This document shows, one piece after another, positions 1 through 64,000 of a stretch of DNA of 64,000 bases (position 1 is its first letter; each line of letters starts with the position of its first letter). The notes under the pieces are model-generated. The model was not told the DNA's origin, ran no database searches, and saw nothing but the letters and a program-made list of their open reading frames with translations. The position numbers and the translations under genes were made by a program. The DNA comes from a phage. The DNA is taken from sequence record PZ534511.1; one strand, given 5' to 3'.

Positions 1-3000
1 TTGAGAAGTTGTAAGTTCCGTTATAAGTGTGTGTCCCTGAGAATGTGACATCTGCCTTCCCGTAAGAGATGCAAACCAACGCATACTTCCTGTCAGGCAA
101 CGTTTCTCCAGTCTCTGGGTGAGTTTTACCTACCTGGAACACACTCGGGTCAGTAGAGTCGTGACTATCACTAACGGAGCTTGGACCGCCCATCAACTGT
201 GACAAACAATTCCTTACCCATGTCCAGTTATTATCGCTGGAGAAGTCCACAGTCAAATCAAACACAACCCACTCATTTGGCTTCCACACAGGTGTTGCAA
301 TGGACTTGCCTACACCGCCTCCTTGGAGTGTTGCCGACTGTTCGGTGATCAGTGCCGCATAGGCCAGAGTTCCTAAACTCAGAGTCTGGCTTGCTGTCCT
401 CACTACCTTAGAATCAGCATCTGTGAAGTTGTTGATGATTTGGAATGTGCCATAAGTGTTTTTACAGGTAATTCTGGCGTTCAGCGTGTCAATCTTCCTC
501 ACATCTGCCATAGCAGTGTTAGACACAGAGAAGTCAGAAGCTTTAGCTGAGTTTGCCGCAACAGCAGGATCAACGTTAAGAGTTGCGTTGAACTGACAGG
601 CAGGGGTAACCAGCAGCTTGTTATCACCTATTTGCTTCCATGAAATACTTTGGACAGGTAGATTCCATTTAATACCTGAGAAAACTTTAGCAACCCTTGG
701 CCCCAAAGCTCCAGTCCTGTTGTCTTTACAGCACATAGACATGGTGATCGTTGACGGAGTTGCCTGACCGAACAATTCCTGTGCTTTTGCAGAGGACATG
801 GTGTAGAAATTGTCCTTAACAAACTCATCAGCGGCTAAAGATCCATCAGCCCTCCACCACTGGACCTGATACCCTGTTTTATCCCAGCCTCCAACCTGCT
901 TCAAGTCCTCCCAAGAGATTTCCAGATCCCCCGTGGTAGGGTTGATTGCAGCAGTTCCTGGTGTACCGGATGACCACAATGGGATATCAAACCACGCAGG
1001 TTTAACAGATTGCACTGCATTAGGACCTATTGCAGCAGCAAGTTGTTGACCCATCAGCACGCGAGCATCTTTCACCAGGCCCCATTCTATCATAGACCCA
1101 GAGTAACCTTCTTTCTTGTAGGCAGAGGATCCGTTCAAATGGATGAGCCTGCTGCAGTCGAAGCCATACGCTCCACCACCGTTAGGATCTGCAAAGTTGG
1201 TTATGATTCTATCCCTAATATTTTTCCATGCCCTACCTCCAATCTCGTAGTCATGGTCATAACATCTTTGCAACGTTGTCCAGCAAATGATTGCCATTCT
1301 TCTGCCGCCTGTGAACCCGAAAGCGCCGTCATTCAGCTCTTTCCACAGGTAACAGTTGGTTGTCCACATAGCCCTGTGGATATTGAACCAGTTTATAGAT
1401 TTGGCTGAGTTGTTCCACTGAGTCCCAGGTAATTCAGGCCACACTGCATTGACTAGCATGTCCTCTGTACCGGCATCTATTAAGAAGCCTCTTACCTTCT
1501 TGCCCATACCTACCCTGTCTTTAGCAATCCAATTGCCAAACAGTCTCAGTTTTGGACCATAAACAACATCCTCTGGGTGCTCAAAAGAGACATACTTTAA
1601 GTAGATTGTTGGGTCACCGTAGGTGCCATCACAAACACTTTTGTGCATGTTTTCGCCAAGGTCTAGACGAAGCCCCGTCACTACTTTAGACGTGTCGGTG
1701 AATTTGTCTGTTAAGTCAAATTCATACCACCACCACCCACCACCTAGCATAAATTTCTTGCATCGCACAGCGTCTGTGTCAGATATTCTCTTATCCCCTG
1801 CAAAAGGTGAATCAGCAAACTGATAGTGCAGAGCAGTCTCAAATAGGTGGGTGGAAGTTCCGTTCTCTGCAAGAACTTGCTTACCTATCAGATCGCACTT
1901 AATGATCATCACAACACGCTTGTATCCGTTTGTTACCGGAACTTGCATAGATATGGATGTTCCATCCATGTTCGATCTTAGATCACTCATGATGATATAG
2001 GGGTCGACAGCGTTGCCTAAAGTTTCAGGCCCTGGAATTATCTTGTATTTCTTGACCTGGCCCATAAATCTGTCACTGGCGTAAGTTGCAGCCTCAAAAC
2101 AAGAGCCACCACCAGGTAATTCTCCAGGTCCCCAGAAAAATGCCCCATAGCAGTTATAGAACCACTTATTAGGGTCGTATTTGTTCTTGAAGGTCTGGAC
2201 CTCGTTGGCCTGTTTTGTCAAGAAAACCTGCGTGTCTGTGAAGATTGCAGGGTTTACTCTCGCCTGTCTTGGAGGGTAACCTGTAGTTTGGTTAAACCAC
2301 AAATTACAAGAGTAATCCCTCATATAGTCATAATCAGAGTATTTGTTTACATCTTCGTTCCAACACATGTTTAGGTTGGTACCGCCCATGCATACAATAT
2401 ATTCTGCGACATACTTATCACTTCTGGTAGGAATACCTATGAACCATCTGTTAACAGGCTCATCCCAAGCTGTGCGCTCATCTTTAACGCAGATAGCAAT
2501 CCAGTCATGTGTTCCTGTTTTCTTGCACACATCTCGCTTCATACCATAGTAGAACTCTTTAGTATTCGGCTCAGGTGCATTTATCAGGTAACTCCATGCC
2601 TGATTTGCATAAGTTCCATTGGTGCGTGGATCATGATCAAAGGCATACATGATGATCCTTTCCCCACCAAGATGTTCGCCAAGAGTAACTTTGACATTCA
2701 CATCGCCGTAACCATTGCGAACAACATCCATATTATCAATAGAGATACCTCTGGGCGTGTAGGCAATTTTCAGCGAGTTATCTTCACTAGTGCCGCCAAG
2801 TGTAATCCCTATGTTGTTTGTTGTCCCGTCGACATATCTTACTGTAGCTTCCCAGCGTATTCCGAAATACCCTGCATCATGGCTGACAATTTTCAGTGTA
2901 CGAGCTCCTGGGTGAGGTTTTCCAGGATCAGGCCAAGGGTCTGGGTGTTCGTGAACAGTCAACGACGTTCCGTTCTGCTCATTAACCTGCAACATTTTAC

Positions 3001-4948
3001 CACCCTTGCCATTAGGATTGAACTCCCACAAGGCTTGTGTTTTCACAATATTGTCATACGTGGCGCGTCTTTGATCGTAGATCTCTTGGGTCACATCATA
3101 AGTGACTGATCCAGCATCCATTCTGTGGAGTCTGACCATATACGATGTATCCCCTTCTACTGCAGGCTGGGTCCCATTCAGCCCAAAGTATACAGTATCA
3201 TTAACATGGAACTGTTTGTTTCTACCGACAGTATGCCATTTACCATCAGACGGGTACGCAGGAACTATGGTGTTCCAGTTCAAAGTCCTTGTCGTATGGG
3301 TTCTGCCTGTGCCATGCTTGTCATGATAGGTTATTTTTACAGAGTACAGGCCACGTCTGTTAACATTTCTGTTATACTGGGTGACAACAACTTCATTGGC
3401 CCCTCCGTGGTTCCAGTTGGTGGAGAATTGGTAATTTGCATCTGTAACAACCGTGCCTGCAGCATTTACCAGTTCAATCTTGTCAATAATGAACGTAGCC
3501 CCCTCTGGCTGAGGCTTCAATTTCATCTTGACCGTGTCACCAATGTAAATATTGCTAACGCTGCTAACACCGTTAACGTCGAAAATATCCTCAACACCCC
3601 AACTGTCTACCGGGACATTTTTATACCAATTCTCCGGAATCTCTGTGAACCCTTGGCTGTTAAGTCTGCCGCCAAAGAGGTTATTAGATCCTGTAAAACT
3701 TCCCCTTGGGATACCTGACCACCAAAGTTTACCATTAACAACAGTAAAGGTACCTAAGAAACCTTCTCTGTGGATGCCTTGGAAATAAACACTCTCTGTC
3801 CAGCTGACTGGCAGGCGTTGCTCAACATATTTAGCTGTAGCAAGAGCTTGATAGTGGATAAAATCGGCCCTAGGACTATTGTTTGCAGATTGTGCACCAA
3901 TATCATTACATAAGTTGCGAGAGAACCCACGATACTGCTTAGTGCCATTATTGAAGAAAATGCCACTTGTGCCGTACCCACGAGCCATCATTACCTCATG
4001 GGTGTAGGTGATATTCAGTTCCCGCCATGTATCATCTCCCCAAATGTTTTGACCATAAAATACGTTAACAAGCTGCTGGTCATCGGGTCTATGCATCCTC
4101 TGTGTAGCAATTACTGCCCCGTTAGGACCACACATAAACCCTTTCCACTCCTCATCTGCAGGAATGCCCCTCAAATCGTTACGAGTAATCTGCACAGGAG
4201 GCCAAACAAGGTCGTTTCTACTGTTATTTCTCAGAAAGTCGTAACCTGCAATCCAGAATCCGTTAGGACCACCAAAAATAACCGAGTTGTCATGAACTTC
4301 ACAATTAATTCTTGGATTTTTCCAAGGACCTGTCTCTGGACTTTCAGATGTTTCACCGATCTTAACTGGAGTAGCGTGTTGACTTTTGTCAACATGAAGA
4401 GAGCCGTAAGTATTATTGCCAGAGCCGTACAGGTGAAGCATACCATCAGCCTCTGGTGCAGCAATTACCCACACGGTATTGTTTACGCCACCCATTACTT
4501 CAACAAGTCTCTCAGGATGGGTGTCCAAATGCAACCCTGTTACGATCTGTTCCGGCAAAGGTGTCCACTCTCTGACACAAACATCGTTTCCACCTGCTGC
4601 CTCCGATCCGATAAGACCAGCTGTGCAACCAATATAGAAAAATTTATTATCGAATGTGCGGATTACAAATGCACGGTCAGCTCTCCAAACATGGTCTACG
4701 TTCCAAGCTGCCTCATTAGGATAGTTTATTGTATCAAGATCTCCAGTCCGACACTCTCCGAACCTATTATAGCCAGTAATATTAAGCTGACCATCATCAA
4801 AAAGTATAGCTAAGCTATTTACATAGGATACTGTGTTGCTTGTACCATCACTGTTGTCTATTGGGTATGACAGAACAGCAAGTTCCTTAATTCCACCCCT
4901 CTTATCGAGGAAATGACGACCAAGTTTTAGCAAAGGGATTGGAAGCAT
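1..4948 (-). CDS. giant tail fiber/tailspike-like structural protein, N-terminal >=1649 codons (stop lies beyond window start)
   Basis: Minus-strand frame open from ATG (plus 4946-4948, GGAG RBS at 4955-4958) to position 1; manual translation begins MLPIPLLKLGRHFLDKRGGIKELAVLSYP; absent from ORF track, which appears to list only ORFs with an in-window stop; plus-strand ORFs 1010-4813 are Cys/Ile-rich antisense shadows. Confidence 0.6.
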   Translation of the reverse strand, partial: MLPIPLLKLGRHFLDKRGGIKELAVLSYPIDNSDGTSNTVSYVNSLAILFDDGQLNITGYNRFGECRTGDLDTINYPNEAAWNVDHVWRADRAFVIRTFDNKFFYIGCTAGLIGSEAAGGNDVCVREWTPLPEQIVTGLHLDTHPERLVEVMGGVNNTVWVIAAPEADGMLHLYGSGNNTYGSLHVDKSQHATPVKIGETSESPETGPWKNPRINCEVHDNSVIFGGPNGFWIAGYDFLRNNSRNDLVWPPVQITRNDLRGIPADEEWKGFMCGPNGAVIATQRMHRPDDQQLVNVFYGQNIWGDDTWRELNITYTHEVMMARGYGTSGIFFNNGTKQYRGFSRNLCNDIGAQSANNSPRADFIHYQALATAKYVEQRLPVSWTESVYFQGIHREGFLGTFTVVNGKLWWSGIPRGSFTGSNNLFGGRLNSQGFTEIPENWYKNVPVDSWGVEDIFDVNGVSSVSNIYIGDTVKMKLKPQPEGATFIIDKIELVNAAGTVVTDANYQFSTNWNHGGANEVVVTQYNRNVNRRGLYSVKITYHDKHGTGRTHTTRTLNWNTIVPAYPSDGKWHTVGRNKQFHVNDTVYFGLNGTQPAVEGDTSYMVRLHRMDAGSVTYDVTQEIYDQRRATYDNIVKTQALWEFNPNGKGGKMLQVNEQNGTSLTVHEHPDPWPDPGKPHPGARTLKIVSHDAGYFGIRWEATVRYVDGTTNNIGITLGGTSEDNSLKIAYTPRGISIDNMDVVRNGYGDVNVKVTLGEHLGGERIIMYAFDHDPRTNGTYANQAWSYLINAPEPNTKEFYYGMKRDVCKKTGTHDWIAICVKDERTAWDEPVNRWFIGIPTRSDKYVAEYIVCMGGTNLNMCWNEDVNKYSDYDYMRDYSCNLWFNQTTGYPPRQARVNPAIFTDTQVFLTKQANEVQTFKNKYDPNKWFYNCYGAFFWGPGELPGGGSCFEAATYASDRFMGQVKKYKIIPGPETLGNAVDPYIIMSDLRSNMDGTSISMQVPVTNGYKRVVMIIKCDLIGKQVLAENGTSTHLFETALHYQFADSPFAGDKRISDTDAVRCKKFMLGGGWWWYEFDLTDKFTDTSKVVTGLRLDLGENMHKSVCDGTYGDPTIYLKYVSFEHPEDVVYGPKLRLFGNWIAKDRVGMGKKVRGFLIDAGTEDMLVNAVWPELPGTQWNNSAKSINWFNIHRAMWTTNCYLWKELNDGAFGFTGGRRMAIICWTTLQRCYDHDYEIGGRAWKNIRDRIITNFADPNGGGAYGFDCSRLIHLNGSSAYKKEGYSGSMIEWGLVKDARVLMGQQLAAAIGPNAVQSVKPAWFDIPLWSSGTPGTAAINPTTGDLEISWEDLKQVGGWDKTGYQVQWWRADGSLAADEFVKDNFYTMSSAKAQELFGQATPSTITMSMCCKDNRTGALGPRVAKVFSGIKWNLPVQSISWKQIGDNKLLVTPACQFNATLNVDPAVAANSAKASDFSVSNTAMADVRKIDTLNARITCKNTYGTFQIINNFTDADSKVVRTASQTLSLGTLAYAALITEQSATLQGGGVGKSIATPVWKPNEWVVFDLTVDFSSDNNWTWVRNCLSQLMGGPSSVSDSHDSTDPSVFQVGKTHPETGETLPDRKYALVCISYGKADVTFSGTHTYNGTYNFS

Positions 4949-4957
4949 TGTGTTCTC

Positions 4958-4989
4958 CAGATAAGAAAACCGCCCCGTCAGGAGCGGTT
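4958..4989 (-). terminator. rho-independent terminator after 4999..6744 gene
   Basis: Inverted repeat aaccgc/gcggtt (4968-4973 / 4984-4989) with 10-nt loop, followed on the minus-strand RNA by GUUUUCUUAU. Confidence 0.5.
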
Positions 4990-4998
4990 AGATATATA

Positions 4999-6744
4999 TT
5001 AACGTTGTGCAATTACTACGTCTACGATATCACCAACACCACAATATGTTAATTGCAGCAAGGTAACACTATTAGCCTTGTTATTAATAACAGGCGTTGC
5101 CGACAGGATAGCATACTTATCGTGCAAAGTCACGTTGTGACCTACAGCATCCTGAATGACATAGATAACCGCAGTGAATGGATAAGGTTTATCTTCCGCT
5201 GATGTACCAGGCCATTGTCCTATTGTAAAATCCCCTTTCGCGTGGACAACATACATACTGGCCTGCCCGTTAGGTGTCCATGTCCCACTGGACGCGTCAA
5301 CCTCCTCTAAATCAAAATCTACCTTTCCTGCGTGGAAAGTAGGGGCAGTAATGGTTTTACCCGCCTCAATTTCTTGAGAGGTGGTTATCTTGCCACTGGA
5401 GTTAATGCCATTACAAACAAAGTTGACATTAGAGAAGTCTGGCAGCCACCCAGTCACTGTGCCGGATATTTCAAGGTTGTGAAGGTAGGTGGTGCCCGTC
5501 CCTGCTGCGTTTAAACTAACATCTCCATTTACCTGCAAGTTTCTGGTAACGTTGCAGTTTTCAGAGTTTGCAGTTGTTGCAGTTAAAGTAGTGGTTGTCA
5601 GCTCGGTAATTACACCTTTGTTGGCTGTAAGCCCTTCCCCTTCAAAAGTTGCACGCTCATTGACTCTTAGGGTATTCAGAGCTATGTTTTGGATAGAGGC
5701 TGTACCTCGAATAACTACAGATCCGCCAACTTCTAAATCACCATTTATTAATGCGTCCCCCGTGCTTTCAATATAGCTAGGGTAAATCATGGTGCCATCG
5801 ACAGAGTAGGTTATCCCTGTAACAGTGCCTGTCACCTCAAGGTTCTTAACCCTGGTGGTTCCATCTACCTGCAATGTCGGTTCGGTTGCTGCCTTCATGG
5901 CATTACCACGAATGTACACGTAGTCAAAAAAGTTATTACCTAGACCATCAAAATGCACATCGTTATTATTAGCCACTGGTTTCCCAGAAGTTATAGTGTC
6001 AGCTATAACCCTGTGGGTGGACACTTCATGAGGTTGCAGCTCTGTGCTTCTCCAGTCTGCATGCTTAGGATCACTCCACGCAAAAGTAAGTGTAGAAGTA
6101 TTTGCCGTGAGGATTAGGTTCCTGAAGCGTGCAGTAGAATCTGCTCCATTAACAGGCCCATGTAAGGTGAGTGTGCCACCAACTATAGTGTTAGCAAGTT
6201 CTGTAAGACCTTTTACCACCAAAGATCCTACAGTAACTTTCATTCCCTCCATGGCTTCAAATATGCTATCCACATAGTCAACAACAAACTCTGTGTTTGC
6301 TATAGACTCGGATTTGTCGTCCATTGGAGGCGTAGGTACTCGCGGGTCACCTTCGAACCTCGGACTGTTAAGTTTTGCGTAGTATTTTGCCATTACTGCA
6401 GAATCGGTATATAATCTCCAGTTTGGAGATTGTGAAGGATCTGCTGGCATTCTAACCGGGTTAGATTTTGATGCTGCGGGAGCGTACCACCACTGAGGGC
6501 CTGTGTCCCCTTTAAACTCGTACAGCTGGTTAAAAACTGTTGTGGATGCACCATACGCCCAAGGGATCGGTGGCGTTTTAAAATAAAGGGTGTCAAGCAT
6601 GGCTTTTCGTACCGTAGGGATGGTGGTCCCATCCTCTACGACAACTTCATCCACAGCGTTACCGTTGACAATCAGGTGCAAACGTTCAGAATCAACAATT
6701 ACTTGATCTACCGCCTGCTCAAAGCTTGTCATGTCTTGCGCCAT
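4999..6744 (-). CDS. tail fiber/tailspike protein (581 aa)
   Basis: ORF track; Thr/Gly/Asn-rich beta-structure-like repeats (TGTVTGITYSVDG, LEISGTVTGW); position in fiber gene cluster. Confidence 0.5.
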   Translation of the reverse strand: MAQDMTSFEQAVDQVIVDSERLHLIVNGNAVDEVVVEDGTTIPTVRKAMLDTLYFKTPPIPWAYGASTTVFNQLYEFKGDTGPQWWYAPAASKSNPVRMPADPSQSPNWRLYTDSAVMAKYYAKLNSPRFEGDPRVPTPPMDDKSESIANTEFVVDYVDSIFEAMEGMKVTVGSLVVKGLTELANTIVGGTLTLHGPVNGADSTARFRNLILTANTSTLTFAWSDPKHADWRSTELQPHEVSTHRVIADTITSGKPVANNNDVHFDGLGNNFFDYVYIRGNAMKAATEPTLQVDGTTRVKNLEVTGTVTGITYSVDGTMIYPSYIESTGDALINGDLEVGGSVVIRGTASIQNIALNTLRVNERATFEGEGLTANKGVITELTTTTLTATTANSENCNVTRNLQVNGDVSLNAAGTGTTYLHNLEISGTVTGWLPDFSNVNFVCNGINSSGKITTSQEIEAGKTITAPTFHAGKVDFDLEEVDASSGTWTPNGQASMYVVHAKGDFTIGQWPGTSAEDKPYPFTAVIYVIQDAVGHNVTLHDKYAILSATPVINNKANSVTLLQLTYCGVGDIVDVVIAQR

Positions 6745-6753
6745 GATTTCTCC

Positions 6754-7020
6754 TTAAGCTTTTTGCTCTTCGTTTTTAACGTGGTCAGGGTGCTGGCAAC
6801 CCCACCGGAGCGAGATGAATTTGCTAATAAGCTGGGGGCAAGCTACTGAAGGCGCGTATATCCACGCATACCATTCAGGAAGCGTATCATTATACCCCAT
6901 ATGAATAAACACCCCAGTCATCACCGCCATGCCTATGTTCGACCATAGCTTAGATTGGGACACTTTCGTAGGGTCATCAGATGCCGCAACCAGTCCCCAT
7001 AAAAACTGAGTTAGTTTCAT
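6754..7020 (-). CDS. small membrane protein, two predicted TM segments and charged C-terminus (holin-like topology)
   Basis: 88 aa; hydrophobic stretches WSNIGMAVMTGVFIHMGY and YAWIYAPSVACPQLISKFISL, C-terminal HPDHVKNEEQKA; ATG at 7018-7020 with GAGGG RBS. Confidence 0.3.
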   Translation of the reverse strand: MKLTQFLWGLVAASDDPTKVSQSKLWSNIGMAVMTGVFIHMGYNDTLPEWYAWIYAPSVACPQLISKFISLRWGCQHPDHVKNEEQKA

Positions 7021-7031
7021 TTACCCTCTTT

Positions 7032-8078
7032 TTAAGCATAAGATATAGTGATCCATTGACCATTTACAAGTTTTTGGATAGCACCTGTCCAGTAATCACC
7101 TTGATAAGGGTGTTTATAAGCGTAGTTACCAGAGCACATCACATGTCCAGGGTAGACTCTTGACTCTCTGTAGGTGGTTTTAAAACGGTTTGCTATCCTT
7201 ACATCATCAACCCCTCTGCTAGGCATAGGGATAGTAAGGTTACCGCTACTGTCTGCGCCGTTACCATTTACCCTGCGGACCACGTTTCTTCCACCAACTG
7301 TTGCATATTGGCCCCTGACGGTTTCATCGTTACAATCAACTCTTCCACCTATTTGAGCGCTTCCGCAGGATTGTTGTCCATTAACAGTGGCTCTTGGTAT
7401 CGTGACCGCATTGGCATTTGCAGAGGAACTTTTTGCATCGTTGCATTCAAGATTTCCTTGGATAGCCAGTCTTGCACGGTTGGCAGTTATAGCATTGAGC
7501 TTCATAGCTGAAAACACAGGCTGCCCACCAGAAGGTTGAAATCTCCAACGGAACCCATCTATTTGGTGAGAAGGATCATCAAGGTCTGTGCCGTCAGCAC
7601 CACCGATGTTGTCCATAATCCAGAAATCCATCGTCGTCTTGTCTGGAGTTATGGTGGTATATATTGCCGCACTGTCTGTTGACGCAGATGCAAACTCGAT
7701 TCTTTGAAGACCTAAAGTTTGAGTCTGAGTCATTATGTCTCCAGACTTGTCAACATATAGATCGTCCATTTCTTCAGGTGAGTATACATTGAGAACTTGA
7801 CGTGCAGCAGCTTTGTCTGGAACGTCTGCTAGATTATTAGTGACCCTTAAGAATCTATTATCCCATCCTGGGACAACATCTTCTGTTAAATGCTTCAACC
7901 ACGCAGAAAGCATGTGAAGTTCAAAGTTAACAACTTCACATGCCATTCTTTGTGTCATATCCCAACCTTTCAATCTCTCTTCTTTTTTTGGTTGAGATTT
8001 ATTCAACTCTCCCGTATTTTCAAGCACAACATCCTGATTGGCCCAAATATCAAGAGGGATAACTGGTTTAGTCATCAC
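7032..8078 (-). CDS. tail fiber/receptor-binding protein, paralog A (348 aa)
   Basis: N-terminus (MMTKPVIPLDIWANQDVVLENTGELNKSQP) and C-terminus (QKLVNGQWITISYA) clearly paralogous to 9090..10130. Confidence 0.45.
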   Translation of the reverse strand: MMTKPVIPLDIWANQDVVLENTGELNKSQPKKEERLKGWDMTQRMACEVVNFELHMLSAWLKHLTEDVVPGWDNRFLRVTNNLADVPDKAAARQVLNVYSPEEMDDLYVDKSGDIMTQTQTLGLQRIEFASASTDSAAIYTTITPDKTTMDFWIMDNIGGADGTDLDDPSHQIDGFRWRFQPSGGQPVFSAMKLNAITANRARLAIQGNLECNDAKSSSANANAVTIPRATVNGQQSCGSAQIGGRVDCNDETVRGQYATVGGRNVVRRVNGNGADSSGNLTIPMPSRGVDDVRIANRFKTTYRESRVYPGHVMCSGNYAYKHPYQGDYWTGAIQKLVNGQWITISYA

Positions 8079-8164
8079 GTTCTCCTGAGAAAATTCCTTA
8101 GGACTATTTTAACACTTTAGAGAACAAAATGCAAGAACGGAGTCCTTTCCGTTCTGACCTTTGT

Positions 8165-8479
8165 TTACCTTTTACTATGCTCTACGAGCATGTGCAAAAT
8201 CTTTTGTACATCAGCTCGGATGCCGGAGACATCTGTCCTGACATCCTGCTTAAGGTCGTTAATATCGGCCTCTAGCTTGCTTAACCGAGTCTCGATAACG
8301 GAATCAAGTCTATCTTTTGTAACCATACTGTTTTTCACTAAGATGAGGTCTTTCTCCAGCTCATCCAACCTCTTGGAAATGCCTTTCCATTTGGTGTGCC
8401 ACTGGTTGAAAGCCCATACACAGATCGGGACAACGGTACCCATGCAGATACCGTACAATGCCGCCAAATCCAACTCCAC
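8165..8479 (-). CDS. membrane-anchored coiled-coil protein (104 aa)
   Basis: N-terminal hydrophobic segment GICMGTVVPICVWAF followed by heptad-like charged region. Confidence 0.3.
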   Translation of the reverse strand: MELDLAALYGICMGTVVPICVWAFNQWHTKWKGISKRLDELEKDLILVKNSMVTKDRLDSVIETRLSKLEADINDLKQDVRTDVSGIRADVQKILHMLVEHSKR

Positions 8480-8490
8480 AACACCTCCTC

Positions 8491-9075
8491 TTAGAGGGTA
8501 GGTCGCTCCGGGAAGAAAATGTCAGGGGCTTTAGATGTATCTATTTCAAGAAGTTTTACCCTGTACATTTTCAAATCTCTGATGTTACGTTTCTGGTCAT
8601 CAGTAAGATCATATTCAAGGTCAATCATGTCTTGATAGGCACCAATTCTAGCAGTAGCCCAAGCAAGTTCTGTCTCTATGACACCCTCTGCCTGTTGAAC
8701 AAAGAATTCATTGTCTGTGACAAATTCATCACCAACTAAACGCAAAGCGTCGTGGTGAAGCATAATGTTTTCTGGTACCTCTTCTTTTTTGGCGATAACC
8801 ACACGAAGACCTGGAGCAGGCCATAAGGCATCAGGTTCTTCTGTAGATGTCTTAAGAATTCCCTTCTCGTCAACAAGTAGGAAGATACACCCTGGATTTT
8901 CTTGTCGTAATGTTCGTGACTGCACATACCAATCACCATCATCATTACGTAAAAAATACCCAGTGTATGCGGTGTAATCCTCGACCTCTTGAGGGGTCAG
9001 CTCCTTGGTTTCCTTGTTGGAGTAGTATTCGCCAGATCCCGGTTGGTAAAGTTTAAACTCTTGAAGTATTTTCAT
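8491..9075 (-). CDS. tail fiber assembly chaperone (Tfa-like)
   Basis: 194 aa directly downstream of a fiber gene; C-terminal region ELAWATARIGAYQDMIDLEYDLTDDQKRNIRDLKMYRVKLLEIDTSKAPDIFFPERP resembles lambda Tfa/Mu U family endings (from memory). Confidence 0.5.
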   Translation of the reverse strand: MKILQEFKLYQPGSGEYYSNKETKELTPQEVEDYTAYTGYFLRNDDGDWYVQSRTLRQENPGCIFLLVDEKGILKTSTEEPDALWPAPGLRVVIAKKEEVPENIMLHHDALRLVGDEFVTDNEFFVQQAEGVIETELAWATARIGAYQDMIDLEYDLTDDQKRNIRDLKMYRVKLLEIDTSKAPDIFFPERPTL

Positions 9076-9089
9076 GCTAGTCCTCCGAT

Positions 9090-10130
9090 CTATGCATAAT
9101 TAACAGTGATCCATTGACCATTTACAAGTTTTTGTAAAGGTCCTGCCCAGTAGGTTGAACCACGCATCTCTTTTTTGTCACCGAAATGCCAGCCTGTGAC
9201 AACGTAGCCGTTGCGGATTGGAGATTCAGAAACGCCGTCCACAAGTCTTGCACCGATTCTGATGTCTTGCACACCTGTCTGCGGGATAGTGATCGTTACA
9301 TCACCGTTACCGTTAGCCGTCACTCCATTCACGGAGCGCACCACATTTCTGTTACCGACAACACAGTGCTGGCTTCTTACAACCATACTGTCACAACTTG
9401 CACCACCATTAACATATACTGACCCAGCCGTCAACTGACTAGCCACATTACAGTTGGTGAATGTTGCTGTATTGCTGATAGTAAGGTTATTGCACCTCAT
9501 GTTATCGACAACTTCAACATTGCCTACCACTTTCAACAGCGCACGATTAGCCGTGATCGCGTTAAGGTACATCAAAGTGAACTCTGGATTAATATCCGGC
9601 TGAGTTGGCTGGAATCTCCAACGAAACGCATCTACTGTAGATGTACCACCATCATCAAACGACCCGGTATTATCACTTAACCCAAAGTCGAGAGTTGTCT
9701 TATCTGGGCCAATAGTTGTCTCTATCCAAGCCTTATCTGTCTCGGCAGCTTTAAAGTTGATACGTTGCAACCCCAAGGGGCCTGTCATTGTATCACCTGT
9801 AACTTTTACATACCTGGCGTCTGCCTCTTCCTTAGTGATAATCCCAAGGTTTCTACGGGCAACAGGGATGTTCAAAAGATCGCTCAAGTTATTATCACGT
9901 ACCAGATAACGGCCTTCTTGAGCGGGGATCTGCTCGTCAGCAATGTATTTTGCCCAAGTTCCGAGCATATTGAAAATATAGTTAAGTTCTTCACAGGATG
10001 GCTTTTGACCAAGATCCCAACCTTTTCTCCACAAATCATCAATCGGGCGTAGCCTGTTCTGTCTGTGGGTGTTAGGCAGAACCTGATCCTCCTCTGCCCA
10101 AATCTCTAATGGAAAACTAGGTTTTGACAT
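9090..10130 (-). CDS. tail fiber/receptor-binding protein, paralog B (346 aa)
   Basis: Shares N- and C-terminal segments with 7032..8078 (MSKPSFPLEIWAEEDQVLPNT ... QKLVNGQWITVNYA); divergent central region. Confidence 0.45.
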   Translation of the reverse strand: MSKPSFPLEIWAEEDQVLPNTHRQNRLRPIDDLWRKGWDLGQKPSCEELNYIFNMLGTWAKYIADEQIPAQEGRYLVRDNNLSDLLNIPVARRNLGIITKEEADARYVKVTGDTMTGPLGLQRINFKAAETDKAWIETTIGPDKTTLDFGLSDNTGSFDDGGTSTVDAFRWRFQPTQPDINPEFTLMYLNAITANRALLKVVGNVEVVDNMRCNNLTISNTATFTNCNVASQLTAGSVYVNGGASCDSMVVRSQHCVVGNRNVVRSVNGVTANGNGDVTITIPQTGVQDIRIGARLVDGVSESPIRNGYVVTGWHFGDKKEMRGSTYWAGPLQKLVNGQWITVNYA

Positions 10131-10142
10131 TTTATCTCCTGA

Positions 10143-12215
10143 TTATGAGAAGTCTGGAGGGACAACATCTTCTACATACCCTTTCAGAGCAACCTGCCCC
10201 ATATGAAGCACGGTAGAATCTCTGGCTGTAACAGTGATGCTGTCAGACATTACTTGCGGGTATGCCCACACATACTGTTTTACCTCAGGGTATCTATACT
10301 CTATGGTTGCCATGTTTCCGCAGATACATCTCCATAAAAATTCTTGGTAATTCCTGGTTGGGTCGTAGCCATATACCGGAGCAAGCTCTTTACTAGGAAC
10401 GAACCCTGCAAGGTATTGTATTTCAGACGGTTGCCAACCTAACTTAACGATAGGTATGTTTACAGACTCTTTTGCCTTTTCAATACCTCCCTGCATCACC
10501 CAATCGTAGCACTCGGTGCAGAAGAAATCAAGAGCACCTGCTTCTTTTTTATATTGGTCAGCAAGGTTCAGCTTTTGCGTAAGCTCTGTTTCCATAATGG
10601 TTGGGAAAAACAGCAGAGCTGTCATCTGAGCTGATGCAGCGTGTGCCTTTATTGCCTTTGAAATGGCCGCAATACGAGCGCCAAGCTTACCACGACAAAA
10701 TGCTACATACTTGTCGTAAACACCGCCAGTTTTAGGATCGTCAATAGTCCCAATATCTAATGCATACTCACCTGTCTCATCATAAAACGCCTGCTTTGTA
10801 GGGTAATCATAAATACAAGGTCTACGAGTATCGGTATTGTACCACCACCACGGTTCACCAACCTGCATAATCACTGGCAGGTTGTTTCTCATAGCGGCTG
10901 ATGCAAAATTCTTAAATACTGCAGTAAGGAAATTCATACCCTCTTCAATGGTTGGAGACAGGAGGTAGCTACAGGGTGTATACCCTGTTTTAGCGTAGTT
11001 ATCGTTCCAGTCTCTTTGGGTCCATTCCAACGGGCAGGCATCGCTGAAAAGCTCAAAACTTACAGATTGCATAACGTCGAAGTTATGTCGTTTGGCATTG
11101 TACATAAAATCATCATGCCATTTATAAGCTGCAGCGTTTAGCGCCCCTGTTCTGTTTATAGACCATTGGGTTCCTGACCATGTGTAGTCATAATAATGAC
11201 TCATACCAACATAATGGTTTATGGTTCCGGTATAGCCCAGACGCTTGATATTGTTCAACACCCTTAAAGGAGATACGTTCCACATATCGTCATATGCGGT
11301 GCAGATCCCAACGTCGTGCTCTTTAACCTGAATATTGTTAAGTTGCATCATTTTCCAGCCTGTGTCTGGCTGGAGCAGATCTAGGCGCAACTCACACTCT
11401 ACATTTTCCGTTCTCGGGTCTGTGCTATTACTTACCCAGTCTTTAGGCATAAGCGGTATTAAAATCCTTCTCACCTGTCGAGGATCAACACCCATCATGT
11501 TGTTGTTCTGATCCATCCCGACGCAGTCCTCGAAATCAATATGAATCTCTGCAACATTCTTATCCTCTGAGATGCTGACAGCATATTGAGCTAAAGGAAC
11601 ATAGATGATTGTGCCATCAACAAGGTCTACAGTCATAATCATCTTTTCAGGGGTGGAGAAGTTGCTGGCATTGGTTATTGACATTCTGAACCAAAGCTTG
11701 GTGTTTCTCATCTCATAGTGATCATCAAACCCAATACCGAAATGGTCATACTTGTCAACTGTTTCCCAAATGCACCCAGCCATACCTCCATATGTTCTTG
11801 ACACTAAACGGTTAATACAACAGTTGTTATCTGCAACAATACAGGTACTTTCAGTCTGCTGAGTAGTTGTAACCCAATACCTTGGGTGAAACATTCTCTC
11901 CTCAACAGTATCCCAAGATATCCTGTCAAGATTCTCATCTGAAACTATTGTACATTTCGCCCTTTGTGTTCCAATCATCACCCCTTGAGATTTTGATGAA
12001 AACTCCATAAAGAAGCTTCTTGGCAACCTGTTGGGTAATTTGTCAACAATTTCCACTGGGATCTCAATACTGGTTGCCCCAATTGGGATAGTTACATCAC
12101 CCTCAACATGATTATAATCCCTACCAGGAACGGCAGTATCCTGAACTGTGCGGTAATGAAACCGTGCAGCCATTGTAGAGTAATCACGGTAAGGTTTAAA
12201 AATAGCTGTTGCCAT
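10143..12215 (-). CDS. tail/baseplate structural protein (690 aa)
   Basis: ORF track; position between baseplate and fiber genes; Trp/Tyr-rich, no enzymatic motif recognised. Confidence 0.35.
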   Translation of the reverse strand: MATAIFKPYRDYSTMAARFHYRTVQDTAVPGRDYNHVEGDVTIPIGATSIEIPVEIVDKLPNRLPRSFFMEFSSKSQGVMIGTQRAKCTIVSDENLDRISWDTVEERMFHPRYWVTTTQQTESTCIVADNNCCINRLVSRTYGGMAGCIWETVDKYDHFGIGFDDHYEMRNTKLWFRMSITNASNFSTPEKMIMTVDLVDGTIIYVPLAQYAVSISEDKNVAEIHIDFEDCVGMDQNNNMMGVDPRQVRRILIPLMPKDWVSNSTDPRTENVECELRLDLLQPDTGWKMMQLNNIQVKEHDVGICTAYDDMWNVSPLRVLNNIKRLGYTGTINHYVGMSHYYDYTWSGTQWSINRTGALNAAAYKWHDDFMYNAKRHNFDVMQSVSFELFSDACPLEWTQRDWNDNYAKTGYTPCSYLLSPTIEEGMNFLTAVFKNFASAAMRNNLPVIMQVGEPWWWYNTDTRRPCIYDYPTKQAFYDETGEYALDIGTIDDPKTGGVYDKYVAFCRGKLGARIAAISKAIKAHAASAQMTALLFFPTIMETELTQKLNLADQYKKEAGALDFFCTECYDWVMQGGIEKAKESVNIPIVKLGWQPSEIQYLAGFVPSKELAPVYGYDPTRNYQEFLWRCICGNMATIEYRYPEVKQYVWAYPQVMSDSITVTARDSTVLHMGQVALKGYVEDVVPPDFS

Positions 12216-12901
12216 TAACCCTCCTGTCTAGTTGCGTTTACTGTAATACTTTCACAATAAATGGTTGTGGTGTCCCAATCAGGTCTTACGTCAGGAACAT
12301 ACAGCAAAGTAGCCAGCCCACCAACTCCGAATTGGTTTTCTTCCCACACTGATCCGAAGCCAAGAGCTGTAGAGTCCCCTTCAAAACCAAAAGCTTGCCC
12401 TTGCGATTCTGTAAGACGCAAATGACAAGGTAATGGTAGCATATCTAAGATCTGATCGATAGACTGCAATATGTCAAAGCAAGTTTTTCTAATATTTATG
12501 TCAAACCTGAAGTTGTCTCCTTTCCACGTATCGAAATTGTCTCTTCCGAACAATTGTCGCAAGGTGGAGATGACATCTTCGCGAGTCCCGCCCCTTGATG
12601 CTGCGGCCTGCTGAATAATTAGTGTGGCACGAAAATCAGCATCTGAAAGTCCATTCCTAAGAATACCAAGTTGATTACCAACTTCGTCAAGGTATCTTCC
12701 GCTGGCATTGTTAAGCAATCTTCCTTCAGCCAAACCTACCAGCATCTTATCAACATCCTCCAACCTTTTAAGGTATACGGTTAAGAATGTGACTAAATTA
12801 ACCTTCTCAGCCAGAAAATCTCCAGGCAGGTAGTCAAGACCTCCCTGAACAAAATCTGGCAGAGTGTGGATGTGGTTAACATCCGACTTAATCTCTGCCA
12901 T
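12215..12901 (-). CDS. tail/baseplate protein (228 aa)
   Basis: ORF track; stop/start overlap with flanking structural genes. Confidence 0.35.
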   Translation of the reverse strand: MAEIKSDVNHIHTLPDFVQGGLDYLPGDFLAEKVNLVTFLTVYLKRLEDVDKMLVGLAEGRLLNNASGRYLDEVGNQLGILRNGLSDADFRATLIIQQAAASRGGTREDVISTLRQLFGRDNFDTWKGDNFRFDINIRKTCFDILQSIDQILDMLPLPCHLRLTESQGQAFGFEGDSTALGFGSVWEENQFGVGGLATLLYVPDVRPDWDTTTIYCESITVNATRQEG

Positions 12902-12912
12902 ATCTCGCCGCC

Positions 12913-14403
12913 TTAAATAGTTTGTTGGAAAGTTATATTACTTTCGTCGAGGTCAAACACCTCGGTCATGTTCGCAACAATATCGTTTGTAGTGTAAGCT
13001 TCATCAGAAGCTCCTACGGATTTAACTTGAATTACCAGCCTATTAAATCTGCCTATTGACACAGCAGCAGATGCAGCACCTACCAATTGGATATTATACA
13101 ACGTATCTGCAACATCCAGTCCGTTAACAACCTGCAAAAGAGCCTCTATAATGGCATCTTTTTCGGTTGTAGAAAGCGCAGCACCGGAGTAGGTAATTCT
13201 TACATCTAGGCGGTAGGTGTTTGCCTTGGAGTAATAAATTCTTTCAGTTTGACCGTCAGATGTAGTGACATCGTAGAAAATATTACCATAAGTCCTGTTC
13301 GTACAGGCTATAGTTTGGTAAAGTGCTTGGCAAATGTCTTCCGTTGCACCACCAAACACAACCACTTGGAACTTGTAAGGGGGTATACCTTTAGCATCAG
13401 TTTTATCGGTGTTATTGGAGAACACTCTCACTTTCTCAACACCTTTCACCTCGCTTACAGCGCTAAGGATTGCAGGACGGGTAGCCTTAGATGTTAACTG
13501 TTTTGTGCTGGAAGCTCTTAAGCGATACTCTGAGTCTTTCTCAACATCCCTGCCCTCATTGAATCTTTCTCGGTTGGTAAGCTTGATAAATCCACTGGGA
13601 GTAGGTGACATTGTTGTCACGGTTTCTGCCTCTCTTGACAACTCACCCGCCTCGTTAGCGATAACATCCAGTGTGATAGTTCTTTCCCCTACAATCGGGG
13701 ATACTCTGAAATCTACTCTACTATTAAGTCCAACTTGATCAAGATTCGAATTGTACCCTATCCACAACGTTCCTGTCAACATATCTATCTGAATCAAATC
13801 GTCGTTCAACAGGGTTGTATTATCGACAATGAACTGCTTAATCTCTCCGTAAAAGCTTGGCAGATCAGAAGAGTCCAGAGACTTATCTGTTAAAACCAGA
13901 CTTTTTGTTTTGATACTTCCATCTGTCTGGTTGGTAATTTGAAAGTTGTATTTACCAATCCTTAGGTCTGGGGCATTTATTCTGTGAGCAATAAGATTCC
14001 CTGCTACTTGCACATCGTTGCTAAGAACAAAGTTGCCACTGTCCAGCGTATAAGTTTTGGAATCATAAATCATATTGTACGGCACAGTTGTGTTGATTGT
14101 CAACTGGCAGGTACCTGATGATTTAGAACGGCCTCTTCGGTAAATACCTTGTCTTCCAAGAAGCTCATCTAGGTAAATACCTTCTGCCCCATACAGCGTC
14201 TGTGATGCGTATACAGATGCTGCCATAAGAATAAGTTGATACTCTCGCTCGTTGAAGATAGTGGTCAGCTTATCTGCAACGGAGTTACTCTGTACGTTGA
14301 AGTTTTCGCCAAAAGCACGGATCAGGCTTTGCTTAGTTTCAACGATTAGGTCATTTAGGGTTGGTATAACGAAACCAGCCTCTGTCAATCCATACTTAGC
14401 CAC
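12913..14403 (-). CDS. baseplate/tail structural protein (496 aa)
   Basis: ORF track; size and position compatible with baseplate wedge (J-like) protein; inference only. Confidence 0.35.
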   Translation of the reverse strand: MAKYGLTEAGFVIPTLNDLIVETKQSLIRAFGENFNVQSNSVADKLTTIFNEREYQLILMAASVYASQTLYGAEGIYLDELLGRQGIYRRGRSKSSGTCQLTINTTVPYNMIYDSKTYTLDSGNFVLSNDVQVAGNLIAHRINAPDLRIGKYNFQITNQTDGSIKTKSLVLTDKSLDSSDLPSFYGEIKQFIVDNTTLLNDDLIQIDMLTGTLWIGYNSNLDQVGLNSRVDFRVSPIVGERTITLDVIANEAGELSREAETVTTMSPTPSGFIKLTNRERFNEGRDVEKDSEYRLRASSTKQLTSKATRPAILSAVSEVKGVEKVRVFSNNTDKTDAKGIPPYKFQVVVFGGATEDICQALYQTIACTNRTYGNIFYDVTTSDGQTERIYYSKANTYRLDVRITYSGAALSTTEKDAIIEALLQVVNGLDVADTLYNIQLVGAASAAVSIGRFNRLVIQVKSVGASDEAYTTNDIVANMTEVFDLDESNITFQQTI

Positions 14404-14470
14404 GTCACTCCTCCGGTATGAAAATCTCTACAAGGTATTTTACCAAATTTTGTAACAATAGTCAATCTGA

Positions 14471-14500
14471 GCATAAAAATAAACCCCGCCGAAGCGGGGC
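14471..14500 (-). terminator. rho-independent terminator after J-like gene
   Basis: ccccgc-cgaa-gcgggg hairpin (14484-14499) followed on minus RNA by UUUAUUUUUAU. Confidence 0.6.
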
Positions 14501-14508
14501 TTTAAAGG

Positions 14509-17500
14509 TTAGTCGTGAGACTCGTTCCAAGGTCCCTGGAAGCTAGAGTTTGAACGACTTACTATCACAGTAGGACAGGATATTGTAACACCTGTTATAG
14601 CTGAGGTGGACCAGCGTGTGTAAATTTCAACAATAATGTCTATGGTCTGTTCACCCAGCCCTGTTATCCCGACTGCACACATACCATCGTTGTCGTTACC
14701 ATACTTCTTGCCAGCGAGCAACTGGTGCCCCGCTATCCACACATTCAACTGGGAGCCTCCTAGAGTTCCGTTAAGCTTAAAGAAGAATGTTACGTTCTTA
14801 CCTTGTCCTTGAACGTTATCCACGTATCTCCATCTCCAACGGCAAACCTGCTGCTGAGAGTTGTATACTGGAGGACAGTCACCGTAGGTCTTGTGTGCAA
14901 CTATTGCACCTTCGAACTGGTTAGCACGAATAACAGAAGCCTCTACACGCCCACGGAAGGTACCTCCGGTTGCATCTATGGTGCCCCTAAAGCTACCGTT
15001 ATTGGCATAAACATCCCCACGGAAGGTACCACTGGTGGCGTTAACTGCCCCTGTGAAGTTACCAGAACTGGCGTTGATGTTGCCTTTCACCCATACATCC
15101 ATAAATTGGGCGTGCCCGTTCTTGTTAATATACCAACCGTATTTATGGTACCCGTTGCCATCGTAGTTGTTTGACGAAATTTCTTGTGCGATCTTGGCAG
15201 AAGAGATCGTGCCATTCTCTATAAAAGCGTCTTTCAAGAACGCTTGGTTGTTCTTGATTGCGAAAGCAAGGGTTGCTGTTCCATTTCCGGGGTTGTATAC
15301 CGCAAAGTTGTTTGCACTAACCATGAAGTAGGATTGAACTTGGCCCCCAGACCCTTCCATCCCCAACTGGATACCTGCAACATATTTATTCCCTGCGGAG
15401 TCTACCTGTATTTTTGTGCCCCATTGAGCATTTACTTTACCCTCTAAGTCGGTTACAGCCTTAGATGTTGTAGCTACTGCAGCCCTAAGCTCAGATACAT
15501 CCCCAACATCATTGATGATCTCCTGCTTAGCGACAGCAAGTTCTTGACGAATAGCTGACGCTGTGCCGTTGATAAGGTCCACAGTGGCTTTGTTGGTATC
15601 GGAAATTGTAGCATCCAGCGCTGTTTTTGTGGAGGTCAGTTTTCCATCCAAAGCATCAATCGCTTGCTTGTTGGTAGAGATCTCCCCACGTGCAGAAGTT
15701 ATTTGCTCTGACAGTGCAGATGTTTTCTGATTCAACAAGTCAGTGGTGGCCTTGTTGGTATTGGCAATCAAGGTGTTGAGGTCAGTTTTTGCGGTAGTTA
15801 TCTTGCCGTCAAGGGTGGTATAGTTTTTAGATACCGTCGCGTTTGTCTGACTAATCTTTTGATCCAGAGTTTCAGATGTCCTGTTCAAAAGATCTACAGT
15901 GGCTTGGTTAGTGCTCAAGATGCTTGCGTCAAGTTCTGTTCTCTGAGTATTGATCTTACCATCCAGAGTTTTATCTCCGGCTAAATACCCGCTCTCAACT
16001 CCCCCTATCTGCTCTACCAGCTCACCTTTGGCGGCAACCAATTTCTCATCTAAAGCCTCTGTCTTTTTGTTCAGAAGATCAGTAGTTGCTTTATTGGTTG
16101 TCTCGATTAGAGATGCCAGTCTGCCACTTTCAGTGTTCAGATCGTTGGTGAATTTGTTCTGTGCAGCAACAAGTTTCCTATCCAGCGCTGTAATGTTACC
16201 ATTGACATCTTCAAACTTCTGAGTTGTTTCTGTAACTACCGCACCTATTCTGTCCCCAAGTTGCTGGAACGCTTCATCTACCCTACCATCCATGTACCTG
16301 TTAAGTTCTGTGACACGATTTTCAACCTCTTCAATAGAGGAATCCAAAGTGCTCATCAACTCTTTATAAGTTTCTGTCTTTTTGAATTCAGCATCTATCT
16401 GAGGCATCAAATCCTCAATAGAGGTGTAGCAGCGTGCAGCGCATTCTACAAACTGAGAACTACCAAAAGCGTTTGTGGTTCGAATATACCAATAATAAAC
16501 CTTATCGTTCTGCAGACCTTCAGATGTCCAAGTTGAACCAACACCCATACGGGTGGCGTTTGAAGTAACGGTTGCATCACTGGTGTCTGGCAACCTTGTC
16601 ATACCGGATGTCCAAAAGTCATACTGGGTGCTAACACTTGCTAAATCCCTACTATGCGGAATCAAGGTGATAGCAAAGTATCCTTGCTTAACCTCTACAG
16701 AAACCGGAGCTTCAGGTGCCTGAATGTTAAACTCACAATACGCTTCTGGAGATACACCACCTTTATAAGATGTTGCAACCACGGTTGCTGTGTATGACCC
16801 TTTGGTCAAACCTTCTACTCTGACAAACTGCTCAACTGTCTGTGCTGTCCAAACAATCTCTCCGTTCTTTCTTACCTGCACAATATTTTGAGCGTAAGTC
16901 CCAACGTTGTCCCAAGCCAAAACACCGTGAGTTACTTCCCCAGCTTGGAGAACGGAGTATCTGAAGTTTTGCGGTTGAGCTACACCAGATGGAGATATCG
17001 GAATATCTACATTGCCAGAATCCGGAAGTTGCCCTGTGGCATCATTCCACTCTTTAGCATCTTGACGAAGTTTTACCTTGACACCACCCTTTTTGGTAAA
17101 CTCCCATTCAAGAACCCTCATTTCTTGGCCCACTATACCTATACTTGGAAGGTTCATTGTAACGTAACGACCAGGTTTAAATTTAAAACCTCGCATATTG
17201 CAGGTGACTTCAATAATCCTGCCAGCTCTCGCGCGTCTTAAGAAGATTGCAGAAACACGCTGAGCTTGATAAGGGCTGGTAACAAAGCGATAGTCTATAT
17301 CGATTATCTTTCTTTCTCCATCCTTCTCTATCCACTCTGGGACAAACACTGATGGAAAATCTGTTTCAGAATACCCTTTGGTCGGACTAGTGAATCTGCC
17401 GGTTATTGTGTTGGATCTTTTGTCAAATGAGGCTTCCGGGTAGATCTTGACCTCACCACAGACACAATCCTCACTCAGTGTCATTGTTGCCGGGCCATAG

Positions 17501-18348
17501 TATGCACCAACCAGCAAACCATACTTACCAGCTACATAGCTGAGATCTGCGCCACAAGCTTTCAGCATTTCTGCCATAATACTTGCTGGGGCCTCATCCA
17601 TATCGAACTCGCCATTAATTGTGTAACGACGCTCGCTGGTTCCGTCTGCGTTTCTTACAGCCTCGTCGCATATGTTGGCAGCCTCCTTGAAGGACTCCCA
17701 GTTGATGGTTTCGTCAGGACATTTAAGGTACGTTCTTAAATAGTCCAGAATCACCAAGGCAGCGTTATTGGTATACACCTCTTTACTAGTGCGAGGATCA
17801 TAGCATTTTTTACCAACCTTGACGAGTGTGACGTTTGGCAACCCAAAAGGAAACTTGTTAGGGTCAAACCTAAAGCTGACCCGTAGCCAACTGATCCCTC
17901 TACCTATCATGTCCGGTGACCACGATGGGCAGTGTGTGCCCATGAAAGGATCAGAGGTTTTTCTATCGTTATGTAGCTCCCACGATACCAAATCCCCATA
18001 CGAAGAAATAGGATTACCGTCGATAAGTATATCTTCTATACCTTCCAGAGGGTGATTGGCAAGAACAATAGCACAATGAAGGGTTCTGTCCCTGTCCTGC
18101 TCCAAAAACGCAAGCAATCCAGATGTACGTGTCTTCCCATACACTACAGAGCAAGGTGCAGCAGAAGATCTGAGAAGCTTTTGTCTATCTTGCTGACTTC
18201 TGTAAGATTTGTTTCCCTCGAAAATCTTATCCAGAGTTCTGGTGGTAACAGTGTTCAGGCTGTCAGCCAGAGCTGCCTTGGATGCGTTCCAGTCATAACT
18301 TGAAGATCTTGCAGAAGCAACGATGTTATCAATCATTGCAATTGGCAT
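14509..18348 (-). CDS. central tail fiber / tip attachment protein (lambda J-like, 1279 aa)
   Basis: Recalled similarity to lambda J over several blocks (e.g. [25 protein letters not shown] ~ lambda [63 protein letters not shown] ~ lambda [36 protein letters not shown]); internal coiled-coil repeats. Confidence 0.7.
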   Translation of the reverse strand: [1279 protein letters not shown]

Positions 18349-18785
18349 TAATACCTCCAGACATCAACAACGATAGAATCTTTCATGTCGAACATAAAGA
18401 CCCCTTTATCACCTTTAGCCCAAATCTGGTTGTTCCAGAACACACCAGCGGTGAGCCCGTTCAGACCTTCGAAAATGACAATATCTCCACGCTGAGCCTG
18501 TTTAGGAGTATCCAGCCGAGTCATAAAGAGATCAAAAATAGTAGGCAGGTGTGTGGTTTTGAAACGAAGCATGCACCATCTTTTGCTTTCCAACTCTGTT
18601 TTATACGTTCCTTCAAAGTTAGAAAGAAAATCTGTTCCGTATTGGGCATCAACACACTTAGCCGCAAAGGTGCAACAATCGTGGAATCCCCATTCAAAAG
18701 GTATGGTGGCCTCTTCGTCAAACACTTTCCACAATCTTTCTTGCCAATCCACTAAACGAGGATGTGTGCTCATTAAACCTCCCAA
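18348..18785 (-). CDS. tail tip assembly protein (possible NlpC/P60-like, gpK/I-like)
   Basis: 145 aa immediately upstream of J-like gene; conserved-looking HDCCTF Cys motif. Confidence 0.3.
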   Translation of the reverse strand: MGGLMSTHPRLVDWQERLWKVFDEEATIPFEWGFHDCCTFAAKCVDAQYGTDFLSNFEGTYKTELESKRWCMLRFKTTHLPTIFDLFMTRLDTPKQAQRGDIVIFEGLNGLTAGVFWNNQIWAKGDKGVFMFDMKDSIVVDVWRY

Positions 18786-19339
18786 ATGATCGGGCGGCTC
18801 GCCACCTGATCCACATATTTAAAAAATCTGTCGTTATCGTTTCTTGAGCTGTGGCTTTCCTCCGTGTACCGATAAGGAAAACCTCTTAACCAGCTGTTGA
18901 AGATGGAGGAGATGGATATGGACAAAGCACTATTCTCGCCTGTCTGAATAGCCATATCTGTTATAAGGCCGTCAAACAAGCCATTAGTTGTAACAGGCAG
19001 ACCATTCTCCATAGCGGTAATGTACAACGTGGCACGACAACCAGAATACTCCGTCTTCAGCAGATCACCCACATACTTAGGATCAAACCCGTTCAATGTC
19101 GCTACCACAGATCCGAAGTTGGTGGCATCTTTCTCAGACACAGCAGTTAACGTTGCTGATCCACCTATCCCTATAAAATGTTGCCCCTCAATTACTACAA
19201 CACCAGTGCCTGAGCACACCCTGACAGTTCCTGTCGGTAGCTCCAGCTTTGCAGCAATTAAGATCTCAACACCATCAAGCTCCAGCTTTTCAAGAAATAA
19301 ATTATCTAATGGCGCTCTGATCATCTTAGAAATCCTCAA
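18773..19339 (-). CDS. tail tip protein (188 aa)
   Basis: ORF track; overlaps neighbours by 13-14 nt in operon with J-like gene. Confidence 0.3.
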   Translation of the reverse strand: MRISKMIRAPLDNLFLEKLELDGVEILIAAKLELPTGTVRVCSGTGVVVIEGQHFIGIGGSATLTAVSEKDATNFGSVVATLNGFDPKYVGDLLKTEYSGCRATLYITAMENGLPVTTNGLFDGLITDMAIQTGENSALSISISSIFNSWLRGFPYRYTEESHSSRNDNDRFFKYVDQVASRPIIWEV

Positions 19340-19916
19340 AGAAGTTGATAACTATATTATCACCTTTTTGCATAGCATCGACTTTTTGCTTAATTTTATA
19401 AATATCTCTGATATGAAACCTACCCTTCGGAGATTGAGTTATTATCTTCATGGTGTCCCCTGCGGCAATAGGCTTTCTAAGTCTTGGAGATATGCCTATA
19501 ACAGCAGACCCAACACCATCACTACGCACTGGAGCTGTTACCACTTTCAATTCATCATTGACAGATATTTTATCCCCAGCTCTAGCTATGTCTCTGTTTG
19601 GCTCCCATCCGACCGTCTTCAAAAAATCGTCGTTACCAGTAGGCCCAAGGGCGATTGGCTCATTAGTTGTTACTGAGTGACCGTAAGTTTTAATAAGAAA
19701 GATGTTTCCATCTTTATACACCTGATCAACAAAGCTCTTAAGCTCTAGCAACTGTGACTCGCTGATATTGGAGACCGTCAAAGTGCCTTTCCAGTTAGGT
19801 GTGGCATAGGTTACTTTTTGCGTTTTACCTGTAAATGGACTTTTAAACGTAACAATATCTGCCAGCAGCTCCAATCTAATATCTGGAAGATATCTAGGCC
19901 TTTCCCATAAAAACAT
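19326..19916 (-). CDS. minor tail protein (196 aa)
   Basis: ORF track; position analogous to lambda M/L upstream of K/I/J. Confidence 0.3.
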   Translation of the reverse strand: MFLWERPRYLPDIRLELLADIVTFKSPFTGKTQKVTYATPNWKGTLTVSNISESQLLELKSFVDQVYKDGNIFLIKTYGHSVTTNEPIALGPTGNDDFLKTVGWEPNRDIARAGDKISVNDELKVVTAPVRSDGVGSAVIGISPRLRKPIAAGDTMKIITQSPKGRFHIRDIYKIKQKVDAMQKGDNIVINFFEDF

Positions 19917-19980
19917 TGTGCCTCCGGGTTAAACAATCATGATAGCTATTTTACCAGATTTTAAGTTAATACGCAATACA

Positions 19981-20010
19981 AACAAAAAGCCCCCGCCGAA
20001 GCGAGGGCAA
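19981..20010 (-). terminator. rho-independent terminator after long tail fiber gene
   Basis: gcccccgc-cgaa-gcgagggc hairpin (19991-20010), U-run on minus RNA from 19981-19990. Confidence 0.55.
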
Positions 20011-20015
20011 AACAG

Positions 20016-23000
20016 TTACTTCAGTTTCTCTTGCAACCCAGTAACAACCTCTGTCAATTTTTTAACCTGCTCCTCAAGGGCGGTTATTTTATCATCTTGT
20101 TCTCTGCAAACCTGAACAAGCAATCCTGTTACAGCCGCATAGTCAACATTATAGAATCTTTCCTCGGTCATCAGAGGAATACCATCTTGAGTAGGACCAG
20201 GAACCTCTTTCCTTTTCACGAAAGAACCAACCGCTTCAGGCAATGCTTCCATAACCTCTTGAGCAATTACCCCCGCGTGAGGCATACCATTCTCTTTTAG
20301 AGTGTAGGTATAGCCTTTCATCTTACGGATAGCTTCCAACGCGTTAGGAATAACCTCTATGTTATCCTTCAGGTCACGGTCAGAGCTCTGGCTGACAGCG
20401 GTGCACTCTACTACGCCGTTGACAGCAAAGTACCTTGACTTGGCCTCATCTGTCTTAGCACCACAATGCCATACCCAACTGGCAGATGTAGCGTTGTCGT
20501 TTATCTGAAACTCAAGCACGTTCTTCCTGTCTGCGCCATTACCCCAGTAGTACATTCTGCCTGTATTAGAAGGCATGTTGGAAGTGTTGGTAACATCGGT
20601 CCCACCACCTGTATGTATCATGAACTCTGGGTCAAGATTGGAACCTGCGGTTTTAAGAGTAATTCCCTTACCACCAAGCTGCTGCCAAGGTCCCCATGTG
20701 AAAACACTACCTATTGTTGTTCCATAACGCAGGAATTTTTCCCCAAGATATGATATATACTCCTGTACGCAACTCTCTGGAACATTGGCGTAGTTCCTGT
20801 ACACGATAAGCGTACCTGCCCGGGAGCATGGGTAGTTTCTATCAGGTGTGGCTTGAGCATTGGCCTCCTGATGATAAAAACCTTCCCTATCCCCTTTGTA
20901 GTCGTTAAGGTCATTAATCCCCAGACCTTGCCCTCTGTGTTGTATGACCTTGTTCCACGCTCTATGGTTACCACCCTCGATAGATCTGGTGTATAACTGA
21001 TCAAGGCGTCCAGCCATTTGGAAAGCATAGTTTCCAGAGAACGCCACAGACAGTCCACCAACAACCATCGAGCCTTCTGGTCCGTTAACATTACCCGCCA
21101 TTATTTTTGACGGGTTATTAGACCCAAACTGGTTGTTCCAGTCTCCACCAGTATGACATACAAAACCACCAGGGGCCGAGAAAGTACCGTCTTTGTTGAA
21201 ATTGTAGAATCTGTGAGCTGTGCCCACAACATCGCGAACAATAACTTGACCAGCTTCTGGGGTAGATCTGAACTCTGCCTGACCTTTGAGGCCAGCACCA
21301 TTACCGCATTTAGAGGTAAACGTACCGTTAGTTAGATCCTCTGTTCCATCTGATGCACACTGGAATCCTGCATTAGAGAATAACGCCTTTCTAGGGCTGC
21401 CATAGCACAAATAGTCAATACCGTCAGCCCATAGTTCGACTTTAGGCATGTTCATTTTGCTCATCACCGCATAGCGTTCAGCAGTGCCTATATAGTGCCA
21501 CTGTGTGCCGCCGCCAGTGTAGAACCCAGAGGTACCTTTGAAGTCAACAATAGGTCTGGTGTTGGTATTGTTATCTCCAAGAACAGCAAGATTCAAATCT
21601 GCTGACTGGAGAGGCGCAACAAACTTAACACCGTCCTGATTGTCTGTTACAGCTCCGACCTGGTAATCTTGCTCTCTGGTAAACACTTCTACAACATTTC
21701 TACTTGCGTATACGCTGACAGGGAAAGCACGAGCCTCTACATAGAAAGCAACATACTCTTGTTTACCCCTTGTTGGAGCAACCATCCCAAGAAGTGCTTT
21801 TTCATTCTGGTAGAAATTTACTACCCCGTAGAAAGAGTCTCCTCTGTCTGTCCAGCCCCCAGTTCTGTAATGGCACTGCAGAGTAGCGCAGTTCATAGGG
21901 TCACTGCCGGATGACGATCTGGTAACTATGGTAATATCAGTACCAGTTGCTGGAGCATAGTACGGATCTGTTCTAACGATGATTGGGTAGTATTTCCCAT
22001 CTTCCATCCCTGCAGTTCTTGGCAGTGTTAAGAAATCTTTGACACCCGCAGCTATAGGAACTTTGAACAGATTCTGAGCATCTGCCAGGGTTGTAGCCCC
22101 AGTGCCACCTGCGGCGTGAGATAAAGGTTCCCACTTGGCCTTCCGGTTGTTATAAACACCCCATTCCAGAGTGCCGTTACCGGACTCATCCATCCCACCA
22201 TCCCAGACGACCATCTTGGCGGCTTTCTTGGACCCCCAGAAGCCTCTTTCTGCTCCTGAACTACGAATCCACTCTCCAAGTCCCCAGTTTGTCAGCTGAC
22301 CAGTAAGATCCCCAACCTGCATGTATTTAGGGCAGTCTAACACGCCGTCTTCGCGTAAACCTAAATATCTATGAGTTTCAGATCCTTTTGCACCTTTGTG
22401 CAGGTGGATTGTCAACCAAGCCTTATTGTCGTTTCTTACCTCAGAATAGATCCTATATCCATGCTCAAGGACACCGTCAGTATTATATTTATCTCCATGG
22501 AGAATACCTGAGGCCGATTTAACATCTCCCGAGTATTGAGCTAAGTAAAGGTGCCCGAAGGCTGGCGAGTTGTTTTTACCAAGGCCAATATGAGATCTGA
22601 AGGTATCATCGTTACGAGGTCTGACCATCGGCTGCCATGCAGTCCACTGATTTGTGTTGGCCTGATAGGTTCTCAAATACCAAACATCTACGTTAGAGAA
22701 TGGATAGTATTCCTGACGACAACCTGTACCGCCGTTAGCATTGTTCTGCCAAACAATCAAGTGACCAGCACCAGAACCTGCAGGGTAACCATTTGCCTCA
22801 GTTGCATTAGCAGTCATCGGCTGGTAGTATATACCATCCTGATTACCAGTCAAATTATTGATATTGAAATTTGCATCAAGCGCAGCACGCTGCTTATAGA
22901 AAGCACCGATATTGATACGGACTCCAGCGGCATCTCTAGCCCCTGTGCCGCCTTGCTCTATAGCAAGAGGTTGCCACGAAGCTGTTTGTTGGTTCCACAT

Positions 23001-23816
23001 ACCCCAACGGCCTGTTGCATCAAGCTGCAAGTACCCTGCCGTATTTAAATCATCTCCAGCACGGATAACTGTTCTTGTTGGGTTATTTGTCTCTAGGCGT
23101 TTAAATTCATCACGAAGTGCTATTCTTTTTGTTGTTGCTACACCGTTGGTTACTGCAATGGTGTACATAGCTCCGGTGGTAGCGCCACGGAAAATACCAT
23201 CAACAGTTGTAGTATCACGACGAGATACCACACCGTTCAGAAATTTTTCACCAGCTGCTACAGAAGGGTAGTTGGTAGTTCTTCCCTCTTCAATAACTGC
23301 AGGGCCAACAAAGTTATCAAGGTGAATAACATCGCCTACAGTGTGCACTGTACCAAAATCTACACGCTGTGCAAGTGCTTTAGCATCGTTAGCTGTCTGA
23401 ACAGTAACATCCATTACATCCTGGACAGACTGCCCTTCGGCTGTCATGATCATAGATGCGCCAATGGTAGATTCCAGCTCCTCCCTTAGGGACGGGTCAG
23501 TATATACCATCCATGCAGCGTCAGTAATCCCACCATCAGCGTACGGTGAAGACAGTGCAGGAACAGTGTGTGGAAATTCGCCTTTCCAACGCAGGTAGAG
23601 GTCTTCCTCTTCGAAGTAGGCAAAATCCATTGGGCCGTTTAACTTACCACCTTCCTTAAAGGAGATTACATGAGAAACAGTCCCATCCACATGGACAACA
23701 TCGCCAATTTTTACACGACGAGTCAGGTCTGGTTGTTGAACAACCAGGTAATCATCCTCTGTCACTGCGGTAGTGGCAGGAAGAGATTCAATTCTGACAA
23801 CTTTAATATCAGCCAT
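20016..23816 (-). CDS. long tail fiber with C-terminal intramolecular chaperone (peptidase S74-like) domain
   Basis: 1266 aa; C-terminus SSDRDLKDNIEVIPNALEAIRKMKGYTYTLKENGMPHAGVIAQEV...coiled coil matches autoproteolytic chaperone of endosialidase/T5 L-shaped fibre type; N-terminal domain shared with 26451..27119. Confidence 0.6.
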   Translation of the reverse strand: MADIKVVRIESLPATTAVTEDDYLVVQQPDLTRRVKIGDVVHVDGTVSHVISFKEGGKLNGPMDFAYFEEEDLYLRWKGEFPHTVPALSSPYADGGITDAAWMVYTDPSLREELESTIGASMIMTAEGQSVQDVMDVTVQTANDAKALAQRVDFGTVHTVGDVIHLDNFVGPAVIEEGRTTNYPSVAAGEKFLNGVVSRRDTTTVDGIFRGATTGAMYTIAVTNGVATTKRIALRDEFKRLETNNPTRTVIRAGDDLNTAGYLQLDATGRWGMWNQQTASWQPLAIEQGGTGARDAAGVRINIGAFYKQRAALDANFNINNLTGNQDGIYYQPMTANATEANGYPAGSGAGHLIVWQNNANGGTGCRQEYYPFSNVDVWYLRTYQANTNQWTAWQPMVRPRNDDTFRSHIGLGKNNSPAFGHLYLAQYSGDVKSASGILHGDKYNTDGVLEHGYRIYSEVRNDNKAWLTIHLHKGAKGSETHRYLGLREDGVLDCPKYMQVGDLTGQLTNWGLGEWIRSSGAERGFWGSKKAAKMVVWDGGMDESGNGTLEWGVYNNRKAKWEPLSHAAGGTGATTLADAQNLFKVPIAAGVKDFLTLPRTAGMEDGKYYPIIVRTDPYYAPATGTDITIVTRSSSGSDPMNCATLQCHYRTGGWTDRGDSFYGVVNFYQNEKALLGMVAPTRGKQEYVAFYVEARAFPVSVYASRNVVEVFTREQDYQVGAVTDNQDGVKFVAPLQSADLNLAVLGDNNTNTRPIVDFKGTSGFYTGGGTQWHYIGTAERYAVMSKMNMPKVELWADGIDYLCYGSPRKALFSNAGFQCASDGTEDLTNGTFTSKCGNGAGLKGQAEFRSTPEAGQVIVRDVVGTAHRFYNFNKDGTFSAPGGFVCHTGGDWNNQFGSNNPSKIMAGNVNGPEGSMVVGGLSVAFSGNYAFQMAGRLDQLYTRSIEGGNHRAWNKVIQHRGQGLGINDLNDYKGDREGFYHQEANAQATPDRNYPCSRAGTLIVYRNYANVPESCVQEYISYLGEKFLRYGTTIGSVFTWGPWQQLGGKGITLKTAGSNLDPEFMIHTGGGTDVTNTSNMPSNTGRMYYWGNGADRKNVLEFQINDNATSASWVWHCGAKTDEAKSRYFAVNGVVECTAVSQSSDRDLKDNIEVIPNALEAIRKMKGYTYTLKENGMPHAGVIAQEVMEALPEAVGSFVKRKEVPGPTQDGIPLMTEERFYNVDYAAVTGLLVQVCREQDDKITALEEQVKKLTEVVTGLQEKLK

Positions 23817-23851
23817 TCTTTCTCCTGAAAGGGGGCAAACAGCCCCCTATG

Positions 23852-26449
23852 TTAAAGGTACAATCCACGGTATTGAGCATAAAGACCCAGACCGCGAAGG
23901 ATTTCGCCAGAGTGATAGCCAACCGGATCAGAAACTGCCCAGCAGCCGTTTAAAATATTATCCCCATTAATGAAGTGGTGCTTTTGCAGTAGCTTCACAC
24001 AGGCTTCTACAACAATATCTATTTGAGGTATTGTCTCTGAATACCCGCACAGACCTAGCCAGCAGCAACCTGCAAGCCATTCACCTACCACCCACATCCT
24101 GTCCCCTCTGTCTTGATAAGAGTATCCCCCAGAGGTGTTAAAGTCTGTAGGCAGATTTCCTGAATGAGATGACTGGAATCTGTTGAGGAACCATGCCCAT
24201 TTCTGGCAGAACAGGAACAGTCTTTCATCAACAGGTTCTTTATGTTTCTTGAGCTCATATATTGTGCGGCACGCAGCAACAAAAGATCTTGACTGGAGCT
24301 TAGAGTTATCTACCATCTCCCACCAACCAGTCAACCCTTCATTGCCTCTCTGCCATACATAACGTGAGGCAACTGGACCCTCTGTCCTAAATGTATTATT
24401 ATACCAGACTTGAGCGTCATACAGAAAGCCTATTGTATTTGACAATCTATGGCGATCTATGTTTTCTGCACCCATGCAGTAGACTGCTGGGTATTGCATG
24501 CCAGGGTAGGGCCAATTTGGCTTTTCCTCTAAGAGATAGTTTTCCTTATCTATCACCTTTCCGGCAGGGAACACACCCGGTGTGTGCCTGTATGCACCTT
24601 GCTTGTAGTTTCTGACATAGCAATCGCCAACCTTAGCGGTTGATTCTGTCTTGCTTGCCATCCACACGCTAAACCAGATTAGATAAGCATCCCTATCTGC
24701 AATATAGAATTGCGGCAGCGTGTTGACGCAATACAGATCAAACAAGCCATTACCTATCTGCCTGTCGCTTAGACTGAAATCTACAGAGGTTAGTCCCTTA
24801 GGATTAGCAAAGAAAGGTTTAATCTCTTCTTCGGTGTGATGAGGTTGTGTCGGATCTAGTTTGAAATCTCCTAGAGTAAGAGTTTCTGTTATCCATTGTC
24901 CATTGGTGGCATATAGATCAGCATACCATAACCACCTGTCTTTGTCAAGAAATTTGACCCTTACCATCTCATCATCTGATCGATAAGTTACTGAGTTTAA
25001 AGAAATCTCTCTTCCAAAATTGAAAGTTACTTTACCTCTTGCTATATTACAACGGGTGAAGTTGTCAGAGTGGTTGTAAATGTCGGTATCATACTGCATA
25101 CTAACACTAGCACCACCGCTTACGGCAATGTTTTCCTCTTTAGGTAAGAGATACGGATTACCGTCTTTACCAACCACCTCTACGAAATCGGTAACCTTGG
25201 CAACTATTTCTGTTACCTCTGCCCTTCCAAAAGGAACCCCTATCCTGTACTGTTTTTTGTTATTGTTGCCATCATTAAGGATGAAATGTGGCTGGAACAG
25301 AACCCCCTCTCCTCCGAAATTCATAACAATTTCAGCATCTCTGCCTATTTTGTATGTAGTCCCTTTTTGGATTATTTCGCAAGGCTGGCGTGCGTTCATT
25401 CTAAAATTGATATACCCGTCACTGTCCCTGCTCATGACAGGAACTGTTCCTGCAACAAGACAAGTACCATCTGTAAACGGTGCCTTAATCAACGTGGTCT
25501 TTCTAAACAATTTGTCGTAGGCGTTTATATCACTGAAATTAAGCAGTTTGTTGTAAGACTGTTCAAACGCGGTGTAATACTTTTCCTCACCTGTCAAGGT
25601 GTAGAGTTGATAACAAGCGTCACACCACATTTCTTCCCCGTCCAACTCTGGGGCCTGATTATCTGCAACCACGTTTATAGGATTTACAATTACAGGGGAT
25701 CCTGCAGGTATCACCGATCCACCCTGCTCCTGAGGTAATCTTACACAATAGGTCACCTTGTGGCTGCCTGTAACACCCTTATCTTGTAATTGGATTGTGC
25801 CGAACTCTACAGACGTATGACCACTGTCGGCTATGCTACCGTTAGCCCAATAGCGGTTACCATCCCATGCTATGTACCACTCAACCCACCAACTTAATCC
25901 GGATGTTGTCCAATCTGGGTTAGCATCTGTGCCACCGTAAACATCAGAGTCTACAGTGTTTCTTCCTAACACACCGTTATACGCTTGGAATGCCTTGTCC
26001 AGGTATTCCCCCCATGTCGGAGATCCAGCTGGGATTTTTCCTCTACCGTTGGTAAAAGACACCACCACATCTTTAAACCCACCGTGTGATGGAACCCCAT
26101 CTGTGGATAGAGGGTAGTGGGACAATCTTTGCATTTTACTTTCTACGGCATATGCACCCAGAAGATGACTATTGTAAGCTTCCCAAGCATCTTTTGCCCT
26201 ATCCAGATAGAAATCGCTTTTCGATGCCCTGTATGCTTCAATGTATCCCAGAATCAACACAGCTTGGGACTCATGCATTGCCCAATCGTTATTTATCTTA
26301 TTACCTGCCCACCCTGCAGCTATAAGACCATCAGGGTTTACTAGCTTATTTTGTGTAGGTGTGTTGGTAATACCTGTGTTGTTATCGAGGCACTTCCTGT
26401 GCCCCTCAATCATCTGAAATACGTTATCAATGTTGTGTTGAATACGCAT
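23852..26449 (-). CDS. tailspike/tail-associated protein, possible glycan-hydrolase fold (865 aa)
   Basis: ORF track; Trp/Tyr/Asp-rich sequence; sits between two fibre genes; function inferred only. Confidence 0.35.
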   Translation of the reverse strand: MRIQHNIDNVFQMIEGHRKCLDNNTGITNTPTQNKLVNPDGLIAAGWAGNKINNDWAMHESQAVLILGYIEAYRASKSDFYLDRAKDAWEAYNSHLLGAYAVESKMQRLSHYPLSTDGVPSHGGFKDVVVSFTNGRGKIPAGSPTWGEYLDKAFQAYNGVLGRNTVDSDVYGGTDANPDWTTSGLSWWVEWYIAWDGNRYWANGSIADSGHTSVEFGTIQLQDKGVTGSHKVTYCVRLPQEQGGSVIPAGSPVIVNPINVVADNQAPELDGEEMWCDACYQLYTLTGEEKYYTAFEQSYNKLLNFSDINAYDKLFRKTTLIKAPFTDGTCLVAGTVPVMSRDSDGYINFRMNARQPCEIIQKGTTYKIGRDAEIVMNFGGEGVLFQPHFILNDGNNNKKQYRIGVPFGRAEVTEIVAKVTDFVEVVGKDGNPYLLPKEENIAVSGGASVSMQYDTDIYNHSDNFTRCNIARGKVTFNFGREISLNSVTYRSDDEMVRVKFLDKDRWLWYADLYATNGQWITETLTLGDFKLDPTQPHHTEEEIKPFFANPKGLTSVDFSLSDRQIGNGLFDLYCVNTLPQFYIADRDAYLIWFSVWMASKTESTAKVGDCYVRNYKQGAYRHTPGVFPAGKVIDKENYLLEEKPNWPYPGMQYPAVYCMGAENIDRHRLSNTIGFLYDAQVWYNNTFRTEGPVASRYVWQRGNEGLTGWWEMVDNSKLQSRSFVAACRTIYELKKHKEPVDERLFLFCQKWAWFLNRFQSSHSGNLPTDFNTSGGYSYQDRGDRMWVVGEWLAGCCWLGLCGYSETIPQIDIVVEACVKLLQKHHFINGDNILNGCWAVSDPVGYHSGEILRGLGLYAQYRGLYL

Positions 26450-26450
26450 C

Positions 26451-27119
26451 TTAGATAGCTCCTGCGATAATCAGTGCCCCGTACCAAGTTAACCCGTTGT
26501 CGTAGGTTTCCAACTTGAAAATATCTGTTGCACCAGCTGTAAATGTTAGGATAGGATCTCTTCCGTAGGACCATTTAACATTACCAGGCCAATAGACTTT
26601 GTTGCCGCCAGAGGTCTGAGTAATGCATACGGTTATAGTCCTCGCCACCCCTTCAAGACCTTCTGTTTGATTTTCAAAAGAGATTGTGGTATTTGAAGTT
26701 AGTCGAACCTTAAAGGTATCCGCAACTTCAAGATCCATATCAAGCTGACCACCGATAGATCCGTAATCAACTATTCTGCCAGAAGAAGTTGCAGCAAGCT
26801 CACCAAAAACAGACCAGGCATTTGCAGACACACCCCCAGCACCCTCTACAGTGGAGTCTGGGAGGATTATTTTAGGATAATCCCCGTTCCACGTGTAGTA
26901 GCGCTTAGTTTCTGGATCATAAGCAAAGTCCTTCTTGCTCTTAAGATAACCACCCTCTGTGAAATAGACTATCTTAGTGATGCTAAGATCGTTGACAACA
27001 TCGTCAATCTTAGCCTTTCTTGTCCCATCAGTCTGGTTGACAACCAAGAAGTCATCACTCAGGACTGTTTCTGCATCTTCAAGATCTGGAATTGGTATTG
27101 TAGGATAAGCTACAGCCAT
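26451..27119 (-). CDS. short tail fiber/adaptor protein (222 aa)
   Basis: N-terminus (LEDAETVLSDDFLVVNQTDGTRKAKIDDVV...FTEGGYLKSKKDFAYDPETKRYYTWNGDYP) parallels N-terminus of 20016..23816. Confidence 0.4.
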   Translation of the reverse strand: MAVAYPTIPIPDLEDAETVLSDDFLVVNQTDGTRKAKIDDVVNDLSITKIVYFTEGGYLKSKKDFAYDPETKRYYTWNGDYPKIILPDSTVEGAGGVSANAWSVFGELAATSSGRIVDYGSIGGQLDMDLEVADTFKVRLTSNTTISFENQTEGLEGVARTITVCITQTSGGNKVYWPGNVKWSYGRDPILTFTAGATDIFKLETYDNGLTWYGALIIAGAI

Positions 27120-27128
27120 GATTTCTCC

Positions 27129-27845
27129 TTAGTTAACATCAATAGCACGACCAGACTGGTTGGCAATAGCCTCATCATTGGAGGTAGCAATAACACCAGA
27201 GTATTCGCGCTCATCTGGAGCAAGCGTCCAGGTATTGCGGTTAATGGTTTGTTCTGCCTCAGTCATCAGCAGATCTTTATCCTGAGTCAACAGAGAGCCT
27301 ACAGGGATCGGGTTTTCCATCTCAGGACCAGCATACTGGTTCCACCATGTGGCATCTCCGGTTCTAGGCAATCTGAAGTTGATCAGATAGTACAGTTTAT
27401 TAGCCCACTTAATCCAACCCTCATCATCACAGAGGGAGGTTGTCCCAGAATCAGGCTGTGGGTAGGTGAACTGATCAAGACCTACAAAAGCCAGCCTTAC
27501 AATCTCGTTCTCTTTGGTAACAACCTCAAAGAACGCTTGGTATGTTCTCGATCTTCTATCCATGGTGGATTGGAAGTTTATGATGTTTAGCACATCCGGC
27601 TCTTGTCTTGCCACTTCCATAATCTTGTTATCAAGAACAGTCTTCATGACCTTCTTGCTGAGAAAGTCCATATAAGGGAAGCCAAACAGCTCGTCAAAGT
27701 ACCAGCTCCCCTTCCACGTATTAAATCTCATCCACAAGCGCTGGCGCAGACTTACCTGGTTTGAATCTATCAACTCAAGACCTTTGTCTATCGCCAAATC
27801 GCCTGTCTGTGGGTCCATCAATATATCACTATAAAGCGTAGCCAT
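27129..27845 (-). CDS. baseplate protein (238 aa)
   Basis: ORF track; operon position between spike-like protein and fibres. Confidence 0.3.
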   Translation of the reverse strand: MATLYSDILMDPQTGDLAIDKGLELIDSNQVSLRQRLWMRFNTWKGSWYFDELFGFPYMDFLSKKVMKTVLDNKIMEVARQEPDVLNIINFQSTMDRRSRTYQAFFEVVTKENEIVRLAFVGLDQFTYPQPDSGTTSLCDDEGWIKWANKLYYLINFRLPRTGDATWWNQYAGPEMENPIPVGSLLTQDKDLLMTEAEQTINRNTWTLAPDEREYSGVIATSNDEAIANQSGRAIDVN

Positions 27846-27857
27846 GAAAGCCCTCTA

Positions 27858-28535
27858 TTAGTGCGGTCCACTTGTCTCGCCATCAGGGCAAGAGTGGGTA
27901 TGACCTTTATATTCTGCATAGAATGAATCCAAATCCACGCCAGCAGCAGTTATAATTCTACCAGATGGGTCTATTGTGGCACCATTCATTCTGATATTTC
28001 CATCCACAGCAGCTCGCAAATTGGCAGCACCGTTAGTGAAAGAAAACTCCCCGCTGCTGTCGCACCGTAATGTTCCACCCGGTGTCTGAAGCTCAAAATC
28101 GCCAGAAGGTGTCAGTTTAAAATAAACCCTATCATTCCATAACTCTACGTTATCAGGATCGATCTGTAAAGCGTTTGAGTCTGAATGAACGGAGGTGATT
28201 GCCCACCCTGGAAACAGGCCGTGAGTTTGTTGATCGTCGTTATTGTTTTCATTCCTCTCTGAAAACTGCAATCCTACAACATCTCCGGCCTTAATAGGAA
28301 GTGTTAACCTTGCCTTTCCGCTGTTTGCAGACATCACCTGAATTGGAACGTCATAGATAAGGGGGTATCTCTCCACATCTCCGTCATCAAACGTGGTTTC
28401 AGCTATTGGCTGCACAGATGCAGAAGGGATACTGTAGTCTACACTGACAACTCTGGCCCTGATACTGGTGTGGTAGTCCCTCATTATTTTTTCTATGAAG
28501 GATCTTACAGCAGCATCTTTCCTATTTATTGCCAT
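27858..28535 (-). CDS. baseplate hub/spike-like protein (225 aa)
   Basis: ORF track; position downstream of tape measure; weak recollection of gpV/gp45-like N-terminus. Confidence 0.3.
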   Translation of the reverse strand: MAINRKDAAVRSFIEKIMRDYHTSIRARVVSVDYSIPSASVQPIAETTFDDGDVERYPLIYDVPIQVMSANSGKARLTLPIKAGDVVGLQFSERNENNNDDQQTHGLFPGWAITSVHSDSNALQIDPDNVELWNDRVYFKLTPSGDFELQTPGGTLRCDSSGEFSFTNGAANLRAAVDGNIRMNGATIDPSGRIITAAGVDLDSFYAEYKGHTHSCPDGETSGPH

Positions 28536-29539
28536 TATACCTCCTCAGTTTTGTCAACAACTCCACCCACTGTTTCCCCAAGGCCAAGCTCTGTAGTGTA
28601 ATCACCTCCTTCTATGGTGCCCTTATGATGCACCGTGATCACCTTATAGAATCCTGTATATTGCTTGCTTTTAAGATAAATAGTGGACTCTGGGAGGATA
28701 GCTCCGTTAAGGCATGTGGTTACAGTAAGGCCAACATCCTCTCTCGGGTTTTTCTTTTTCTTTTTAGATGTCGAACCGCCTTTGGCAGCAGCTTTAGCTT
28801 TTCGTTTTTTAGCAGGTTCTGGGTTTTTAGGGGTAGGCGATCCGTGCATCCCAGACTCTGCACTTATTTCAAACACAGAGTCTTTGAACCTTTTTCCAAC
28901 CTTGGTCCAATACAAAGCTCCATCCTGAACGCTAAATGTGGAGTTGGTCAGCCTTGCAAACCTGCGGAGGTTCTCTGCAGTGTTTCCAGAGAAAGCCATA
29001 GAGTATTGCAAAGTCTGGTTTCCAAAACCCACAACCCTACCTTTTGGCAAGTTCATATCCTTCAGCAGGTCATTAAGCACAGAGTTCAGAGGTGTACCTT
29101 TCTGATAAGATCTTGTGCTTTGGCACTTAATAATGTTCTCAGTACCATCTCCAAAGATGAACTTAGTTTTTCTGGTCGGACCTTCCCATCTGTCTTCAAC
29201 AAACTCTACAGTTCCGGAGAATATTAACTGGTTCTCATCATCATATCCAGCTTCAAACATAACTGCAAGGGCATCAGCCTGATGCATATCCAGATAGTTA
29301 ACTGTATCGTCAGACAGGTTGTAAACTGTCACATAACCTTTGTTTGGCTCTTTGGTATTATCCTTTTGTATGTCAAACTCTATATTGGCAGCACCAGTGT
29401 CAGAGCTAACTTCATAAACTCCGGAATCACTCTCCCCTTTCTTTTCAACAGATTTTGGGATATTGGTTTTTGATTTACCGCCATGTTCTACAGGACGACC
29501 AAACAATAATCGCCATGTTCTACGTCTGTACTCCGCCAT
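28535..29539 (-). CDS. tail/baseplate protein with Lys-rich segment (334 aa)
   Basis: ORF track; KKRKAKAAAKGGSTSKKKKK low-complexity tract. Confidence 0.3.
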   Translation of the reverse strand: MAEYRRRTWRLLFGRPVEHGGKSKTNIPKSVEKKGESDSGVYEVSSDTGAANIEFDIQKDNTKEPNKGYVTVYNLSDDTVNYLDMHQADALAVMFEAGYDDENQLIFSGTVEFVEDRWEGPTRKTKFIFGDGTENIIKCQSTRSYQKGTPLNSVLNDLLKDMNLPKGRVVGFGNQTLQYSMAFSGNTAENLRRFARLTNSTFSVQDGALYWTKVGKRFKDSVFEISAESGMHGSPTPKNPEPAKKRKAKAAAKGGSTSKKKKKNPREDVGLTVTTCLNGAILPESTIYLKSKQYTGFYKVITVHHKGTIEGGDYTTELGLGETVGGVVDKTEEV

Positions 29540-29919
29540 TATTCTAACCCTTGCTGTTCCTTGTAAAGATCAACCGGGGTGCCGTATACAAGTTGTAGCT
29601 CAGATCTCGCCCCAAGGTTATATCTTCCAACCCTGCCCCAATATTGATCGTCTTTAAACGACAGCGCCATCAGTCTACCTTTCGGTAAATCATCTCGGTA
29701 ATGCAGTCCGTCTAAAATATCTTGACAAGCTGTTACTTTTCTGGTTACTAAAGGGCTGTCACCTACCGGACCAAGAGATAACCACCAGGACTCATCCCTC
29801 TCATTCCATTGCATACGCATTTCATACGTTTCGTTGTCTAAAACAACACGCATGGTTTGATCAGGAAAGCCGTCAATGTCCCACACAAAGGTGATTATGC
29901 ACCAATCTTTAAGCTCCAT
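29539..29919 (-). CDS. tail protein (126 aa)
   Basis: ORF track; ATGA start/stop overlap with neighbour. Confidence 0.3.
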   Translation of the reverse strand: MELKDWCIITFVWDIDGFPDQTMRVVLDNETYEMRMQWNERDESWWLSLGPVGDSPLVTRKVTACQDILDGLHYRDDLPKGRLMALSFKDDQYWGRVGRYNLGARSELQLVYGTPVDLYKEQQGLE

Positions 29920-29931
29920 TATACGCTCCCC

Positions 29932-30843
29932 TTATTTCCCGTTAACTTTGTTGTAGTTCCCCTGCTCAGATGGGACTATGGTAGAAGGTCTTCCATATTC
30001 CTGATAATACCAATCCGCAGCCGATTGGGTAACACCGTTTTCATCTGTCCACATCATGGATTTGTATGGCTGCCACTCCTCTGCAGCATTTGTGGATGCA
30101 GTGTCTGCGAATGCTCCTGTGTCCCTCTTGTTACCTACGTTACTACCATTCTTACAGTCGTTGACAGCACCTTTTTGTTGGGTCTTGCCTACTTTCTTAG
30201 GATTGCTGTATACAGTTGCATTAACAACCTTGTTCAAGTAGAATGTGCGGAACTCTGTAAGTTCTACATCAAAAACCATTGCAGCACCTTCACCAACAGA
30301 CTTGCTGGCAGAAAGGCTGGTTATAATGTAGTTCTCAAGGAGTCTTTCCTCGGTAACCAAAGAAACCAATTGGCGCTTATTAATGATCTCAGTCAAAGCC
30401 TCCAGTGCAGCGCCCGGTCGCATAGATGCTGCAGGGTTTTTAGAGTCAGTATTCCTGTCAATGTAGTTTTGCTCATAGATTATATGTGGTGATGTATTTA
30501 CCCTACCAGTAAAAGAAAATACACCATCTTTAATTACAGCGTGGTCTGACAGGGTAGACTTATCTTCCACTGCAAAACTAGTTTTATCAACAGAATGTTT
30601 GAAAGAATAGTTCTCAACCTGGTCGAAGATAATGGCAAGATCGTTAGTAAAGTTTTTACCCTTCATCTCCGTATTGCGACCACCATAGTTAAGACCGCTG
30701 ACAAACATAGTGTACTTTACATCGCTTTCAGTTTGCTGCTCTGCCTTTTCAGCCTTTGGAGATTTAACCTCTTGAGGCTTGTACAGGTCTTTTTCATCAA
30801 CTATATTGCTTGGCATAACCTCTCCAGGACACTCCGATACCAT
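29932..30843 (-). CDS. tail protein downstream of tape measure (303 aa)
   Basis: ORF track; first gene after tape measure in operon. Confidence 0.3.
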   Translation of the reverse strand: MVSECPGEVMPSNIVDEKDLYKPQEVKSPKAEKAEQQTESDVKYTMFVSGLNYGGRNTEMKGKNFTNDLAIIFDQVENYSFKHSVDKTSFAVEDKSTLSDHAVIKDGVFSFTGRVNTSPHIIYEQNYIDRNTDSKNPAASMRPGAALEALTEIINKRQLVSLVTEERLLENYIITSLSASKSVGEGAAMVFDVELTEFRTFYLNKVVNATVYSNPKKVGKTQQKGAVNDCKNGSNVGNKRDTGAFADTASTNAAEEWQPYKSMMWTDENGVTQSAADWYYQEYGRPSTIVPSEQGNYNKVNGK

Positions 30844-30879
30844 CTAGATATTGTATCATAAAATAGCCGTTTTTACAAC

Positions 30880-30908
30880 ACCGATAAAATAAAGGGGGCC
30901 GGAGCCCC
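30880..30908 (-). terminator. rho-independent terminator after tape measure gene
   Basis: gggggc-cgga-gccccc hairpin (30892-30907) with U-run on minus RNA. Confidence 0.55.
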
Positions 30909-30922
30909 CCCTGCACAGTTTA

Positions 30923-33259
30923 TTACCAAAGGTCGGTAGACATGAAGTTGATATCTTTATTGTTCTCCCACTCAAGTTTTGCATCAAATATTTTGTTAAA
31001 CTCACCCTCATCTATTGAAATCGTGATTTTCCCATCACTGATCTCTAAAGGTAGCATTTCCATAGTTCTTAATTGAGAAGCAAAACCAGGGCCACCCGGC
31101 AACGGAAGAGTCCCGCCCGGTAAGGTGTCCAAAGGATTAACAAACCCGTTACCTCCCGATATGATATCTTTGCGAATCATATCGCTGATAGTATCCAGCT
31201 GCTGATTTCTTTCACTTAGTGGGTTGTAACGGTCATTAAATAATTCCCCGGCGCTTAGTATTGTACCGATAATGCCCAGCTTACCGAGCAGACCAACTTT
31301 GCCACCAGGTGTCTTGAGGCCACCTCCACCTTTTCCTGCCGGAGCTCCACCACCAGATCCTTCTGTAGTAGCGGCACCCGCTGCTCCAGCTGCACCCCTT
31401 AGAGAGTTAAGGAATTTAAAGGTTTTTACAAGCATAGATGCCATGACAAAACCTTTTGTTAGGGCGTTGACGACCAGCATGATGGCAGCAGCAAACCCTG
31501 CCCATTTAGCATAGCTAAAGGTGTCATGAAGCTCTTCAGAATATTCCTTCGTCTTGGCTGTTATGAACCCCCATTTAATCCCCCATTCAAGGAAAAACAT
31601 GCGGATCTTGACTATAGTGTTGTTTAGTTCACCAACTACCCAGTTAAGGCCTCTCACAAACCCGCTAACAAAATCACCAGAGGCATCCCACACAAATTGC
31701 AGAGTCTCACCCGTGCGGATCAGTGTATAATAGAACTCTGTTAGTTCGTCAGACCAACGGGTGAACAGTTTCTGACGAGTCAGTTCGATGAAGGTTTTCA
31801 GTCTGTTTTCTGCCAGCACGTTAGACTTCTGCATTCTTTCATAACCAGCTGCAGATGCCTCGTTCATGTACTTAGCCACATACTTCATGATCTTGGCTGT
31901 TTTAACCTCACCTTTCTTCATCATGTCCATGAACTGATCCATGGAGAGTTCAGAAAGACCAAAAGCCTCTTTGGTGGCCTTGATAAAAGGTTCGTATGCA
32001 CCAGGCAATGCTTCAGCAAGTTGTTGCTTCAGTTCTTCGGACATTACTTGCCCTTTACCGAGCATTTGCTGGATTGCCATAATACCGCGCTGGTATTTTA
32101 CCTCATCGGCACCATAAGCAGCAGCATACTGGGAGTATGCAGAAAACAGCTCATGCACTTCCTGATTTGTCATCTGGTTTTTGGCGTTTACCGACATCTG
32201 GGCGTAACCTTGAAGACCAGATTTGAGATCAAAACCAAGACGCATAGCCTCTTGCTGGACAAACGCAACCTCACTGTTAGCTTTGTTTGGATCTCCAGTA
32301 ACAGCAGTAAGAGCAGCACTTGCCCCCTCCATCATGTGACCGGATCTATTAACTGCAGCAAATCCAGAAAAAGCTGTATACGCAGCTGTTGCATTAATAA
32401 CAGATCTACGTAAGTCTCTCATGGCATCGCCTAGTGTAAGCGTTTGGCTGGTGGCGCTTTTAAACCCAGACTGCAGCGCTGACAGGTGGGCGTTAAAGGT
32501 TGACTTCTTCATCTCCCCGCGAGCAAACCTGGACTCTAACTCTGAGTATCCTGGCAAGCTTCCACGGAATCCGGCCCCATACTTGGCAGAAAGTCTTATC
32601 GCGGAGTTGTAGAGGTGGGTTCTCCTTGCCTCACGATCCGACATAAGCCTATTATCCATACCAGCTTTACTGTCTCTTCTTAGCTGTCTATGATAACGAT
32701 TCATGGCAGCGGTCTGGGCTTTCACAAGATTAGGATCTGAAGCCACTCCACCCATGTTCGGGTTGCCTGGAATATATCTGAAAGACTTGGCGTTAGCAAG
32801 AACTCTTGCCTTAGGTGCCTTATAACCCCCATAGGATACTGGTGCAGATTTGGCAGCTTTTTTAGCCTCTTTAGCTTGCTGCTGGTAGAACTTACGCATC
32901 CTAGCCATCTCTGGGTTTTTGGCGGTAAGATTGCCTACAGCTTGCCTACGTCTTGCATTCTCCCTACGCTCTATTGCAGCCTTTACTGCAGCCTCTTTCT
33001 TAGCCTGAGCAACGCTCTCCCTGTGCAGTTTAGCATTTGCTTGAGATTGTTGTCTGGCAACACGTTGCATTGTCTGCTGAGTTTTAACCGCCACTGCCTG
33101 CCATCTACTCATGGGGTTGGCTGAGTTAAAATCCTCGCCCAGTTTCCTGAACTCCCTCCCAATACTGCGAATTTTCTCTACAGCTTTTTTGTAGGAGGAG
33201 TTCTCTATCTCAAAGCCAATCTTGTTGACTGTTGTGGCAACTATTTTGTTTGTAGCCAT
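30923..33259 (-). CDS. tail tape measure protein (778 aa)
   Basis: Long, largely alpha-helical composition with Gly-rich tract GAAGAAGAATTEGSGGGAPAGKGGGGLKTPGG; located after tail chaperone genes. Confidence 0.6.
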   Translation of the reverse strand: MATNKIVATTVNKIGFEIENSSYKKAVEKIRSIGREFRKLGEDFNSANPMSRWQAVAVKTQQTMQRVARQQSQANAKLHRESVAQAKKEAAVKAAIERRENARRRQAVGNLTAKNPEMARMRKFYQQQAKEAKKAAKSAPVSYGGYKAPKARVLANAKSFRYIPGNPNMGGVASDPNLVKAQTAAMNRYHRQLRRDSKAGMDNRLMSDREARRTHLYNSAIRLSAKYGAGFRGSLPGYSELESRFARGEMKKSTFNAHLSALQSGFKSATSQTLTLGDAMRDLRRSVINATAAYTAFSGFAAVNRSGHMMEGASAALTAVTGDPNKANSEVAFVQQEAMRLGFDLKSGLQGYAQMSVNAKNQMTNQEVHELFSAYSQYAAAYGADEVKYQRGIMAIQQMLGKGQVMSEELKQQLAEALPGAYEPFIKATKEAFGLSELSMDQFMDMMKKGEVKTAKIMKYVAKYMNEASAAGYERMQKSNVLAENRLKTFIELTRQKLFTRWSDELTEFYYTLIRTGETLQFVWDASGDFVSGFVRGLNWVVGELNNTIVKIRMFFLEWGIKWGFITAKTKEYSEELHDTFSYAKWAGFAAAIMLVVNALTKGFVMASMLVKTFKFLNSLRGAAGAAGAATTEGSGGGAPAGKGGGGLKTPGGKVGLLGKLGIIGTILSAGELFNDRYNPLSERNQQLDTISDMIRKDIISGGNGFVNPLDTLPGGTLPLPGGPGFASQLRTMEMLPLEISDGKITISIDEGEFNKIFDAKLEWENNKDINFMSTDLW

Positions 33260-33313
33260 GGTTTCCTCATAATAAAAAGGGCCAGATCCCAGAAAAGGAA
33301 TCCGGCCCTTAGA

Positions 33314-33562
33314 TTATCCTCTCCTGCGCTTAGCTTTCGCAGCAGCTGCGGCAGCCTTCTGCTCCCGCTCCATTTCCCTGTTTTGGACGGTATCTAGGAA
33401 TTCTTCGATATCAAGATACTCACATAGCTTCAGGAAATACGCCATATCTGCAAGATTTAGCGATTCAAAATTTTCCCCTTTGAAATTCTTGAGCACCCTG
33501 CACCAAAGAAAGTCGAACCAGTTTAGTGAACTGTTCTTGGCTGCCCACTCACTGGCCCTCAC
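33314..33562 (-). CDS. tail assembly chaperone, downstream frame (82 aa as listed)
   Basis: GTG-initiated ORF whose frame stays open upstream into the 3' end of 33574..34047 in the -1 frame. Confidence 0.3.
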   Translation of the reverse strand: MRASEWAAKNSSLNWFDFLWCRVLKNFKGENFESLNLADMAYFLKLCEYLDIEEFLDTVQNREMEREQKAAAAAAKAKRRRG

Positions 33563-33573
33563 AACAACCTTGC

Positions 33574-34047
33574 TTATTCCTGCTCTTCCGGAGTCTGATC
33601 CAGATTGTTCACCTGCTGAATCATACCCATCTGCTGTAACATCTCCAGAAGGCTTCCTAAACCGTCTTGTGTGAAAAAACAGCCGTAGTTAACCTCCAGA
33701 ACCTTACCTGCCAGCTTAATCATCTCCAGCAGATGCCCTGCAAACACAACATCCGGGTTAAGCCTATCCACACCATCTACGGTAATATCTTCGAACAAGA
33801 TTTTAAATAGCTCTTCAATGGAGTTATCATCAAGTTCTTGGAACAGGTAAGCCAGGGCTGTAGGAAGGACCTCTGCCATATTCTGACCACCTGAGAGAAT
33901 AGATCCACCGATAGCACCTAGCGGGACAGCCACAATCTTACCGATTTTAGGCATGTTTTTCATTGCTTTCATCGGCCCCCAGTGGGTGATCACAAAGTTG
34001 TGCCCTGCTAAATCAATCTCTGTTGTAGGTCTAAAGTTTATAGCCAT
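33574..34047 (-). CDS. tail assembly chaperone (157 aa)
   Basis: Acidic C-terminus; position between tube-like gene and tape measure (G/E-like). Confidence 0.35.
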   Translation of the reverse strand: MAINFRPTTEIDLAGHNFVITHWGPMKAMKNMPKIGKIVAVPLGAIGGSILSGGQNMAEVLPTALAYLFQELDDNSIEELFKILFEDITVDGVDRLNPDVVFAGHLLEMIKLAGKVLEVNYGCFFTQDGLGSLLEMLQQMGMIQQVNNLDQTPEEQE

Positions 34048-34209
34048 TTTATAGCATCCTTATTAGTCATGTTGTGCACCATATTTGTGTATTTTACCAT
34101 GATTATGGTGCATTGTCAATTTAACCTTTCAAGCAATTCAAGAACGTGTGTCAAAACCATAAAAGCAAAAAGCCCCACCCGAAGGTGAGGCTTATGCTAA
34201 AGTGTGCCC

Positions 34210-34683
34210 TTAAATAATACCTGCAAGACCTGCGAGGCCAGTAAGAGCACCAGTGATGTTATCACGGTTGAGCCATGCATCCAGAATACCGATATCCCAG
34301 TCCAGTTGACCTACTTCGGTTCCGTAAGTCAGGTCAGGCTGTTTCTGGATCCAACCGATTGTGGAAATACCAGGGCCCTGGCTACCTTCCAGCAGAACCG
34401 GGAAGAATACCAGGCCAGTAATAGATGCCTGTTTCTGCCAGTCAGAAAGGTAAGCGTTCCATACAGAAGTGTTCTGCAAAGATACAGTCATAACACCGGA
34501 TTGGTTACGGGACAGAGCCGCAGACATTTCACCATCCACACCGACGTGAGGATAAATGTTGTCTTCGTTTCTTGAAACAACAATCTTGGTGTCAGCAGCG
34601 AAGCCAGTGACACGCTGCTGCATCAGATACAGTTTGACCTTTTTAGGGTCATACGCATAAGGAGTTAAAATTTGAGTTTCCAT
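34210..34683 (-). CDS. tail tube protein (putative)
   Basis: 157 aa immediately downstream of sheath-like gene. Confidence 0.4.
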   Translation of the reverse strand: METQILTPYAYDPKKVKLYLMQQRVTGFAADTKIVVSRNEDNIYPHVGVDGEMSAALSRNQSGVMTVSLQNTSVWNAYLSDWQKQASITGLVFFPVLLEGSQGPGISTIGWIQKQPDLTYGTEVGQLDWDIGILDAWLNRDNITGALTGLAGLAGII

Positions 34684-34693
34684 CTAGGCTTCC

Positions 34694-36070
34694 TTATTCA
34701 GTCATTGCAACAGCATTGGTGGATTTAGAACCAACTTTGTCCAGAAGGACGTTGATCCGGATACGGACGAAGTGCAGGGCGTTGTTATACACCAGTTCTA
34801 CTTTCACACCTTCCAGAACACGAGCAGCCAACTGATTGGTTGGGATTTCTGCACGTTTAGGAACTGTGATGATCGGGTCGTAGAATACATTATTGTCTTC
34901 GTCGAAACCTGTCAGGATCGCACCATTCTTAATGCCAGTGTTGATTGGGTTGTTCATCAGGACAGACTTGATAACCGGAAGATCATCATCAGACATCTTC
35001 ATGCTTAAACCCATGTTGGAGCGACGATGCATGTACCCAAACATAGATTCTTCAGATCTGAACTTGATCCAGTGTGCAAAACGAATAGCGTCTGCATACT
35101 GACCTGAAGCACACTTACCTTCCCAGAAAGCGCCAACACCGTTAATCATTCTGTAGAAGTTAACGTGGTTTTCCCAAATAGCCATACGCTGAGTTAAAGT
35201 CAGAGACGGTGCAATCACACCTGGCATCTGTTTTAAGTGCAAGCTGTCGCCGTAAGACGGATCGTTGGATGCCATAGCACCTATGATACCACCCTCCGGG
35301 AAGTCCTTATCTGCACGAGGATCGTACATGCCAACACTGTCATATTGTGCAGCCATCAGTTTGGTGGCGATGTTATTATCTTTGCCAGTCACATCTTCTG
35401 CAGTAGAGTAGACATGCAGCTTGTAGTTAGCCTGAGCCCACTTCGCACATGCTTCAATGTCGGTGTGGTCTTCATGGCACAGGAAGTACCAATTGTCACG
35501 CTCAGCATTGATCTTATCAACTACTGTAGAAGGTTTTTCAGCATTGGCGATATTTTTGATTGTATAGTTACCAGTATGATAACCAACAGTACAGTCACCC
35601 GTGATGGTGAGAACACCGTCTTCAGCCGCTACAGTGATATCGTCCAAGTTATCATCTGCTTCGATTTTAGTCTTCATGGACTCTGCAATCTGAGTTGCAC
35701 CTGTTCCACCAGAGATAGGCACTATCAGAGAAGTATTGTAGCCACCTTTTGCAATAGTCATTACGACATCGGTATCAGCTGCGGCAGCAATACCTTTAAA
35801 ATCTACAGTGGTTTTTTCTTTTGCCTGTCTGCCGATCATAACATACTGCGGAGGGAATACACCGCCGAAAGCTTTTGCTGCAAACTCATAAGCTGCAGAG
35901 CCTTGTGCGAAACCGTCTTCCACCATCTGATCCAGCTCAGCATATACACGAGCTCGCTCAGTAAAGTTGTTGTGGATAGCGATGAACAGCGGAGTTTCGA
36001 AACCTACAGTGTCAATAGGCTGGGTTCCGAGGTTAACTGTAACATCTACCACTTTATCTAAATATGGCAT
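34694..36070 (-). CDS. major tail protein, probably contractile sheath (458 aa)
   Basis: Size, operon position before tube and chaperones; C-terminal part (GAFWEGKCASG ... VELVYNNALHFVRIRINV) resembles sheath C-terminal domain from memory. Confidence 0.45.
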   Translation of the reverse strand: MPYLDKVVDVTVNLGTQPIDTVGFETPLFIAIHNNFTERARVYAELDQMVEDGFAQGSAAYEFAAKAFGGVFPPQYVMIGRQAKEKTTVDFKGIAAAADTDVVMTIAKGGYNTSLIVPISGGTGATQIAESMKTKIEADDNLDDITVAAEDGVLTITGDCTVGYHTGNYTIKNIANAEKPSTVVDKINAERDNWYFLCHEDHTDIEACAKWAQANYKLHVYSTAEDVTGKDNNIATKLMAAQYDSVGMYDPRADKDFPEGGIIGAMASNDPSYGDSLHLKQMPGVIAPSLTLTQRMAIWENHVNFYRMINGVGAFWEGKCASGQYADAIRFAHWIKFRSEESMFGYMHRRSNMGLSMKMSDDDLPVIKSVLMNNPINTGIKNGAILTGFDEDNNVFYDPIITVPKRAEIPTNQLAARVLEGVKVELVYNNALHFVRIRINVLLDKVGSKSTNAVAMTE

Positions 36071-36112
36071 TTGTTTCCTCTTAATATCTGTGCACGGATA
36101 TCAAACACGCAG

Positions 36113-36127
36113 TGTAATCATTACACT
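36113..36127. promoter_or_regulatory. perfect 15-bp palindrome upstream of sheath gene
   Basis: gtgtaatcattacac is its own reverse complement; lies in 72-bp gap upstream of 36070 start. Confidence 0.3.
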
Positions 36128-36142
36128 ACACAATTATAACGA

Positions 36143-36694
36143 TTACTGACCACTGTCTGTAACCGCTTTACCAGAATTGGGTGAAGGGAAGTGTGTGGTT
36201 ATTTCAGCCTTAATTCCCTGAAGATCCTCAAAAGCCCCAATGTCTGTTTCAACAAACCTTACGTTAAATGTCAGCATCACAGTGGCTCTATTTTCATACG
36301 TCTGCTTATTCAACGGCACTCTTTGAGGTGAGATTGTTGAATTGTTAGAGTAGGCAAAGCACGATCCCAGAGGGAAATACTTGTCATAAAACATTGGAAG
36401 GTTTATTGCTTGCAATACTCTGCTAAGTGCAGCATATGCTCTGCCACGATAAGCTGTTAACAGATAAGTAACAGTGTAACTGTGGGTGACGTAAGCATTA
36501 CCCTCTGCATCTTGAAACTCATTATCTTCCCAAGTTGTGGGATTGATCGCCAAGGTTTGTAAAAGTACAAACTCACCTTCCGGCTTCGGTATGGTAGAGC
36601 TTTCTGCCAGAACTACAGTTCTTCCTGTGGCAACCTTGACGAGCTTAGCAATGGTTGTTTCAAGATCAGAAAAAACTTTTTCGAAAGCTTCCAT
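36143..36694 (-). CDS. neck/tail completion protein (183 aa)
   Basis: ORF track; between head and tail genes. Confidence 0.3.
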   Translation of the reverse strand: MEAFEKVFSDLETTIAKLVKVATGRTVVLAESSTIPKPEGEFVLLQTLAINPTTWEDNEFQDAEGNAYVTHSYTVTYLLTAYRGRAYAALSRVLQAINLPMFYDKYFPLGSCFAYSNNSTISPQRVPLNKQTYENRATVMLTFNVRFVETDIGAFEDLQGIKAEITTHFPSPNSGKAVTDSGQ

Positions 36695-37119
36695 CAGTTT
36701 TCTCCTTCAGGCTCTTCTACTACAAAAAATCTATATCTCCCACCACCAGAGGTAACATATGCATCGCATTTTAAAACGGTAAACCATTTCAAGTCACCAC
36801 GAATGTCAGGAAGTTGAATTTGATCAGCCATTGCATATGTCCCTTCATCCGGACTATACAACTTGGTTGAAGAGTAAACTGTAAAAGCCTCGTACTGTCT
36901 GTCACCTTCAGGGTTTATTTGAGAGGAGTAATCTTTAGCTGCCCTTCCTGTCAACGGCTGCACAACACACTCTAAGACATCAAACTCTTCATACTCAAGT
37001 TCTAACCCCTCGTTGGCAAAAGGGCCACCAACTGTTTTGTTATACACTCTGTGGCGACCTTTGAATGTTTTACGAGGTATTAGTCTGTTCTTTCCTATCA
37101 GCTTATAACCTGCTGCCAC
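36694..37119 (-). CDS. head-tail joining protein (141 aa)
   Basis: ORF track; operon position. Confidence 0.3.
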   Translation of the reverse strand: MAAGYKLIGKNRLIPRKTFKGRHRVYNKTVGGPFANEGLELEYEEFDVLECVVQPLTGRAAKDYSSQINPEGDRQYEAFTVYSSTKLYSPDEGTYAMADQIQLPDIRGDLKWFTVLKCDAYVTSGGGRYRFFVVEEPEGEN

Positions 37120-37134
37120 TCAACCCCCTTATTT

Positions 37135-37605
37135 TTACTGTCCGATTTTAAAGGTTGCAGATTCAAGCAGCACATCGTAATGCCGCATAGCCTCGTTGAA
37201 GCCCTTTTCTTGTGCCCACTGCTCACTAACAGTAGGATTACTAAACTGCCCAGCCTCAATAACAAACTGGATAGCTTTGGCCCCTGTGTCCCCCATCTGC
37301 TTAAGAATAGCCTCTGCACTTGATCCTCTAGCCATAGCTCTCAACAATTTTTCTGTCAAGGTCTGTAGTTGAGTACTATGAAATGCAAAGGCTGTCTCCA
37401 TGAAATTGCGAACAGGCAGCCCGTTCCAACCGAAGTTGTGAATGGCTGCCAATGTTGCCATATTTAAGCCTGACGGGTGAGGTTCGTCATAAAAGCCGTA
37501 GGTTATTGTTTTACTTTCAAGTCTCACAAGTTCTTTGTAGAAGCGATCTAAACGCTTTAGGTTGAACCTTGTTTGACATTTAACCTTTAGCATTATATCC
37601 CTCAC
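37135..37605 (-). CDS. head-tail connector/completion protein (156 aa)
   Basis: ORF track; operon position. Confidence 0.3.
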   Translation of the reverse strand: MRDIMLKVKCQTRFNLKRLDRFYKELVRLESKTITYGFYDEPHPSGLNMATLAAIHNFGWNGLPVRNFMETAFAFHSTQLQTLTEKLLRAMARGSSAEAILKQMGDTGAKAIQFVIEAGQFSNPTVSEQWAQEKGFNEAMRHYDVLLESATFKIGQ

Positions 37606-37646
37606 TAATGTATTTTACCACAAAGATACATCAAAAGCAACAATTT

Positions 37647-38267
37647 TTAAAAACTGCGTTTGCGTCTTGGGTGGCGAGGAGGTTGGTTATTTAGACCACT
37701 GATAGGTGTAATCCCCTGGACATCGAACGGTCCGTTGCTGTTTTCATTAAATTTAACCCGAATTCCTTCGTCTACACGAACACCACCAATGATAATCATT
37801 CTGCTGTAAGCATCTAGCTCAGAATCTACATAGTCTGGGTGTGCCAGCAGCCAATCAAGGAAATCCTTCCATTGGGCGTAGGAAGATCCACCACGAATCT
37901 CTATGGTCTCATCACCTATTTTTTCCAGACGGGAAGTTATACTTGCATTACCACTGGACACTTCCTGCATCATCAGCCACCGCACAAGCTGCACAAGCAC
38001 ATTGTACTTAAGCAGGGGCAGCTTATCAGGATCTGCCGGATAATTTAGTTTCAACTTCTCCATGTCAAGGAATGTTTTAATTACCTCATCAGGGAGGGTT
38101 TCCTCATCAACATTGCCAAGTAACAACCTCATAATATTAATAAGAGGTTGGTCTGGATCAGGTTCCGGAGGTACAGGATCTTCTTTTGGTGGTTCTTCTG
38201 GGGTATCGACTACACCATCATGGTTAGGCGGTGACGGGATAATCTCTTCATCTTCATACCATGCCAT
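37647..38267 (-). CDS. head-tail adaptor protein (about 206 aa)
   Basis: Start trimmed to ATG at 38265-38267 (MAWYEDEE) with GAGG RBS; track start at 38324 overlaps upstream gene. Confidence 0.3.
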   Translation of the reverse strand: MAWYEDEEIIPSPPNHDGVVDTPEEPPKEDPVPPEPDPDQPLINIMRLLLGNVDEETLPDEVIKTFLDMEKLKLNYPADPDKLPLLKYNVLVQLVRWLMMQEVSSGNASITSRLEKIGDETIEIRGGSSYAQWKDFLDWLLAHPDYVDSELDAYSRMIIIGGVRVDEGIRVKFNENSNGPFDVQGITPISGLNNQPPRHPRRKRSF

Positions 38268-38326
38268 TTGAAAATACCTCGTAAAAATAAAGCCCCATTC
38301 CTGATTTGGAAGGGGCCTTAACAAAA

Positions 38327-39154
38327 TTATGCCAGTGCAGCCTCAAAATCTTTCATCATATTTTGGAAAGTTTTTGCCTTACTTAAGGTAACACCGTACT
38401 CTTTAGCGAAGGCTTGAAGTGCATCTTTTGAACCACTTTTGTCATCTTCGTTGTTAAGAGCTGCGGCCTGTTTAAGGATTTCATCCTTATTCTCAATGGC
38501 TACAAATGAGGAAGAGGATACAGTCACATCTTGCGGATCTGCTACAGTAACTTCACCGTCACCACCAGGTTCAGTAGGACCTACAGGCGGCTCCGGCTCT
38601 GGTTCAGGCGGTGGAGCTATCGTAGAGACCAGTCCAAGATTTACAACCTGAGAACGTTTCTTAGGCCACTCAATGGTGAAAGTTTGGGTATCTTCTTCAT
38701 AAACAATGTTGCATTGCTCATCGTTTATGGTCACTTTTTTAGGCATCCCTACAGGGTCCCATAGATGGCCCTCTGCCACGGAAACTTGGAAAGCAGCATC
38801 TACCTCTTTAAACACTGAAGGAGTTAGTGTGATATTGACATCCCCGCTTTGCAGTGTTAAAGTGCTTTCATCAAGGTTCTCTGTGAAGAACAGAAGAATA
38901 ACACCCATACGGATAGTTGAAATACCAGTATCAATTGGCAGGCCTGTGTGTTTTGCAATCTTCTGGAAGAAGTCTACAATCGTTCTGCATGGATAGTGAA
39001 CACTGCCAATAACGAATTCTGTTGGTGGCAGAAGAGCTGATAAACCAACATTGATTTCTGGATTGTATTGTGCTAAAAATTGATAAAAACTTAACTGATT
39101 GTTGAAAACTCTTAATAGAGGATCATACTCAACTGGATATACGGCTCTCTTCAC
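38327..39154 (-). CDS. head-associated protein with Pro/Glu-rich linker (275 aa)
   Basis: ORF track; PPPEPEPEPPVGPTEPGGDGE linker; downstream of capsid gene. Confidence 0.3.
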   Translation of the reverse strand: MKRAVYPVEYDPLLRVFNNQLSFYQFLAQYNPEINVGLSALLPPTEFVIGSVHYPCRTIVDFFQKIAKHTGLPIDTGISTIRMGVILLFFTENLDESTLTLQSGDVNITLTPSVFKEVDAAFQVSVAEGHLWDPVGMPKKVTINDEQCNIVYEEDTQTFTIEWPKKRSQVVNLGLVSTIAPPPEPEPEPPVGPTEPGGDGEVTVADPQDVTVSSSSFVAIENKDEILKQAAALNNEDDKSGSKDALQAFAKEYGVTLSKAKTFQNMMKDFEAALA

Positions 39155-39174
39155 GGGACACTCCTGTTAAACCC

Positions 39175-39210
39175 TAATAAATAAAAAGGGGAGGGGAGAA
39201 CCCCCTCCCC
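39175..39210 (-). terminator. strong rho-independent terminator after major capsid gene
   Basis: ggggagggg-agaa-cccctcccc hairpin (39188-39210) followed on minus RNA by UUUUUAUUUAUU. Confidence 0.7.
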
Positions 39211-39234
39211 GTATGGGATGAATCACCTTAGTGA

Positions 39235-40245
39235 TTAGCCACCGTTTTTCAGAGTTACTTTAACAACCAGCTCCGGACGGGTGTTAACTGCCAGCATAGA
39301 AGTTTCAGATTCAATCTTCTCTTCACGCAGGTATGCAGAGTGTTTATACCACATATACAGTTCCTGTGCTGGAGTATTTGCTTCGTTAACATCGTCTGCC
39401 GGAGCAAAGTGCAGCTGGAACATCTGATCAATACCCATCGGCAGAATGCGAGCTTCTTTCTTAGGAATATTGCCAGAGATATCTTCGATAAAGGTGATAC
39501 CTTTATGTTCGAACACACGATAAACGCTGTCCTGACCGCCAGCACCCAGACGACGACGCAGAGGTTCCTGAGCAGAGCCGTAGTAGGTGTATGCCAGCTC
39601 TACCAGAGGGTGGTGAGTGATTGCACTGAAGAACTCAGGAGAGCACAGAGCCACGATACGGTAGCCAGCAGCGTTGTCACCAGCTTGCAGGGCGATATGC
39701 AGACGAGCGTCTTCCAGAACTTCCATCGGGTCCTGATCTGCTTTTGCTGGATCGATTTCTACAGATTTCTGATCTACGCCCCACAGAGTGTAGTAGTCAT
39801 ACTGACAGGTTGTGTCACCAGGTGCATAGGATTTACCCAGAATAGCCTGGAACAGCGCTTTCTCACGCAGTGCTTCATGAGAAACACGGATACGGCGAAC
39901 AACGCGGGTTACTACGTCCTGAACAGTTTTCGGAGCATCAGGGGTGAAGTAACGACGGAAGTTCTGAACATCTGCTGCGGTGATGCCTTTGTCCAGAGGG
40001 AAGAACGGGATGTTCAGGTTTTTAACCTGAGCACGTTCACTACCAACGTAGTTACGCTCACCACCACGACGGCGTGCCGGAATGTCGGTTACAACTTCAT
40101 CAACACGCTCAATCTGAGCAATTGTTGAGGTGCCGAGACGGGTTTCGAACAGATCCATACCAGTAATCAGGCGGAATTGACGTGGAACAAGGTCCAGAGT
40201 AGCACCTAAATCAACAATGCCAAATTCATCTTTACGAGTAATCAT
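39235..40245 (-). CDS. major capsid protein (lambda gpE-like family)
   Basis: 336 aa, position after scaffold and decoration-like genes and before strong terminator; size and composition typical of E-family capsid proteins. Confidence 0.55.
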   Translation of the reverse strand: MITRKDEFGIVDLGATLDLVPRQFRLITGMDLFETRLGTSTIAQIERVDEVVTDIPARRRGGERNYVGSERAQVKNLNIPFFPLDKGITAADVQNFRRYFTPDAPKTVQDVVTRVVRRIRVSHEALREKALFQAILGKSYAPGDTTCQYDYYTLWGVDQKSVEIDPAKADQDPMEVLEDARLHIALQAGDNAAGYRIVALCSPEFFSAITHHPLVELAYTYYGSAQEPLRRRLGAGGQDSVYRVFEHKGITFIEDISGNIPKKEARILPMGIDQMFQLHFAPADDVNEANTPAQELYMWYKHSAYLREEKIESETSMLAVNTRPELVVKVTLKNGG

Positions 40246-40293
40246 TTATTTCTCCAAAGTAAAACTTAAATATTTTCCCGAACAATTTAGGAC

Positions 40294-40683
40294 TTACTCT
40301 TCACCAAGAGTCTGGACGTGAACTTTGTTACCCAGAGCTTCCAGCTTTTCAAGAACAGCCTGCTTAGCTGCTTCACCGTTAGACCCCAGCAGCTTATCTT
40401 TTGCAAAGGTAACACCGTGAACTGCAACAACCAGTTTATATTTCTGACCTGTTTGCAGAGGCTCAGCAAGATGAACTTTTCCTGCATCTTTTACCAAAGC
40501 TCGGTCTACAAGAACACCATAAACGTCTGAGCCATCATCGTTAGCGATAGTGCCAGTTTTTGTTACAACAGTACCCGCATGGTGGTGCTCTGTCAGTGTA
40601 ATTTCCATCTCTTTAAAATTGTAGCCAGCATCGCTAGAATCAACTTTGCCGAGCACGATATCAGAATATTGAGCGGTAATCAT
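40294..40683 (-). CDS. head decoration/capsid-associated protein (129 aa)
   Basis: Small protein between scaffold and capsid genes (gpD-like position). Confidence 0.3.
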   Translation of the reverse strand: MITAQYSDIVLGKVDSSDAGYNFKEMEITLTEHHHAGTVVTKTGTIANDDGSDVYGVLVDRALVKDAGKVHLAEPLQTGQKYKLVVAVHGVTFAKDKLLGSNGEAAKQAVLEKLEALGNKVHVQTLGEE

Positions 40684-40703
40684 TTATTTCCCCCGTTAAT
40701 GTC

Positions 40704-41681
40704 TTATTTGTTAGATTCTGCACGTGCACGAGCAAGTGCTTTTGCAACGTTTTCAGCAAGAATTTCTTCTGCGGATTTCGCAATATCATCCACAACAGGT
40801 TCGCCATCATTACCATGTTCAGTGGTGGCAAACTCTTCTTTAGTTTTATGCACCTCTGCTTCCAGCTCTTCAATTTTTGCTTGAGCTTTCTCCAGCATAG
40901 CTACGATAGGTTCGTTAGCTTTTTCCAGCATGAAGTTAACCAGGGTTGCGTGATCTTCTTCACCAACAAAGCTTAAAGCTTGAGCCTTAGTCAGCATTTT
41001 AGCTTTTTCAACTTCAACCTGGGCCTTGATGATTTCTTCAGCTTTACTCTGGGTTGCTTTCAGCTCTTCTACTTGCTTCAGCAGATCCAGATACTCTTTA
41101 GTTTTGGTTACGTCCACCGGATTCTCCTCGGTATTTGCGGATTTTGCAACATCATCCACCTCGGTAGTTTTATCCACCTCAGCAGGTTCCTGTACCGCCT
41201 TGATCAGGTTCCCTTCTTTATCGAAGAGATCAGCGGTTACTTGTTCAAAAATCTGTTGTGTTTTTAACAGGCTGTATTGATCTACCACACTAAGCTGCTT
41301 GCCTTCTTTTGCAGCTTTATGAATGGTCACGTTATCACAACGCTCTTCCAGCCATGCAATACAAGACTCTGCGTCAGCTTGCGCCCATTCCCAATCAGGA
41401 TGCTCTTTAGCCCAAGCCTCCTCTTCAATCTCAAAACCAAGCATGTGTGCAAGTGCTTTAGCATCATCATACCACATATCGAAGAAACGACGCAGGTATT
41501 CTTCAAAACTAAGCTCCACAGTAACTTGGCGAAGTGCCTTAACAATGTCGTCTGTTAACTGCTCAGGCTTAAGATCACTCTTCATTAAAAGAGATACAGG
41601 TCTGTTGTTAGCGCTATAGCCTTGCGCCTTATGGCACAGGGCAATCCCCTTCTCTTTAATAGTAATCGTTTTTTCAGACAT
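40704..41681 (-). CDS. scaffolding protein (325 aa)
   Basis: Highly acidic, coiled-coil-like sequence (EELKATQSKAEEIIKAQVEVEKAK), between protease-like gene and capsid. Confidence 0.5.
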   Translation of the reverse strand: MSEKTITIKEKGIALCHKAQGYSANNRPVSLLMKSDLKPEQLTDDIVKALRQVTVELSFEEYLRRFFDMWYDDAKALAHMLGFEIEEEAWAKEHPDWEWAQADAESCIAWLEERCDNVTIHKAAKEGKQLSVVDQYSLLKTQQIFEQVTADLFDKEGNLIKAVQEPAEVDKTTEVDDVAKSANTEENPVDVTKTKEYLDLLKQVEELKATQSKAEEIIKAQVEVEKAKMLTKAQALSFVGEEDHATLVNFMLEKANEPIVAMLEKAQAKIEELEAEVHKTKEEFATTEHGNDGEPVVDDIAKSAEEILAENVAKALARARAESNK

Positions 41682-42112
41682 TATTCATTGCCCTCTTCTA
41701 CAACACTGATTCCGAAGTTTACGTTGGTAATTTCACCAGTTTCTTCATCAACATTACCTGTTGCCTGAATGCTTAGGCCACCAACAATGCCAGCCTTCTT
41801 AGCTTCCCATAGTTCAGGATTATTGTATTTAACTTTAGCAACCCAAGAGCCAGCCTTGATGACCTGCTCAGTGCCAATTACTACAACATCAAACTCTTCT
41901 TGAATCCACGTCTTTTCAATAGTGAAAGCATCTGTAGAGGTCAAGTGAAAAAGGTTTTCAGAAACTAGGCCTGCGGCGTATGCTGCGTCCCAGTTATCTT
42001 TAGCCTTTTTGATGGTGTCTTTACTCATCCACTCACCGTGAGCATCTTTAGTGTCAGGCTCGTAGATGATTTCGTAGGAAATCATTTCTTCCTGTGGCAT
42101 CTTATTCCCCAT
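41681..42112 (-). CDS. prohead protease or head maturation protein (putative)
   Basis: ORF between portal and scaffold; start moved to first ATG after portal stop (42110-42112); true start uncertain. Confidence 0.3.
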   Translation of the reverse strand: MGNKMPQEEMISYEIIYEPDTKDAHGEWMSKDTIKKAKDNWDAAYAAGLVSENLFHLTSTDAFTIEKTWIQEEFDVVVIGTEQVIKAGSWVAKVKYNNPELWEAKKAGIVGGLSIQATGNVDEETGEITNVNFGISVVEEGNE

Positions 42113-42167
42113 GTGGATTATTTTATCACGCCAAAGGAGGTTTTGCAACCCCCTGTGTTGATAATTT

Positions 42168-43724
42168 TTAATTTTCCATGTTGGATATGGAATTATCTCT
42201 GGTTGATGACATCTTAGAAGTGCCGTTACCAGTGGATCCTGCAGCCATTCCATCACCAGCCCTACTGATGTCCTGGCCCAAGAGCTTCATCAGCTCTTCC
42301 TGATCCATGTCCTCGTCAAATCTTTCATCAAACCCGCCTACTTCAAGAATCTTATTAATTACTGCAGGAGTTTTTGGCAAGTAACCTACAGCACCGATCC
42401 TCTGGACAAATTTGGAGAAGCTCTCCATGTCCACCTCTTCAATCAGACCAGGTTTCAGTTTAGGCATATCATCATCTTCAAGGATGATACCATTCAATGC
42501 CAGAAGCTGTGGAATAAGATCCTTATTGAAGGCTTCAGTGATAATATCTATATCACGCTGAACAAAATGACCATGGATAGACTGTTTTGACTCAGACAGA
42601 GAGAAGGATCCAACGTTATCGTTACCGAGGTTAATAAAGCCAGCACCGAAACGGTCAAGAATCGCCTTCTTACGGGCATCAATCAAATCTTTAGTCGAAT
42701 ACTGCTTACCCATACCATCAACCCCCTTCAGGGTCATGGAGTAAAGCTCTTTACCAGACTTATCTCTATCAGACGGAAGTATAAAGAAACTTTGCTCACC
42801 ACTATGGGCGTTTGCTGCGTCAAGCATAAGGTCTGCAACCATTCTCCCTTCCATTGAATTCGGGTCAATGCTGGCCTTGTTCAAAATATTGGAAGGAATT
42901 TTCAGCTCAAGCACGCCACCAAGGTCTTTGGAACAGCCAACAACCTCAAGGTTTTCAATCAGAACTTTCTCACGGAAAGATCTGTAGCAACCTATCATCG
43001 GTGACACACCTGCAGGGTTAGATTCTGTTCCTGACAGGGTCATGAGCATAAGCTTTTTAGCAGGGATGAAAATTTCAGGCTCATTAAAGCCTTTTGAAGG
43101 CATTGCAGCAAGAGGTCCAGCCCAGCGTGCATTCTGAGTGTTTAGAAATGCATTAGGTGACTGATAAATACCTGTCAGTGTTCTACTATTCTTGTCAAAA
43201 ACAAACGGCTCTGATCTGGACAGGCTGGCCTGAGGTCGGAATGCAATTTTATCAATAAGAAGCATCCCGGCATATTTACCTTCTTTCTCTCTGCGGTATA
43301 CTTTCTCAAACAGTGAAAAACCATACTCGTTAAAGGTAGCTGCGCTTCTTGCAATATCTCGAAGAGTTTGTTGGTTTGCCAAATTACGCAAAGAATACTC
43401 TATAAGCTCGGCAGCTTTCTTAGAGTCTTCACTTTTAACATTATAAAGGATCTTAAAATCATTGAATGCTTTCGTGATGAAAACATATTTTGTATCTAAG
43501 GCAGTAGCAACTGTGGAATCACATTTCATAGTCTCCACTGTGGCAATCAGCTGAGGCCAACGCAATTCCTCAACCATCATAGATTGCGATTCTGCCATAA
43601 TTTGGGAAAGTGCGCCAGAACCGATCTCACTCATACGAACATTATGAGTTGGTGCGCCTGCGTTCCCAGATTTATTCACAGTTTTGGCTGTGGCGTTGTG
43701 TTTCCTGCGGTTCTTTTTGGACAC
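42168..43724 (-). CDS. portal protein (518 aa)
   Basis: Size and position directly downstream of terminase large subunit; GTG start with GAGGGG RBS. Confidence 0.55.
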   Translation of the reverse strand: MSKKNRRKHNATAKTVNKSGNAGAPTHNVRMSEIGSGALSQIMAESQSMMVEELRWPQLIATVETMKCDSTVATALDTKYVFITKAFNDFKILYNVKSEDSKKAAELIEYSLRNLANQQTLRDIARSAATFNEYGFSLFEKVYRREKEGKYAGMLLIDKIAFRPQASLSRSEPFVFDKNSRTLTGIYQSPNAFLNTQNARWAGPLAAMPSKGFNEPEIFIPAKKLMLMTLSGTESNPAGVSPMIGCYRSFREKVLIENLEVVGCSKDLGGVLELKIPSNILNKASIDPNSMEGRMVADLMLDAANAHSGEQSFFILPSDRDKSGKELYSMTLKGVDGMGKQYSTKDLIDARKKAILDRFGAGFINLGNDNVGSFSLSESKQSIHGHFVQRDIDIITEAFNKDLIPQLLALNGIILEDDDMPKLKPGLIEEVDMESFSKFVQRIGAVGYLPKTPAVINKILEVGGFDERFDEDMDQEELMKLLGQDISRAGDGMAAGSTGNGTSKMSSTRDNSISNMEN

Positions 43725-43744
43725 AAGCTTTACCCCTCAAAACA

Positions 43745-43774
43745 GTATAACAAAATAGCCCTCGTCAGAGGGCT
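43745..43774 (-). terminator. hairpin/terminator-attenuator between terminase and portal
   Basis: agccctc-gtcag-agggct perfect 7-bp stem (43757-43774) followed on minus RNA by AUUUUGUUAU. Confidence 0.4.
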
Positions 43775-43824
43775 AGTATCTCCAATTACTTTATTGTACC
43801 ACATCTAATTAAGATTGGCAACAC

Positions 43825-44625
43825 TTAGATAAAACGCTTGAACATAGAAGGTGATGAGATTGATGGAATCACACAAGGAAGTGCTACCTCCTCTTTCTCC
43901 AGGAAATTAATCGCAGAAGCTACGCAGTCGGCCCAGTCGTCTTTTCTGTTAAATGTTGATCTTTCCCCGTTGAATTTTTCAAGTTCAGTCAGAAATGCTT
44001 CCAGAGTATCAGGATGGAAACTGGATTTTACAATCCTCACCATTCCTTGTTGGGCAAGATTGGCAAAAGGTGAGAACCTTGTCAGTTTAGACTTGTTGGA
44101 AGGCATTGGGTCTTCTTCAACCCTGAACCCTTCGGCAAGCAAGGATCTGGAGGAGGTTAAGAACTCACTCTTACCTGCCTGCCCTGGGTCCACAGAGAAG
44201 ACGATTATGCAATCATCACCATCGAACTGCGCCTGTTTCCTGATGATCACATCTCGTTCACCAGCCTTTTTACAGAACTTGCCTTCCAGACCTGTGGAAT
44301 ACCTCCCGTCATCCACGTTCTCAGGACAATAATCACCGGACAGGTAATAAAAGCCGTCGCTATCTTTACTTACCTTAATACTGGCAGTAAAGTCAGGAAA
44401 TTTATTACCGGAAGTTCTCTCGGTTCCTGCCTTATCCCATGCCCTGCAAGATACTGACCCAAGAGGTACTCTATCGGCATCACGAAGGAAAGATCTTTGA
44501 AAATAGTTTGCACCCTCAGGCTTTGCAAACCAGTTACCATGGAGAAGCTGAGCTTTTTCCAGCTCTGGTAGACCTTCAAGGAAAGCAAGGTATTCTGGGT
44601 TATCTCTCAGGCAGACAGGATTATC
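43825..44625 (-). CDS. terL: terminase large subunit, exon 3 (nuclease domain); 5' boundary approximate
   Basis: Frame open from about 44631 to stop at 43825; contains nuclease-type acidic motifs (CRAWDKAGTE, DCIIVFSVDPGQAG, KDDWADCVASAIN); upstream intron carries group I R/S-like elements. Confidence 0.6.
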   Translation of the reverse strand, partial: DNPVCLRDNPEYLAFLEGLPELEKAQLLHGNWFAKPEGANYFQRSFLRDADRVPLGSVSCRAWDKAGTERTSGNKFPDFTASIKVSKDSDGFYYLSGDYCPENVDDGRYSTGLEGKFCKKAGERDVIIRKQAQFDGDDCIIVFSVDPGQAGKSEFLTSSRSLLAEGFRVEEDPMPSNKSKLTRFSPFANLAQQGMVRIVKSSFHPDTLEAFLTELEKFNGERSTFNRKDDWADCVASAINFLEKEEVALPCVIPSISSPSMFKRFI

Positions 44626-45604
44626 GAATCCTTATATTCAAAGGTGGTCGCAACACCACCTTCCGCACCTTTACGTGCTGCTGCATGTTACCATGCAGAG
44701 TAGACTATATCACCACCCATTTCAGGGTGCTTCGCTTTTCGAGCGCCATAAGCTTGCGCCCTACTCCCTCTCGGGATAGTCGTTGAACTACATTACCAAT
44801 CGTAATTGTTTGAAATATAGGTGTAAGTCTTACGGTCTTTTATTCCTTTAACAACACTAAAACTTACTCCCCACTTCTTAGCTATTTTATTGACACACAA
44901 GACCTTATCACTAAGATCCTCGCAGATACCTATTATCTTGTGCTCACTTATCCGATTAGAGGTTGGCACTTTTCTAAAGTTAAACTCTTTAGAAATATCT
45001 GGGTATACTGAGCCATTCTTTATACCACTTACAAGTGGTTGATTGACACCGAACATTTCACAAATGTCTTTTACCCTTGCGCCTTGTTCTAACAGCCTAC
45101 ATATTTCAAGAGCAGTGGCATCATCCAGGGACCTGTATTTATTGACATAGTCCTTTTTAAGTCCCATTTCATGAGCGTGATGTGTGTTTTCCTCAGGCGT
45201 TGTCCACTCAAGGTTCCATGCGGCGTTATTCAACTTATTACCATCTAGGTGGTTTACTTGAGTTTTCACGCTGGGATTGTCATTATCAACAAAAGTCATA
45301 GCAATCACTCTGTGAACGAGCACTTGGAACTTTTTACCGTCCTCGCACAAAGTTACCATAGCATAGCCAGTCTTTTTCTGCACATTAGGATGGAGGAATT
45401 TATTAGAATACAGACTGTAAATTCTGCCATCGTATGTAGCACAATAATGATTGTAGCCTAAAAAGCCTAAATTTTTCATTTCAAACATCTCCCTACTACA
45501 GGTTCGGAAGGGTAATTATAGCTGCTGATTGTCCGTTTAGCAATCGGATTTCCCAGCAATTAACGAAGTTATTCGACGTGCATTTCTGCACGAAGCCACT
45601 ATCA
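44626..45604 (-). mobile_element. group I intron 2 in terminase gene (boundaries +/- about 15 nt)
   Basis: Separates terminase exon 2 and 3; contains HNH ORF plus conserved-looking elements GTTCAACGACTA (plus-strand tagtcgttgaac 44778-44789) and GATATAGTC (plus 44703-44711). Confidence 0.55.
44793..45488 (-). CDS. HNH homing endonuclease (intron-encoded)
   Basis: 231 aa; HNH core NHLDGNKLNNAAWNLEWTTPEENTHH; located wholly within intron 2. Confidence 0.65.
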   Translation of the reverse strand: MFEMKNLGFLGYNHYCATYDGRIYSLYSNKFLHPNVQKKTGYAMVTLCEDGKKFQVLVHRVIAMTFVDNDNPSVKTQVNHLDGNKLNNAAWNLEWTTPEENTHHAHEMGLKKDYVNKYRSLDDATALEICRLLEQGARVKDICEMFGVNQPLVSGIKNGSVYPDISKEFNFRKVPTSNRISEHKIIGICEDLSDKVLCVNKIAKKWGVSFSVVKGIKDRKTYTYISNNYDW

Positions 45605-45925
45605 TTTAATGGTTGCGCCTATAAACGAGAATGACAACGGTCTTGGCTTGATCTCAACACCCAGTCCGTTAACCGTGGTGTATTTCTCTATCAACTCTTC
45701 TTTAGAGTCTCCCCAGATAAATTCACCGTCGCGTCGGATAAAATATCTTTTCTTACCGCATTTCTCCGGATCTGGATACCCTTCATCGTCCAACCACCAT
45801 CTAACCAGTTTGGCAAGCATGTGTTCTGAATCGGGGTTACAGCTGATAACCATTCTTGATGGATACTTTGACTGAGATCGCAGACGAGACATCAGATAGT
45901 CTATCTGCTCCCATTCGAATTGTGT
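45605..45925 (-). CDS. terL: terminase large subunit, exon 2 (ATPase coupling region); boundaries approximate
   Basis: Frame open 45928..45605; sequence TQFEWEQIDYLMSRLRS...MVISCNPDSEHMLAKL continues logically after exon 1 Walker B (FDEG). Confidence 0.55.
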
Positions 45926-46808
45926 CGTTTATGTTCGGGCAAGGTCGCTAGTCTTGCCCCGCCATTTTCAGGCAGCTGCATGTCTCCATGCAGACCAGAC
46001 TATATCTTATGAATGTGTAAATACTCTGCCGCTCTAAGAATAGTTTCCTCATCCTCTTGGAAGAAACCTAAAGCTCTGTTGCATTTATCACAAAGCAACC
46101 CTCTTACAGCACCAGTTTTATGGTCATGATCAACACAAAAGAAATCTCTATACCCTTGCGTCCTATACTCATCAAGGGATATTCTACAAATGGCACACTT
46201 ATGATCTTGATCTGAGAGTAGACGATAGTATTCATCTTTTGTTATGTGAAATTTCTTCTCAATCTGATAAAACTTTTCACACATCTTACACCTGTTCGTA
46301 ACCAGATATACTTTACCATAGTCACGTTTTGTGTAAAAACTATCAGCGAGCATACTTTCATGACAAGATTTGCATTCAAAAAGTTCACCTTTCTTCAGCA
46401 AGTCTTGAATAAACAATGCTGCGTCATCTCTCTTAACCATATTTTTGTTTTTACGAGATCCACCCTTCCTGTAGTACATATAGCATTCCTTGCATGTACC
46501 TGAGTATCCATCCTTGCTCTTAGATGATAAAAAGAAATCATCAATAGGTAGAACTCTTTGGCAATCCATACATTTTTTAGTATTACACATTCACCCTCCC
46601 GTTTCGAATCGCTTGATTCTACGTCTTTCGACTAGTCGTTGAACGTTCATCCTCTCGGATGCTTCGCTGCGGATTATCTAAATTAACACACTGTTACCAT
46701 ACCTTCGATCTCTCTTCGAAGCCTCTATCATGTTACCATGACAGGTTGGTGGTGTCAATAATAAAGATTTCCCCGCAATTAGGGAGGTTTTACGAGAGCT
46801 ACAAATTA
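45926..46808 (-). mobile_element. group I intron 1 in terminase gene (boundaries +/- about 15 nt)
   Basis: Inserted immediately after Walker B codons; contains R-like element (plus tagtcgttgaac 46633-46644), HNH ORF, S-like element (plus gactatatc about 45999-46007). Confidence 0.55.
46000..46590 (-). CDS. HNH/endonuclease VII-like homing endonuclease (intron-encoded)
   Basis: 196 aa; N-terminal Cys-rich zinc finger and C-terminal CVDHDHKTGAVRGLLCDKCN motif; ATG with GGGAGGG RBS; inside intron 1. Confidence 0.65.
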   Translation of the reverse strand: MCNTKKCMDCQRVLPIDDFFLSSKSKDGYSGTCKECYMYYRKGGSRKNKNMVKRDDAALFIQDLLKKGELFECKSCHESMLADSFYTKRDYGKVYLVTNRCKMCEKFYQIEKKFHITKDEYYRLLSDQDHKCAICRISLDEYRTQGYRDFFCVDHDHKTGAVRGLLCDKCNRALGFFQEDEETILRAAEYLHIHKI

Positions 46809-47234
46809 ACCCTCATCGAAGCAAACCATGGTATACTCAAGCCCTTGATGGTTAAGCTTATCTTGTACATACTCCATGTGGCAGTATTTTACAACAGCTC
46901 CCTTTTTGCTTCTATCCCACTTGCCGGTGTTCGGATCAAACCGTGGAAAAATGAACTTATGATCCTTCTCTCTGAACTTTGGCTTAATGTTTTCAGGCAG
47001 ATCACTATAAATAGCTACTGCTTTAGGCCATAGTCCACCCTCACCTTCCAACTGTGGGGTTGTTCTTCGGAACATAACCACAGAGCTGTGGGGGTCATCA
47101 ATAATTTTAAGTGGCATCAATTGCAAGAGGAACGACTTGCCAGACCCTGCGGCACCGCCGATTACCAAAATATCTGCATCGTTTTCAAGGATCATCTTCT
47201 GCTTTTCAGAACACGGTCCGTAAATCTTAGACAT
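46809..47234 (-). CDS. terL: terminase large subunit, exon 1 (ATPase Walker A/B)
   Basis: Walker A GGAAGSGKS, Walker B MVCFDEG at exon end; in-frame TAA follows immediately (intron start); ATG overlaps spanin stop (TAATG). Confidence 0.7.
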
Positions 47235-47521
47235 TAACCTCTCTCCTTTGGAAACAGTGTTCTAATATAGTCTTGCAAAATGATCAATTTAGCTCTATCA
47301 TTGCTACAAGACAGATTATTATCCCTCATAATGCCAGAATTCACTGCATCTGGCGCACCTTTCTTCAAAGGCATAGCTTTAGCAGGTGGTTTCATGGCAC
47401 CTTCCGGGGGTTTAACAATCAACCTTCCTACATCAGGAGGGTCAATCTTGTATTCTCTCTCAACGCTGGTTGCACACCCACATAATAACAAGCACACAAT
47501 AAACAGTGCAGCAACTCTCAT
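47234..47521 (-). CDS. o-spanin (Rz1-like outer-membrane lipoprotein)
   Basis: 95 aa; signal peptide ending in lipobox-like LLCGC, Pro-rich mature region; overlaps i-spanin by 4 nt. Confidence 0.55.
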   Translation of the reverse strand: MRVAALFIVCLLLCGCATSVEREYKIDPPDVGRLIVKPPEGAMKPPAKAMPLKKGAPDAVNSGIMRDNNLSCSNDRAKLIILQDYIRTLFPKERG

Positions 47522-47916
47522 CGACCCTCCTGATTAATACTCTCATTATAAATATCTATAAGCTGATCAGGGAGTGTTGACTTCTTACCCTCAGGTGATT
47601 GGAGGTAAATAATCTGCTTTTCTTTACCTGCCCTCTCAGCTATATTTAATTTATCCTGCAGATCAGAAAGAGATTTTTCAAGGTTTTTAACCTCCTCTGC
47701 GTGGCCCATTTTAATCTTGTCGGCCTGCTTTTGTTGCTGATCAAGGATCCGTTCCCACTTTAACTCTGTTGCTGACACACCCTCCTGGTAGGCATCATTA
47801 AGCTTGGAGTTAAACCAATACACGGCCCCAAGATAAGCTGTACCTATCGCAGCTGCAAAAACTAAACCTTTTATGATCCCTTTATACCTACTCAGCCATG
47901 TTAAAACTGAAATCAT
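47518..47916 (-). CDS. i-spanin (Rz-like)
   Basis: 132 aa; N-terminal TM (GLVFAAAIGTAYLGAVYW) followed by coiled-coil periplasmic domain. Confidence 0.55.
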   Translation of the reverse strand: MISVLTWLSRYKGIIKGLVFAAAIGTAYLGAVYWFNSKLNDAYQEGVSATELKWERILDQQQKQADKIKMGHAEEVKNLEKSLSDLQDKLNIAERAGKEKQIIYLQSPEGKKSTLPDQLIDIYNESINQEGR

Positions 47917-47930
47917 TTTAAGGCTCCAGA

Positions 47931-47965
47931 AACGAAAAAACCCCGCAGCTATGCAGCTAACGGGG
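47931..47965 (-). terminator. rho-independent terminator upstream of spanin genes
   Basis: ccccg...cgggg stem with internal agct pairing (47941-47965), U-run on minus RNA from aacgaaaaaa. Confidence 0.45.
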
Positions 47966-48021
47966 CGGGTTAAAATTGAGTAACCTAAATAGATCGAAAC
48001 TAACTAAAAGGAGACTAATAC

Positions 48022-48292
48022 TTATCGAGGCACTCGGTGGATGATTCTAACAGTAACTGCATTTTCATTCATCAAGTATGCATCTACATCTCTGTAAATA
48101 TAAAACTTCTGCTCACTATCAACAACACAAGCTACTGCCCCTTCAGAGTTGTCTTCAAAAAAGACCACCACTGCATCGCAGCTGAGTTCATGATATGACT
48201 CTCGAAGATTTACAGCCAGAGGATTGAAATCGTCACGAAAATCTACAGTATGGGTTGGATTTACACGCTCTACAATTTTAAGTGTATACATT
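48022..48292 (-). CDS. hypothetical protein (90 aa)
   Basis: ATG at 48290-48292 (MYTLKIVERV); track N-terminal extension to 48381 rejected because it overlaps tRNA-Pro. Confidence 0.4.
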
Positions 48293-48337
48293 TTAAAGGT
48301 TCCTTTTGTTTGTATATGTTTAAAGTATAACTGAAAG

Positions 48338-48414
48338 TGGTCTCCACGGAGTGATTCGAACACTCGACCTCCTGATCCCAAATCAGGCGCTCTACCAAGC
48401 TGAGCTACGCGGAG
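48338..48414 (-). tRNA. tRNA-Pro (anticodon UGG)
   Basis: Manual fold: acceptor CUCCGCG/CGUGGAG, D-arm GCUC/GAGC, anticodon loop UUUGGGA, T-loop UUCGAAU, CCA encoded. Confidence 0.8.
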
Positions 48415-48425
48415 TATTTATTATT

Positions 48426-48500
48426 TGGTGGCCCTGGGTGGAATTGAACCACCGTCTGGCGATTATGAGTCGCTTGCTTGAACCTTCCAGCTACAGGGCC
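48426..48500 (-). tRNA. tRNA-Met or tRNA-Ile2 (anticodon CAU)
   Basis: Acceptor GGCCCUG/CAGGGCC, anticodon loop CUCAUAA, T-arm GGUGG-UUCAAUU-CCACC, CCA encoded; G1-C72 suggests elongator type. Confidence 0.75.
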
Positions 48501-48501
48501 A

Positions 48502-48577
48502 TGGTGCTGATAGCAGGACTCGAACCTGCAACCTATTGATTACAAATCAATTGCACTACCAATTGTGCTACATCAGC
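48502..48577 (-). tRNA. tRNA-Thr (anticodon UGU)
   Basis: Acceptor GCUGAUG/UAUCAGC, anticodon stem-loop AUUGA-UUUGUAA-UCAAU, T-loop UUCGAGU, CCA encoded. Confidence 0.8.
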
Positions 48578-48582
48578 AAAAA

Positions 48583-48681
48583 GGTGCTAGGTGATGGAAT
48601 CGAACCACCTATGTATTCAACGACTACCTCGTCTATTTTCAGGATTAAAAATCCTCGCCCTTGCCAAAGGGCTTACCTAGC
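48583..48681 (-). tRNA. atypical tRNA-like gene (about 99 nt; identity unresolved, CCA not encoded)
   Basis: Perfect 7-bp acceptor (GCUAGGU/ACCUAGC), D-arm GCCC/GGGC, T-arm GGUGG-UUCGAUU-CCAUC, but about 47 nt between D- and T-arms containing AGGAUU-UUU-AAUCCU hairpin and a second GACGA-GGUAG-UCGUU hairpin. Confidence 0.45.
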
Positions 48682-48779
48682 TCAGTATGTTGACCATGTT
48701 GCTAGTCGGCGATGACGACTGTAACATTTGATAATCCGGTTCTGCTTCCGGCTTTCGCTTAATTACAAGGTCAACAATA

Positions 48780-48870
48780 TGGCTGAGGGTAATGGAATCG
48801 AACCATCATCGAGTCATCCTCAACGGGACGGTTTTCAAGACCGCTTGAGCACCATTGCTCCCTACCCTCA
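48780..48870 (-). tRNA. tRNA-Ser (anticodon UGA), type II
   Basis: Anticodon stem-loop GCGGU-CUUGAAA-ACCGU, long variable arm (UUGAG-GAUGA-CUCGA), T-loop UUCGAUU, discriminator G, CCA encoded. Confidence 0.75.
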
Positions 48871-48984
48871 TTTATAAACAATACTGATAATGACACTGAT
48901 TTTCGAGCAGTTAGTGACTAGTATAAACGACGATAAATATCAATGCCATTATCTGTATGATTTATGCATTTAAAAATGTAAATT

Positions 48985-49071
48985 TGGTGGGGAGTGGTGG
49001 AGTCGAACCACCCGAGTCGCAATGACAATAGATTTACAGTCTACACCGCTACCTCTACGGGATAACTCCCC
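48985..49071 (-). tRNA. tRNA-Tyr (anticodon GUA), type II
   Basis: Acceptor GGGGAGU/ACUCCCC, anticodon loop CUGUAAA, long variable arm, T-loop UUCGACU, CCA encoded. Confidence 0.8.
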
Positions 49072-49075
49072 AATT

Positions 49076-49150
49076 TGGCACCCCGTACTGGACTCGAACC
49101 AGTGTCAACGGCTTAGAAGGCCGCTGCTTTATCCACTAAGCTAACAGGGC
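49076..49150 (-). tRNA. tRNA-Arg (anticodon UCU)
   Basis: Anticodon stem-loop GCGGC-CUUCUAA-GCCGU, T-arm ACUGG-UUCGAGU-CCAGU, acceptor with two G-U pairs, CCA encoded. Confidence 0.7.
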
Positions 49151-49208
49151 ACTGGGTGGCTTTCTTTTACACCTTAGCCGCCAGAAAAGGTGGGAGACCA
49201 TGTTTACA

Positions 49209-49237
49209 ATATTACACTGTTAAGCAAAGTTTGTCAA
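49209..49237 (-). promoter_or_regulatory. sigma70-like promoter driving tRNA cluster
   Basis: On minus strand TTGACA (plus 49232-49237), 17-nt spacer, TAATAT (plus 49209-49214); about 55 nt upstream of tRNA-Arg. Confidence 0.55.
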
Positions 49238-49246
49238 GAAAATATT

Positions 49247-49585
49247 TTAACTATTGCCAACAGGCTGTATTTCTGTGGTAAATGGCATAAAAGGTGCTGG
49301 TTTTTCAGCCTCTTCTACTACCACCTCTTCCTCTTCACCGAACATCTCATCATATTCTTCCTGCATTCGGTCTGCCTTATCAAGAACATACTCTGCAATG
49401 CTTTGACGAATATTTTGTTTGGTTTTCGGGTCCAACATCAGCTCTCTTAAAACTTTGTGAGCTTCTGGAACCATCGCTATAAAAGATTCCTTCATATCAA
49501 GGATGTTCTTCTCTAGCTGAATGGCGTTGGACTCCTCTTTCAGAGGTCTGCCTCTACGGCGACGCTTTTTAGTTGTATCCGCCAT
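49247..49585 (-). CDS. small DNA-binding-type protein with basic N-terminus and acidic C-terminus (terminase small subunit or regulator candidate)
   Basis: Start trimmed to ATG at 49583-49585 (MADTTKKRRRRGRPLKEE) with GGAGGA RBS; acidic tail EEEEVVVEEAE. Confidence 0.35.
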   Translation of the reverse strand: MADTTKKRRRRGRPLKEESNAIQLEKNILDMKESFIAMVPEAHKVLRELMLDPKTKQNIRQSIAEYVLDKADRMQEEYDEMFGEEEEVVVEEAEKPAPFMPFTTEIQPVGNS

Positions 49586-49613
49586 GTTTCCTCCATTATC
49601 ACGTGATAGGTGG

Positions 49614-49642
49614 ATTTTATCATAGCAAATACTGATTGTCAA
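49614..49642 (-). promoter_or_regulatory. sigma70-like promoter for 49247..49585 gene
   Basis: On minus strand TTGACA (plus 49637-49642), 17-nt spacer, TAAAAT (plus 49614-49619). Confidence 0.55.
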
Positions 49643-49929
49643 GTTCGCCGCAGGGTGGTATTCCCTGCGACTTGTCCAGCGTCCTAGACCAGCAAGACCC
49701 AACAAGTGGGTTACCAGAGCCCATTACCGCACTTTGGCTCGACCTTATTACAGGTTGGCTGGGGTCACATCGTCATGTGCTGGCTGCCCCTACCATTTTA
49801 AGTGTGGTGCACTATCAAGCCCTCTAAGGGGAACTCAGTCTTCTCCGAACCCTGTTTCAAAGCATCCGGAGATAAAGCCATCAAATTCATCTTTAAATTG
49901 GATATTCATCATGATACACGAAAACAACC

Positions 49930-50172
49930 TCATTGTAAAGCACAAATAAATAAAACATACTTAATTTGTTTGTTATCAGGCTCAGGGTAGAAGTAGAAGA
50001 TCTTGCTATCACCGATCTGAACACCACCATCCCAACAGCATAGCCCATAACCCGTATTCATACAAGCTAAGTCGTTGGCAAAATCTATTGCATCATCCAG
50101 TGCACGAAATTCACCTTCATCTTCTAAATAATCCTCATTCATGGAACGAAAAACGAGCTTAACCTTAAACAT
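49930..50172 (-). CDS. hypothetical protein (80 aa)
   Basis: ORF track only. Confidence 0.3.
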   Translation of the reverse strand: MFKVKLVFRSMNEDYLEDEGEFRALDDAIDFANDLACMNTGYGLCCWDGGVQIGDSKIFYFYPEPDNKQIKYVLFICALQ

Positions 50173-50248
50173 AGCATTACCTGTAGACCTCGTAAGTTAA
50201 AATTGTATCACATCATATTGCAGATCTTATCAGGTAACATTATTTTTG

Positions 50249-50458
50249 TCAACAGATTCCGGCCTTATCTCGCCTGTCTGCGTATTCTTTAATCGCAACC
50301 TCCTCTGCATTGGTGACTAAATCTTCAAAGTAACTCTCAAGCTCCTCGTCAATGTCAGGAAACCAACTCTTTTTCCTGTCAGTGTGAATCGCAGACTTGT
50401 TGAATTTATTACAGTTCTTTGCTACCGGATTATTCATTAATAGCCCCTCAGCGTTCAT
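50249..50458 (-). CDS. hypothetical protein (69 aa)
   Basis: ORF track only. Confidence 0.3.
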   Translation of the reverse strand: MNAEGLLMNNPVAKNCNKFNKSAIHTDRKKSWFPDIDEELESYFEDLVTNAEEVAIKEYADRRDKAGIC

Positions 50459-51026
50459 AGTAAATCTTATTTAACATTACCTCATCCTTTGCAGAAAGAA
50501 TACCGAGATATGCATCACCGAACCTGCCTGCAACAACCTCTACATGATACATCACTTCGTTAATATCGTCAAGAGTGATAACTGGATGACCGTATCTCTC
50601 TGAGTATTGTCTCAGAGTGCGATGTAGGGAATCATCATCGTAGGCAGACTTTTTAATATCACAAACACGACGAATAGCCTTGATGTCGAAAAACCCTGTG
50701 CGATACCAACCAAGAAAAAGGTTTCGTGCAGTGTCAACACCTACATCAACACCGTCAAGAACCTTATCTACAAGATAGCTGTCATCCTTTGGACCTGCTT
50801 CCTTAGTTCGAATGTAGTTGCCATCTTTTCCAGGTGACAGCTCCTTCTCATCACCAACCTGAATGCCATCATTTGGCGGTGTTAACCACTTATCCGGATG
50901 CTTACGATCACGAGCGTTAGAATGATTACGCTGGAAACCTGGCTTCCACTTGAAAGTTTTCTCCATCTGTTCTTCATTCTGATAACGTTTTGCAATCTTT
51001 TCACGGTCATCTTTGCGTGGACTCAT
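50448..51026 (-). CDS. hypothetical protein (192 aa)
   Basis: ORF track; no recognisable motif. Confidence 0.35.
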   Translation of the reverse strand: MSPRKDDREKIAKRYQNEEQMEKTFKWKPGFQRNHSNARDRKHPDKWLTPPNDGIQVGDEKELSPGKDGNYIRTKEAGPKDDSYLVDKVLDGVDVGVDTARNLFLGWYRTGFFDIKAIRRVCDIKKSAYDDDSLHRTLRQYSERYGHPVITLDDINEVMYHVEVVAGRFGDAYLGILSAKDEVMLNKIYYER

Positions 51027-51530
51027 AGCTGCCTCCTCTTCAAGTTATAGAAAAACTCACTGTATCGCTTTGTAACGAGCTTTTCTATCAAACTGGTGCG
51101 ATTGCCTTACCTGATATAGTTTATATAGCTGTGGAGCGATTTAGGGGCCTTCTTGTCCGTTTCCACACATAAACTTCATCCAAGCTCGCGCGGGAGACTC
51201 TCAACCGACTCCTTCCGGCGCTGGCAAGCTTTCGTCGGTGGTCCACATCAGTGCTCGGCCTTTGGCCTGCGCTATCGCTTCGCTCCCACACATGTTAACA
51301 GACCTGCATGTATGCACTTCTGTTATTGTGTGCACCAGAGAGGCCCGGCATCTCGCCCCTCGTAGGCGAGTGCCAATGAAGGGCCGACACTACCAATAGT
51401 AAGTAATAAATTTAAAACATGGTACTTAGGATCTAATATATTCTACATAAGTTAAGTATATGTACTTAGTACCATAAGTACTAGATCTTTTGTTTTTTAT
51501 TATTTAGTTATTTTAGTTATATTCTTTATG

Positions 51531-51611
51531 TGTCCGTATCACGGACAGTTAGTGTCCGTATTACGGACAGATTTGTCCGCGTGACGGACAGTAGTGTCCG
51601 TATCACGGACA
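51531..51611. repeat. array of four phased 17-bp palindromic sites (TGTCCG-N5-CGGACA), putative operator/iteron array
   Basis: tgtccgtatcacggaca (51531-47), tgtccgtattacggaca (51553-69), tgtccgcgtgacggaca (51574-90), tgtccgtatcacggaca (51595-611); centre spacing 22/21/21 bp; flanked by AT-rich segment. Confidence 0.8.
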
Positions 51612-51686
51612 GTTACTAACCTCTGTTCCAGAGCGAACATAAAACATACGAATCCTTATAGTACAGATATTTAAGTTTTTACTGGT

Positions 51687-52037
51687 CTAACCAGTTGTTG
51701 ACATTCGAATAACTTCTTCTGGTGGCAAAACTTTGGAAAATGTGCATCTTTTACCTCTCCCTTGTGTGGATATTTCAACCACTCCCGCACATTCTAAAGT
51801 TTTAACGCACGCTGCTGCTTTTGTTTTCTTTATTCCAACATCTGCTGCAATTTTCCTTGTGCTGGGTGTGAAGCGTGAACTTCCTCCAAGCTTATACCAG
51901 TTGTGCAGGTAGCAGTATACGATCTTGTCATACAAGTCAAGAACAACAACCTCCCCAGTTGTGTCATTCAAAACTTTTGACATAGACAGTATTTCAAGGG
52001 GGACTTTAAGATATAGCAGCTTATCCCCATCTTTCAT
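51687..52037 (-). CDS. small helix-turn-helix DNA-binding protein (candidate binder of adjacent palindromes)
   Basis: 116 aa; HTH-like segment TRKIAADVGIKKTKAAACVKTLECAGVV; gene ends 76 bp from palindrome array. Confidence 0.4.
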   Translation of the reverse strand: MKDGDKLLYLKVPLEILSMSKVLNDTTGEVVVLDLYDKIVYCYLHNWYKLGGSSRFTPSTRKIAADVGIKKTKAAACVKTLECAGVVEISTQGRGKRCTFSKVLPPEEVIRMSTTG

Positions 52038-52084
52038 ATCTCCTGATTCTCCTTGTGTGGCAATTTTCTTTAAAATAGCAGGGA

Positions 52085-52639
52085 TTACTCCCCGCTGTCA
52101 ATAGCAAAACTCATTGCAATACGGTATGCCTCTTCTAATGGTAAGAGTCTCCCCCACACATCCCAACCGACATCAAACTGTCTGCCAAACAACTGTTGTG
52201 TGGTTCCGTGAGCATGACCGAACAGTTGGACTGATCCGTGAGGCTTTCTGTTCCACTTTGCAAACTGGTAATGGCTCATACAGATCAAATTCTTGTTGTG
52301 GCGAAGCTCGTAATAATCTACAACCTCATGACCGAACTCTTTCATAATTCTGACAGTCGTCCTTGTGTCATGGTTGCCACGAACAAGAATAATATGTCCG
52401 TTCAACATATTTAGAATATCTGGAAGTAAGTTGTTGATATTCTTATCATTAGTGCACGCAATATCTCCCAAGTGGAACACAGTGTCTGCAGGTGACACAA
52501 CAGAGTTCCATTCGGCGATGATTCCCGCATTCATACTGTCAAGATTGTGATCATACTGAGATCTGTGTTTTTGACATGAATCAAACTCCATGACCCGCTG
52601 GTGGAGAAAGTGTGTGTCGCTTGTTACAAAGTATTTCAT
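52085..52639 (-). CDS. calcineurin-like metallophosphoesterase (Ser/Thr phosphatase or 2',3'-phosphoesterase type)
   Basis: Motifs DTHF (D-x-H), HLGDIACTND (GD), VRGNHD (GNHD), GHAHG; start trimmed to ATG 52637-52639 with GAGGA RBS. Confidence 0.7.
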   Translation of the reverse strand: MKYFVTSDTHFLHQRVMEFDSCQKHRSQYDHNLDSMNAGIIAEWNSVVSPADTVFHLGDIACTNDKNINNLLPDILNMLNGHIILVRGNHDTRTTVRIMKEFGHEVVDYYELRHNKNLICMSHYQFAKWNRKPHGSVQLFGHAHGTTQQLFGRQFDVGWDVWGRLLPLEEAYRIAMSFAIDSGE

Positions 52640-52646
52640 ACATTCC

Positions 52647-53184
52647 TCATTTAAGTTTAATGCAGTTTTTAAGCTGGCGTTCCATACGATCCACAACCTT
52701 GTCTGGAACATCATGAATGCTTTTATTGCCGTGGCGGTTTTCAACCACGATCACGGTATAACTATACCCATGACTGATTGCCATGTCAACATATTCCTGC
52801 ACATGTTTTTCTTTTGTAAACGTATTACTTACCACGATACGGTCGTATCCCATACGCATCATATCTTCTACGTTATCTTTCGGTATAACTATACCCATGA
52901 CTGATTGCCATGTCAACATATTCCTGCACATGTTTTTCTTTTGTAAACGTATTACTTACCACGATACGGTCGTATCCCATACGCATCATATCTTCTACGT
53001 TATCTTTGCACCATTTCGCTGCGAGTGTTACTTTACTTGCATCCCAGTTGTAATTGCCGTCATCGTCATACCAGAACATGTCGTTCTCAAAATGTGGATA
53101 CAGACCCTCTAAAGATAGCGCATTTGCCAGTGTTGATTTGCCAGACCCTGGTAGACCACGCACGATATATAGCATTTTAGACAT
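52647..53184 (-). pseudogene. P-loop polynucleotide-kinase-like gene (T4 Pnk kinase-domain-like) disrupted by 127-bp tandem duplication
   Basis: Walker A GLPGSGKST after ATG 53182-53184 (GGAGG RBS); reading frame breaks at duplication junction, producing two overlapping ORFs (52873..53241 and 52647..52931) that both encode KDNVEDMMRMGYDRIVVSNTFTKEKHVQEYVDMAISHGYSYT. Confidence 0.6.
52754..53007. repeat. perfect tandem direct duplication, 2 x 127 bp
   Basis: 52754-52880 is identical to 52881-53007 (cggtataactatacccatgactgattgccatg...tcttctacgttatcttt), checked base by base; unit length not divisible by 3. Confidence 0.9.
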
Positions 53185-53212
53185 AGTGACCCTCCGTTTT
53201 AATTTCAACGAT

Positions 53213-53241
53213 AGTATACCTAACTGTTTTGTTAATTTCAA
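53213..53241 (-). promoter_or_regulatory. sigma70-like promoter for kinase/phosphoesterase genes
   Basis: Minus strand TTGAAA (plus 53236-53241), 17-nt spacer, TATACT (plus 53213-53218). Confidence 0.4.
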
Positions 53242-53244
53242 GTG

Positions 53245-53274
53245 TTGACACTAGGTTATTTGTGTGGCAGGATA
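53245..53274 (+). promoter_or_regulatory. candidate divergent promoter for RNA ligase operon
   Basis: TTGACA at 53245-53250; weak -10 candidates 17-18 nt downstream (caggat/aggata). Confidence 0.3.
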
Positions 53275-53302
53275 GACTGACAAAATGACAAATGAGGAAC
53301 GT

Positions 53303-54220
53303 ATGATGAAGTATTTTAATGCAGACGACCTAGTTGACAAAGGTCTTGTAACCAGTAGGTATTACCCAGATCTGGGGTTAAAGATCTATAAATATGCTAG
53401 AAAAGTATTTTACAACAATTTATGGTATTTGTCCCCTCGTTTACTGGAGTGCCGAGGCATTGTTGTAGGTAATGAAGGAAATGTTGTGGCATGGCCCTTC
53501 ACAAAAGTGTTTAACTTGGGAGAAAACTCCACCAACCTGCCTGACAATAAGCTTGTGACTGCGGTAGAGAAAAAGAACGGATTCCTTGGTGTGGTATCAT
53601 CTCATAAAGGTGACCTATTGTTCTCAACAACCGGGTCTCTTGATTCTCCATATTGTAACCTTGCAAAGGAAACCATCCAAGAGCAATGTGGTAATTTAGA
53701 TCTTATCAAGAAGGTTATGGGCAATGAAAACATGACATTCATGTTTGAAATTTGTCACCCTTCAGATCCGCATATTGTTCAAGAAGACCATGGCGCATAT
53801 TTGATAGGTTGCAGATATAATGATTCTGGAATAATGCTACCAGAAGCAGCTTTAGATGGGATTGCCAAATACCTTGGTGCAAAACGTCCTCTCACTGTGC
53901 GTGAAATCCCGTTCAGCTATGCAAAAGAATTAGCCGCAGAAACAAGGGGCGAAGGGTATATGATCCGTAAGCCTTACTACCCTTATGACCTGCAGCTGAA
54001 GATCAAGTCTCCATACTATTTGGCACGGAAGGCCGTAATGAGGGGTAAAGCTTGGAAGATTTGGGATGATGATATCTTTAAACGTATTGACGAAGAGTTT
54101 TACGGCATGGTAAACTTCATTCGTAGCAATTACACAGAAGATGTGTGGAACTGCCTCCTGGAGCAGGAACGCCGTGAGATACTTGATTGCTATTTTCACA
54201 ACGAGGACTATATGCAATGA
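53303..54220 (+). CDS. RNA ligase, T4 Rnl1 (RnlA)-like
   Basis: Recalled alignment to T4 Rnl1: LLECRGIVV ~ ALECRGIMF, TKVFNLGEN ~ EKFFNLNEN, nucleotidyltransferase motif I EKKNGF ~ TKEDGS; start set at ATG after GAGGA RBS (track start 53285). Confidence 0.7.
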   Translation: MMKYFNADDLVDKGLVTSRYYPDLGLKIYKYARKVFYNNLWYLSPRLLECRGIVVGNEGNVVAWPFTKVFNLGENSTNLPDNKLVTAVEKKNGFLGVVSSHKGDLLFSTTGSLDSPYCNLAKETIQEQCGNLDLIKKVMGNENMTFMFEICHPSDPHIVQEDHGAYLIGCRYNDSGIMLPEAALDGIAKYLGAKRPLTVREIPFSYAKELAAETRGEGYMIRKPYYPYDLQLKIKSPYYLARKAVMRGKAWKIWDDDIFKRIDEEFYGMVNFIRSNYTEDVWNCLLEQERREILDCYFHNEDYMQ

Positions 54221-54567
54221 AGAAGTTGATTGTGTGGCTGGATGACTTGAGAGATCCGTCAAATTACGGAATCCAAAATGCTCTTTGGCTGAAGAACTCT
54301 TCTGAGTTCATGGATTTTATTAACGATAATAGAAAGCTCTACAGGCGCGTTTCTGAGTGGCATTTTGACAGCGATTTAGGAGAAGTCTTAGAAGGGTACG
54401 ACTGTTTCTGCATGTTAGAGGAAAAATTTGTATTTGGTAAGCCTCCTGTAGTTGACAACGTGAAGATTTTCGTGCACACTTCTAATCCATCAGCGGCTCG
54501 TAAATTCATGCTTGCAGCTGACTCGTTTAAAAAGTTTGGAATAGAGATTAAACAAAACATCTACTGA
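54217..54567 (+). CDS. hypothetical protein (116 aa)
   Basis: ATGA overlap with RNA ligase stop; MKKLIVWLDDLRDPSNYG; no motif assigned. Confidence 0.4.
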   Translation: MKKLIVWLDDLRDPSNYGIQNALWLKNSSEFMDFINDNRKLYRRVSEWHFDSDLGEVLEGYDCFCMLEEKFVFGKPPVVDNVKIFVHTSNPSAARKFMLAADSFKKFGIEIKQNIY

Positions 54568-54575
54568 GGACACTT

Positions 54576-55337
54576 ATGCGACGACTGATTATTATCTCCG
54601 GTGCTGGTTTGAGCGCTGAATCTGGTATTCCCACTTTCCGATCTGGTAGCACTGCAATGTGGGAGAATTTCAGCATCGATGAGGTGTGCAACATCCACAC
54701 CTTTGCCAAGAACTACTATAAGGTGCATGACTTTTACAATGCACGCCGTGTAGCTCTGGGCAGTGTTGATCCTAACCTTGCGCATCTCCGGATCGCTGAG
54801 TGGTATTCCCGCTGGCCTGGCCGTGTGATCAATCTTACCACCAATGTAGATGATTTGCTGGAGCGTGCTGGTGTAAAACATGAAGATATTCTACATGTCC
54901 ACGGGTATTTGCCAGAAATAGTCTATGAGGACGATGAAGGAAGTAACGTCATTAAGGACATTGGATACTCTGAGGTAGATCCAGGAAAGTATATCTGGGT
55001 TAAGCCTAATGTGGTGTTCTTCGGAGAAGTAGCTCCGAAGTATACAGACATGTACGACCTGTTGACTTCCCTTACGAGTAATGATATGGTTATCCTTGTA
55101 GGGTGTTCCAACACAGTTATCAATTTTAACTGGGAGCTATTCCCTGCCTGCAATAAGGGAACCAAACTGCTGATCGTTAACAAATACGACTCACAGCATC
55201 TAGAGGAGAATGGCATTTCACGTAGTGATATTTACCAGTACGAGGATCGCGGCATCCCAGTTTGGTTTAACGGGGCGGTTGACGCTTTCTCTGATAAAAC
55301 ATTCATTGAGACCGTAGAAAACTTTATGGAACTTTAA
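54576..55337 (+). CDS. SIR2-family (sirtuin-like) NAD-dependent protein
   Basis: Sirtuin signature GAGLSAESGIPTFRS, PNLAHLRIAEW, TTNVDDLLERAG, catalytic-type HG in LHVHGYL; no obvious Cys4 zinc ribbon. Confidence 0.7.
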   Translation: MRRLIIISGAGLSAESGIPTFRSGSTAMWENFSIDEVCNIHTFAKNYYKVHDFYNARRVALGSVDPNLAHLRIAEWYSRWPGRVINLTTNVDDLLERAGVKHEDILHVHGYLPEIVYEDDEGSNVIKDIGYSEVDPGKYIWVKPNVVFFGEVAPKYTDMYDLLTSLTSNDMVILVGCSNTVINFNWELFPACNKGTKLLIVNKYDSQHLEENGISRSDIYQYEDRGIPVWFNGAVDAFSDKTFIETVENFMEL

Positions 55338-55350
55338 AAGGAGACCTTTA

Positions 55351-56064
55351 ATGCTGAATACTAAACTGATCGACAACCTGGAAAAACTGTCTCAGCCTGA
55401 AAACTACCTTTGGTCTGCCAACTGGGTGGAAAACTGGAACCGTGTGGCAGCTAAAGTGAAAAAATCATACACACCATTCGAATTACAGCTTAGCTTCATT
55501 GAGGAAGAGTTCAATGAAGTTTTGGAAGAGCTGGAGAAAGGTGATGGTGGAGATCACCTGCTAAAAGAGGCCTGCGATCTTCATGTTGTCACAAGTTATG
55601 CCGCTTATCTTGTTAATGATAATCACGAAAAGTGGTCAAACCTGTTTGATAATCCGCGAGGTCTTAAGTTCAAGATCGGTGAGTTCTATGATACACTGAT
55701 CGCTGCGAAAAACACCTCTAAGCAAAGAGCATCCGCTTACCGCTTAGCAGAGTTGTCAACAGCTTTGCTGTTCCAGCTTCGCGGCGATGTGTGCGGGATG
55801 ATGCGTAAGGTTCTCAAATCTAATGACAGCAAGTTTGCACGGGTCAACCATCTACGGTATTCACACGGTGCCAGTGCAGATATGCCTGCTGAACAACTCA
55901 TCGAGTTGGAGATTAAAGATCTTGAGCGACGCTTTGATGGTAGATATGAAGGTTTTGTTGCTAAGGAAGAATTCTACAACGGTAATAAAGTTATCATATT
56001 TCTTGACAGTAAAGGTAAGATCATGAAGCCTTCTAGCTTCAAGGATGTAACAGAGTATATTTAA
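55351..56064 (+). CDS. MazG-like nucleoside triphosphate pyrophosphohydrolase
   Basis: EExxE-type motif FIEEEFNEVLEELEKGDGGDHLLKEACDL. Confidence 0.5.
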   Translation: MLNTKLIDNLEKLSQPENYLWSANWVENWNRVAAKVKKSYTPFELQLSFIEEEFNEVLEELEKGDGGDHLLKEACDLHVVTSYAAYLVNDNHEKWSNLFDNPRGLKFKIGEFYDTLIAAKNTSKQRASAYRLAELSTALLFQLRGDVCGMMRKVLKSNDSKFARVNHLRYSHGASADMPAEQLIELEIKDLERRFDGRYEGFVAKEEFYNGNKVIIFLDSKGKIMKPSSFKDVTEYI

Positions 56065-56071
56065 CAACATA

Positions 56072-56100
56072 GCCGGGATTACCCGGCTTTACTTGTTGTG
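56072..56100 (+). terminator. candidate rho-independent terminator after MazG-like gene
   Basis: agccggg-atta-cccggct hairpin (56072-56089) followed by ttacttgttgt. Confidence 0.4.
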
Positions 56101-56106
56101 GAAAGT

Positions 56107-56436
56107 ATGCAAGTGAGGCAGATAGTTATGTACAAGCACTCTAGAGATCTTGAAAACGATGCTGTGTTTGGGGATCAGATGAAAGAGTTGGTTAAACTCA
56201 TAGGCAGGATAGAGGATAAGTTTGACACTAAAATCTACATCGACAGCAAAGTATTCAACCACAAAATATGGACAAATCTGTGTGTTGGACTGCATGGAGA
56301 TAAAGATGTGGTAAATTTAGTTGTAATTAAGTTCATAGTGTGGCAGAATAAAACTATAAACTATTACGATCCACACCTGCTTGTTTACCCGATAAAAGAC
56401 CTATTAGATAAGGAGGACTGCAATGCCGTTATTTAA
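56107..56436 (+). CDS. hypothetical protein (about 109 aa)
   Basis: ORF track; first ATG used (track start is GTG at 56098). Confidence 0.3.
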   Translation: MQVRQIVMYKHSRDLENDAVFGDQMKELVKLIGRIEDKFDTKIYIDSKVFNHKIWTNLCVGLHGDKDVVNLVVIKFIVWQNKTINYYDPHLLVYPIKDLLDKEDCNAVI

Positions 56437-56692
56437 TCTTGCTAAACCTGTAGAAGCACACCAGTTTGACGGAAGCTCTTCATCAGTATCTGATCTGCAA
56501 CGGTGGATTGATACAGGTGTGTTTACATCGTCACCTGTTCGGACCAGAGATCTTCGTCGTATGTGTGAGCTTGTAGAGCCGTTTGGTAACCTAGTCTTGT
56601 ACCAGGGTGATTGGCTTGTTGATTTTATGGGGGACTGGTTGGTAATGAGTAAAGAAGAGATGTTTAAAATTTTTAAGGAAGAGGTAGAGTAA
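56423..56692 (+). CDS. hypothetical protein (89 aa)
   Basis: ATG with AAGGAGG RBS. Confidence 0.4.
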   Translation: MPLFNLAKPVEAHQFDGSSSSVSDLQRWIDTGVFTSSPVRTRDLRRMCELVEPFGNLVLYQGDWLVDFMGDWLVMSKEEMFKIFKEEVE

Positions 56693-57975
56693 TGCATCAA
56701 ATCAAAACAACACTGTACGCACTGAACAAAGATGGCAGCTACCAACAGTGGAAAGTATTCACGGATGGTGATAAGGTTATCGTAGAGTTTGGCAAGCTTG
56801 ATGGTAAACTGCAATACAAAGAGACGATCTGCACACCTAAGAACGTGGGTCGTACCAATGAAACTACAGCTGAGCAACAGGCCGAGCTGGAAGCGATCAG
56901 TAAGTGGGAAAAACAAGTCCGTCTGGGGTATGTTGAAAACATGGAAGATTGCGAGCAGGGTGTTGACCTTTTACCCATGCTGGTGCATGACTACCTGAAG
57001 CGTGGCAAGGCACTTAAATTACCTTGCTGGATCTTGCGTAAGTTAGATGGCCTTCGTCTGCTTGTTGTTTTCCAAAATGGTGAGCCTAAATTTATTTCCC
57101 GTGGTAATAAGTCCTACCCTATTCAAGGAAAGCTTTTAGAGCAACTTCGTTCTTTCCATTCTACCACTGGGATTAAACAACTTGATGGGGAACTATACAT
57201 TCATGGTCTTCCTTTGCAGAAAATAGTGTCTCTTGCAAAACGGTGGCGCACACAGGAAGAGATTCAGGCCGAGATCGATAAAGACTATGAGGCAGATAAA
57301 AAACGCCGTCATGCAGCAATTAAGGCAGGCTTATCAACATACAAAAACTTCAACAAGATAGATATTCCTGTCGATGTTGAGCCTGTTCGTGATGATTTGC
57401 GTTACGGTGGGTACTGTAGCTACGATCTGGAGTATCACATTTTTGATATTCCTAGCGACAAGGTGTGGTGGGATCCAGAAACAGAGTCTGGACGCTGCAA
57501 GGATCTTATGGATGCAGAGGATACCGTTACCACTCTGATGCTTGACCATATCAAGGTTGTTGACGCAGAGCTTGCGTACACAGTTGATCATTGCGAAGAA
57601 TCTGTTGGTATATTCATGTCCGAAGGATATGAAGGTACTATCATGCGTAATTTCTGCGGTAAATACGAGTACGGTCAGCGAACATCTGAAGCATTGAAAT
57701 GGAAAAAGTTCAACGACGCAGAGGTGAAAGTTATTGACGTTGAGAAAGATAAGAATGATGAAGGTGTTCTTATCTGTGTTGACAAGGAAGGTGTTATTGT
57801 TAAAATGAAGATGAAAGGCACGCACGAGGAGCGTAGCTATGACAGGATGCAGGAAATGATCGGCAAGTTTGTCACCTTCAAATATCAATCAAGGACAGAA
57901 GACAACAACTACCAATTCCCTGTCGGTATCTGCGTCCGAAATGTTGACCCAGACACTTGGGAGGTTCTGGAATGA
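56692..57975 (+). CDS. ATP-dependent DNA ligase (T7-type)
   Basis: Adenylation motif I KLDGLR within LPCWILRKLDGLRLLVV; 427 aa; GAGG RBS. Confidence 0.7.
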   Translation: MHQIKTTLYALNKDGSYQQWKVFTDGDKVIVEFGKLDGKLQYKETICTPKNVGRTNETTAEQQAELEAISKWEKQVRLGYVENMEDCEQGVDLLPMLVHDYLKRGKALKLPCWILRKLDGLRLLVVFQNGEPKFISRGNKSYPIQGKLLEQLRSFHSTTGIKQLDGELYIHGLPLQKIVSLAKRWRTQEEIQAEIDKDYEADKKRRHAAIKAGLSTYKNFNKIDIPVDVEPVRDDLRYGGYCSYDLEYHIFDIPSDKVWWDPETESGRCKDLMDAEDTVTTLMLDHIKVVDAELAYTVDHCEESVGIFMSEGYEGTIMRNFCGKYEYGQRTSEALKWKKFNDAEVKVIDVEKDKNDEGVLICVDKEGVIVKMKMKGTHEERSYDRMQEMIGKFVTFKYQSRTEDNNYQFPVGICVRNVDPDTWEVLE

Positions 57976-58099
57976 TGTAGGAAGGTTTAGTAGGTAACGG
58001 TAGCCAATCGAATGATGGTTTTTCAATTGGCACCTACATAACCACACTGTGTAGTGTTGTTGATCTGGTTAGTTATGAGTAAACTGGAGAGTATGAAAA

Positions 58100-58570
58100 A
58101 TGAAACTTGATAAAAATGTTCAACGAAAAGCTTTCTTGGATATGATCGCATATTCAGAAGGCACAGATAATGGTAGACAACCCACCAAGGATCGGGGCTA
58201 TGATGTCATAGTTGGTGGCAAGCTGTTTAGCGATTACAGCAAGCATCCAGGTGTGTACGTTAAGCTAAATGCTAAACTTACCTCCTCCGCTGCTGGGCGT
58301 TACCAGGTTTTGGAGAAGTTTGCTAAACACTACATGGAACAGTTAGGATTGCCAGATTTTGGCCCTGCCAGTCAGGACAAGATTGCGTTGCAACTGATCC
58401 GTGAGTGCAAGGCTCTCGCCGACATTGACGAAGGGCGTATCCACGAGGCTATCCATAAATGTCGTTCCCGCTGGGCTTCGTTACCTGGTGCTGGATATGG
58501 TCAGCATGAACAGAAGATTGAGAAGTTGATCGAGGTGTTTAAAAAGGCAGGCGGTGTTGTCCTTGATTGA
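58100..58570 (+). CDS. endolysin, lambda R-like lytic transglycosylase
   Basis: Near-identity of blocks to lambda R from memory: QRKAFLDMIAYSEGTDNGRQ, GYDVIVGG, AAGRYQ, WASLPGAGYGQ. Confidence 0.85.
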   Translation: MKLDKNVQRKAFLDMIAYSEGTDNGRQPTKDRGYDVIVGGKLFSDYSKHPGVYVKLNAKLTSSAAGRYQVLEKFAKHYMEQLGLPDFGPASQDKIALQLIRECKALADIDEGRIHEAIHKCRSRWASLPGAGYGQHEQKIEKLIEVFKKAGGVVLD

Positions 58571-58633
58571 TCATTGACATAACCACACGGACGTGGTATT
58601 GTTGCCTCATAAAATGTTTAGGAGGGTTTAACC

Positions 58634-58840
58634 ATGAAAGATTTTCTGTTGGCAATTTTGTTCATGGCAGCATGTCTGGCCTGTGGTGTCGTGTTTGCAG
58701 GTGAAACAGCGTATCTTGTCGATGTATATCGGGACAATGGTAAACGTATTTGCCTTTATGAGACAAGCCAAGGTGAGCTCTACGAGCTTGTGAAACAAGG
58801 CGAGGCTGGATCTTGTCCTCGCACCCATTTCTTTGAATGA
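58634..58840 (+). CDS. small membrane/secreted protein (possible lipoprotein or holin-like lysis accessory)
   Basis: 68 aa; N-terminal hydrophobic segment LLAILFMAACLACGVVFA; AGGAGGG RBS; directly after endolysin. Confidence 0.35.
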   Translation: MKDFLLAILFMAACLACGVVFAGETAYLVDVYRDNGKRICLYETSQGELYELVKQGEAGSCPRTHFFE

Positions 58841-58849
58841 GGAGAATAC

Positions 58850-59314
58850 GTGGAAGACGGACGTTTAATGAAGTCTGAACGCAGGCTTATTGTGCAACTG
58901 ATCCCAGAAACAGCTTGGTATAATAACCTCCGGAACGCTGTGAAGAAGAGTGAGTGGGATAAGATCCGCAAGAAGTGCTATAGAGAAGCCAACTACACTT
59001 GTGAGGTGTGCGGCGGTAAAGGCAGCAAACACCCAGTGGAGTGTCATGAACTTTACACTTTCGAAGAGGGAGTGATCCGGCTTGTCGGACTGATAGCGTT
59101 GTGCCCAGATTGTCACACATCGGTGCATCCTGGGTTAGCAAATATCCGTGGAAAGTATGATCAAGCAGTTAATCAGTTGGCTAAGGTGAATAAGATCACC
59201 AAAGGTATGGCAGAGGCGTATTACCGAGACTGCTTTGCAGAGTGGCGTGAGCTTAGTAAAGTTCCAGAATGGAAGACTGACTTTTCGTGGATAGAGGGTT
59301 ACCTTGATGGCTAA
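58850..59314 (+). CDS. HNH-like zinc-binding nuclease domain protein
   Basis: CEVCGG...VECHE...LCPDCH...H spacing typical of HNH/zinc-finger nucleases; GTG start with GAGGAG RBS. Confidence 0.4.
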   Translation: MEDGRLMKSERRLIVQLIPETAWYNNLRNAVKKSEWDKIRKKCYREANYTCEVCGGKGSKHPVECHELYTFEEGVIRLVGLIALCPDCHTSVHPGLANIRGKYDQAVNQLAKVNKITKGMAEAYYRDCFAEWRELSKVPEWKTDFSWIEGYLDG

Positions 59315-59597
59315 GAGACCTGTAAAAGAGAAATTCGATAAGACAGCTTTTGTATTCGATACACCTCTGGACGATATCATCAGAGGTATGCAAGCCTTGT
59401 ATCGGAAGGCTGAATCTGAGCAGTTGTCTGAATCAGAACTTTACTGGCTTGGTTGGTGGGAGTTAAACCTGCCTAAAGCTGAAAGTTCTTGTCTGAGAAC
59501 TGTTAAAACGTGCGCCCAAGAAAACGCTGCACTTGGAATCTACCACAAAAGGAAAAGATCAACAAAAAGCTCTCCAAGAAAGACTAAAAAGTCTTGA
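59307..59597 (+). CDS. hypothetical protein, basic C-terminus (96 aa)
   Basis: ORF track; first ATG used. Confidence 0.3.
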   Translation: MAKRPVKEKFDKTAFVFDTPLDDIIRGMQALYRKAESEQLSESELYWLGWWELNLPKAESSCLRTVKTCAQENAALGIYHKRKRSTKSSPRKTKKS

Positions 59598-59623
59598 CAA
59601 AAGTGTTATTAATCTGATATTAT
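59594..59623 (+). promoter_or_regulatory. near-consensus sigma70 promoter
   Basis: TTGACA (59594-59599), 18-nt spacer, TATTAT (59618-59623); AGGAGA RBS and ATG at 59657 follow. Confidence 0.6.
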
Positions 59624-59656
59624 CGGTCAGATATCTATAAACTAGGAGAACTAGAT

Positions 59657-59965
59657 ATGCTTAAAATTTTTATTGTTGAAGATAAAGATATTGTCCAGTT
59701 GTATGCAAACGAGAATCATAAAGGTATGATTCTGAAGAAGGCAAGCAACCTTCATGAAAACACAATTCAACCTGGCGATGTAATTAAGATCTGTGGTTAT
59801 ATGATACCAGACTCCTTGATGAAAATAACCCACCACTGGGGGTCTAATCCGTTCCTTTTTGAAAAGTATTGGGATGTTGAGTCACTTATTGCAGAGAGTG
59901 ATGATGCATTCCATTACAGCATCCAACCATCTTGCAGAATAACTAACAGGAGGGTCTTTGAGTAG
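59657..59965 (+). CDS. hypothetical early protein (102 aa)
   Basis: First gene after strong promoter; good RBS. Confidence 0.45.
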   Translation: MLKIFIVEDKDIVQLYANENHKGMILKKASNLHENTIQPGDVIKICGYMIPDSLMKITHHWGSNPFLFEKYWDVESLIAESDDAFHYSIQPSCRITNRRVFE

Positions 59966-61097
59966 AGAATATCCACTTATTGAGTCCATAGATTGTCTGG
60001 CTGATCTTCTTGAACCTGACGCTATAGTTTATTATGACTTCGATCAGGTTGCATATCAAGCTGCAGCAAGTTGTGAAAAAAGGACAATTGAGGTAACACA
60101 CAAAGCCTCCGGACGTAAGAAGATGTTTAAAACACGAACAGAGTTCTGGGGGCGGCAGAAGAACACCGTTGGTGGTTGGTTAAAAGCTGAGAATACCAAC
60201 CGTGAAGCTGCATGTAAAAAGGCTGGCAAGGAGTTTATTCCGTGGACACGAGAAGATTTCGATGTCTTGGATATCCAAACCCCTGATCCTGTAGAGAACT
60301 GCTTGCACACAATTAAGTGTAAAGCTAATGCAGTCCTTAATTATCTCGGTATTCCGGAAGATCGGTGCGTGGGGGTACTTGGAGGCACAGGTAATTTCAG
60401 ACTAGATCTTCCCATGCCGGAAAGATATAAAGCCAACCGTAACAATACTCTTCGACCACTGCTGCTTGGAGATGCAAGACAGTATCTCCAAAAGCAGTAT
60501 AATGCTCAAGTGATCAACGGTATCGAGGCTGACGACTGGTTAGCTATTCAGCAATTTGAAGGTTGGAACCACTACCAAAAAACAGGTAAGTTCAACAAGT
60601 TTATTATCTCTATTGATAAGGACCAAAGAACACTACCTGGGCTTGTGTTCGATCCCATGCGAAACGATAAGGGTGATTTTGTAAGGGAAACCCCTATGCT
60701 GATCGATAACGGTATGGGGAACATCTTCATGAAGCCTAATGGAGAGGTTGGTGGTTACGGAATGCTGTTCTTCGGATACCAAATGCTGTGTGGTGACTCT
60801 GCTGACAACATTAAGCCGTATCAAGGACTTATCGGTAAGGGTAAGTTCGGAGATGCCTCAGCATTCTACCTACTGTCTCAGTGCAGCACTCCAAAGGAGA
60901 TGTGGGTGGCTATTATTGATCAGTACAAGAAGTGGTTCCCGAAAGGTGTTGTTAAGTATACTGACTTCAATGGTATTGATCGTAGAATTTCCGTAGGTCA
61001 ATGGATGAGTATAATTTTTGACTGTTTGTATATGAAGCGGACATTCAATGATCAAACAAAACTTGTTAACGTTCTTAGAAATGTTGGAGCAATTTGA
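59958..61097 (+). CDS. 5'-3' exonuclease / flap endonuclease (T5 D15 / T4 RNase H family)
   Basis: Motifs GIEADDWLA and LCGDSADNIKPYQGLIGKGKFGDASA; TTG start preceded by AGGAGGG. Confidence 0.75.
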   Translation: MSREYPLIESIDCLADLLEPDAIVYYDFDQVAYQAAASCEKRTIEVTHKASGRKKMFKTRTEFWGRQKNTVGGWLKAENTNREAACKKAGKEFIPWTREDFDVLDIQTPDPVENCLHTIKCKANAVLNYLGIPEDRCVGVLGGTGNFRLDLPMPERYKANRNNTLRPLLLGDARQYLQKQYNAQVINGIEADDWLAIQQFEGWNHYQKTGKFNKFIISIDKDQRTLPGLVFDPMRNDKGDFVRETPMLIDNGMGNIFMKPNGEVGGYGMLFFGYQMLCGDSADNIKPYQGLIGKGKFGDASAFYLLSQCSTPKEMWVAIIDQYKKWFPKGVVKYTDFNGIDRRISVGQWMSIIFDCLYMKRTFNDQTKLVNVLRNVGAI

Positions 61098-61429
61098 TGA
61101 CTAAAAATTCTGTAGATAGTGCAATTATGGAAGCTGTTTTTGAGGATGATCATACAACAGGGACACTTAAAACAAAAAATACATTCGTTGTTGCCACAGG
61201 TATGTGGCGGTTGTATGAAGATGACACCATTTCATACATCCTGTACACTGATGATTACGCAGATGACCGTGTATGGTCTGCTGTTTTAAAAGAGGATTGT
61301 GAACTGATTGAGGGCGAGCGGTTATGCATGTTCACCAGTGTGGAAACAGATGTTAAGCTTTGCTCTCTCGTCTTGTTCAAAGATAAGGCTTATGCTCCTG
61401 ATGAAGGAGAGGAGGATGAGGGAGTATGA
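61094..61429 (+). CDS. small highly acidic protein (111 aa)
   Basis: ATGA overlap with upstream gene; Asp/Glu-rich (YEDDTISYILYTDDYADD, PDEGEEDEG). Confidence 0.4.
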   Translation: MMTKNSVDSAIMEAVFEDDHTTGTLKTKNTFVVATGMWRLYEDDTISYILYTDDYADDRVWSAVLKEDCELIEGERLCMFTSVETDVKLCSLVLFKDKAYAPDEGEEDEGV

Positions 61430-62055
61430 GAGAGCGTCTATTATCCATAGACCAGTCGTTGACACACACAGCTTGCGTTGTATGGGACGATGGAAAGCCT
61501 GTTCATAAGGTTGTGTTACGAACTCAAAGCTCATCTGCAAAAGAGAAGAAACCAGGGACGGTTTCTTTTGCAACAGCTGCTGAGCGTATTGACTGGATCT
61601 GCAAACAGGTCAGATATTATATCCACACGCACGGAGTTGACACCGTGGTTATGGAAGGGCTTTCCTTTGGATCACGCGGGGATGCCACACGTGAACTGGC
61701 CGGGTTGTTTTACGGTCTTGAAATTATGCTTTGGGATGCCTTAGCTGATTGTGCAAATGACGGCCTGTTTAAGGTCCACACAGTGACACCAACAACCGCC
61801 AAAAAGTTTGCTCGCAGTCATCTTCCTGAAGAACTTGCTTTTGAGGAGAAGAAAAAGCTTGACAAAAAGACAGGTAAAGAGCATACTGTGAAGAAACCTG
61901 TTACAATGGATAAAAAGTTGATGGTTAAGGCCTGCGAAGTATCTGAACCTGGGTTCCTAGACGGAATCAATTTGGTACAAGGTAAGGCCGATCTCGCAGA
62001 TGCTTATTGGATAGGCAGGGCTCATCTGGAGGGATTATCGCAAAGCGTAAAATAA
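61426..62055 (+). CDS. RuvC-like Holliday junction resolvase
   Basis: RuvC-type acidic motifs in order: SIDQSL (first Asp), VVMEGLSFG (Glu), KADLADAYWIGRAHL (paired Asp + His) compared to E. coli RuvC GIDPG / AIEQVF / ADAADALAIAITH. Confidence 0.55.
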   Translation: MRERLLSIDQSLTHTACVVWDDGKPVHKVVLRTQSSSAKEKKPGTVSFATAAERIDWICKQVRYYIHTHGVDTVVMEGLSFGSRGDATRELAGLFYGLEIMLWDALADCANDGLFKVHTVTPTTAKKFARSHLPEELAFEEKKKLDKKTGKEHTVKKPVTMDKKLMVKACEVSEPGFLDGINLVQGKADLADAYWIGRAHLEGLSQSVK

Positions 62056-62612
62056 GAAAGAAAGCTGTCAAAGCCCCAGTTCATAACGGGTGGTTAAAAG
62101 ATTCTAAGGACATAGCCAACTTTCGAAAAGAATTGTCAGAGGAGCAGGATGGTCTTGATCCGATCTTGTGCGAGCCACTTCGTAAGCCTTGTTTAGATCA
62201 TGATCATCTGACTGGTCGTTGCAGGGGTGTTTTGTCTCAATGCACTAATACCTTTGAGGGGTATGTGCTTAAATACTGGATGAAATACTGTAACGAGTAT
62301 ACAGATTGCAGTTTATCAGAGGCGTTGCGCCGGATGGCTGACTATTTGGAGAAAGACTACAGCGACTTCCCGCTCCACAAAAACTACAGAGATGATATGA
62401 CAAAGTTCTTGAGGAGATGCTCTAAAGCTACGATTATTGCACGAGCAGAATCAGATCTCAATCTTGTCATTAATCCGGAGTGCACCAAGCATGAGGCTAT
62501 TGAGTTCTACATGCAGGAGTTTATAAAGAAAACTGAGGAGAGAGATTTCTATGGGGATGAAAAAGGTATTCAATCCTTGCGACTCAGTCCTGATCAGGAT
62601 GAAATACCGTAA
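62007..62612 (+). CDS. endonuclease VII-like (T4 gp49 family) nuclease; start codon uncertain
   Basis: CLDHDHLTGRCRGVLSQCTN matches endo VII zinc/HNH-like core; no in-frame ATG upstream of domain; track start is TTG overlapping RuvC-like ORF by 49 nt. Confidence 0.55.
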   Translation: MDRQGSSGGIIAKRKIRKKAVKAPVHNGWLKDSKDIANFRKELSEEQDGLDPILCEPLRKPCLDHDHLTGRCRGVLSQCTNTFEGYVLKYWMKYCNEYTDCSLSEALRRMADYLEKDYSDFPLHKNYRDDMTKFLRRCSKATIIARAESDLNLVINPECTKHEAIEFYMQEFIKKTEERDFYGDEKGIQSLRLSPDQDEIP

Positions 62613-62772
62613 CTGGAAAGGTGTTGTTGCAGATCGCTGCGTTACTGAGCCTAATTTATGGTTTGGCTCTACAGAGTATCATAAAGAAGAGCAGTGGTTG
62701 ATGCGTGCCTTCGATGTAGACAAGGGCGAATATCGTGACTTCGCTTTAAAAGACATTCTTCAGTTTTACTAA
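62551..62772 (+). CDS. hypothetical protein (73 aa)
   Basis: ATG with GAGGAGAGAG RBS; overlaps 3' end of endo VII-like ORF. Confidence 0.35.
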   Translation: MGMKKVFNPCDSVLIRMKYRNWKGVVADRCVTEPNLWFGSTEYHKEEQWLMRAFDVDKGEYRDFALKDILQFY

Positions 62773-62784
62773 GGAATCTTAACG

Positions 62785-63768
62785 ATGATGACAAAGTTAA
62801 CTCTTGAGCAAATTTTAACACTAAAGCAACAGGGATACACTAATAGACAAATTGCTCGTGAATTTTTAGGCCGTGAGTCACGTGAGAGCTGGATCCGACT
62901 ACAGCTTAAACGTGCACAAGAGAATATGTCAGAGATTGTAGGAGAAGCAACGGAGCGCTTCCTTGAAGAGCACAAAGGTGCTAAAGTTTGGGTGTATGAT
63001 ACAGAGACATCCCCAACAAACGGCTGGTTCTTTGGGCACTATAAGACCAACATTCAAACCTGTGGTATTGAAGTTATGCCCTATATGCTAACTTTCGCAG
63101 GTAAGTGGTTAGACAGTCCTAGTGTGGTTGACTGTGCTCTTCCTGATTATAAAATGTGGGGCGAAGATATTCACAATGATCTCGAATTGATTCAGGATTT
63201 GTGGTATTATCTGGATAAATGTGATGTCGCAGTAGCCCACAATTCAGGTTTTGACTGTGGGTGGGCCAACCAACGATTTGCATTTCACGGGTTGCCGCCA
63301 ACAAGCCCATACAAAGAGGTTGACACCCTCAAAATGATCAAGAAGGCATTCCGTTTGAATGCAAACACTTTGGAGTATGCATGCAAATACTTCCAACTTG
63401 CCCGGCAGAAACTGATTGACCACACATTTGAAATGTGGATCAAGTGTGTTCACGGTGATCTTGAGGCATTTAAACAGATGCGGGAGTACAATGTTGGCGA
63501 TATCCTATCTCTGGAAGGCCTGTATTTGCTGGCACGCCCGTTTGCTAAGCAGCACCCCAACATGTCGTTGTACTACCAGGACGAGGAGCCAAAAGTTCGT
63601 TGCCCACGCTGTGGTGGAGAACACCTTCACGAGGAAGAAGCTTTGGCGTATACTCAATTGAGCGCATTTAAAACATACCGCTGCGAAGGTTGTGGATCTG
63701 TTGTTCGTGATCGTAACAACATCCGTACCAGAGAAGAAATGAAAAACACCCTGATTCAGATAATCTAA
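62785..63768 (+). CDS. DEDD-family 3'-5' exonuclease with N-terminal HTH-like segment and C-terminal Cys4 zinc ribbon
   Basis: Exo motifs VYDTETS (Exo I), HNSGFD (Exo II), YNVGD (Exo III); CPRCGG...CEGCG at C-terminus. Confidence 0.65.
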   Translation: MMTKLTLEQILTLKQQGYTNRQIAREFLGRESRESWIRLQLKRAQENMSEIVGEATERFLEEHKGAKVWVYDTETSPTNGWFFGHYKTNIQTCGIEVMPYMLTFAGKWLDSPSVVDCALPDYKMWGEDIHNDLELIQDLWYYLDKCDVAVAHNSGFDCGWANQRFAFHGLPPTSPYKEVDTLKMIKKAFRLNANTLEYACKYFQLARQKLIDHTFEMWIKCVHGDLEAFKQMREYNVGDILSLEGLYLLARPFAKQHPNMSLYYQDEEPKVRCPRCGGEHLHEEEALAYTQLSAFKTYRCEGCGSVVRDRNNIRTREEMKNTLIQII

Positions 63769-63775
63769 CAATTAT

Positions 63776-63803
63776 AGGGAGGCTTGCGCCTCCCTTTTCC
63801 TTT
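63776..63803 (+). terminator. rho-independent terminator after exonuclease gene
   Basis: gggaggc-ttgc-gcctccc hairpin followed by ttttccttttgg. Confidence 0.65.
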
Positions 63804-63813
63804 TGGAGGTACT

Positions 63814-64000
63814 TTGAGCAAGAAAGAGTCCAACGACAAATATTACACAAACCCTGAGTATGCAGAATATCTTGTTGGTAAAGTAAAAGATAAGTATGGG
63901 AATTGTGCATACGTTGAGCCTTCTGCTGGAAGGGGTTCTTTTTCAAAACTATTTTCAGAGATACTGTCGTACGATTTAGTACCAGATCCTGAATTTGAAG
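63814..64000 (+). CDS. N6-adenine DNA methyltransferase, N-terminal fragment (runs off window end)
   Basis: TTG start after GGAGG RBS; YYTNPEYAEYLV and AdoMet-binding motif I-like VEPSAGRGSF; not in ORF track because no in-window stop. Confidence 0.5.
   Translation, partial: MSKKESNDKYYTNPEYAEYLVGKVKDKYGNCAYVEPSAGRGSFSKLFSEILSYDLVPDPEFE

Follow-up and report, generated by a model that had tools for sequence, protein, structure and literature searches.

The window analysed here, a stretch of 64,000 nucleotides of the phage sequence record PZ534511.1, is from an rV5-like coliphage (Vequintavirus). Its minus strand carries a tRNA cluster with, in the order of transcription, Arg(UCU), Tyr(GUA), Ser(UGA), a 99-nt tRNA-like RNA gene that we call X (48583-48681), Thr(UGU), Met/Ile2(CAU) and Pro(UGG). 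The 901-bp stretch around X was found to be 100% identical to phages APECc02 and CM1. A candidate promoter sits just upstream of tRNA-Arg, and a set of RNA healing and sealing genes (52085..54567), with concordant GenBank annotation in a close relative, is located 3.4-6 kb from X. The coordinates of the features are collected in Table 1, and RNA position p of X corresponds to window coordinate 48682 - p.

Table 1. Features of the tRNA cluster, of X and of the nearby RNA-repair genes in the window.
Feature	Position	Strand	Evidence or remark
Candidate cluster promoter TTGACA-17-TAATAT, sigma-70-like	49209..49237	-	consensus scan, 10/12; pattern match only
tRNA cluster	48338..49150	-	ARAGORN, Rfam
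Whole X	48583..48681	-	ARAGORN tRNA-???; Rfam tRNA 35.5 bits; fold z = -3.66; R1 105.7 bits
Acceptor stem, 5' strand GCUAGGU	48675..48681	-	pairs with ACCUAGC at 48586-48592
A8 A9 of X, before the D-arm	48673-48674	-	
D-arm GCCC-UUUGGCAA-GGGC	48657..48672	-	3/4 stem pairs covary
'Anticodon' arm, AGGA/UCCU 4-bp stem, loop UUUUUAA	48641..48655	-	stem in 27/27 variants
Single-stranded linker 1, GAAAAUA	48634..48640	-	G-(A/U)-AAA (near-)invariant, 30 sequences
Extra hairpin GACGA-GGUAG-UCGUU	48619..48633	-	short form, specific to rV5 and Av-05 lineages
Single-stranded linker 2, GAAUACAUA	48610..48618	-	AUAC invariant, 30/30 sequences
T-arm GGUGG-UUCGAUU-CCAUC	48593..48609	-	canonical T-loop; 2/5 stem pairs covary
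Discriminator A73-CC-UUUUU	48578..48585	-	UUUUU reaches first base of tRNA-Thr
Metallophosphoesterase	52085-52744	-	Pfam PF12850
P-loop kinase	52873-53241	-	Pfam PF13671
T4 Rnl1-family RNA ligase	53285-54220	+	Pfam PF09511
Cyclic-phosphate processing domain protein	54187-54567	+	Pfam PF20274

The original prediction had described an element of 99 nt with a perfect acceptor stem, a D-arm and a canonical T-arm, and ARAGORN, Rfam, the predicted fold and 30 homologues all agreed with this description. ARAGORN reported a minus-strand gene with exactly these ends as an unnamed 'tRNA-???', and the four-base 'anticodon' atcc that it assigned came from an alternative stem made up of A:U pairs throughout. 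The Rfam tRNA model RF00005 matched 48585-48681 with 35.5 bits (gathering score 29); this alignment required 26 inserted nucleotides in the variable region of X and left out one pair of the anticodon stem, and the loop UUUUUAA was read as anticodon UUU. Running tRNA finders had been proposed as a check, and neither of the two gave a normal type II fold with a clear anticodon. Beyond this marginal tRNA match Rfam found nothing at X; no model of YrlA or tmRNA matched there, and ARAGORN reported no tmRNA.

The minimum free energy (MFE) of X was -34.2 kcal/mol (z = -3.66), a value that none of 200 shuffled sequences equalled. The MFE fold consists of five elements, the acceptor stem, the D hairpin, AGGAUU-UUU-AAUCCU, GACGA-GGUAG-UCGUU and the T-arm, and it contains both of the hairpins that had been anticipated, the first of them readable also with a 4-bp stem and a UUUUUAA loop. 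They are placed between the D-arm and the T-arm in a gap of 47 nt (RNA positions 26-72), which takes the place of a normal anticodon arm and variable loop, again as predicted. The D-arm can alternatively be folded into 6 bp with a UGGC tetraloop (GCCCUU-UGGC-AAGGGC), and the invariant G26 (48656) and G42 (48640), in RNA numbering, bracket the 'anticodon' arm. The T-arm and acceptor of X followed by UUUUU scored as terminator-like in the window. According to the 3'-end sequences X indeed does not encode CCA, unlike its six neighbours (Pro, Met, Thr, Ser, Tyr, Arg).

Homologues of X were collected with BLAST and exact-pattern scans. They were found in more than 100 rV5-like genomes, where nearly all copies were identical to that of the window, in the other Vequintavirinae genera Avunavirus, Seunavirus, Mydovirus and Henunavirus, and on viral and metagenome contigs, while there were none among 185,579 bacterial and archaeal genomes. 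A covariance model, R1, that was built from 26 variants gave 80-117 bits for family members (105.7 for X of the window) and at most 27.4 bits for ordinary tRNAs. Scanning with R1 showed one copy of X per genome and revealed an unannotated member in phi92-like phages (Justusliebigvirus, Stephanstirmvirinae; 31 records) and another in one N4-like Salmonella podovirus (Schitoviridae). The phi92-type member, which still has AUAC, was detected with R1 and not with the DNA pattern. Six loci from a looser DNA pattern and one further locus were discarded as chance matches without a tRNA-like context.

The RNAs of the family are 100-110 nt long, always located within a tRNA cluster and 2-6 nt away from the adjacent tRNA. 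The neighbours vary by genus, as X stands before Thr in rV5 and after Thr, Ile or Leu elsewhere. Since phi92-like phages and an unrelated N4-like phage also have members, horizontal transfer of X has taken place, each time into a tRNA cluster; the family is discrete and horizontally mobile, and its carriers are virulent enterobacterial phages, in which it is confined to the tRNA clusters. The types of D-arm and loop and the class of extra arm form mosaic combinations across the members, which suggests recombination between co-infecting phages. In phage V18, which is viable, tRNA-Ser and most of X are lost through a deletion that fuses the 5' portion of tRNA-Tyr with the final 42 nt of X. This dispensability is equally compatible with a minor or a host-specific role of any kind.

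Database records label X as tRNA-OTHER, tRNA-???(atcc), tRNA-Lys, tRNA-TERM, tRNA-Pseudo or 'hypothetical protein', or leave it unlabelled. The rV5 genome paper gives six tRNAs only, and no description of X was found in the literature on rV5 or Vequintavirinae searched together with tRNA-like, pseudo or tRNA-Lys.

The structure of X was found to be conserved to a degree far beyond chance. Standard pairs occupy 99.8% of the 600 pair cells given by 30 distinct sequences, and compensatory changes on both sides were seen in 12 of the 20 pairs. When the partners were slid by 1-3 columns as a control, pairing was 33-47%, and a MAFFT alignment of the homologues gave the same pairing and covariation result. 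All seven acceptor-stem pairs are formed in each of the 30 homologues and five of them change on both sides, and the inner anticodon-stem pair occurs in four forms (AU, UA, CG, GC). In the extra hairpin, A53:U59 is replaced by G:C in Avunavirus; outside the rV5 and Av-05 lineages the extra arm is longer and has at least two further forms, with covariation inside each form. One tertiary pair was tested, that of D-loop position 19 with T-loop position 56 (tRNA numbering); 22 sequences have G:C there, 8 have U:A and none has it broken. As this pair is never broken and switches between G:C and U:A, selection acts on the L-shaped elbow and not on the cloverleaf alone. Between rV5 and Av-05, X is approximately 93% identical with compensatory differences, while the flanks are unalignable and the neighbouring genes are different. 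Judging from these alignments, X is selectively maintained under purifying selection with compensatory substitutions, and what is kept includes the two family-specific linkers on either side of the extra arm.

A pseudo-tRNA had been among the options considered in the original prediction, next to a tRNA with an insertion, a decoy and a tRNA-like regulatory RNA. A decaying tRNA pseudogene that was broken by an insertion would fit the lack of CCA in the window copy, the ambiguous calls by the tRNA finders and the name 'tRNA-Pseudo' in one GenBank record. However, the nearly complete pairing, the covariation of 12 pairs among 30 distinct sequences that come from several phage subfamilies and the conservation of X beside flanks that are unalignable between genera rule it out, and since covariation already contradicts decay we give this explanation practically no weight. 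The option of a tRNA-like RNA, which had been offered alongside, is supported.

The same data bear on the question of whether X serves solely as a cis-acting element of its operon, such as an entry or spacing module for RNase P or RNase E, a stabiliser or a partial terminator, with nothing acting in trans. The constant location of X, in a tRNA cluster with another tRNA close by, agrees with such a role, as does the terminator-like T-arm, acceptor and UUUUU of the window copy. The U-run is, however, specific to rV5, position and neighbours change between genera, and the elbow pair, the invariant linkers and the covarying extra arm would be left unexplained by a spacer or processing role. We regard this explanation as quite improbable.

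The body of X departs from tRNA rules in a number of fixed ways. In the standard core of a tRNA position 26 is occupied, and U8, A14 and R15:Y48 are found. Throughout the X family A8, U14, U15 and A48 are invariant, and U16 likewise; a single nucleotide connects the D stem to the anticodon stem, and tRNA position 26 is absent. The anticodon stem is 4 bp long and flanked by G and G in 27/27 variants. The variable region, which measures 31 nt in the window and reaches 42 nt in homologues, consists of a first linker of the form G-(A/U)-AAA, a hairpin that is exchangeable and a second linker containing the invariant AUAC. The T-loop of the family (UUCGAUU or UUAGAUU) agrees with the tRNA form UUCRANY.

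The anticodon-like loop has a length of 6-8 nt, and most lineages carry A33. It reads UUUUUAA in rV5, UUUAUAA in Avunavirus, CCAUCCAG with the variants CCUUCCAG, CCCUCCAG and CCAGCCAG in Seunavirus and Mydovirus, and CAUCAAA, UAUCAAA or AAUCAAG in Henunavirus, phi92 and N4-like phages. The lineages with the CCAUCCAG or CAUCAAA loop, which are most of those outside rV5, have U73, and U73-CCA is encoded in 19/27 variants, all from lineages other than rV5. The 3' end is ACCU, ACAU, UACA, CACA or UUCA in the rV5, Avunavirus and phi92 lineages, and the Avunavirus discriminator varies between U and C. None of the non-rV5 forms was called as a tRNA by ARAGORN or Rfam; X of the window passes the gathering score of RF00005 (35.5 vs 29), whereas homologues at 6 loci were not reported at this threshold. 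In the genomes of the other genera 17-24 ordinary tRNAs are present, and Gly(UCC), Lys(UUU) and Lys(CUU) are among them. In view of the non-canonical body, the misses by the tRNA finders and the presence of ordinary tRNAs, decoding is very unlikely to be the conserved function of the family.

Some further relationships were considered and rejected. Global alignment of X, without its insert, to 181 phage tRNAs gave weak and inconsistent best matches (Thr, Gln, Gly, Cys, Arg), and descent from a neighbouring isotype was dropped. Kissing of the anticodon-like loop with the loop of the extra arm (UCCA:UGGA, or GCCA:UGGC in one variant) was unsupported, as the candidate 4-bp matches were equalled by approximately 35-50% of loop shuffles and were missing from most classes. 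For an antisense target of the linker in trans, the complement CCTATGTATTC was found in the window at X alone.

An intron-like interruption was also considered, in which the 31-nt insert is cut out at the A-rich linkers, and the kinase, the phosphoesterase and the Rnl1 ligase rejoin the two halves to a tRNA of normal size. There are conserved linkers on both sides of the variable hairpin, and the complete healing-and-sealing gene set is nearby, but no endonuclease candidate is known, and removal of the insert would leave the 4-bp anticodon stem, A8/U14 and A33 unrepaired. The ligase family is also much broader than X. Rnl1-type ligase was detected in 765 phage records from many groups, and for this reason a specific co-occurrence of X and RNA ligase was dropped as well. 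We know of no precedent in bacteria or phages for rejoining of an insert-type tRNA as proposed here, and we consider this origin of a normal tRNA from X to be very improbable.

The E. coli glycyl-tRNA synthetase (GlyRS) has six identity elements, five of which are U73, G1:C72, C2:G71, C35 and C36. In most lineages U73-CCA, G1:C72 and C2:G71 are kept in X, and many loops have C35-C36, as UCC or GCC. These features would be consistent with a tRNA mimic that acts outside defence, either as an aminoacyl carrier in a non-ribosomal reaction or by regulating or sequestering a tRNA-binding enzyme (such as a synthetase, a modification enzyme, RNase P, or RelA by mimicry of uncharged tRNA), and A33 and the odd loop sizes would bar charged X from the ribosome. 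Still, G3:C70 is absent, CCA and discriminator are not kept in the rV5, Avunavirus and phi92-type lineages, and a partner enzyme was not found. Two ORFs of a phi92-like phage annotated as 'putative aminoacyl-tRNA synthetase' were rejected as a cognate phage synthetase, having no Pfam match and no homologue in the window. A role of this kind is, in our opinion, distinctly unlikely.

In the rV5 genus the anticodon arm resembles that of a host tRNA. Positions 30-40 of rV5 X (GAUUUUUAAUC) are identical to E. coli tRNA-Lys(UUU) (GACUUUUAAUC) in 10 of 11 nucleotides, the sequence of the E. coli tRNA having been verified in 5,426 genomes. The 7-nt loop, U-U-UUU-A-A, is regular and includes U33 and A37, and A73 is the discriminator. 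The identity features of lysyl-tRNA synthetase (LysRS) are the UUU anticodon and A73. In the original prediction the Lys-like loop had been connected to PrrC-type anticodon nucleases. The mimicry of the anticodon arm is real in the rV5 genus, but the link to PrrC is weaker than had been proposed. UUUUUAA and A73 are confined to this genus, and a Lys anticodon can therefore not be what the conserved function of the family requires. In most lineages the loop (CCAUCCAG, CAUCAAA) is no exact match to the target of a known nuclease, and in members from other genera the anticodon arm was not that of a host tRNA targeted by a defence nuclease.

It could be argued that X of the rV5 genus functions as a tRNA-Lys(UUU) whose variable arm is oversized, and that it is charged by LysRS and replaces the host tRNA-Lys destroyed by an anticodon nuclease, being itself resistant or repairable. 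The 7-nt loop with U33, UUU and A37 together with A73 would provide the LysRS identity, the T-loop and elbow are canonical, there is no other tRNA-Lys gene in the rV5 cluster, and X is annotated as tRNA-Lys in some GenBank records. In addition, genes for an Rnl1-type ligase and a kinase are close by, and RNA ligases accompany tRNA-Lys(UUU) in coliphages (PMC10264068). On the other hand, the stack of D-arm and anticodon arm is one layer short (4 bp and a G-G mismatch, no position 26), A8/U14 replace U8/A14, and the variable region has 31 nt. CCA is unencoded, as opposed to all six neighbours, the sister genus has UAU with a discriminator drifting between U and C, and phage V18 exists without X. 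The family overall cannot be a Lys decoder. We consider a working tRNA-Lys in the rV5 genus unlikely, but among the alternatives to the explanation favoured below it is the main one.

The nuclease AriB of the PARIS system recognises U36-A-A-U39-C40|A41 and U16; the resistant tRNA-Lys of T5 carries U39A, A41C and U16C, and the change to C41 strongly lowers the cleavage of tRNA-Lys by AriB (PMC12409363). X retains the string U36-A-A-U39-C40 and a D-loop U-U before G18G19, and it carries C41. With this profile X would be expected to be bound but poorly cut by AriB, which we regard as a lead. The tRNA-Thr(UGU) of the window has kept the full AriB site, and the cluster is therefore not obviously built against PARIS. 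We know of no nuclease that has been linked to the rV5-like phage group. Nevertheless, because of the 10/11 match of the arm and the T4-type RNA-repair genes in the vicinity, a connection to tRNA-Lys-directed nucleases in the rV5 genus may still be seen as a live lead.

We tentatively favour the explanation that X is a non-decoding tRNA mimic, which would be matured in the manner of a tRNA and engage tRNA-binding proteins, most plausibly as a decoy for tRNA-directed nucleases or toxins. X would be co-transcribed with the tRNA cluster, its 5' end would be cut by RNase P as in the neighbouring tRNAs, and its 3' end would be trimmed. RNase P and the CCA-adding enzyme read the acceptor stem, T-loop and elbow. 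We infer handling of the tRNA type from the spacing of 2-6 nt to the adjacent tRNA, the perfect acceptor stem, the canonical T-loop and elbow and the U73-CCA of 19/27 variants. Since CCA is not encoded in the rV5, Avunavirus and phi92 lineages, a mature CCA would there need post-transcriptional addition, as is received by the T4 tRNAs without encoded CCA, and in the rV5 genus the 3' end would be completed by the CCA-adding enzyme of the host.

The mature RNA would then occupy proteins that recognise the body of a tRNA, with no reading of codons. The likeliest target class would be the host's tRNA-directed defence nucleases or toxins, towards which X may act as a decoy or as a poorly cleaved competitor. 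The anticodon-like loop and the extra arm may be fast-changing modules of specificity, and the loop of the rV5 genus imitates E. coli tRNA-Lys(UUU), a substrate of PrrC and of PARIS AriB. The loss in V18, the occurrence in N4-like and phi92-like phages and the mosaic modules indicate that X is accessory and mobile, as is common for counter-defence genes. Going further, X might be the first RNA-only anti-defence module on a tRNA scaffold, a traded non-decoding decoy of which the loop and arm choose the nuclease or toxin to be titrated, and of which the rV5 version is tuned to the cutters of tRNA-Lys(UUU) (PrrC, PARIS AriB). This extended proposal is speculative, and we would not expect it to hold in full.

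Phage tRNA clusters are now viewed as answers to tRNA-cleaving immunity, and to our knowledge ordinary tRNAs alone have been considered so far. X is a conserved and covariation-backed RNA of tRNA shape in which several near-universal rules for tRNAs are broken, always in the same manner. It has passed between unrelated phage families and is present in hundreds of sequenced phages used in therapy and typing (rV5, PVP-SE1-like, phi92-like). At minimum a family model for X is deserved, which would stop its annotation as tRNA-Lys or suppressor tRNA.

Several known systems can be compared to X. The tRNA-like domains of YrlA/Y-RNA and of tmRNA have an acceptor, T-arm and D-loop elbow like X and are recognised by tRNA enzymes without decoding; unlike in X, the ends of YrlA form a Ro-binding stem, and tmRNA has an ORF and no anticodon arm. 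RNAs C and D of phage T4 (species 1 and 2) are small stable RNAs whose role is unknown (PMC3014915, PMC9697503). They are, like X, non-tRNA RNA genes inside a phage tRNA cluster, and RNA C resembles X in its paired ends and in a T-arm of tRNA type, but with 139 and 119 nt they are without the cloverleaf and linkers of X. Kinship was rejected, as R1 found in T4 only tRNA-Thr and tRNA-Leu (approximately 24-26 bits) and nothing at rnaC or rnaD. Both cases illustrate that phage tRNA operons hold non-tRNA passengers, and the anatomy of X, unlike that of RNAs C and D, yields clear testable hypotheses on processing, charging and nuclease binding.

The counter-defence tRNAs of T5, tRNA-Lys(UUU) against PARIS AriB and tRNA-Tyr against retron Ec78, are also phage-encoded (PMC12409363, PMC11555353, PMC10264068). 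X shares with them the location in a tRNA cluster, and its rV5 form agrees with T5 tRNA-Lys in having C in place of A41 and an anticodon that belongs to a tRNA known to be attacked by nucleases. The T5 tRNAs are ordinary and fully functional with few point changes, whereas the body of X is non-canonical, members from other genera lack the target anticodon and the counter-defence role of X is putative.

The E. coli tRNA-Sec has the loop CUUCAAA. The CAUCAAA loop of Henunavirus, phi92 and N4-like phages is one base away from it, and X resembles tRNA-Sec (RF01852) also in the long variable arm and the possible 6-bp D-stem with a 4-nt loop. For the Av-05 and Seunavirus forms no Rfam model scored higher than RF01852. 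Membership was rejected, with 27.5-29.4 bits vs a gathering score of 47 and with the defining features failing: acceptor and T stems are 7+5 in X as opposed to 8+5, the discriminator is U or A in place of G73, position 33 is A and the UCA triplet is present in some lineages only.

With the class II tRNAs (Leu, Ser, Tyr), X has in common the 7-bp acceptor, the 5-bp T-stem, the canonical T-loop, the G18/G19 elbow, an extra helix between anticodon arm and T-arm and the location in a tRNA operon. The arm of class II tRNAs has 10-24 nt and the variable region of class I tRNAs 4-5 nt, compared to 31-42 nt in the X family, where conserved single-stranded linkers of 7-9 nt are found on both sides. X also differs from class II tRNAs in the 4-bp anticodon stem, the lack of position 26, A8/U14, the predominant A33 and the loops of 6-8 nt; the anticodon is not conserved in the family, and the rV5 form alone passes the tRNA gathering score of Rfam. 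X was not present in the RNA family libraries and literature searched; its general plan is that of class II tRNAs and tRNA-Sec, but it departs from both in the features that define them.

An alignment of 30 distinct variants of X, the 99-nt tRNA-like RNA gene of the tRNA cluster, was found to combine D-arm/T-loop type, loop type and extra-arm class mosaically. The D-arm/T-loop types differ in the stem (GACC, GCGG or GCCC) and in the T-loop (C56 or A56), and the loop is either CCAUCCAG or CAUCAAA, while one extra-arm class has the conserved loop GAAYUAAYAGUAC. This mosaic suggests recombination within the X gene.

Copies of X were also detected in other phage groups. The N4-like podovirus vB_SenP_UTK0002 has a Henunavirus-type X within its own tRNA cluster; because this was the sole N4-like record found to carry X, its presence there looks like a recent horizontal transfer. 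A divergent X was identified in EmilieFrey and 30 further Justusliebigvirus records, immediately 3' of tRNA-Leu(UAA), with AAAUACGAAA as linker 2 and UUCA as tail. In all of these records it is either unannotated or annotated as a hypothetical protein. In phage V18 a natural deletion has removed tRNA-Ser and left only the last 42 nt of X, which are now fused to a tRNA-Tyr cut off where its variable arm begins, resulting in a chimeric tRNA-like gene. About 18 unannotated GenBank records labeled 'Campylobacter phage' (MG0656xx; C12, C14, C15, A141 and others) were 98-100% identical to rV5-like coliphages over the X region. Mislabeled hosts or contaminated samples are the probable explanation.

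The spacer between tRNA-Ser and X adopts a closed multi-hairpin fold (-25.8 kcal/mol, z = -2.6), and its closing stem covaries among rV5-like variants, with GUUGACCUUG/CAUGGUCAAC in the window versus GUGGAUCAUG/CAUGAUUCGC in locus L041. This spacer may represent a further structured RNA within the cluster, in addition to X. The spacer after X is conserved across Seunavirus, Mydovirus and Avunavirus, starts with AGUGCAUUAGCUCAG and includes a D-arm motif resembling that of tRNAs as well as the loop CUGAUCA. The two ends of the Av-05 spacer pair perfectly (AUAGUGUAU/AUACACUAU). Neither an Rfam match nor an ARAGORN call was obtained for this spacer in the three genera.

Features identified in the window and in other phage loci (L-numbers); bits for X copies refer to the X family covariance model
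Feature	Location	Strand	Phage	Evidence or context
tRNA-Ser/X spacer, 98 nt	window 48682-48779	minus		fold and closing-stem covariation
Conserved post-X spacer, ~180 nt	L003 705-895; L001 700-880; L051 about 540-600			
X copy, Henunavirus type	L058 1501-1608		Salmonella phage vB_SenP_UTK0002 (Schitoviridae)	108.5 bits
Divergent X	L056 46359-46467		EmilieFrey (Justusliebigvirus)	79.7 bits
tRNA-Tyr/X fusion	L052 456-545		V18	
Second atypical tRNA-like sequence	L001 898-980		Av-05	tRNA-Sec model, 29.6 bits
tRNA-Thr(UGU)	window 48502-48577			
CAU tRNA	window 48426-48500			
PF20274 and SIR2-family proteins	window 54187-55337	plus		immediately 3' of Rnl1-type RNA ligase

The second atypical sequence of Av-05 combines a UCU loop with an extended variable region and was not called by ARAGORN; in the related contigs L031 and L035 this position is occupied by an ordinary tRNA.

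The RNA-repair gene set of the window is extended by two proteins encoded downstream of the ligase, one with a cyclic-phosphate-processing receiver domain (PF20274) and one of the SIR2 family. Among the tRNAs of the window, the CAU tRNA was assigned to Met by ARAGORN, but records of the BASEL collection list it as tRNA-Ile for codon ATA. At the positions of the site of AriB, the PARIS nuclease that cuts tRNA-Lys, this tRNA has UAAUCG, and tRNA-Thr(UGU) retains the exact AriB site, U36AAUC|A41.

Follow-up and report, generated by a model that had tools for sequence, protein, structure and literature searches.

The window, a 64,000-nt stretch of phage DNA, comes from an rV5-like coliphage (Vequintavirus). 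It contains two GC-rich islands, island A at 49647..49904 and island B at 51106..51400, both described here on the minus strand, on which all the genes around them are encoded. The mean GC content was 44.0% (sd 3.7%, 200-nt windows). The maximum of all 64 kb was located in island B (51191-51390, 59.5%, z 4.2), and island A held rank 5 (49641-49840, 54.5%, z 2.9). This was consistent with an earlier note on this DNA, which had described two GC-rich islands in AT-rich surroundings. The interval given there for island A, 49650..49930, was correct in part: the GC-rich part covered about 49640-49880, whereas 49881-49930 was AT-rich and held a promoter. Both islands were found in about 119 Vequintavirus records. 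They showed no similarity to one another or to the rest of the window, and no minus-strand terminator was predicted around them. A host origin was rejected by the BLASTN comparison with host genomes that had been suggested earlier. In 5,426 E. coli genomes, island A had zero matches, and matches to island B were limited to four small plasmids.

The strong promoters mentioned earlier as lying beside the islands were recovered by a promoter scan as minus-strand sigma-70-like promoters at 49614..49642, 49911..49939, and 50224..50252. The promoter at 49911..49939 (TTTACA, 17-nt spacer, TATCAT) was predicted to start the putative island A transcript near 49904. In the seven variants of alignment A7, its −35 hexamer was invariant and only the fourth base of the −10 hexamer varied (TATCAT, TATGAT, TATTAT). 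The promoter at 49614..49642 was strong (TTGACA, 17-nt spacer, TAAAAT; 11 of 12 positions matched), was conserved in relatives, and was located directly 3' of island A. It was followed by ORF112 (phrog_3330) and probably serves the ORF at 49247-49585 and the tRNA cluster. The scan gave no promoter directly upstream of island B.

Island B lies between ORF192 and an iteron/AT-rich module. An AT-rich spacer of 127 bp (51401..51527, about 31-39% GC) separates it from the palindrome array that had been noticed before, which a repeat search resolved into four dyad-symmetric 17-bp repeats TGTCCGTATCACGGACA at 51530..51615 with a spacing of 21-22 bp. They are candidates for iterons, or for operators of the winged-helix (wHTH) protein encoded next to them. 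This 116-aa protein (51687..52037, minus strand) matched phrog_12838, 'replication initiation protein', at 8.5e-80, its matches to HTH_36 and DUF6945 were below the Pfam cut-off, and relatives annotate the gene as 'replication initiation protein' or 'transcriptional regulator'. Of the features of an iteron origin, the repeats and the AT-rich region were thus present, with an initiator-like gene by PHROG and sub-threshold by Pfam. A GC-skew minimum and strand switch were located at about 53.1-53.3 kb, 2 kb from island B. ORF192 and the wHTH gene were not found outside Vequintavirus, so covariation across other Vequintavirinae could not be sought.

Comparative pairing was used to describe island A, which spans about 260 nt and is a candidate structured ncRNA or long leader. 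Hairpins at 49842-49872, 49824-49838, 49801-49813, 49697-49711, 49674-49689, and 49647-49671 surrounded a central motif. The 61 local pairs were 98.1% paired in seven distinct sequences, compared with 34-46% in slid controls. Three pairs showed compensatory changes in both partners; of 500 shuffles, one attained this number. In the helices predicted on both strands, all three one-sided changes led to G-U pairs, which form in the minus sense only. The central three-helix motif (49714..49794, minus strand; covariance model and blastn) was closed by helix P1 (GGGG/CCCC) and contained the P2 hairpin (CACAU/AUGUG) as well as P3 with a nearly invariant core of about 40 nt (CCAACCUGUAAUAAGGUCGAGCC..GCGGUAAUGG). 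An inner GUA/UGC helix of the core was absent in four of the seven Vequintavirus variants.

The centre of island A was also found in T4-like phages. A stretch of 43 nt was 93-97% identical in about 686 T4-like phage records (blastn), and its flanks had nothing in common with them. A covariance model of nine T4-type-1 sequences only matched 49714-49794(−) with 53.0 bits (E 1.6e-9; model positions 1-88 of 88). The same model matched the divergent relative L159 at 35.6 bits and gave no second copy of the motif in the window. P1 and one P3 pair covaried across subtypes. P1 was GGGAA/UUCCC in T4, GGGAG/CUCCC in L122, GGGG/CCCC in the window, and GGGG/CUCC with one G-U in AlexBoehm, and P2 was CCUCAU/AUGAGG in T4 vs CACAU/AUGUG in the window. 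The T4-only model also aligned type-2 elements with compensated P1 helices (AAAGG/CCUUU, AAAGC/GCUUU, AAAGA/UCUUU). The RNAalifold fold of type-2 elements conflicted with these compensations, so P1 was defined by hand and then tested. The resulting 32-pair structure was 98.6% paired, and its covariation score was reached by 0 of 500 shuffles. On mixed T4 subtypes, RNAalifold recovered no more than the core, as the flanks were misaligned.

By sequence comparison, the island A centre has a homologue in T4-like phages, an element that precedes vs.8-type genes. In the T4 RefSeq record NC_000866, this element is inside the annotated 5' end of vs.8 (64253-64912) and is therefore annotated as coding; the true start of vs.8 would be at MRTFLTG. 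However, the T4-like element is non-coding, as indicated by stops, indels, and varying upstream and downstream genes; in the T4-like contig L118, the downstream gene is a different one, not vs.8-type. A tblastn search with T4 vs.8 gave no homologue in the window, and the island A motif is not 5' of a vs.8-type gene. It may therefore play a different part in the window than it does in T4-like phages. No description of the vs.8-upstream element was found in Rfam 15 or in the literature searched. A link of island A to T4 oriC was considered and rejected, since a T4 review puts oriC near rI.-1, not denV/vs.8.

Island B, a GC-rich multi-hairpin region and candidate structured RNA or origin-associated element, was present in all 119 Vequintavirus records with 89-99% identity (alignment and consensus fold). 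Helix H1 (51342..51385, minus strand; GGCCC..GGCA.CUCGCC-loop-GGCGAG.UGCC.GGGCC) was invariant within the genus. In the 13.7-kb plasmid NZ_CP020521, it carried two compensated pairs (GGCA/UGCC to GUCA/UGAC; CUCGCC/GGCGAG to CUCUCC/GGAGAG). Helix H4 (51204..51239, minus strand) had a 6-bp stem, ACCGAC/GUCGGU, and a 24-nt loop, GAAAGCUUGCCAGCGCCG(G/U)AAGGA, with a single variable position. It was 100% paired in 15 distinct sequences. Between the phage and the satellite-like replicons described below (GCUGCC/GGCAGC), three of its six pairs changed on both sides, with a G-U intermediate in two phages. The stem CCGCGC/GUGUGG (51163..51193) needs G-U pairs and forms in the minus sense only; one G-U became G-C in Aya and L023. 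The conserved CCCGCGCG closed a different hairpin in each satellite variant. pE275a carries CCCGCGC-UCAU-GUGUGGG, and the G-U-dependent stem was present both in the phage and in one satellite variant. The hairpin GGCC..GUGGACC showed better pairing on the plus strand, and one-sided changes favoured the minus sense by only 2 to 1.

The core of island B was shared with small E. coli replicons of 13-15 kb. A metagenome scan gave six true hits, all in rV5-like phages or 13-15-kb replicons. Among 185,579 species genomes scanned, the only hits were chance matches in GC-rich bacteria, and pattern scans of IMG/VR for distant homologues gave one diverged phage contig only. With genes for a capsid protein and for rV5-type Dit, tape-measure, and tail-completion proteins, the replicons look like satellites. 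Their Rep and iterons are their own and unrelated, and the core of island B lies at a distance of about 300 bp from these iterons in the same relative order. Their hairpins are perfect Watson-Crick palindromes, which would fold equally as DNA. No relation between phage and satellite wHTH proteins was detectable, and a literature search found no paper describing such replicons.

Single-sequence folding gave z values of −1.4 (A) and −2.4 (B) for the minus strand and −0.8 (A) and −2.2 (B) for the plus strand. The earlier remark that the islands are rich in stems gained little from these folds, and its real support came from the comparison with relatives. In both islands, the consensus fold was somewhat more favourable in the minus sense than in the plus sense (island B, −80.9 vs −75.2 kcal/mol by alifold). 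A strand choice by energy was rejected, since the minus advantage was slight and not decisive for island B. The mean column identity within the genus was 92-93%; at this low divergence, few independent substitutions lie behind each helix, and the phage-versus-satellite compensations may come from one divergence event. Covariation had been named earlier as a check on the structures, and compensatory pairs were found in both islands. Together with the conserved structures, they supported the earlier proposal that the islands encode structured non-coding RNAs. In the Rfam/Infernal check, neither island matched any Rfam 15 family. In the window, only tRNAs scored above the gathering score, and the best sub-threshold match in 49150-51750 was rli43 (22.7 bits vs a threshold of 100). 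The same scan of four T4-like loci and the satellite gave nothing. ARAGORN found tRNAs only at 48338-49150 and no tRNA or tmRNA fold in the islands.

Island B could also be part of the lytic replication origin instead of a free-standing regulatory RNA. The dyad iterons would bind an O-like wHTH protein and the AT-rich stretch would melt. Island B would then have one of two tasks. Its DNA hairpins could signal single-strand initiation or the loading of a primosome, as at G4-type or RSF1010 ssi sites; alternatively, it could be transcribed into a primer or a stable R-loop, as with ColE1 RNA II or T4 oriF/oriG. Satellites would have the same element so that the replisome of the helper replicates them. 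The order of four dyad repeats, AT-rich stretch, and GC-rich structured block is consistent with this, and so is the match of the neighbouring gene to PHROG 'replication initiation protein' families. We take this layout to resemble lambda ori and iteron plasmids. Satellites with unrelated Rep and iterons still keep the core about 300 bp off in unchanged order, their palindromes are strand-neutral and DNA-compatible, and the GC-skew minimum and strand switch are only 2 kb away. T4 origins, which use R-loops from promoter transcripts (PMC3016281), were also counted in its favour. The hairpins of island B were predicted on both strands. However, G-U pairs are required in the CCGCGC/GUGUGG stem and in the intermediates of H4, which favours an RNA from one strand. 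Island B had zero similarity to known ssi sites or RNA I/II; ColE1 RNA I gave no hit at E up to 10, and island B contained no plus-strand promoter. In Murica and typing phage 5, an 18-nt deletion takes out one arm of the longest hairpin. The repeated CCCACACA fits a DnaA box poorly, and TGTGTGGR was not enriched in the phage (12 observed vs 5.8 expected). It is just as conceivable that the wHTH protein is a repressor and the four repeats are its operators. We consider an origin role for island B unlikely, although possible enough to be weighed seriously.

The islands might instead be mobile linker DNA, kept because, like PeSL cassettes, it mediates recombinational shuffling of gene cassettes between phages, or plain horizontal remnants, with a functionless RNA fold. 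The near-identical island A core between unrelated phage groups with unlike flanks would fit this, as would the changing neighbours of the T4-like element in a hyperplastic region and the confinement of the genes next to the islands to Vequintavirus. The island A promoter, TTTACA-N17-TATCAT, is near the T4/PST PeSL consensus TTTACW-N17-TAYWAT (PMC4122927). However, compensatory changes keep P1, P3, H1, H4, and three island A hairpins paired, and recombination sites need no such pairing. The islands are 80-300 nt long with many helices, compared with the single stem-loop and promoter of a PeSL, and they diverge no faster than adjacent coding DNA (4-11% mismatch per 60 nt vs 1-15% in adjacent genes). 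We regard this explanation as improbable. The earlier idea of foreign remnants was partly right in that the modules are common to T4-like phages (A) and E. coli replicons (B), but they are not decaying; they appear to be conserved and functional. Even less probable, to a degree that we hardly expect it, is that the islands encode small proteins, as the annotation by some depositors would have it. Some records do annotate hypothetical proteins there, and the AlexBoehm record places two CDSs, of 56 and 31 aa, in island B and one of 36 aa in island A. The ORFs of the islands were all short (30-70 aa), and most were disrupted by stops or frameshifts across 7-10 relatives. Two frames were open genus-wide, 51121-51291(−), open in nine Vequintavirus variants with indels in multiples of three, and 49798-49890(−), open in seven variants. 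However, substitutions in both were nearly all non-synonymous. The 56-aa frame begins with GTG, lacks a ribosome-binding site, and is interrupted by a stop codon in the divergent L023, and the 30-aa frame has lost its ATG in Aya. The remaining frames were all broken, and the majority of depositors annotate nothing in the islands. No ORF in either island is kept as a protein, which bore out the earlier statement that they hold no credible ORF.

The best reading of these results is that the islands are two new structured RNAs, with an origin role as a serious rival for island B. We think it probable, with room for doubt, that both islands are transcribed from the minus strand, along with the early genes around them, as conserved and structured non-coding RNAs. 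Conservation, compensated helices, the lack of coding potential, and the homology of the island A centre to the T4 element were shown directly, whereas transcription, an RNA rather than DNA nature of island B, and any function are inferred. Island A would be a multi-hairpin RNA of about 260 nt, starting at the T4-early-like promoter TTTACA-N17-TATCAT and extending to the strong promoter of ORF112 and the tRNA operon. Its centre would be a member of a family of RNA motifs which, in T4-like phages, also serves as the leader of vs.8-type cassettes. An almost invariant 40-nt core framed by covarying stems is what a pocket that binds a protein or small ligand would be expected to show. Island A would most likely act by sensing and regulation in cis, or by processing into a stable RNA. 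Island B would be a second multi-hairpin RNA, and the sharing of its core with satellite-like replicons suggests a handle for phage-specific machinery in regulation or replication. A bolder proposal, quite unlikely as a whole, is that the island B core is the handle by which unreported 13-15-kb satellites exploit rV5-like helpers for replication, packaging, or regulation, and that the island A centre is a new riboswitch-like class of ligand- or protein-sensing RNA in about 686 T4-like records including T4, where it would be mis-annotated as the start of vs.8.

The structured RNAs that large virulent phages encode have barely been charted so far. With the island A centre, a conserved RNA motif is defined across these sequenced T4-like records. 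Since the motif is hidden inside a T4 gene annotation, its function is directly testable in the best-studied phage. Through island B, rV5-like phages are connected with small E. coli replicons resembling satellites of a virulent myovirus, and the shared non-coding core is an obvious place to seek the interaction of phage and replicon. Because rV5-like phages are used in biocontrol and therapy, cis elements controlling their early region or replication, and parasites riding on them, are of practical interest.

The elements were compared with known systems. The island A centre shares with the T4-like vs.8 leader the three-helix layout P1/P2/P3, the near-identical core of about 40 nt, and the gene-sense strand. 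The T4-like element runs 60 nt further, with AUGGA followed by the GCCANGGAAYGGC hairpin, and a P-loop, TerL-like gene usually comes directly after it. In contrast, the window motif is embedded in a longer putative RNA with other 3' hairpins. Stable small RNAs beside the tRNA genes are known from large virulent phages, as in species 1 and 2 of T4 (rnaC, rnaD). A pseudo-ToxI RNA was described in the rV5-like phage PhiTE (PMC3475682). The known RNAs have no assigned function or an anti-defence one. The islands resemble them as candidate non-coding RNAs in accessory or tRNA regions of large lytic phages, but they have no sequence relation to them, no tRNA-like fold, and no tandem direct repeats of the ToxI type (about 36 nt). 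PeSL cassettes of T4-type phages consist of one terminator-like stem-loop and then an early promoter (PMC2839356, PMC4122927). The islands are similar to them as short conserved non-coding modules in plastic regions with varying gene neighbours and a TTTACW-type early promoter. However, the elements described here comprise 3 to 10 helices, with covarying stems and an invariant core; TATCAT deviates from the consensus at W, and the island A promoter precedes the 260-nt multi-helix region instead of following it. Island B was also compared with lambda and iteron origins and related systems (lambda ori, R1 G-site, RSF1010 ssiA/ssiB, ColE1 RNA II). At about 300 nt, it is far larger than ssi signals. 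Its position beside four dyads, an AT-rich stretch, and an initiator-like wHTH gene resembles the layout of such origins, and in the satellites its core is again located near iterons.

Two GC-rich islands in the window were analyzed: island A (about 49647-49904, minus strand) and island B (51106-51400, minus strand). The earlier note had described them as GC-rich, free of credible ORFs and possibly structured. Against a mean GC of 44%, the top 200-nt segment of the 64 kb was 51191-51390 (59.5% GC, z 4.2), and 49641-49840 ranked fifth (54.5%, z 2.9). The promoters and the palindrome array were also found where that note had placed them. Its reading of the ORFs held as well: there were only short ORFs, and when 7-10 relatives were aligned, most of these proved to be interrupted by stops or frameshifts. 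Two ORFs, 51121-51291(-) and 49798-49890(-), were open across the genus. Their changes were almost all non-synonymous; the first had an internal stop in the divergent relative L023, and the start codon of the second was lost in the phage Aya. Single-sequence folding of the minus strand was mildly better than that of shuffled sequences (z -1.4 for island A and -2.4 for island B). An Rfam 15 scan gave tRNAs alone at gathering score in the window and nothing credible in 49150-51750 at E up to 10. The proposed structure was borne out by comparison with relatives, in which helices were kept by compensatory change in both islands. These comparisons indicated that islands A and B are real, conserved and non-coding, with helices maintained through compensatory change.

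At 95-99% identity, the segment 49150-51750 matched 118 records of Vequintavirus phages, the genus of the rV5-like coliphages. Eighteen of the 118 were labelled 'Campylobacter phage' (MG0656xx) with C. jejuni as the stated host. Their sequence here shared 97% identity with rV5-like coliphages, which suggests mislabelled or contaminated entries. The minus strand carries every gene between about 47 and 53.2 kb. Seven tRNA genes were predicted by ARAGORN at 48338-49150(-). One tRNA-like gene of 99 nt (48583-48681(-)) had a four-base anticodon according to ARAGORN and reached only 35.5 bits against the tRNA model of Rfam; it is annotated in relatives as a 97-nt tRNA-Lys(UUU) and may be interrupted by an intron or some other long insert. 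Polynucleotide kinase, phosphoesterase and RNA ligase genes were located at 52-54 kb. The kinase gene contained a perfect 127-bp tandem duplication (52754-53007), a length not divisible by three, and was thereby split into the ORFs 52647-52931 and 52873-53241. Seven relatives lacked the duplication, which therefore either arose recently by mutation or is an artefact of assembly. Island A lies between the ORFs 49930-50172 and 49247-49585 (ORF112). Island B has ORF192 (50448-51026) on one side and, on the other, an AT-rich stretch (51401-51527), then the four palindromes (51530-51615) and the gene of a 116-aa winged-helix protein (51687-52037). In L159, a diverged metagenomic relative, an insertion of about 830 bp (L159 2121-2952) was observed between the ORF69 and ORF192 homologues, that is, between the positions homologous to window 50437 and 50429.

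Sensitive blastn found the whole of island A in 119 Vequintavirus records. About 686 T4-like phages matched 43 nt of it (49720-49762), with 93-97% identity. In T4, the match is immediately downstream of denV and counts as coding because RefSeq starts vs.8 right after denV (219 aa, NC_000866 64253-64912; 2254-2913 of the compared T4 sequence L166). This start was contradicted by a comparison of 20 distinct IMG/VR copies. The conserved protein begins about 150 nt further on, with MRTFLTG, as in T4, or MKFLTP, and the stretch before it contains stops and non-triplet indels; in T4 its start is about 40 codons past the annotated one. The T4-like element has two subtypes, and different upstream genes precede its copies. 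The stops, the non-triplet indels, the variable upstream genes and the later protein start thus show that the element is non-coding. On this comparison, the annotated 5' end of T4 vs.8 is a non-coding RNA motif. The element had no Rfam match. No vs.8 homologue was found in the window; vs.8 itself showed a weak resemblance to the large-terminase ATPase domain (phrog_2, 1.3e-5).

Three parts make up the motif: P1, the helix that closes it, P2, a hairpin inside it, and P3, a core with about 40 almost invariant nt. P1 of type 1 was GGGAA/UUCCC in T4 and GGGAG/CUCCC in the T4-like L122, so that pairing was kept despite sequence change, and one P3 pair was seen as U-A, U-G, C-G and A-U. In 13 type-2 sequences, a 32-pair structure was 98.6% paired compared with 18-45% in slid controls, and its covariation score was reached by 0 of 500 shuffles. 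A covariance model trained solely on nine type-1 T4-like sequences matched type-2 elements, with P1 aligned as AAAGG/CCUUU, AAAGC/GCUUU or AAAGA/UCUUU. The same model matched window 49714-49794(-) over its full length (53 bits, E 1.6e-9), with P1 as GGGG/CCCC and P2 as CACAU/AUGUG, and also matched L159. It gave no further match in the window and none in the presumed satellite.

The rest of island A was aligned in seven distinct Vequintavirus variants, including L159 (91.6% identical). Ten local helices (61 pairs) were 98.1% paired compared with 34-46% in slid controls. Three pairs were changed on both sides and still paired (A-U to U-A, U-A to C-G and C-G to U-A), which was equalled by 1 of 500 shuffles. 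In the helices that either strand would predict, all three one-sided changes gave G-U on the minus sense, where the plus sense would have A-C. A minus-sense promoter, TTTACA-N17-TATCAT (49939..49911), had a -10 hexamer that varied only at its fourth base, and its predicted RNA would start near 49904. The final hairpin (49647-49671) abuts the -35 box of a strong promoter (49642..49614), and no intrinsic terminator was predicted. A free RNA and a long leader are therefore both possible, and island A may be both, the leader being that of the ORF112 and tRNA operon. The best reading of island A is a structured RNA in the minus sense, with a centre that falls in a motif family, as yet undescribed, that T4-like phages also carry. 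The covarying stems around an invariant core suggest a putative binding site for a protein or a small ligand.

Blastn matches to island B were confined to 119 Vequintavirus records, with parts of it in four to five E. coli plasmids of only 13.2-13.7 kb and three copies of such parts in one 39.6-kb E. coli plasmid. Pattern scans added two further small replicons (13.9 and 15.5 kb) and, among phage contigs, the diverged L023 (identical with L159) and three others; the scan of species genomes gave chance matches only. The most conserved piece was H4 (51204-51239), a 6-bp helix with a 24-nt loop in which a single position varied. Its stem was ACCGAC/GUCGGU in the phage but GCUGCC/GGCAGC in the small replicons, with a G-U intermediate in two phages. 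H4 was fully paired in all 15 distinct sequences, and three of its six pairs were changed on both sides. H1 (51342-51385) had two more compensated pairs in plasmid NZ_CP020521. The CCGCGC/GUGUGG stem (51163-51193) requires G-U pairs and can therefore form in the minus sense only. One small replicon solves it likewise (CCCGCGC-UCAU-GUGUGGG), and in others the conserved CCCGCGCG pairs with other partner sequences. Two natural phages have lost one arm of the longest hairpin through an 18-nt deletion, so this arm is dispensable. The strand evidence was weaker than for island A. The consensus energy was -80.9 kcal/mol in the minus sense and -75.2 in the plus sense, informative one-sided changes were 2 to 1 for the minus sense, one hairpin paired better on the plus strand, and the hairpins of the small replicons were perfect palindromes.

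The E. coli replicons of 13-15 kb considered were NZ_CP020521 (L028), L027, L006, L140 and L145, about one tenth of the phage genome in size. As a group they code for an HK97-like capsid protein and for Dit-like, tail-completion-like and tape-measure proteins, the last three with 25-50% identity to window proteins. NZ_CP020521 (13,689 bp, about one fifth non-coding) encodes an HK97-type major capsid protein. Its Dit-like tail protein, tail-completion-like protein and tape measure were 50%, 45% and 25% identical to the window proteins 30130-30753, 37165-37587 and 31529-33247, respectively. No terminase, portal or polymerase gene was found in it or its kindred replicons. Its strongest nucleotide match to the window was the island B core; in its version of island B, short perfect hairpins form an array with UGUGUGUGGG between them. 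TGTGTGGR occurred 13 times in this replicon (0.8 expected), at 128-294, 2205-2774, 11038-11245, 12479-12634 and 13627 of L028. The copies were mostly in non-coding DNA, often as inverted-repeat arms or with short perfect hairpins on either side. For the phage window the figures were 12 observed and 5.8 expected, so enrichment was not clear. As a lead, these replicons may be satellites of rV5-like phages; a literature search found no paper on satellites of Vequintavirus or on such replicons.

For island B, a serious rival reading is a role linked to an origin, in which it would act as a single-strand initiation signal or supply a primer or R-loop RNA. The island lies beside an origin-like layout. 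Four dyad-symmetric 17-bp sites (51530-51615) are spaced by 21-22 bp in helical phase and adjoined by the 127-bp AT-rich stretch, and the 116-aa winged-helix protein matches 'replication initiation protein' PHROGs. The small replicons have their own Rep-like winged-helix protein, unrelated to that of the phage. Their iterons, six 19-mers at 23 bp plus three 36-mers, are likewise their own. Despite this, the island B core is retained in them, about 300 bp away from these repeats and in the same relative order. It is because of this retention near unrelated iterons, together with the origin-like context, that the origin-linked role must be taken seriously. Island B is a second structured element, one restricted to rV5-like phages and the replicons presumed to be their satellites, and may act either as RNA or as origin DNA. 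The four dyads and the winged-helix gene equally fit a repressor with four operators; together with the AT-rich stretch, they form a layout that resembles that of a lambda-type origin (lambda ori) or an iteron-type origin.

What the first reader, a model, noticed from the sequence alone, without database searches (positions are those of the whole stretch)
51400..52037. Four helically phased 17-bp palindromes next to a small HTH protein: candidate operator array or replication iterons
TGTCCG-N5-CGGACA occurs four times with 21-22 bp centre-to-centre spacing (51531..51611), adjacent to an AT-rich tract with further short inverted repeats (51400..51530) and immediately downstream of a 116-aa HTH protein gene (51687..52037). 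A TGTCCGT half-site also occurs at 51153..51159. This architecture fits cooperative binding of a dimeric regulator, or an origin/partition site with its binding protein.
Basis: seen in the sequence. Interest (0 to 1): 0.6.

Follow-up and report, generated by a model that had tools for sequence, protein, structure and literature searches.

The report
Likely replication origin of rV5-like phages
Four evenly spaced copies of a 17-bp palindrome, next to the easiest-to-melt DNA in the genome and just after the gene for a small DNA-binding protein, are most likely the so far undescribed replication origin of the rV5-like E. coli phages, built like the origin of phage lambda.

Summary
TGTCCG-N5-CGGACA occurs exactly four times (51531-51611, spacing 22/21/21 bp; none in 100 shuffles) and nowhere else in this genome. 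The window is a Vequintavirus (rV5-like myophage of E. coli).

The array starts 75 bp after the stop codon of a 116-aa winged-helix protein (rV5 gp075). It abuts a 130-bp tract of about 20% GC that is the least stable duplex in the genome.

Within the genus:
- The half-sites are almost invariant, while the 5-bp centre varies freely.
- The copy number is 2, 3, 4 or 6, always in whole phased units.

Tandem arrays of the same palindrome occur in 8 unrelated viral contigs. Each lies inside a gene with an N-terminal winged-helix domain. Four of six tested genes match 'replication initiation / O-like' families, and in 7 of 8 an AT-rich patch follows the array. That is the phage lambda O / ori-lambda layout.

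Best reading (about 0.6): an iteron-type origin with a minimal stand-alone initiator. The main rival (about 0.2) is a purely transcriptional operator or roadblock.

No binding or replication has been shown. This is a new member of a known kind, of moderate interest: the rV5 genome paper looked for the origin and did not find it.

The parts
52072..52101 (-). Sigma-70-type promoter of the gp075 gene: TTGACA, 18-bp spacer, TATTTT, with an extended -10 TG
   Evidence: Consensus scan, 10 of 12 matches with TG. The rV5 record annotates the same place as promoter 'P76'. No terminator-like site lies between it and the array.
51687..52037 (-). Gene for the 116-aa winged-helix protein (rV5 gp075); proposed origin-binding initiator
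51612..51686 (.). Unconstrained spacer between the stop codon and the first palindrome
   Evidence: This is the least conserved segment of the locus: 78.7% identity to the most distant genus member, against 95.1% for the array (alignment).
51595..51611 (.). Iteron 1 (nearest the gene): TGTCCGTATCACGGACA
   Evidence: Exact match. Half-sites conserved in 36 units from 10 distinct arrays.
51574..51590 (.). Iteron 2: TGTCCGCGTGACGGACA
51553..51569 (.). Iteron 3: TGTCCGTATTACGGACA. In most relatives one arm reads TGCCCG.
51531..51547 (.). Iteron 4 (abuts the AT-rich tract): TGTCCGTATCACGGACA
51399..51530 (.). AT-rich tract, proposed DNA unwinding element. It carries three GTACTTA heptamers (51422, 51462 on +; 51475-51481 on -) and the inverted repeat 51419-51429 / 51465-51475.
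   Evidence: About 20% GC. Least stable duplex of the window (z up to +5.95) and of the whole composite genome. 93.9-98.5% identical across the genus. Heptamer cluster. Inverted repeat.
51440..51447 (-). Possible extended -10 promoter element (TGTAGAAT on the minus strand) inside the AT tract, reading toward the GC-rich element. Speculative.
   Evidence: Seen by eye in the sequence. Not found by the consensus scan, which needs a -35 match. Conserved, but so is the whole tract.
51125..51394 (-). Highly conserved GC-rich non-coding element flanking the AT tract. Whether it belongs to the origin is open: it could be a GC-rich flank, a primer or R-loop RNA, or an unrelated structured RNA.
   Evidence: Most GC-rich 200-270 bp of the window. 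Nearly invariant core. No codon periodicity among its 47 variable columns. RNAalifold fold has only 1 compensatory pair. No Rfam match.

Best explanation
This is the replication origin, or one origin, of Vequintavirus phages, built on the phage lambda plan.

Proposed steps, all inferred unless marked:
1. The early sigma-70 promoter at 52101..52072 drives the gene for the 116-aa winged-helix protein (rV5 gp075).
2. The protein binds as dimers to the four 17-bp dyad-symmetric iterons (core C-TG(T/C)CCG-N5-CGGACA-C). The iterons are spaced two helical turns apart, so all dimers sit on one face of the DNA.
3. The resulting nucleoprotein complex stresses the adjoining 130-bp AT-rich tract (51399-51530), which melts.
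4. The phage's own T7-like primase-helicase and family-A DNA polymerase then start synthesis.
5. Early transcription from the gp075 promoter runs through the array and the AT tract, and may help activate the origin as pR transcription does at ori-lambda.

Shown here: the sequence anatomy, its conservation pattern, its uniqueness in the genome, the winged-helix fold, and the occurrence of the same palindrome array inside initiator-type genes of other phages.

Not shown: that gp075 is the binder, that binding leads to unwinding, and that replication starts here.
For: **Anatomy**
- Four exact phased palindromes, none expected by chance.
- They directly abut the least stable duplex of the window and of the genome.

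**Uniqueness**
- No other site with 1 mismatch or fewer exists in the window or in the remaining 74 kb of the 98-99.6% identical genome OR062943.1.
- Only 3 two-mismatch sites occur there, about the chance level.
- A regulon operator would be expected at several promoters.

**Conservation across 36 units in 10 distinct arrays**
- 11 of 12 half-site positions are invariant.
- 4 of 5 central positions vary.
- Against the most distant genus member, the array (95%) and AT tract (94%) are better conserved than the gp075 gene (87%) and the spacer (79%).

**Copy number**
- The genus has 2, 3, 4 or 6 copies, always whole 21-22-bp units.
- This parallels lambda (4 iterons), Stx phages (6), and the two iterons plus AT-rich region reported as the minimal unwinding fragment (PMC7466680).

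**The same palindrome elsewhere**
- An exact-pattern scan of IMG/VR found 8 unrelated contigs with 2-7 copies at 20-25-bp spacing.
- All 8 arrays lie inside a 284-419-aa ORF with an N-terminal winged-helix-like region.
- 4 of 6 tested ORFs match PHROGs named 'replication initiation' or 'O-like'.
- In 7 of 8, the lowest-GC 60 bp within about 500 bp lies immediately downstream of the array in the sense of that gene. This matches the polarity in lambda and in this window.
- A Treponema MAG has 3 copies inside an HTH_36 protein gene. A Planctomycetota MAG has the array 400 bp upstream of a Prim-Pol/DnaB_C gene.

**The protein**
- Winged-helix fold.
- Its own PHROG is named 'replication initiation protein', and it has weak hits to other initiator PHROGs.
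- Its only distant relatives (25-35% identity) are HTH_36/DUF6945 proteins.
- The four homologue loci examined (from three homologues) are phage-like. One carries PolA and a gp4-like primase-helicase, and another carries PNK and RNA ligase.
- Different phased repeats next to AT-rich tracts lie near their genes.

**Position in the genome**
- The array is about 1.7 kb from the divergence point of the two long transcription units and from the cumulative GC-skew minimum.
- Forks leaving it would run co-directionally with nearly all transcription. This is consistent with an origin but is not independent evidence.
Against: - There is no experimental evidence of binding, unwinding or initiation.
- The protein has only a DNA-binding domain. 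It lacks a lambda-O-like C-terminal domain to recruit a helicase, and lacks the acidic F-ending tail that its distant homologues carry.
- It does not reach the Pfam cut-offs for HTH_36 or DUF6945. It has no hit to Phage_rep_O, Rep_3 or RepA_N.
- The fold is generic. LexA, MarR, CodY and TFE-type regulators score about as well as RepA_N, DnaD or DnaB N-domains.
- A profile comparison between the gp075 family and the N-domains of the array-bearing ORFs aligns only the HTH (32 columns, probability 69%). The shared palindrome may therefore be coincidence or convergence.
- In bacterial genomes, two-copy versions of the palindrome also occur in ordinary intergenic settings. One lies upstream of an ABC transporter gene in L037.
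- The 'replication initiation protein' name in PHROGs and RefSeq is an annotation, not a tested function.
- GC skew here is confounded with transcription direction, as the rV5 paper notes.
Confidence: 0.6

Rival explanations
1. The array is a purely transcriptional element. gp075 is a regulator that coats the four palindromes. It would either block RNA polymerase reading on from the early promoters into the downstream genes (GC-rich element, tRNAs, late structural genes), or control a promoter in the AT-rich tract. Either way it would time the early-to-late switch.
For: - The fold is as close to LexA, MarR and CodY-type repressors as to initiators.
- GenBank submitters often call the protein a 'putative transcriptional regulator'.
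- The array lies on the path of early transcription, with no terminator before it.
- It sits at the head of the long leftward unit that ends in the late genes.
- A two-copy version of the palindrome sits in a typical operator position in a bacterial genome, L037.
- A possible extended -10 element lies about 90 bp downstream (seen by eye).
Against: - No promoter-like site overlaps or adjoins the array.
- The array is not at gp075's own promoter.
- Sites are absent from the rest of the genome.
- This reading does not explain the extreme, conserved AT tract touching the array.
- It does not explain why arrays of three or more copies of this palindrome in other phages sit inside initiator-type genes followed by AT-rich patches.
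- Initiators often regulate transcription too, so this rival is not exclusive of the origin reading.
Confidence: 0.2
2. The array acts at the RNA level. The palindromes would form stable hairpins in the 3' untranslated region of the gp075 mRNA, and work as a stabiliser, processing site or attenuator without any protein binding to DNA.
For: Either strand of 51525-51620 folds to about -48 to -49 kcal/mol, against shuffles at -22 to -25 (z -7.7 to -8.4). The array is transcribed as part of the early unit.
Against: - The strong fold follows trivially from the palindromes.
- In 9 of 36 units the T-to-C change in one arm is not compensated. It gives a C-A mismatch in the sense RNA.
- Positions outside the stem (the flanking C on each side, the central A) are invariant, and the 21-22-bp phasing is kept through copy-number changes. 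A hairpin role would not require any of this.
- No T-run follows, so these are not intrinsic terminators.
- The same arrays lie in coding sequence in other phages.
Confidence: 0.07
3. The array is a packaging (pac) recognition site or a partition (centromere-like) site, bound by the small HTH protein.
For: Repeated phased binding sites next to a small DNA-binding protein gene are also typical of terminase small-subunit sites and of ParR/ParB centromeres (general knowledge).
Against: - The neighbours are a phosphoesterase, a PNK-like kinase and an RNA ligase.
- No terminase or ParA/ParB-type gene is annotated in the flanking 6-8 kb.
- Vequintaviruses are virulent phages with no known plasmid prophage state (general knowledge, not tested here).
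- The gp075 family's weak relatives are initiator-type PHROGs, not terminase or partition families.
Confidence: 0.03

Closest known systems
Phage lambda origin (ori-lambda) with the O initiator, and its Stx-phage variants
   Same: - Four tandem iterons (six in Stx phages), each an imperfect inverted repeat of similar size (19 bp in lambda, 17 bp here), bound by O dimers.
- An AT-rich region on one side only.
- The same order along the initiator's coding strand: DNA-binding domain, then iterons, then AT-rich tract.
- An early transcript runs through the origin.
- Two iterons plus the AT tract are the reported minimum, which matches the 2-6 copies seen in this genus (PMC7466680).
   Different: - Here the iterons lie 75 bp after the stop codon, not inside the gene.
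- The protein is 116 aa, a winged-helix domain only, with no C-terminal P-binding domain.
- It has no Pfam Phage_rep_O match.
- The phage is a 137-kb virulent myovirus with its own gp4-like primase-helicase and PolA. It is not a temperate phage that borrows host DnaB.
- A long, highly conserved GC-rich element follows the AT tract.
Uncultivated-phage initiator genes with internal TGTCCG-N5-CGGACA arrays (IMG/VR contigs L010-L017; Treponema MAG L033)
   Same: - Identical half-sites.
- 20-25-bp phasing, 2-7 copies.
- An AT-rich patch immediately downstream.
- An N-terminal winged-helix domain encoded just upstream.
   Different: - The arrays are embedded in a 284-419-aa ORF with a C-terminal domain.
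- The hosts are mostly high-GC.
- The N-domains are related to gp075 only at the level of the HTH (hhalign probability 69%).
- None has been studied experimentally, as far as the searches here could tell.
Iteron-type plasmid origins with winged-helix Rep proteins (Rep_3 family such as RepE, pi and TrfA; RepA_N family such as pSK41 RepA)
   Same: - The initiator gene lies next to, or around, 21-23-bp phased repeats.
- There is an AT-rich unwinding element. From general knowledge, a GC-rich flank often follows it.
- The DNA-binding domain is a winged helix. RepA_N N-domains 4PQL, 5KBJ and 4PTA are among the structural matches.
   Different: - Plasmid iterons are usually asymmetric and bound by monomers. 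Here each unit is a dyad.
- There is no Pfam Rep_3 or RepA_N match.
- There are no DnaA boxes.
- The structural similarity is no better than to many repressors.
Transcript-primed phage origins (T7 primary origin; T4 oriF and oriG)
   Same: A replisome of the T7 type. An AT-rich tract lies downstream of a promoter. A GC-rich transcribed stretch lies beside it that could hold an RNA-DNA hybrid. All of this is inference from general knowledge.
   Different: Those origins have no iteron array and no dedicated origin-binding protein. A promoter inside the AT tract is only a by-eye candidate here.

Membership tests
Lambda-type (O-some) origin | Tandem dyad-symmetric iterons, phased by about two helical turns | tested here: met
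   Four exact 17-bp palindromes with 22/21/21-bp spacing. The phasing is kept in relatives with 2-6 copies.
Lambda-type (O-some) origin | An AT-rich unwinding region directly flanking the iterons on one side | tested here: met
   51399-51530 has about 20% GC and is the least stable duplex genome-wide. Actual unwinding was not tested.
Lambda-type (O-some) origin | Origin located inside the initiator gene, between its two domains | tested here: not met
   The array starts 75 bp after the stop codon of the 116-aa ORF.
Lambda-type (O-some) origin | Initiator has a C-terminal domain that recruits the helicase loader (lambda P) | tested here: not met
   The protein ends about 13 residues after the wing of the winged helix. 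No P-like gene was recognised nearby.
Lambda-type (O-some) origin | Initiator dimers bind the iterons and destabilise the AT-rich region | not testable with these tools
   Needs EMSA or footprinting, plus KMnO4 or P1 nuclease probing.
Pfam Phage_rep_O (lambda O N-terminal domain) | Score at or above the family's gathering threshold | tested here: not met
   No hit, even at E up to 1.
Pfam HTH_36 (PF13730) | Score at or above the gathering threshold (25 bits) | tested here: inconclusive
   22.8 bits, E 8.2e-5, for the window protein. Close cluster representatives P0001 and P0003 carry a precomputed PF13730 hit. Distant homologues pass with 31-33 bits.
Pfam DUF6945 (PF22182) / PDB 4RO3 | Score at or above the gathering threshold (28 bits); same fold | tested here: inconclusive
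PHROG 12838 'replication initiation protein' | Full-length match to the family profile | tested here: met
   E 8.5e-80 over residues 1-116 of 116. The family is essentially this genus's own protein. Its name is an annotation, not a tested function.
Iteron-plasmid initiators (Pfam Rep_3, RepA_N) | Sequence match to the family; asymmetric iterons bound by monomers | tested here: not met
   No Pfam hit. The units are dyads. RepA_N N-domains appear only as mid-ranking structural matches.
Transcriptional operator | Binding sites overlap or adjoin a promoter, and are often present at several promoters | tested here: not met
   No sigma-70-like site lies within 51027-51700. The array is unique in the genome. 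The test is limited because phage-specific promoters are not covered by the scan.
Intrinsic terminator | A GC-rich hairpin followed by a T-run | tested here: not met
   Zero terminator-like sites in 50800-53400. No T-run follows any palindrome.

The most novel reading that the evidence does not exclude
The array may be a stripped-down O-some. In this reading a 116-aa protein that is nothing but a winged helix assembles on four dyad iterons and opens the adjoining AT tract. It would not recruit any host helicase loader. Instead it would hand over directly to a T7-like primase-helicase. The adjoining, almost invariant 270-bp GC-rich element would be transcribed from a promoter inside the AT tract, giving a structured RNA or R-loop that primes or licenses initiation. 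That would be a hybrid of the lambda (iteron) and T4/T7/ColE1 (transcript-primed) modes of initiation in a single origin.
Probability: 0.15. Interest if true: 0.7.

Novelty: new member of a known kind. Interest (0 to 1): 0.45.

Why it matters
rV5-like phages (Vequintavirus) are among the most often isolated E. coli phages and are used for O157 typing, biocontrol and therapy cocktails. Their replication origin is unknown. The rV5 genome paper tried to place it by skew analysis and found only transcription-linked shifts (PMC3606486). I found no later description in the searchable literature.

A concrete, testable 300-bp candidate with its likely binding protein would make several things possible:
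- origin mapping;
- construction of phage-dependent replicons and reporter or engineering vectors;
- study of how an iteron-binding protein without a helicase-recruiting domain cooperates with a T7-type replisome.

The natural 2-, 3-, 4- and 6-copy variants are ready-made material for testing how iteron number matters. The finding also shows that the TGTCCG-N5-CGGACA iteron recurs in initiator genes of unrelated uncultivated phages.

Tried and rejected
- **First AF2 model.** Built from 5 near-identical sequences, it was unusable (pLDDT 44.9). It was replaced by a model from a 16-sequence alignment.
- **Rfam.** Gathering and E-value modes found nothing credible in 50900-51800. The rli43 hit at 22.7 bits, against a threshold of 100, is noise.
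- **More genus members.** An IMG/VR search for relatives of gp075 found none. tblastn in GenBank phages finds the protein only in the 119 Vequintavirus records.
- **Breadth of the family.** An exhaustive HMMER search of 1.84 billion representatives gave only 14 hits at E 0.001 or better. The family is very narrow.
- **DnaA boxes.** None in the region.
- **Extra half-site at 51154.** Chance, and not conserved.
- **Homology to the array-bearing initiators.** I tried to show that gp075 and the N-domains of those initiator genes are homologous. Only the HTH aligns, so I do not claim a common family.
- **Helicase-loader neighbours.** I looked for them next to the array-bearing genes in the IMG/VR contigs. 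PHROGs gave nothing useful except a recombinase and a PAPS reductase.
- **Bacterial genomes.** The scan gave mostly two-copy sites in mixed contexts. It both supports the reading (L033, L039) and cautions against it (L037).
- **GC-rich element as coding sequence or decayed initiator C-domain.** Rejected as coding, because there is no codon periodicity. Its RNA structure remains unproven, with 1 compensatory pair.
- **Partition, packaging and terminator readings.** Considered and set aside for lack of any supporting feature.

Full report
**What the window is.** The region 51000-52800 is 96-99.6% identical to 118 of 119 matching GenBank phage records. All are rV5-like myophages of E. coli, genus Vequintavirus, about 137 kb. 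The annotated neighbours are the same in phages inoa, APCEc02 and rV5. On the minus strand they run PNK-like kinase, phosphoesterase, the 116-aa protein, a 660-bp gap, and then a gene of unknown function. A tRNA cluster lies further left.

- TGTCCG-N5-CGGACA occurs exactly four times, at 51531, 51553, 51574 and 51595, with spacing 22/21/21 bp.
- No shuffle of the window gave a single exact match.
- The adjoining tract 51399-51530 has about 20% GC. It is the least stable duplex in the window (z up to +5.95).
- It stays the least stable when the other 74 kb of the nearly identical genome OR062943.1 is added.
- The tract contains an 11-bp inverted repeat and three of the window's five GTACTTA heptamers.

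**The array is unique in the genome.** No other site with 1 mismatch or fewer exists in the window or in the rest of OR062943.1. That record covers all of the remaining genome except about 0.4 kb. The three two-mismatch sites are at about the chance level. The 541-bp module occurs once per genome in all 119 records.

**The conservation pattern points to a protein-binding site.** I compared 36 units from 10 distinct arrays.
- 11 of 12 half-site positions are invariant. So are one flanking C on each side and the central A.
- The other four central positions vary freely.
- The one variable arm position (T or C) is not compensated in the partner arm.
- Against the most divergent genus member, identity is 95% for the array, 94% for the AT tract, 87% for the gp075 gene and 79% for the 75-bp spacer between the gene and the array.

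This is what binding of a dimer to two 6-bp arms predicts. It argues against a role as RNA hairpins, although the array would fold strongly if it were single-stranded.

**Copy number varies in whole units.** Phage YN3 has 2 copies, CarlMeissner 3, most members 4, and O157 typing phage 14 has 6. The phasing is always preserved. Several Logan contigs break inside the array, as expected for a repeat. Lambda has 4 iterons and Stx phages have 6. Two iterons plus the AT-rich region are reported as the minimal unwinding fragment (PMC7466680).

**The protein.**
- The 116-aa product (rV5 gp075) has its own sigma-70-type promoter with an extended -10 ('P76' in the rV5 record).
- It matches PHROG 12838 ('replication initiation protein', essentially this genus's own family). 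It matches other initiator PHROGs weakly.
- It falls just below the Pfam cut-offs for HTH_36 and DUF6945, and has no hit to Phage_rep_O, Rep_3 or RepA_N.
- It is very isolated. There are five clusters at 85% identity or more in a 5.8-billion-protein index, and only 14 hits in an exhaustive profile search of 1.84 billion representatives.
- The credible distant relatives (25-35% identity) are HTH_36/DUF6945 proteins of 113-217 aa.
- Five of the eight relatives inspected have acidic C-terminal tails ending in F. This resembles the SSB and T7 gp2.5/gp4 tails (my knowledge). gp075 lacks such a tail.
- Three of these homologues were traced to four phage-like loci. One carries PolA and a gp4-like primase-helicase, and another carries PNK and RNA ligase.
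- Near these genes lie different phased repeats beside AT-rich tracts. L027 has CGACTT-N9-AAGTCG at 23-bp spacing. L024 and L025 have AGGTAC repeats at 22 bp.
- With the deeper alignment, AlphaFold gives a winged helix (pLDDT 75.9).
- After that come many winged-helix regulators, with RepA_N, DnaD and DnaB N-domains among them.
- The fold confirms a DNA-binding winged helix but does not tell an initiator from a repressor.

**The same palindrome elsewhere.** An exact-pattern scan of 2.9 million IMG/VR contigs returned 8 contigs. They share no other similarity with the window.
- Each has 2-7 copies of TGTCCG-N5-CGGACA at 20-25-bp spacing.
- In all 8 the array lies inside a 284-419-aa ORF that begins with a winged-helix-like region. 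The repeats encode a repetitive linker.
- 4 of 6 tested ORFs match PHROGs named 'replication initiation protein' or 'replication initiation O-like'. One resembles a cyanophage 'replication initiation protein'.
- In 7 of 8, the lowest-GC 60 bp within about 500 bp lies immediately after the array in the sense of the gene.

That is the ori-lambda arrangement: the origin sits inside the O gene, with iterons followed by an AT-rich tract. It is also the polarity in this window: gp075 gene, iterons, AT tract.

A scan of one genome per bacterial species gave 14 loci, mostly with only two copies.
- In support: three copies inside an HTH_36 gene (L033), and an array 400 bp upstream of a Prim-Pol/DnaB_C gene (L039).
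- As a caution: two copies in a plain intergenic, operator-like position (L037).

A profile comparison of the gp075 family with the N-domains of the array-bearing ORFs aligns only the HTH (probability 69%). I therefore treat the shared motif as a parallel and not as proof of common descent.

**Best explanation.** The locus is most likely an iteron-type origin of the lambda kind. Its initiator is a minimal stand-alone winged helix, and the origin lies just outside the gene instead of inside it.
- Early transcription from the gp075 promoter passes through the array and the AT tract with no terminator in between. This recalls transcriptional activation of ori-lambda.
- The phage supplies its own primase-helicase and PolA, so a helicase-loader-recruiting domain may not be needed. 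How the hand-over happens is unknown.
- The array lies about 1.7 kb from the divergence point of the two long transcription units and from the cumulative GC-skew minimum. That fits an origin but is confounded with transcription, as the rV5 authors noted.

**Rivals.**
- **A purely transcriptional operator or roadblock** is the main alternative. The fold and the position at the head of the leftward unit allow it. No promoter overlaps the array, the site is unique, and this reading leaves the AT tract and the cross-phage parallel unexplained. Initiators often also regulate, so the two readings may coexist.
- **An RNA-level role** is disfavoured by the uncompensated arm change and by the invariant non-stem positions.
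- **Packaging or partition** has no supporting feature.

**Novelty.** The protein already carries the database label 'replication initiation protein' in RefSeq and PHROGs. I found no description of the array, or of a Vequintavirus origin, in the searchable literature. Some GenBank records mark the array only as an unexplained 'repeat_region'. It is a new member of a known kind, the iteron origins. Its unusual features are a minimal initiator, a virulent large myovirus and a T7-type replisome. All functional steps remain inferred.

Noticed in passing
window 51125-51394 (minus strand sense): This is the most GC-rich stretch of the window (57-60% GC), and it sits right next to the most AT-rich one. 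It is non-coding: its 47 variable columns are spread evenly over the three codon phases. Its core is almost invariant across the genus. RNAalifold gives a multi-helix fold with one compensatory pair, and Rfam has no match. rV5 and the BASEL phages annotate small ORFs here that are probably spurious. It could be a structured RNA, a primer or R-loop element, or the GC-rich flank of the origin.
   Followed up: partly
window 52754-53007: A perfect 127-bp tandem duplication (52754-52880 and 52881-53007) lies inside the PNK-like AAA_33 kinase gene. Relatives have a single 136-aa ORF; here it is split into two overlapping ORFs (52647..52931 and 52873..53241). Because 127 is not a multiple of 3, the gene is disrupted, unless this is an assembly artefact. 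The duplication also duplicates a strong promoter-like site (TTGACA-17-TATAGT).
   Followed up: partly
window 48583-48681 (minus strand): Within the cluster of seven tRNA genes, ARAGORN reports a 99-nt 'tRNA-???' with a four-base anticodon (atcc). Rfam scores it as tRNA at only 35.5 bits. GenBank records call it tRNA-OTHER or omit it. It could be a frameshift-suppressor-like tRNA, an intron-bearing tRNA or a degenerate one.
   Followed up: no
GenBank records MG0656xx: Eighteen records named 'Campylobacter phage', with host Campylobacter jejuni, are 96-98% identical to this E. coli Vequintavirus locus. This suggests mislabelled or contaminating coliphages in that data set.
   Followed up: no
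proteins P0010, P0016, P0017, P0018: Distant homologues of gp075 end in acidic tails finishing with F (DEAPF, DPDAPF, EENPPF, DGENF). This is like the partner-binding tails of SSB and of T7 gp2.5 and gp4. gp075 itself lacks such a tail.
   Followed up: no
L027 1220-1480; L024 and L025 4240-4530: Other phage contigs that encode distant gp075 homologues have their own phased repeats beside AT-rich tracts upstream of the gene. L027 has CGACTT-N9-AAGTCG at 23-bp spacing. L024 and L025 have AGGTAC-containing repeats at 22 bp. These may be the cognate sites of those proteins.
   Followed up: partly
L037 1189-1227 (Trueperaceae MAG): Two tandem TGTCCG-N5-CGGACA palindromes lie between a toxin-antitoxin operon and an ABC-transporter ATPase gene, in an ordinary operator-like setting. 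The palindrome alone is therefore not diagnostic of an origin.
   Followed up: partly
window 51047-51088: A 12-bp inverted repeat (ATAGAAAAACTC / GAGCTTTTCTAT) with an 18-nt loop lies just upstream of the ribosome-binding site of the gene at 50448..51026. It is conserved in the genus. It might end the GC-rich transcript or regulate the downstream gene.
   Followed up: no
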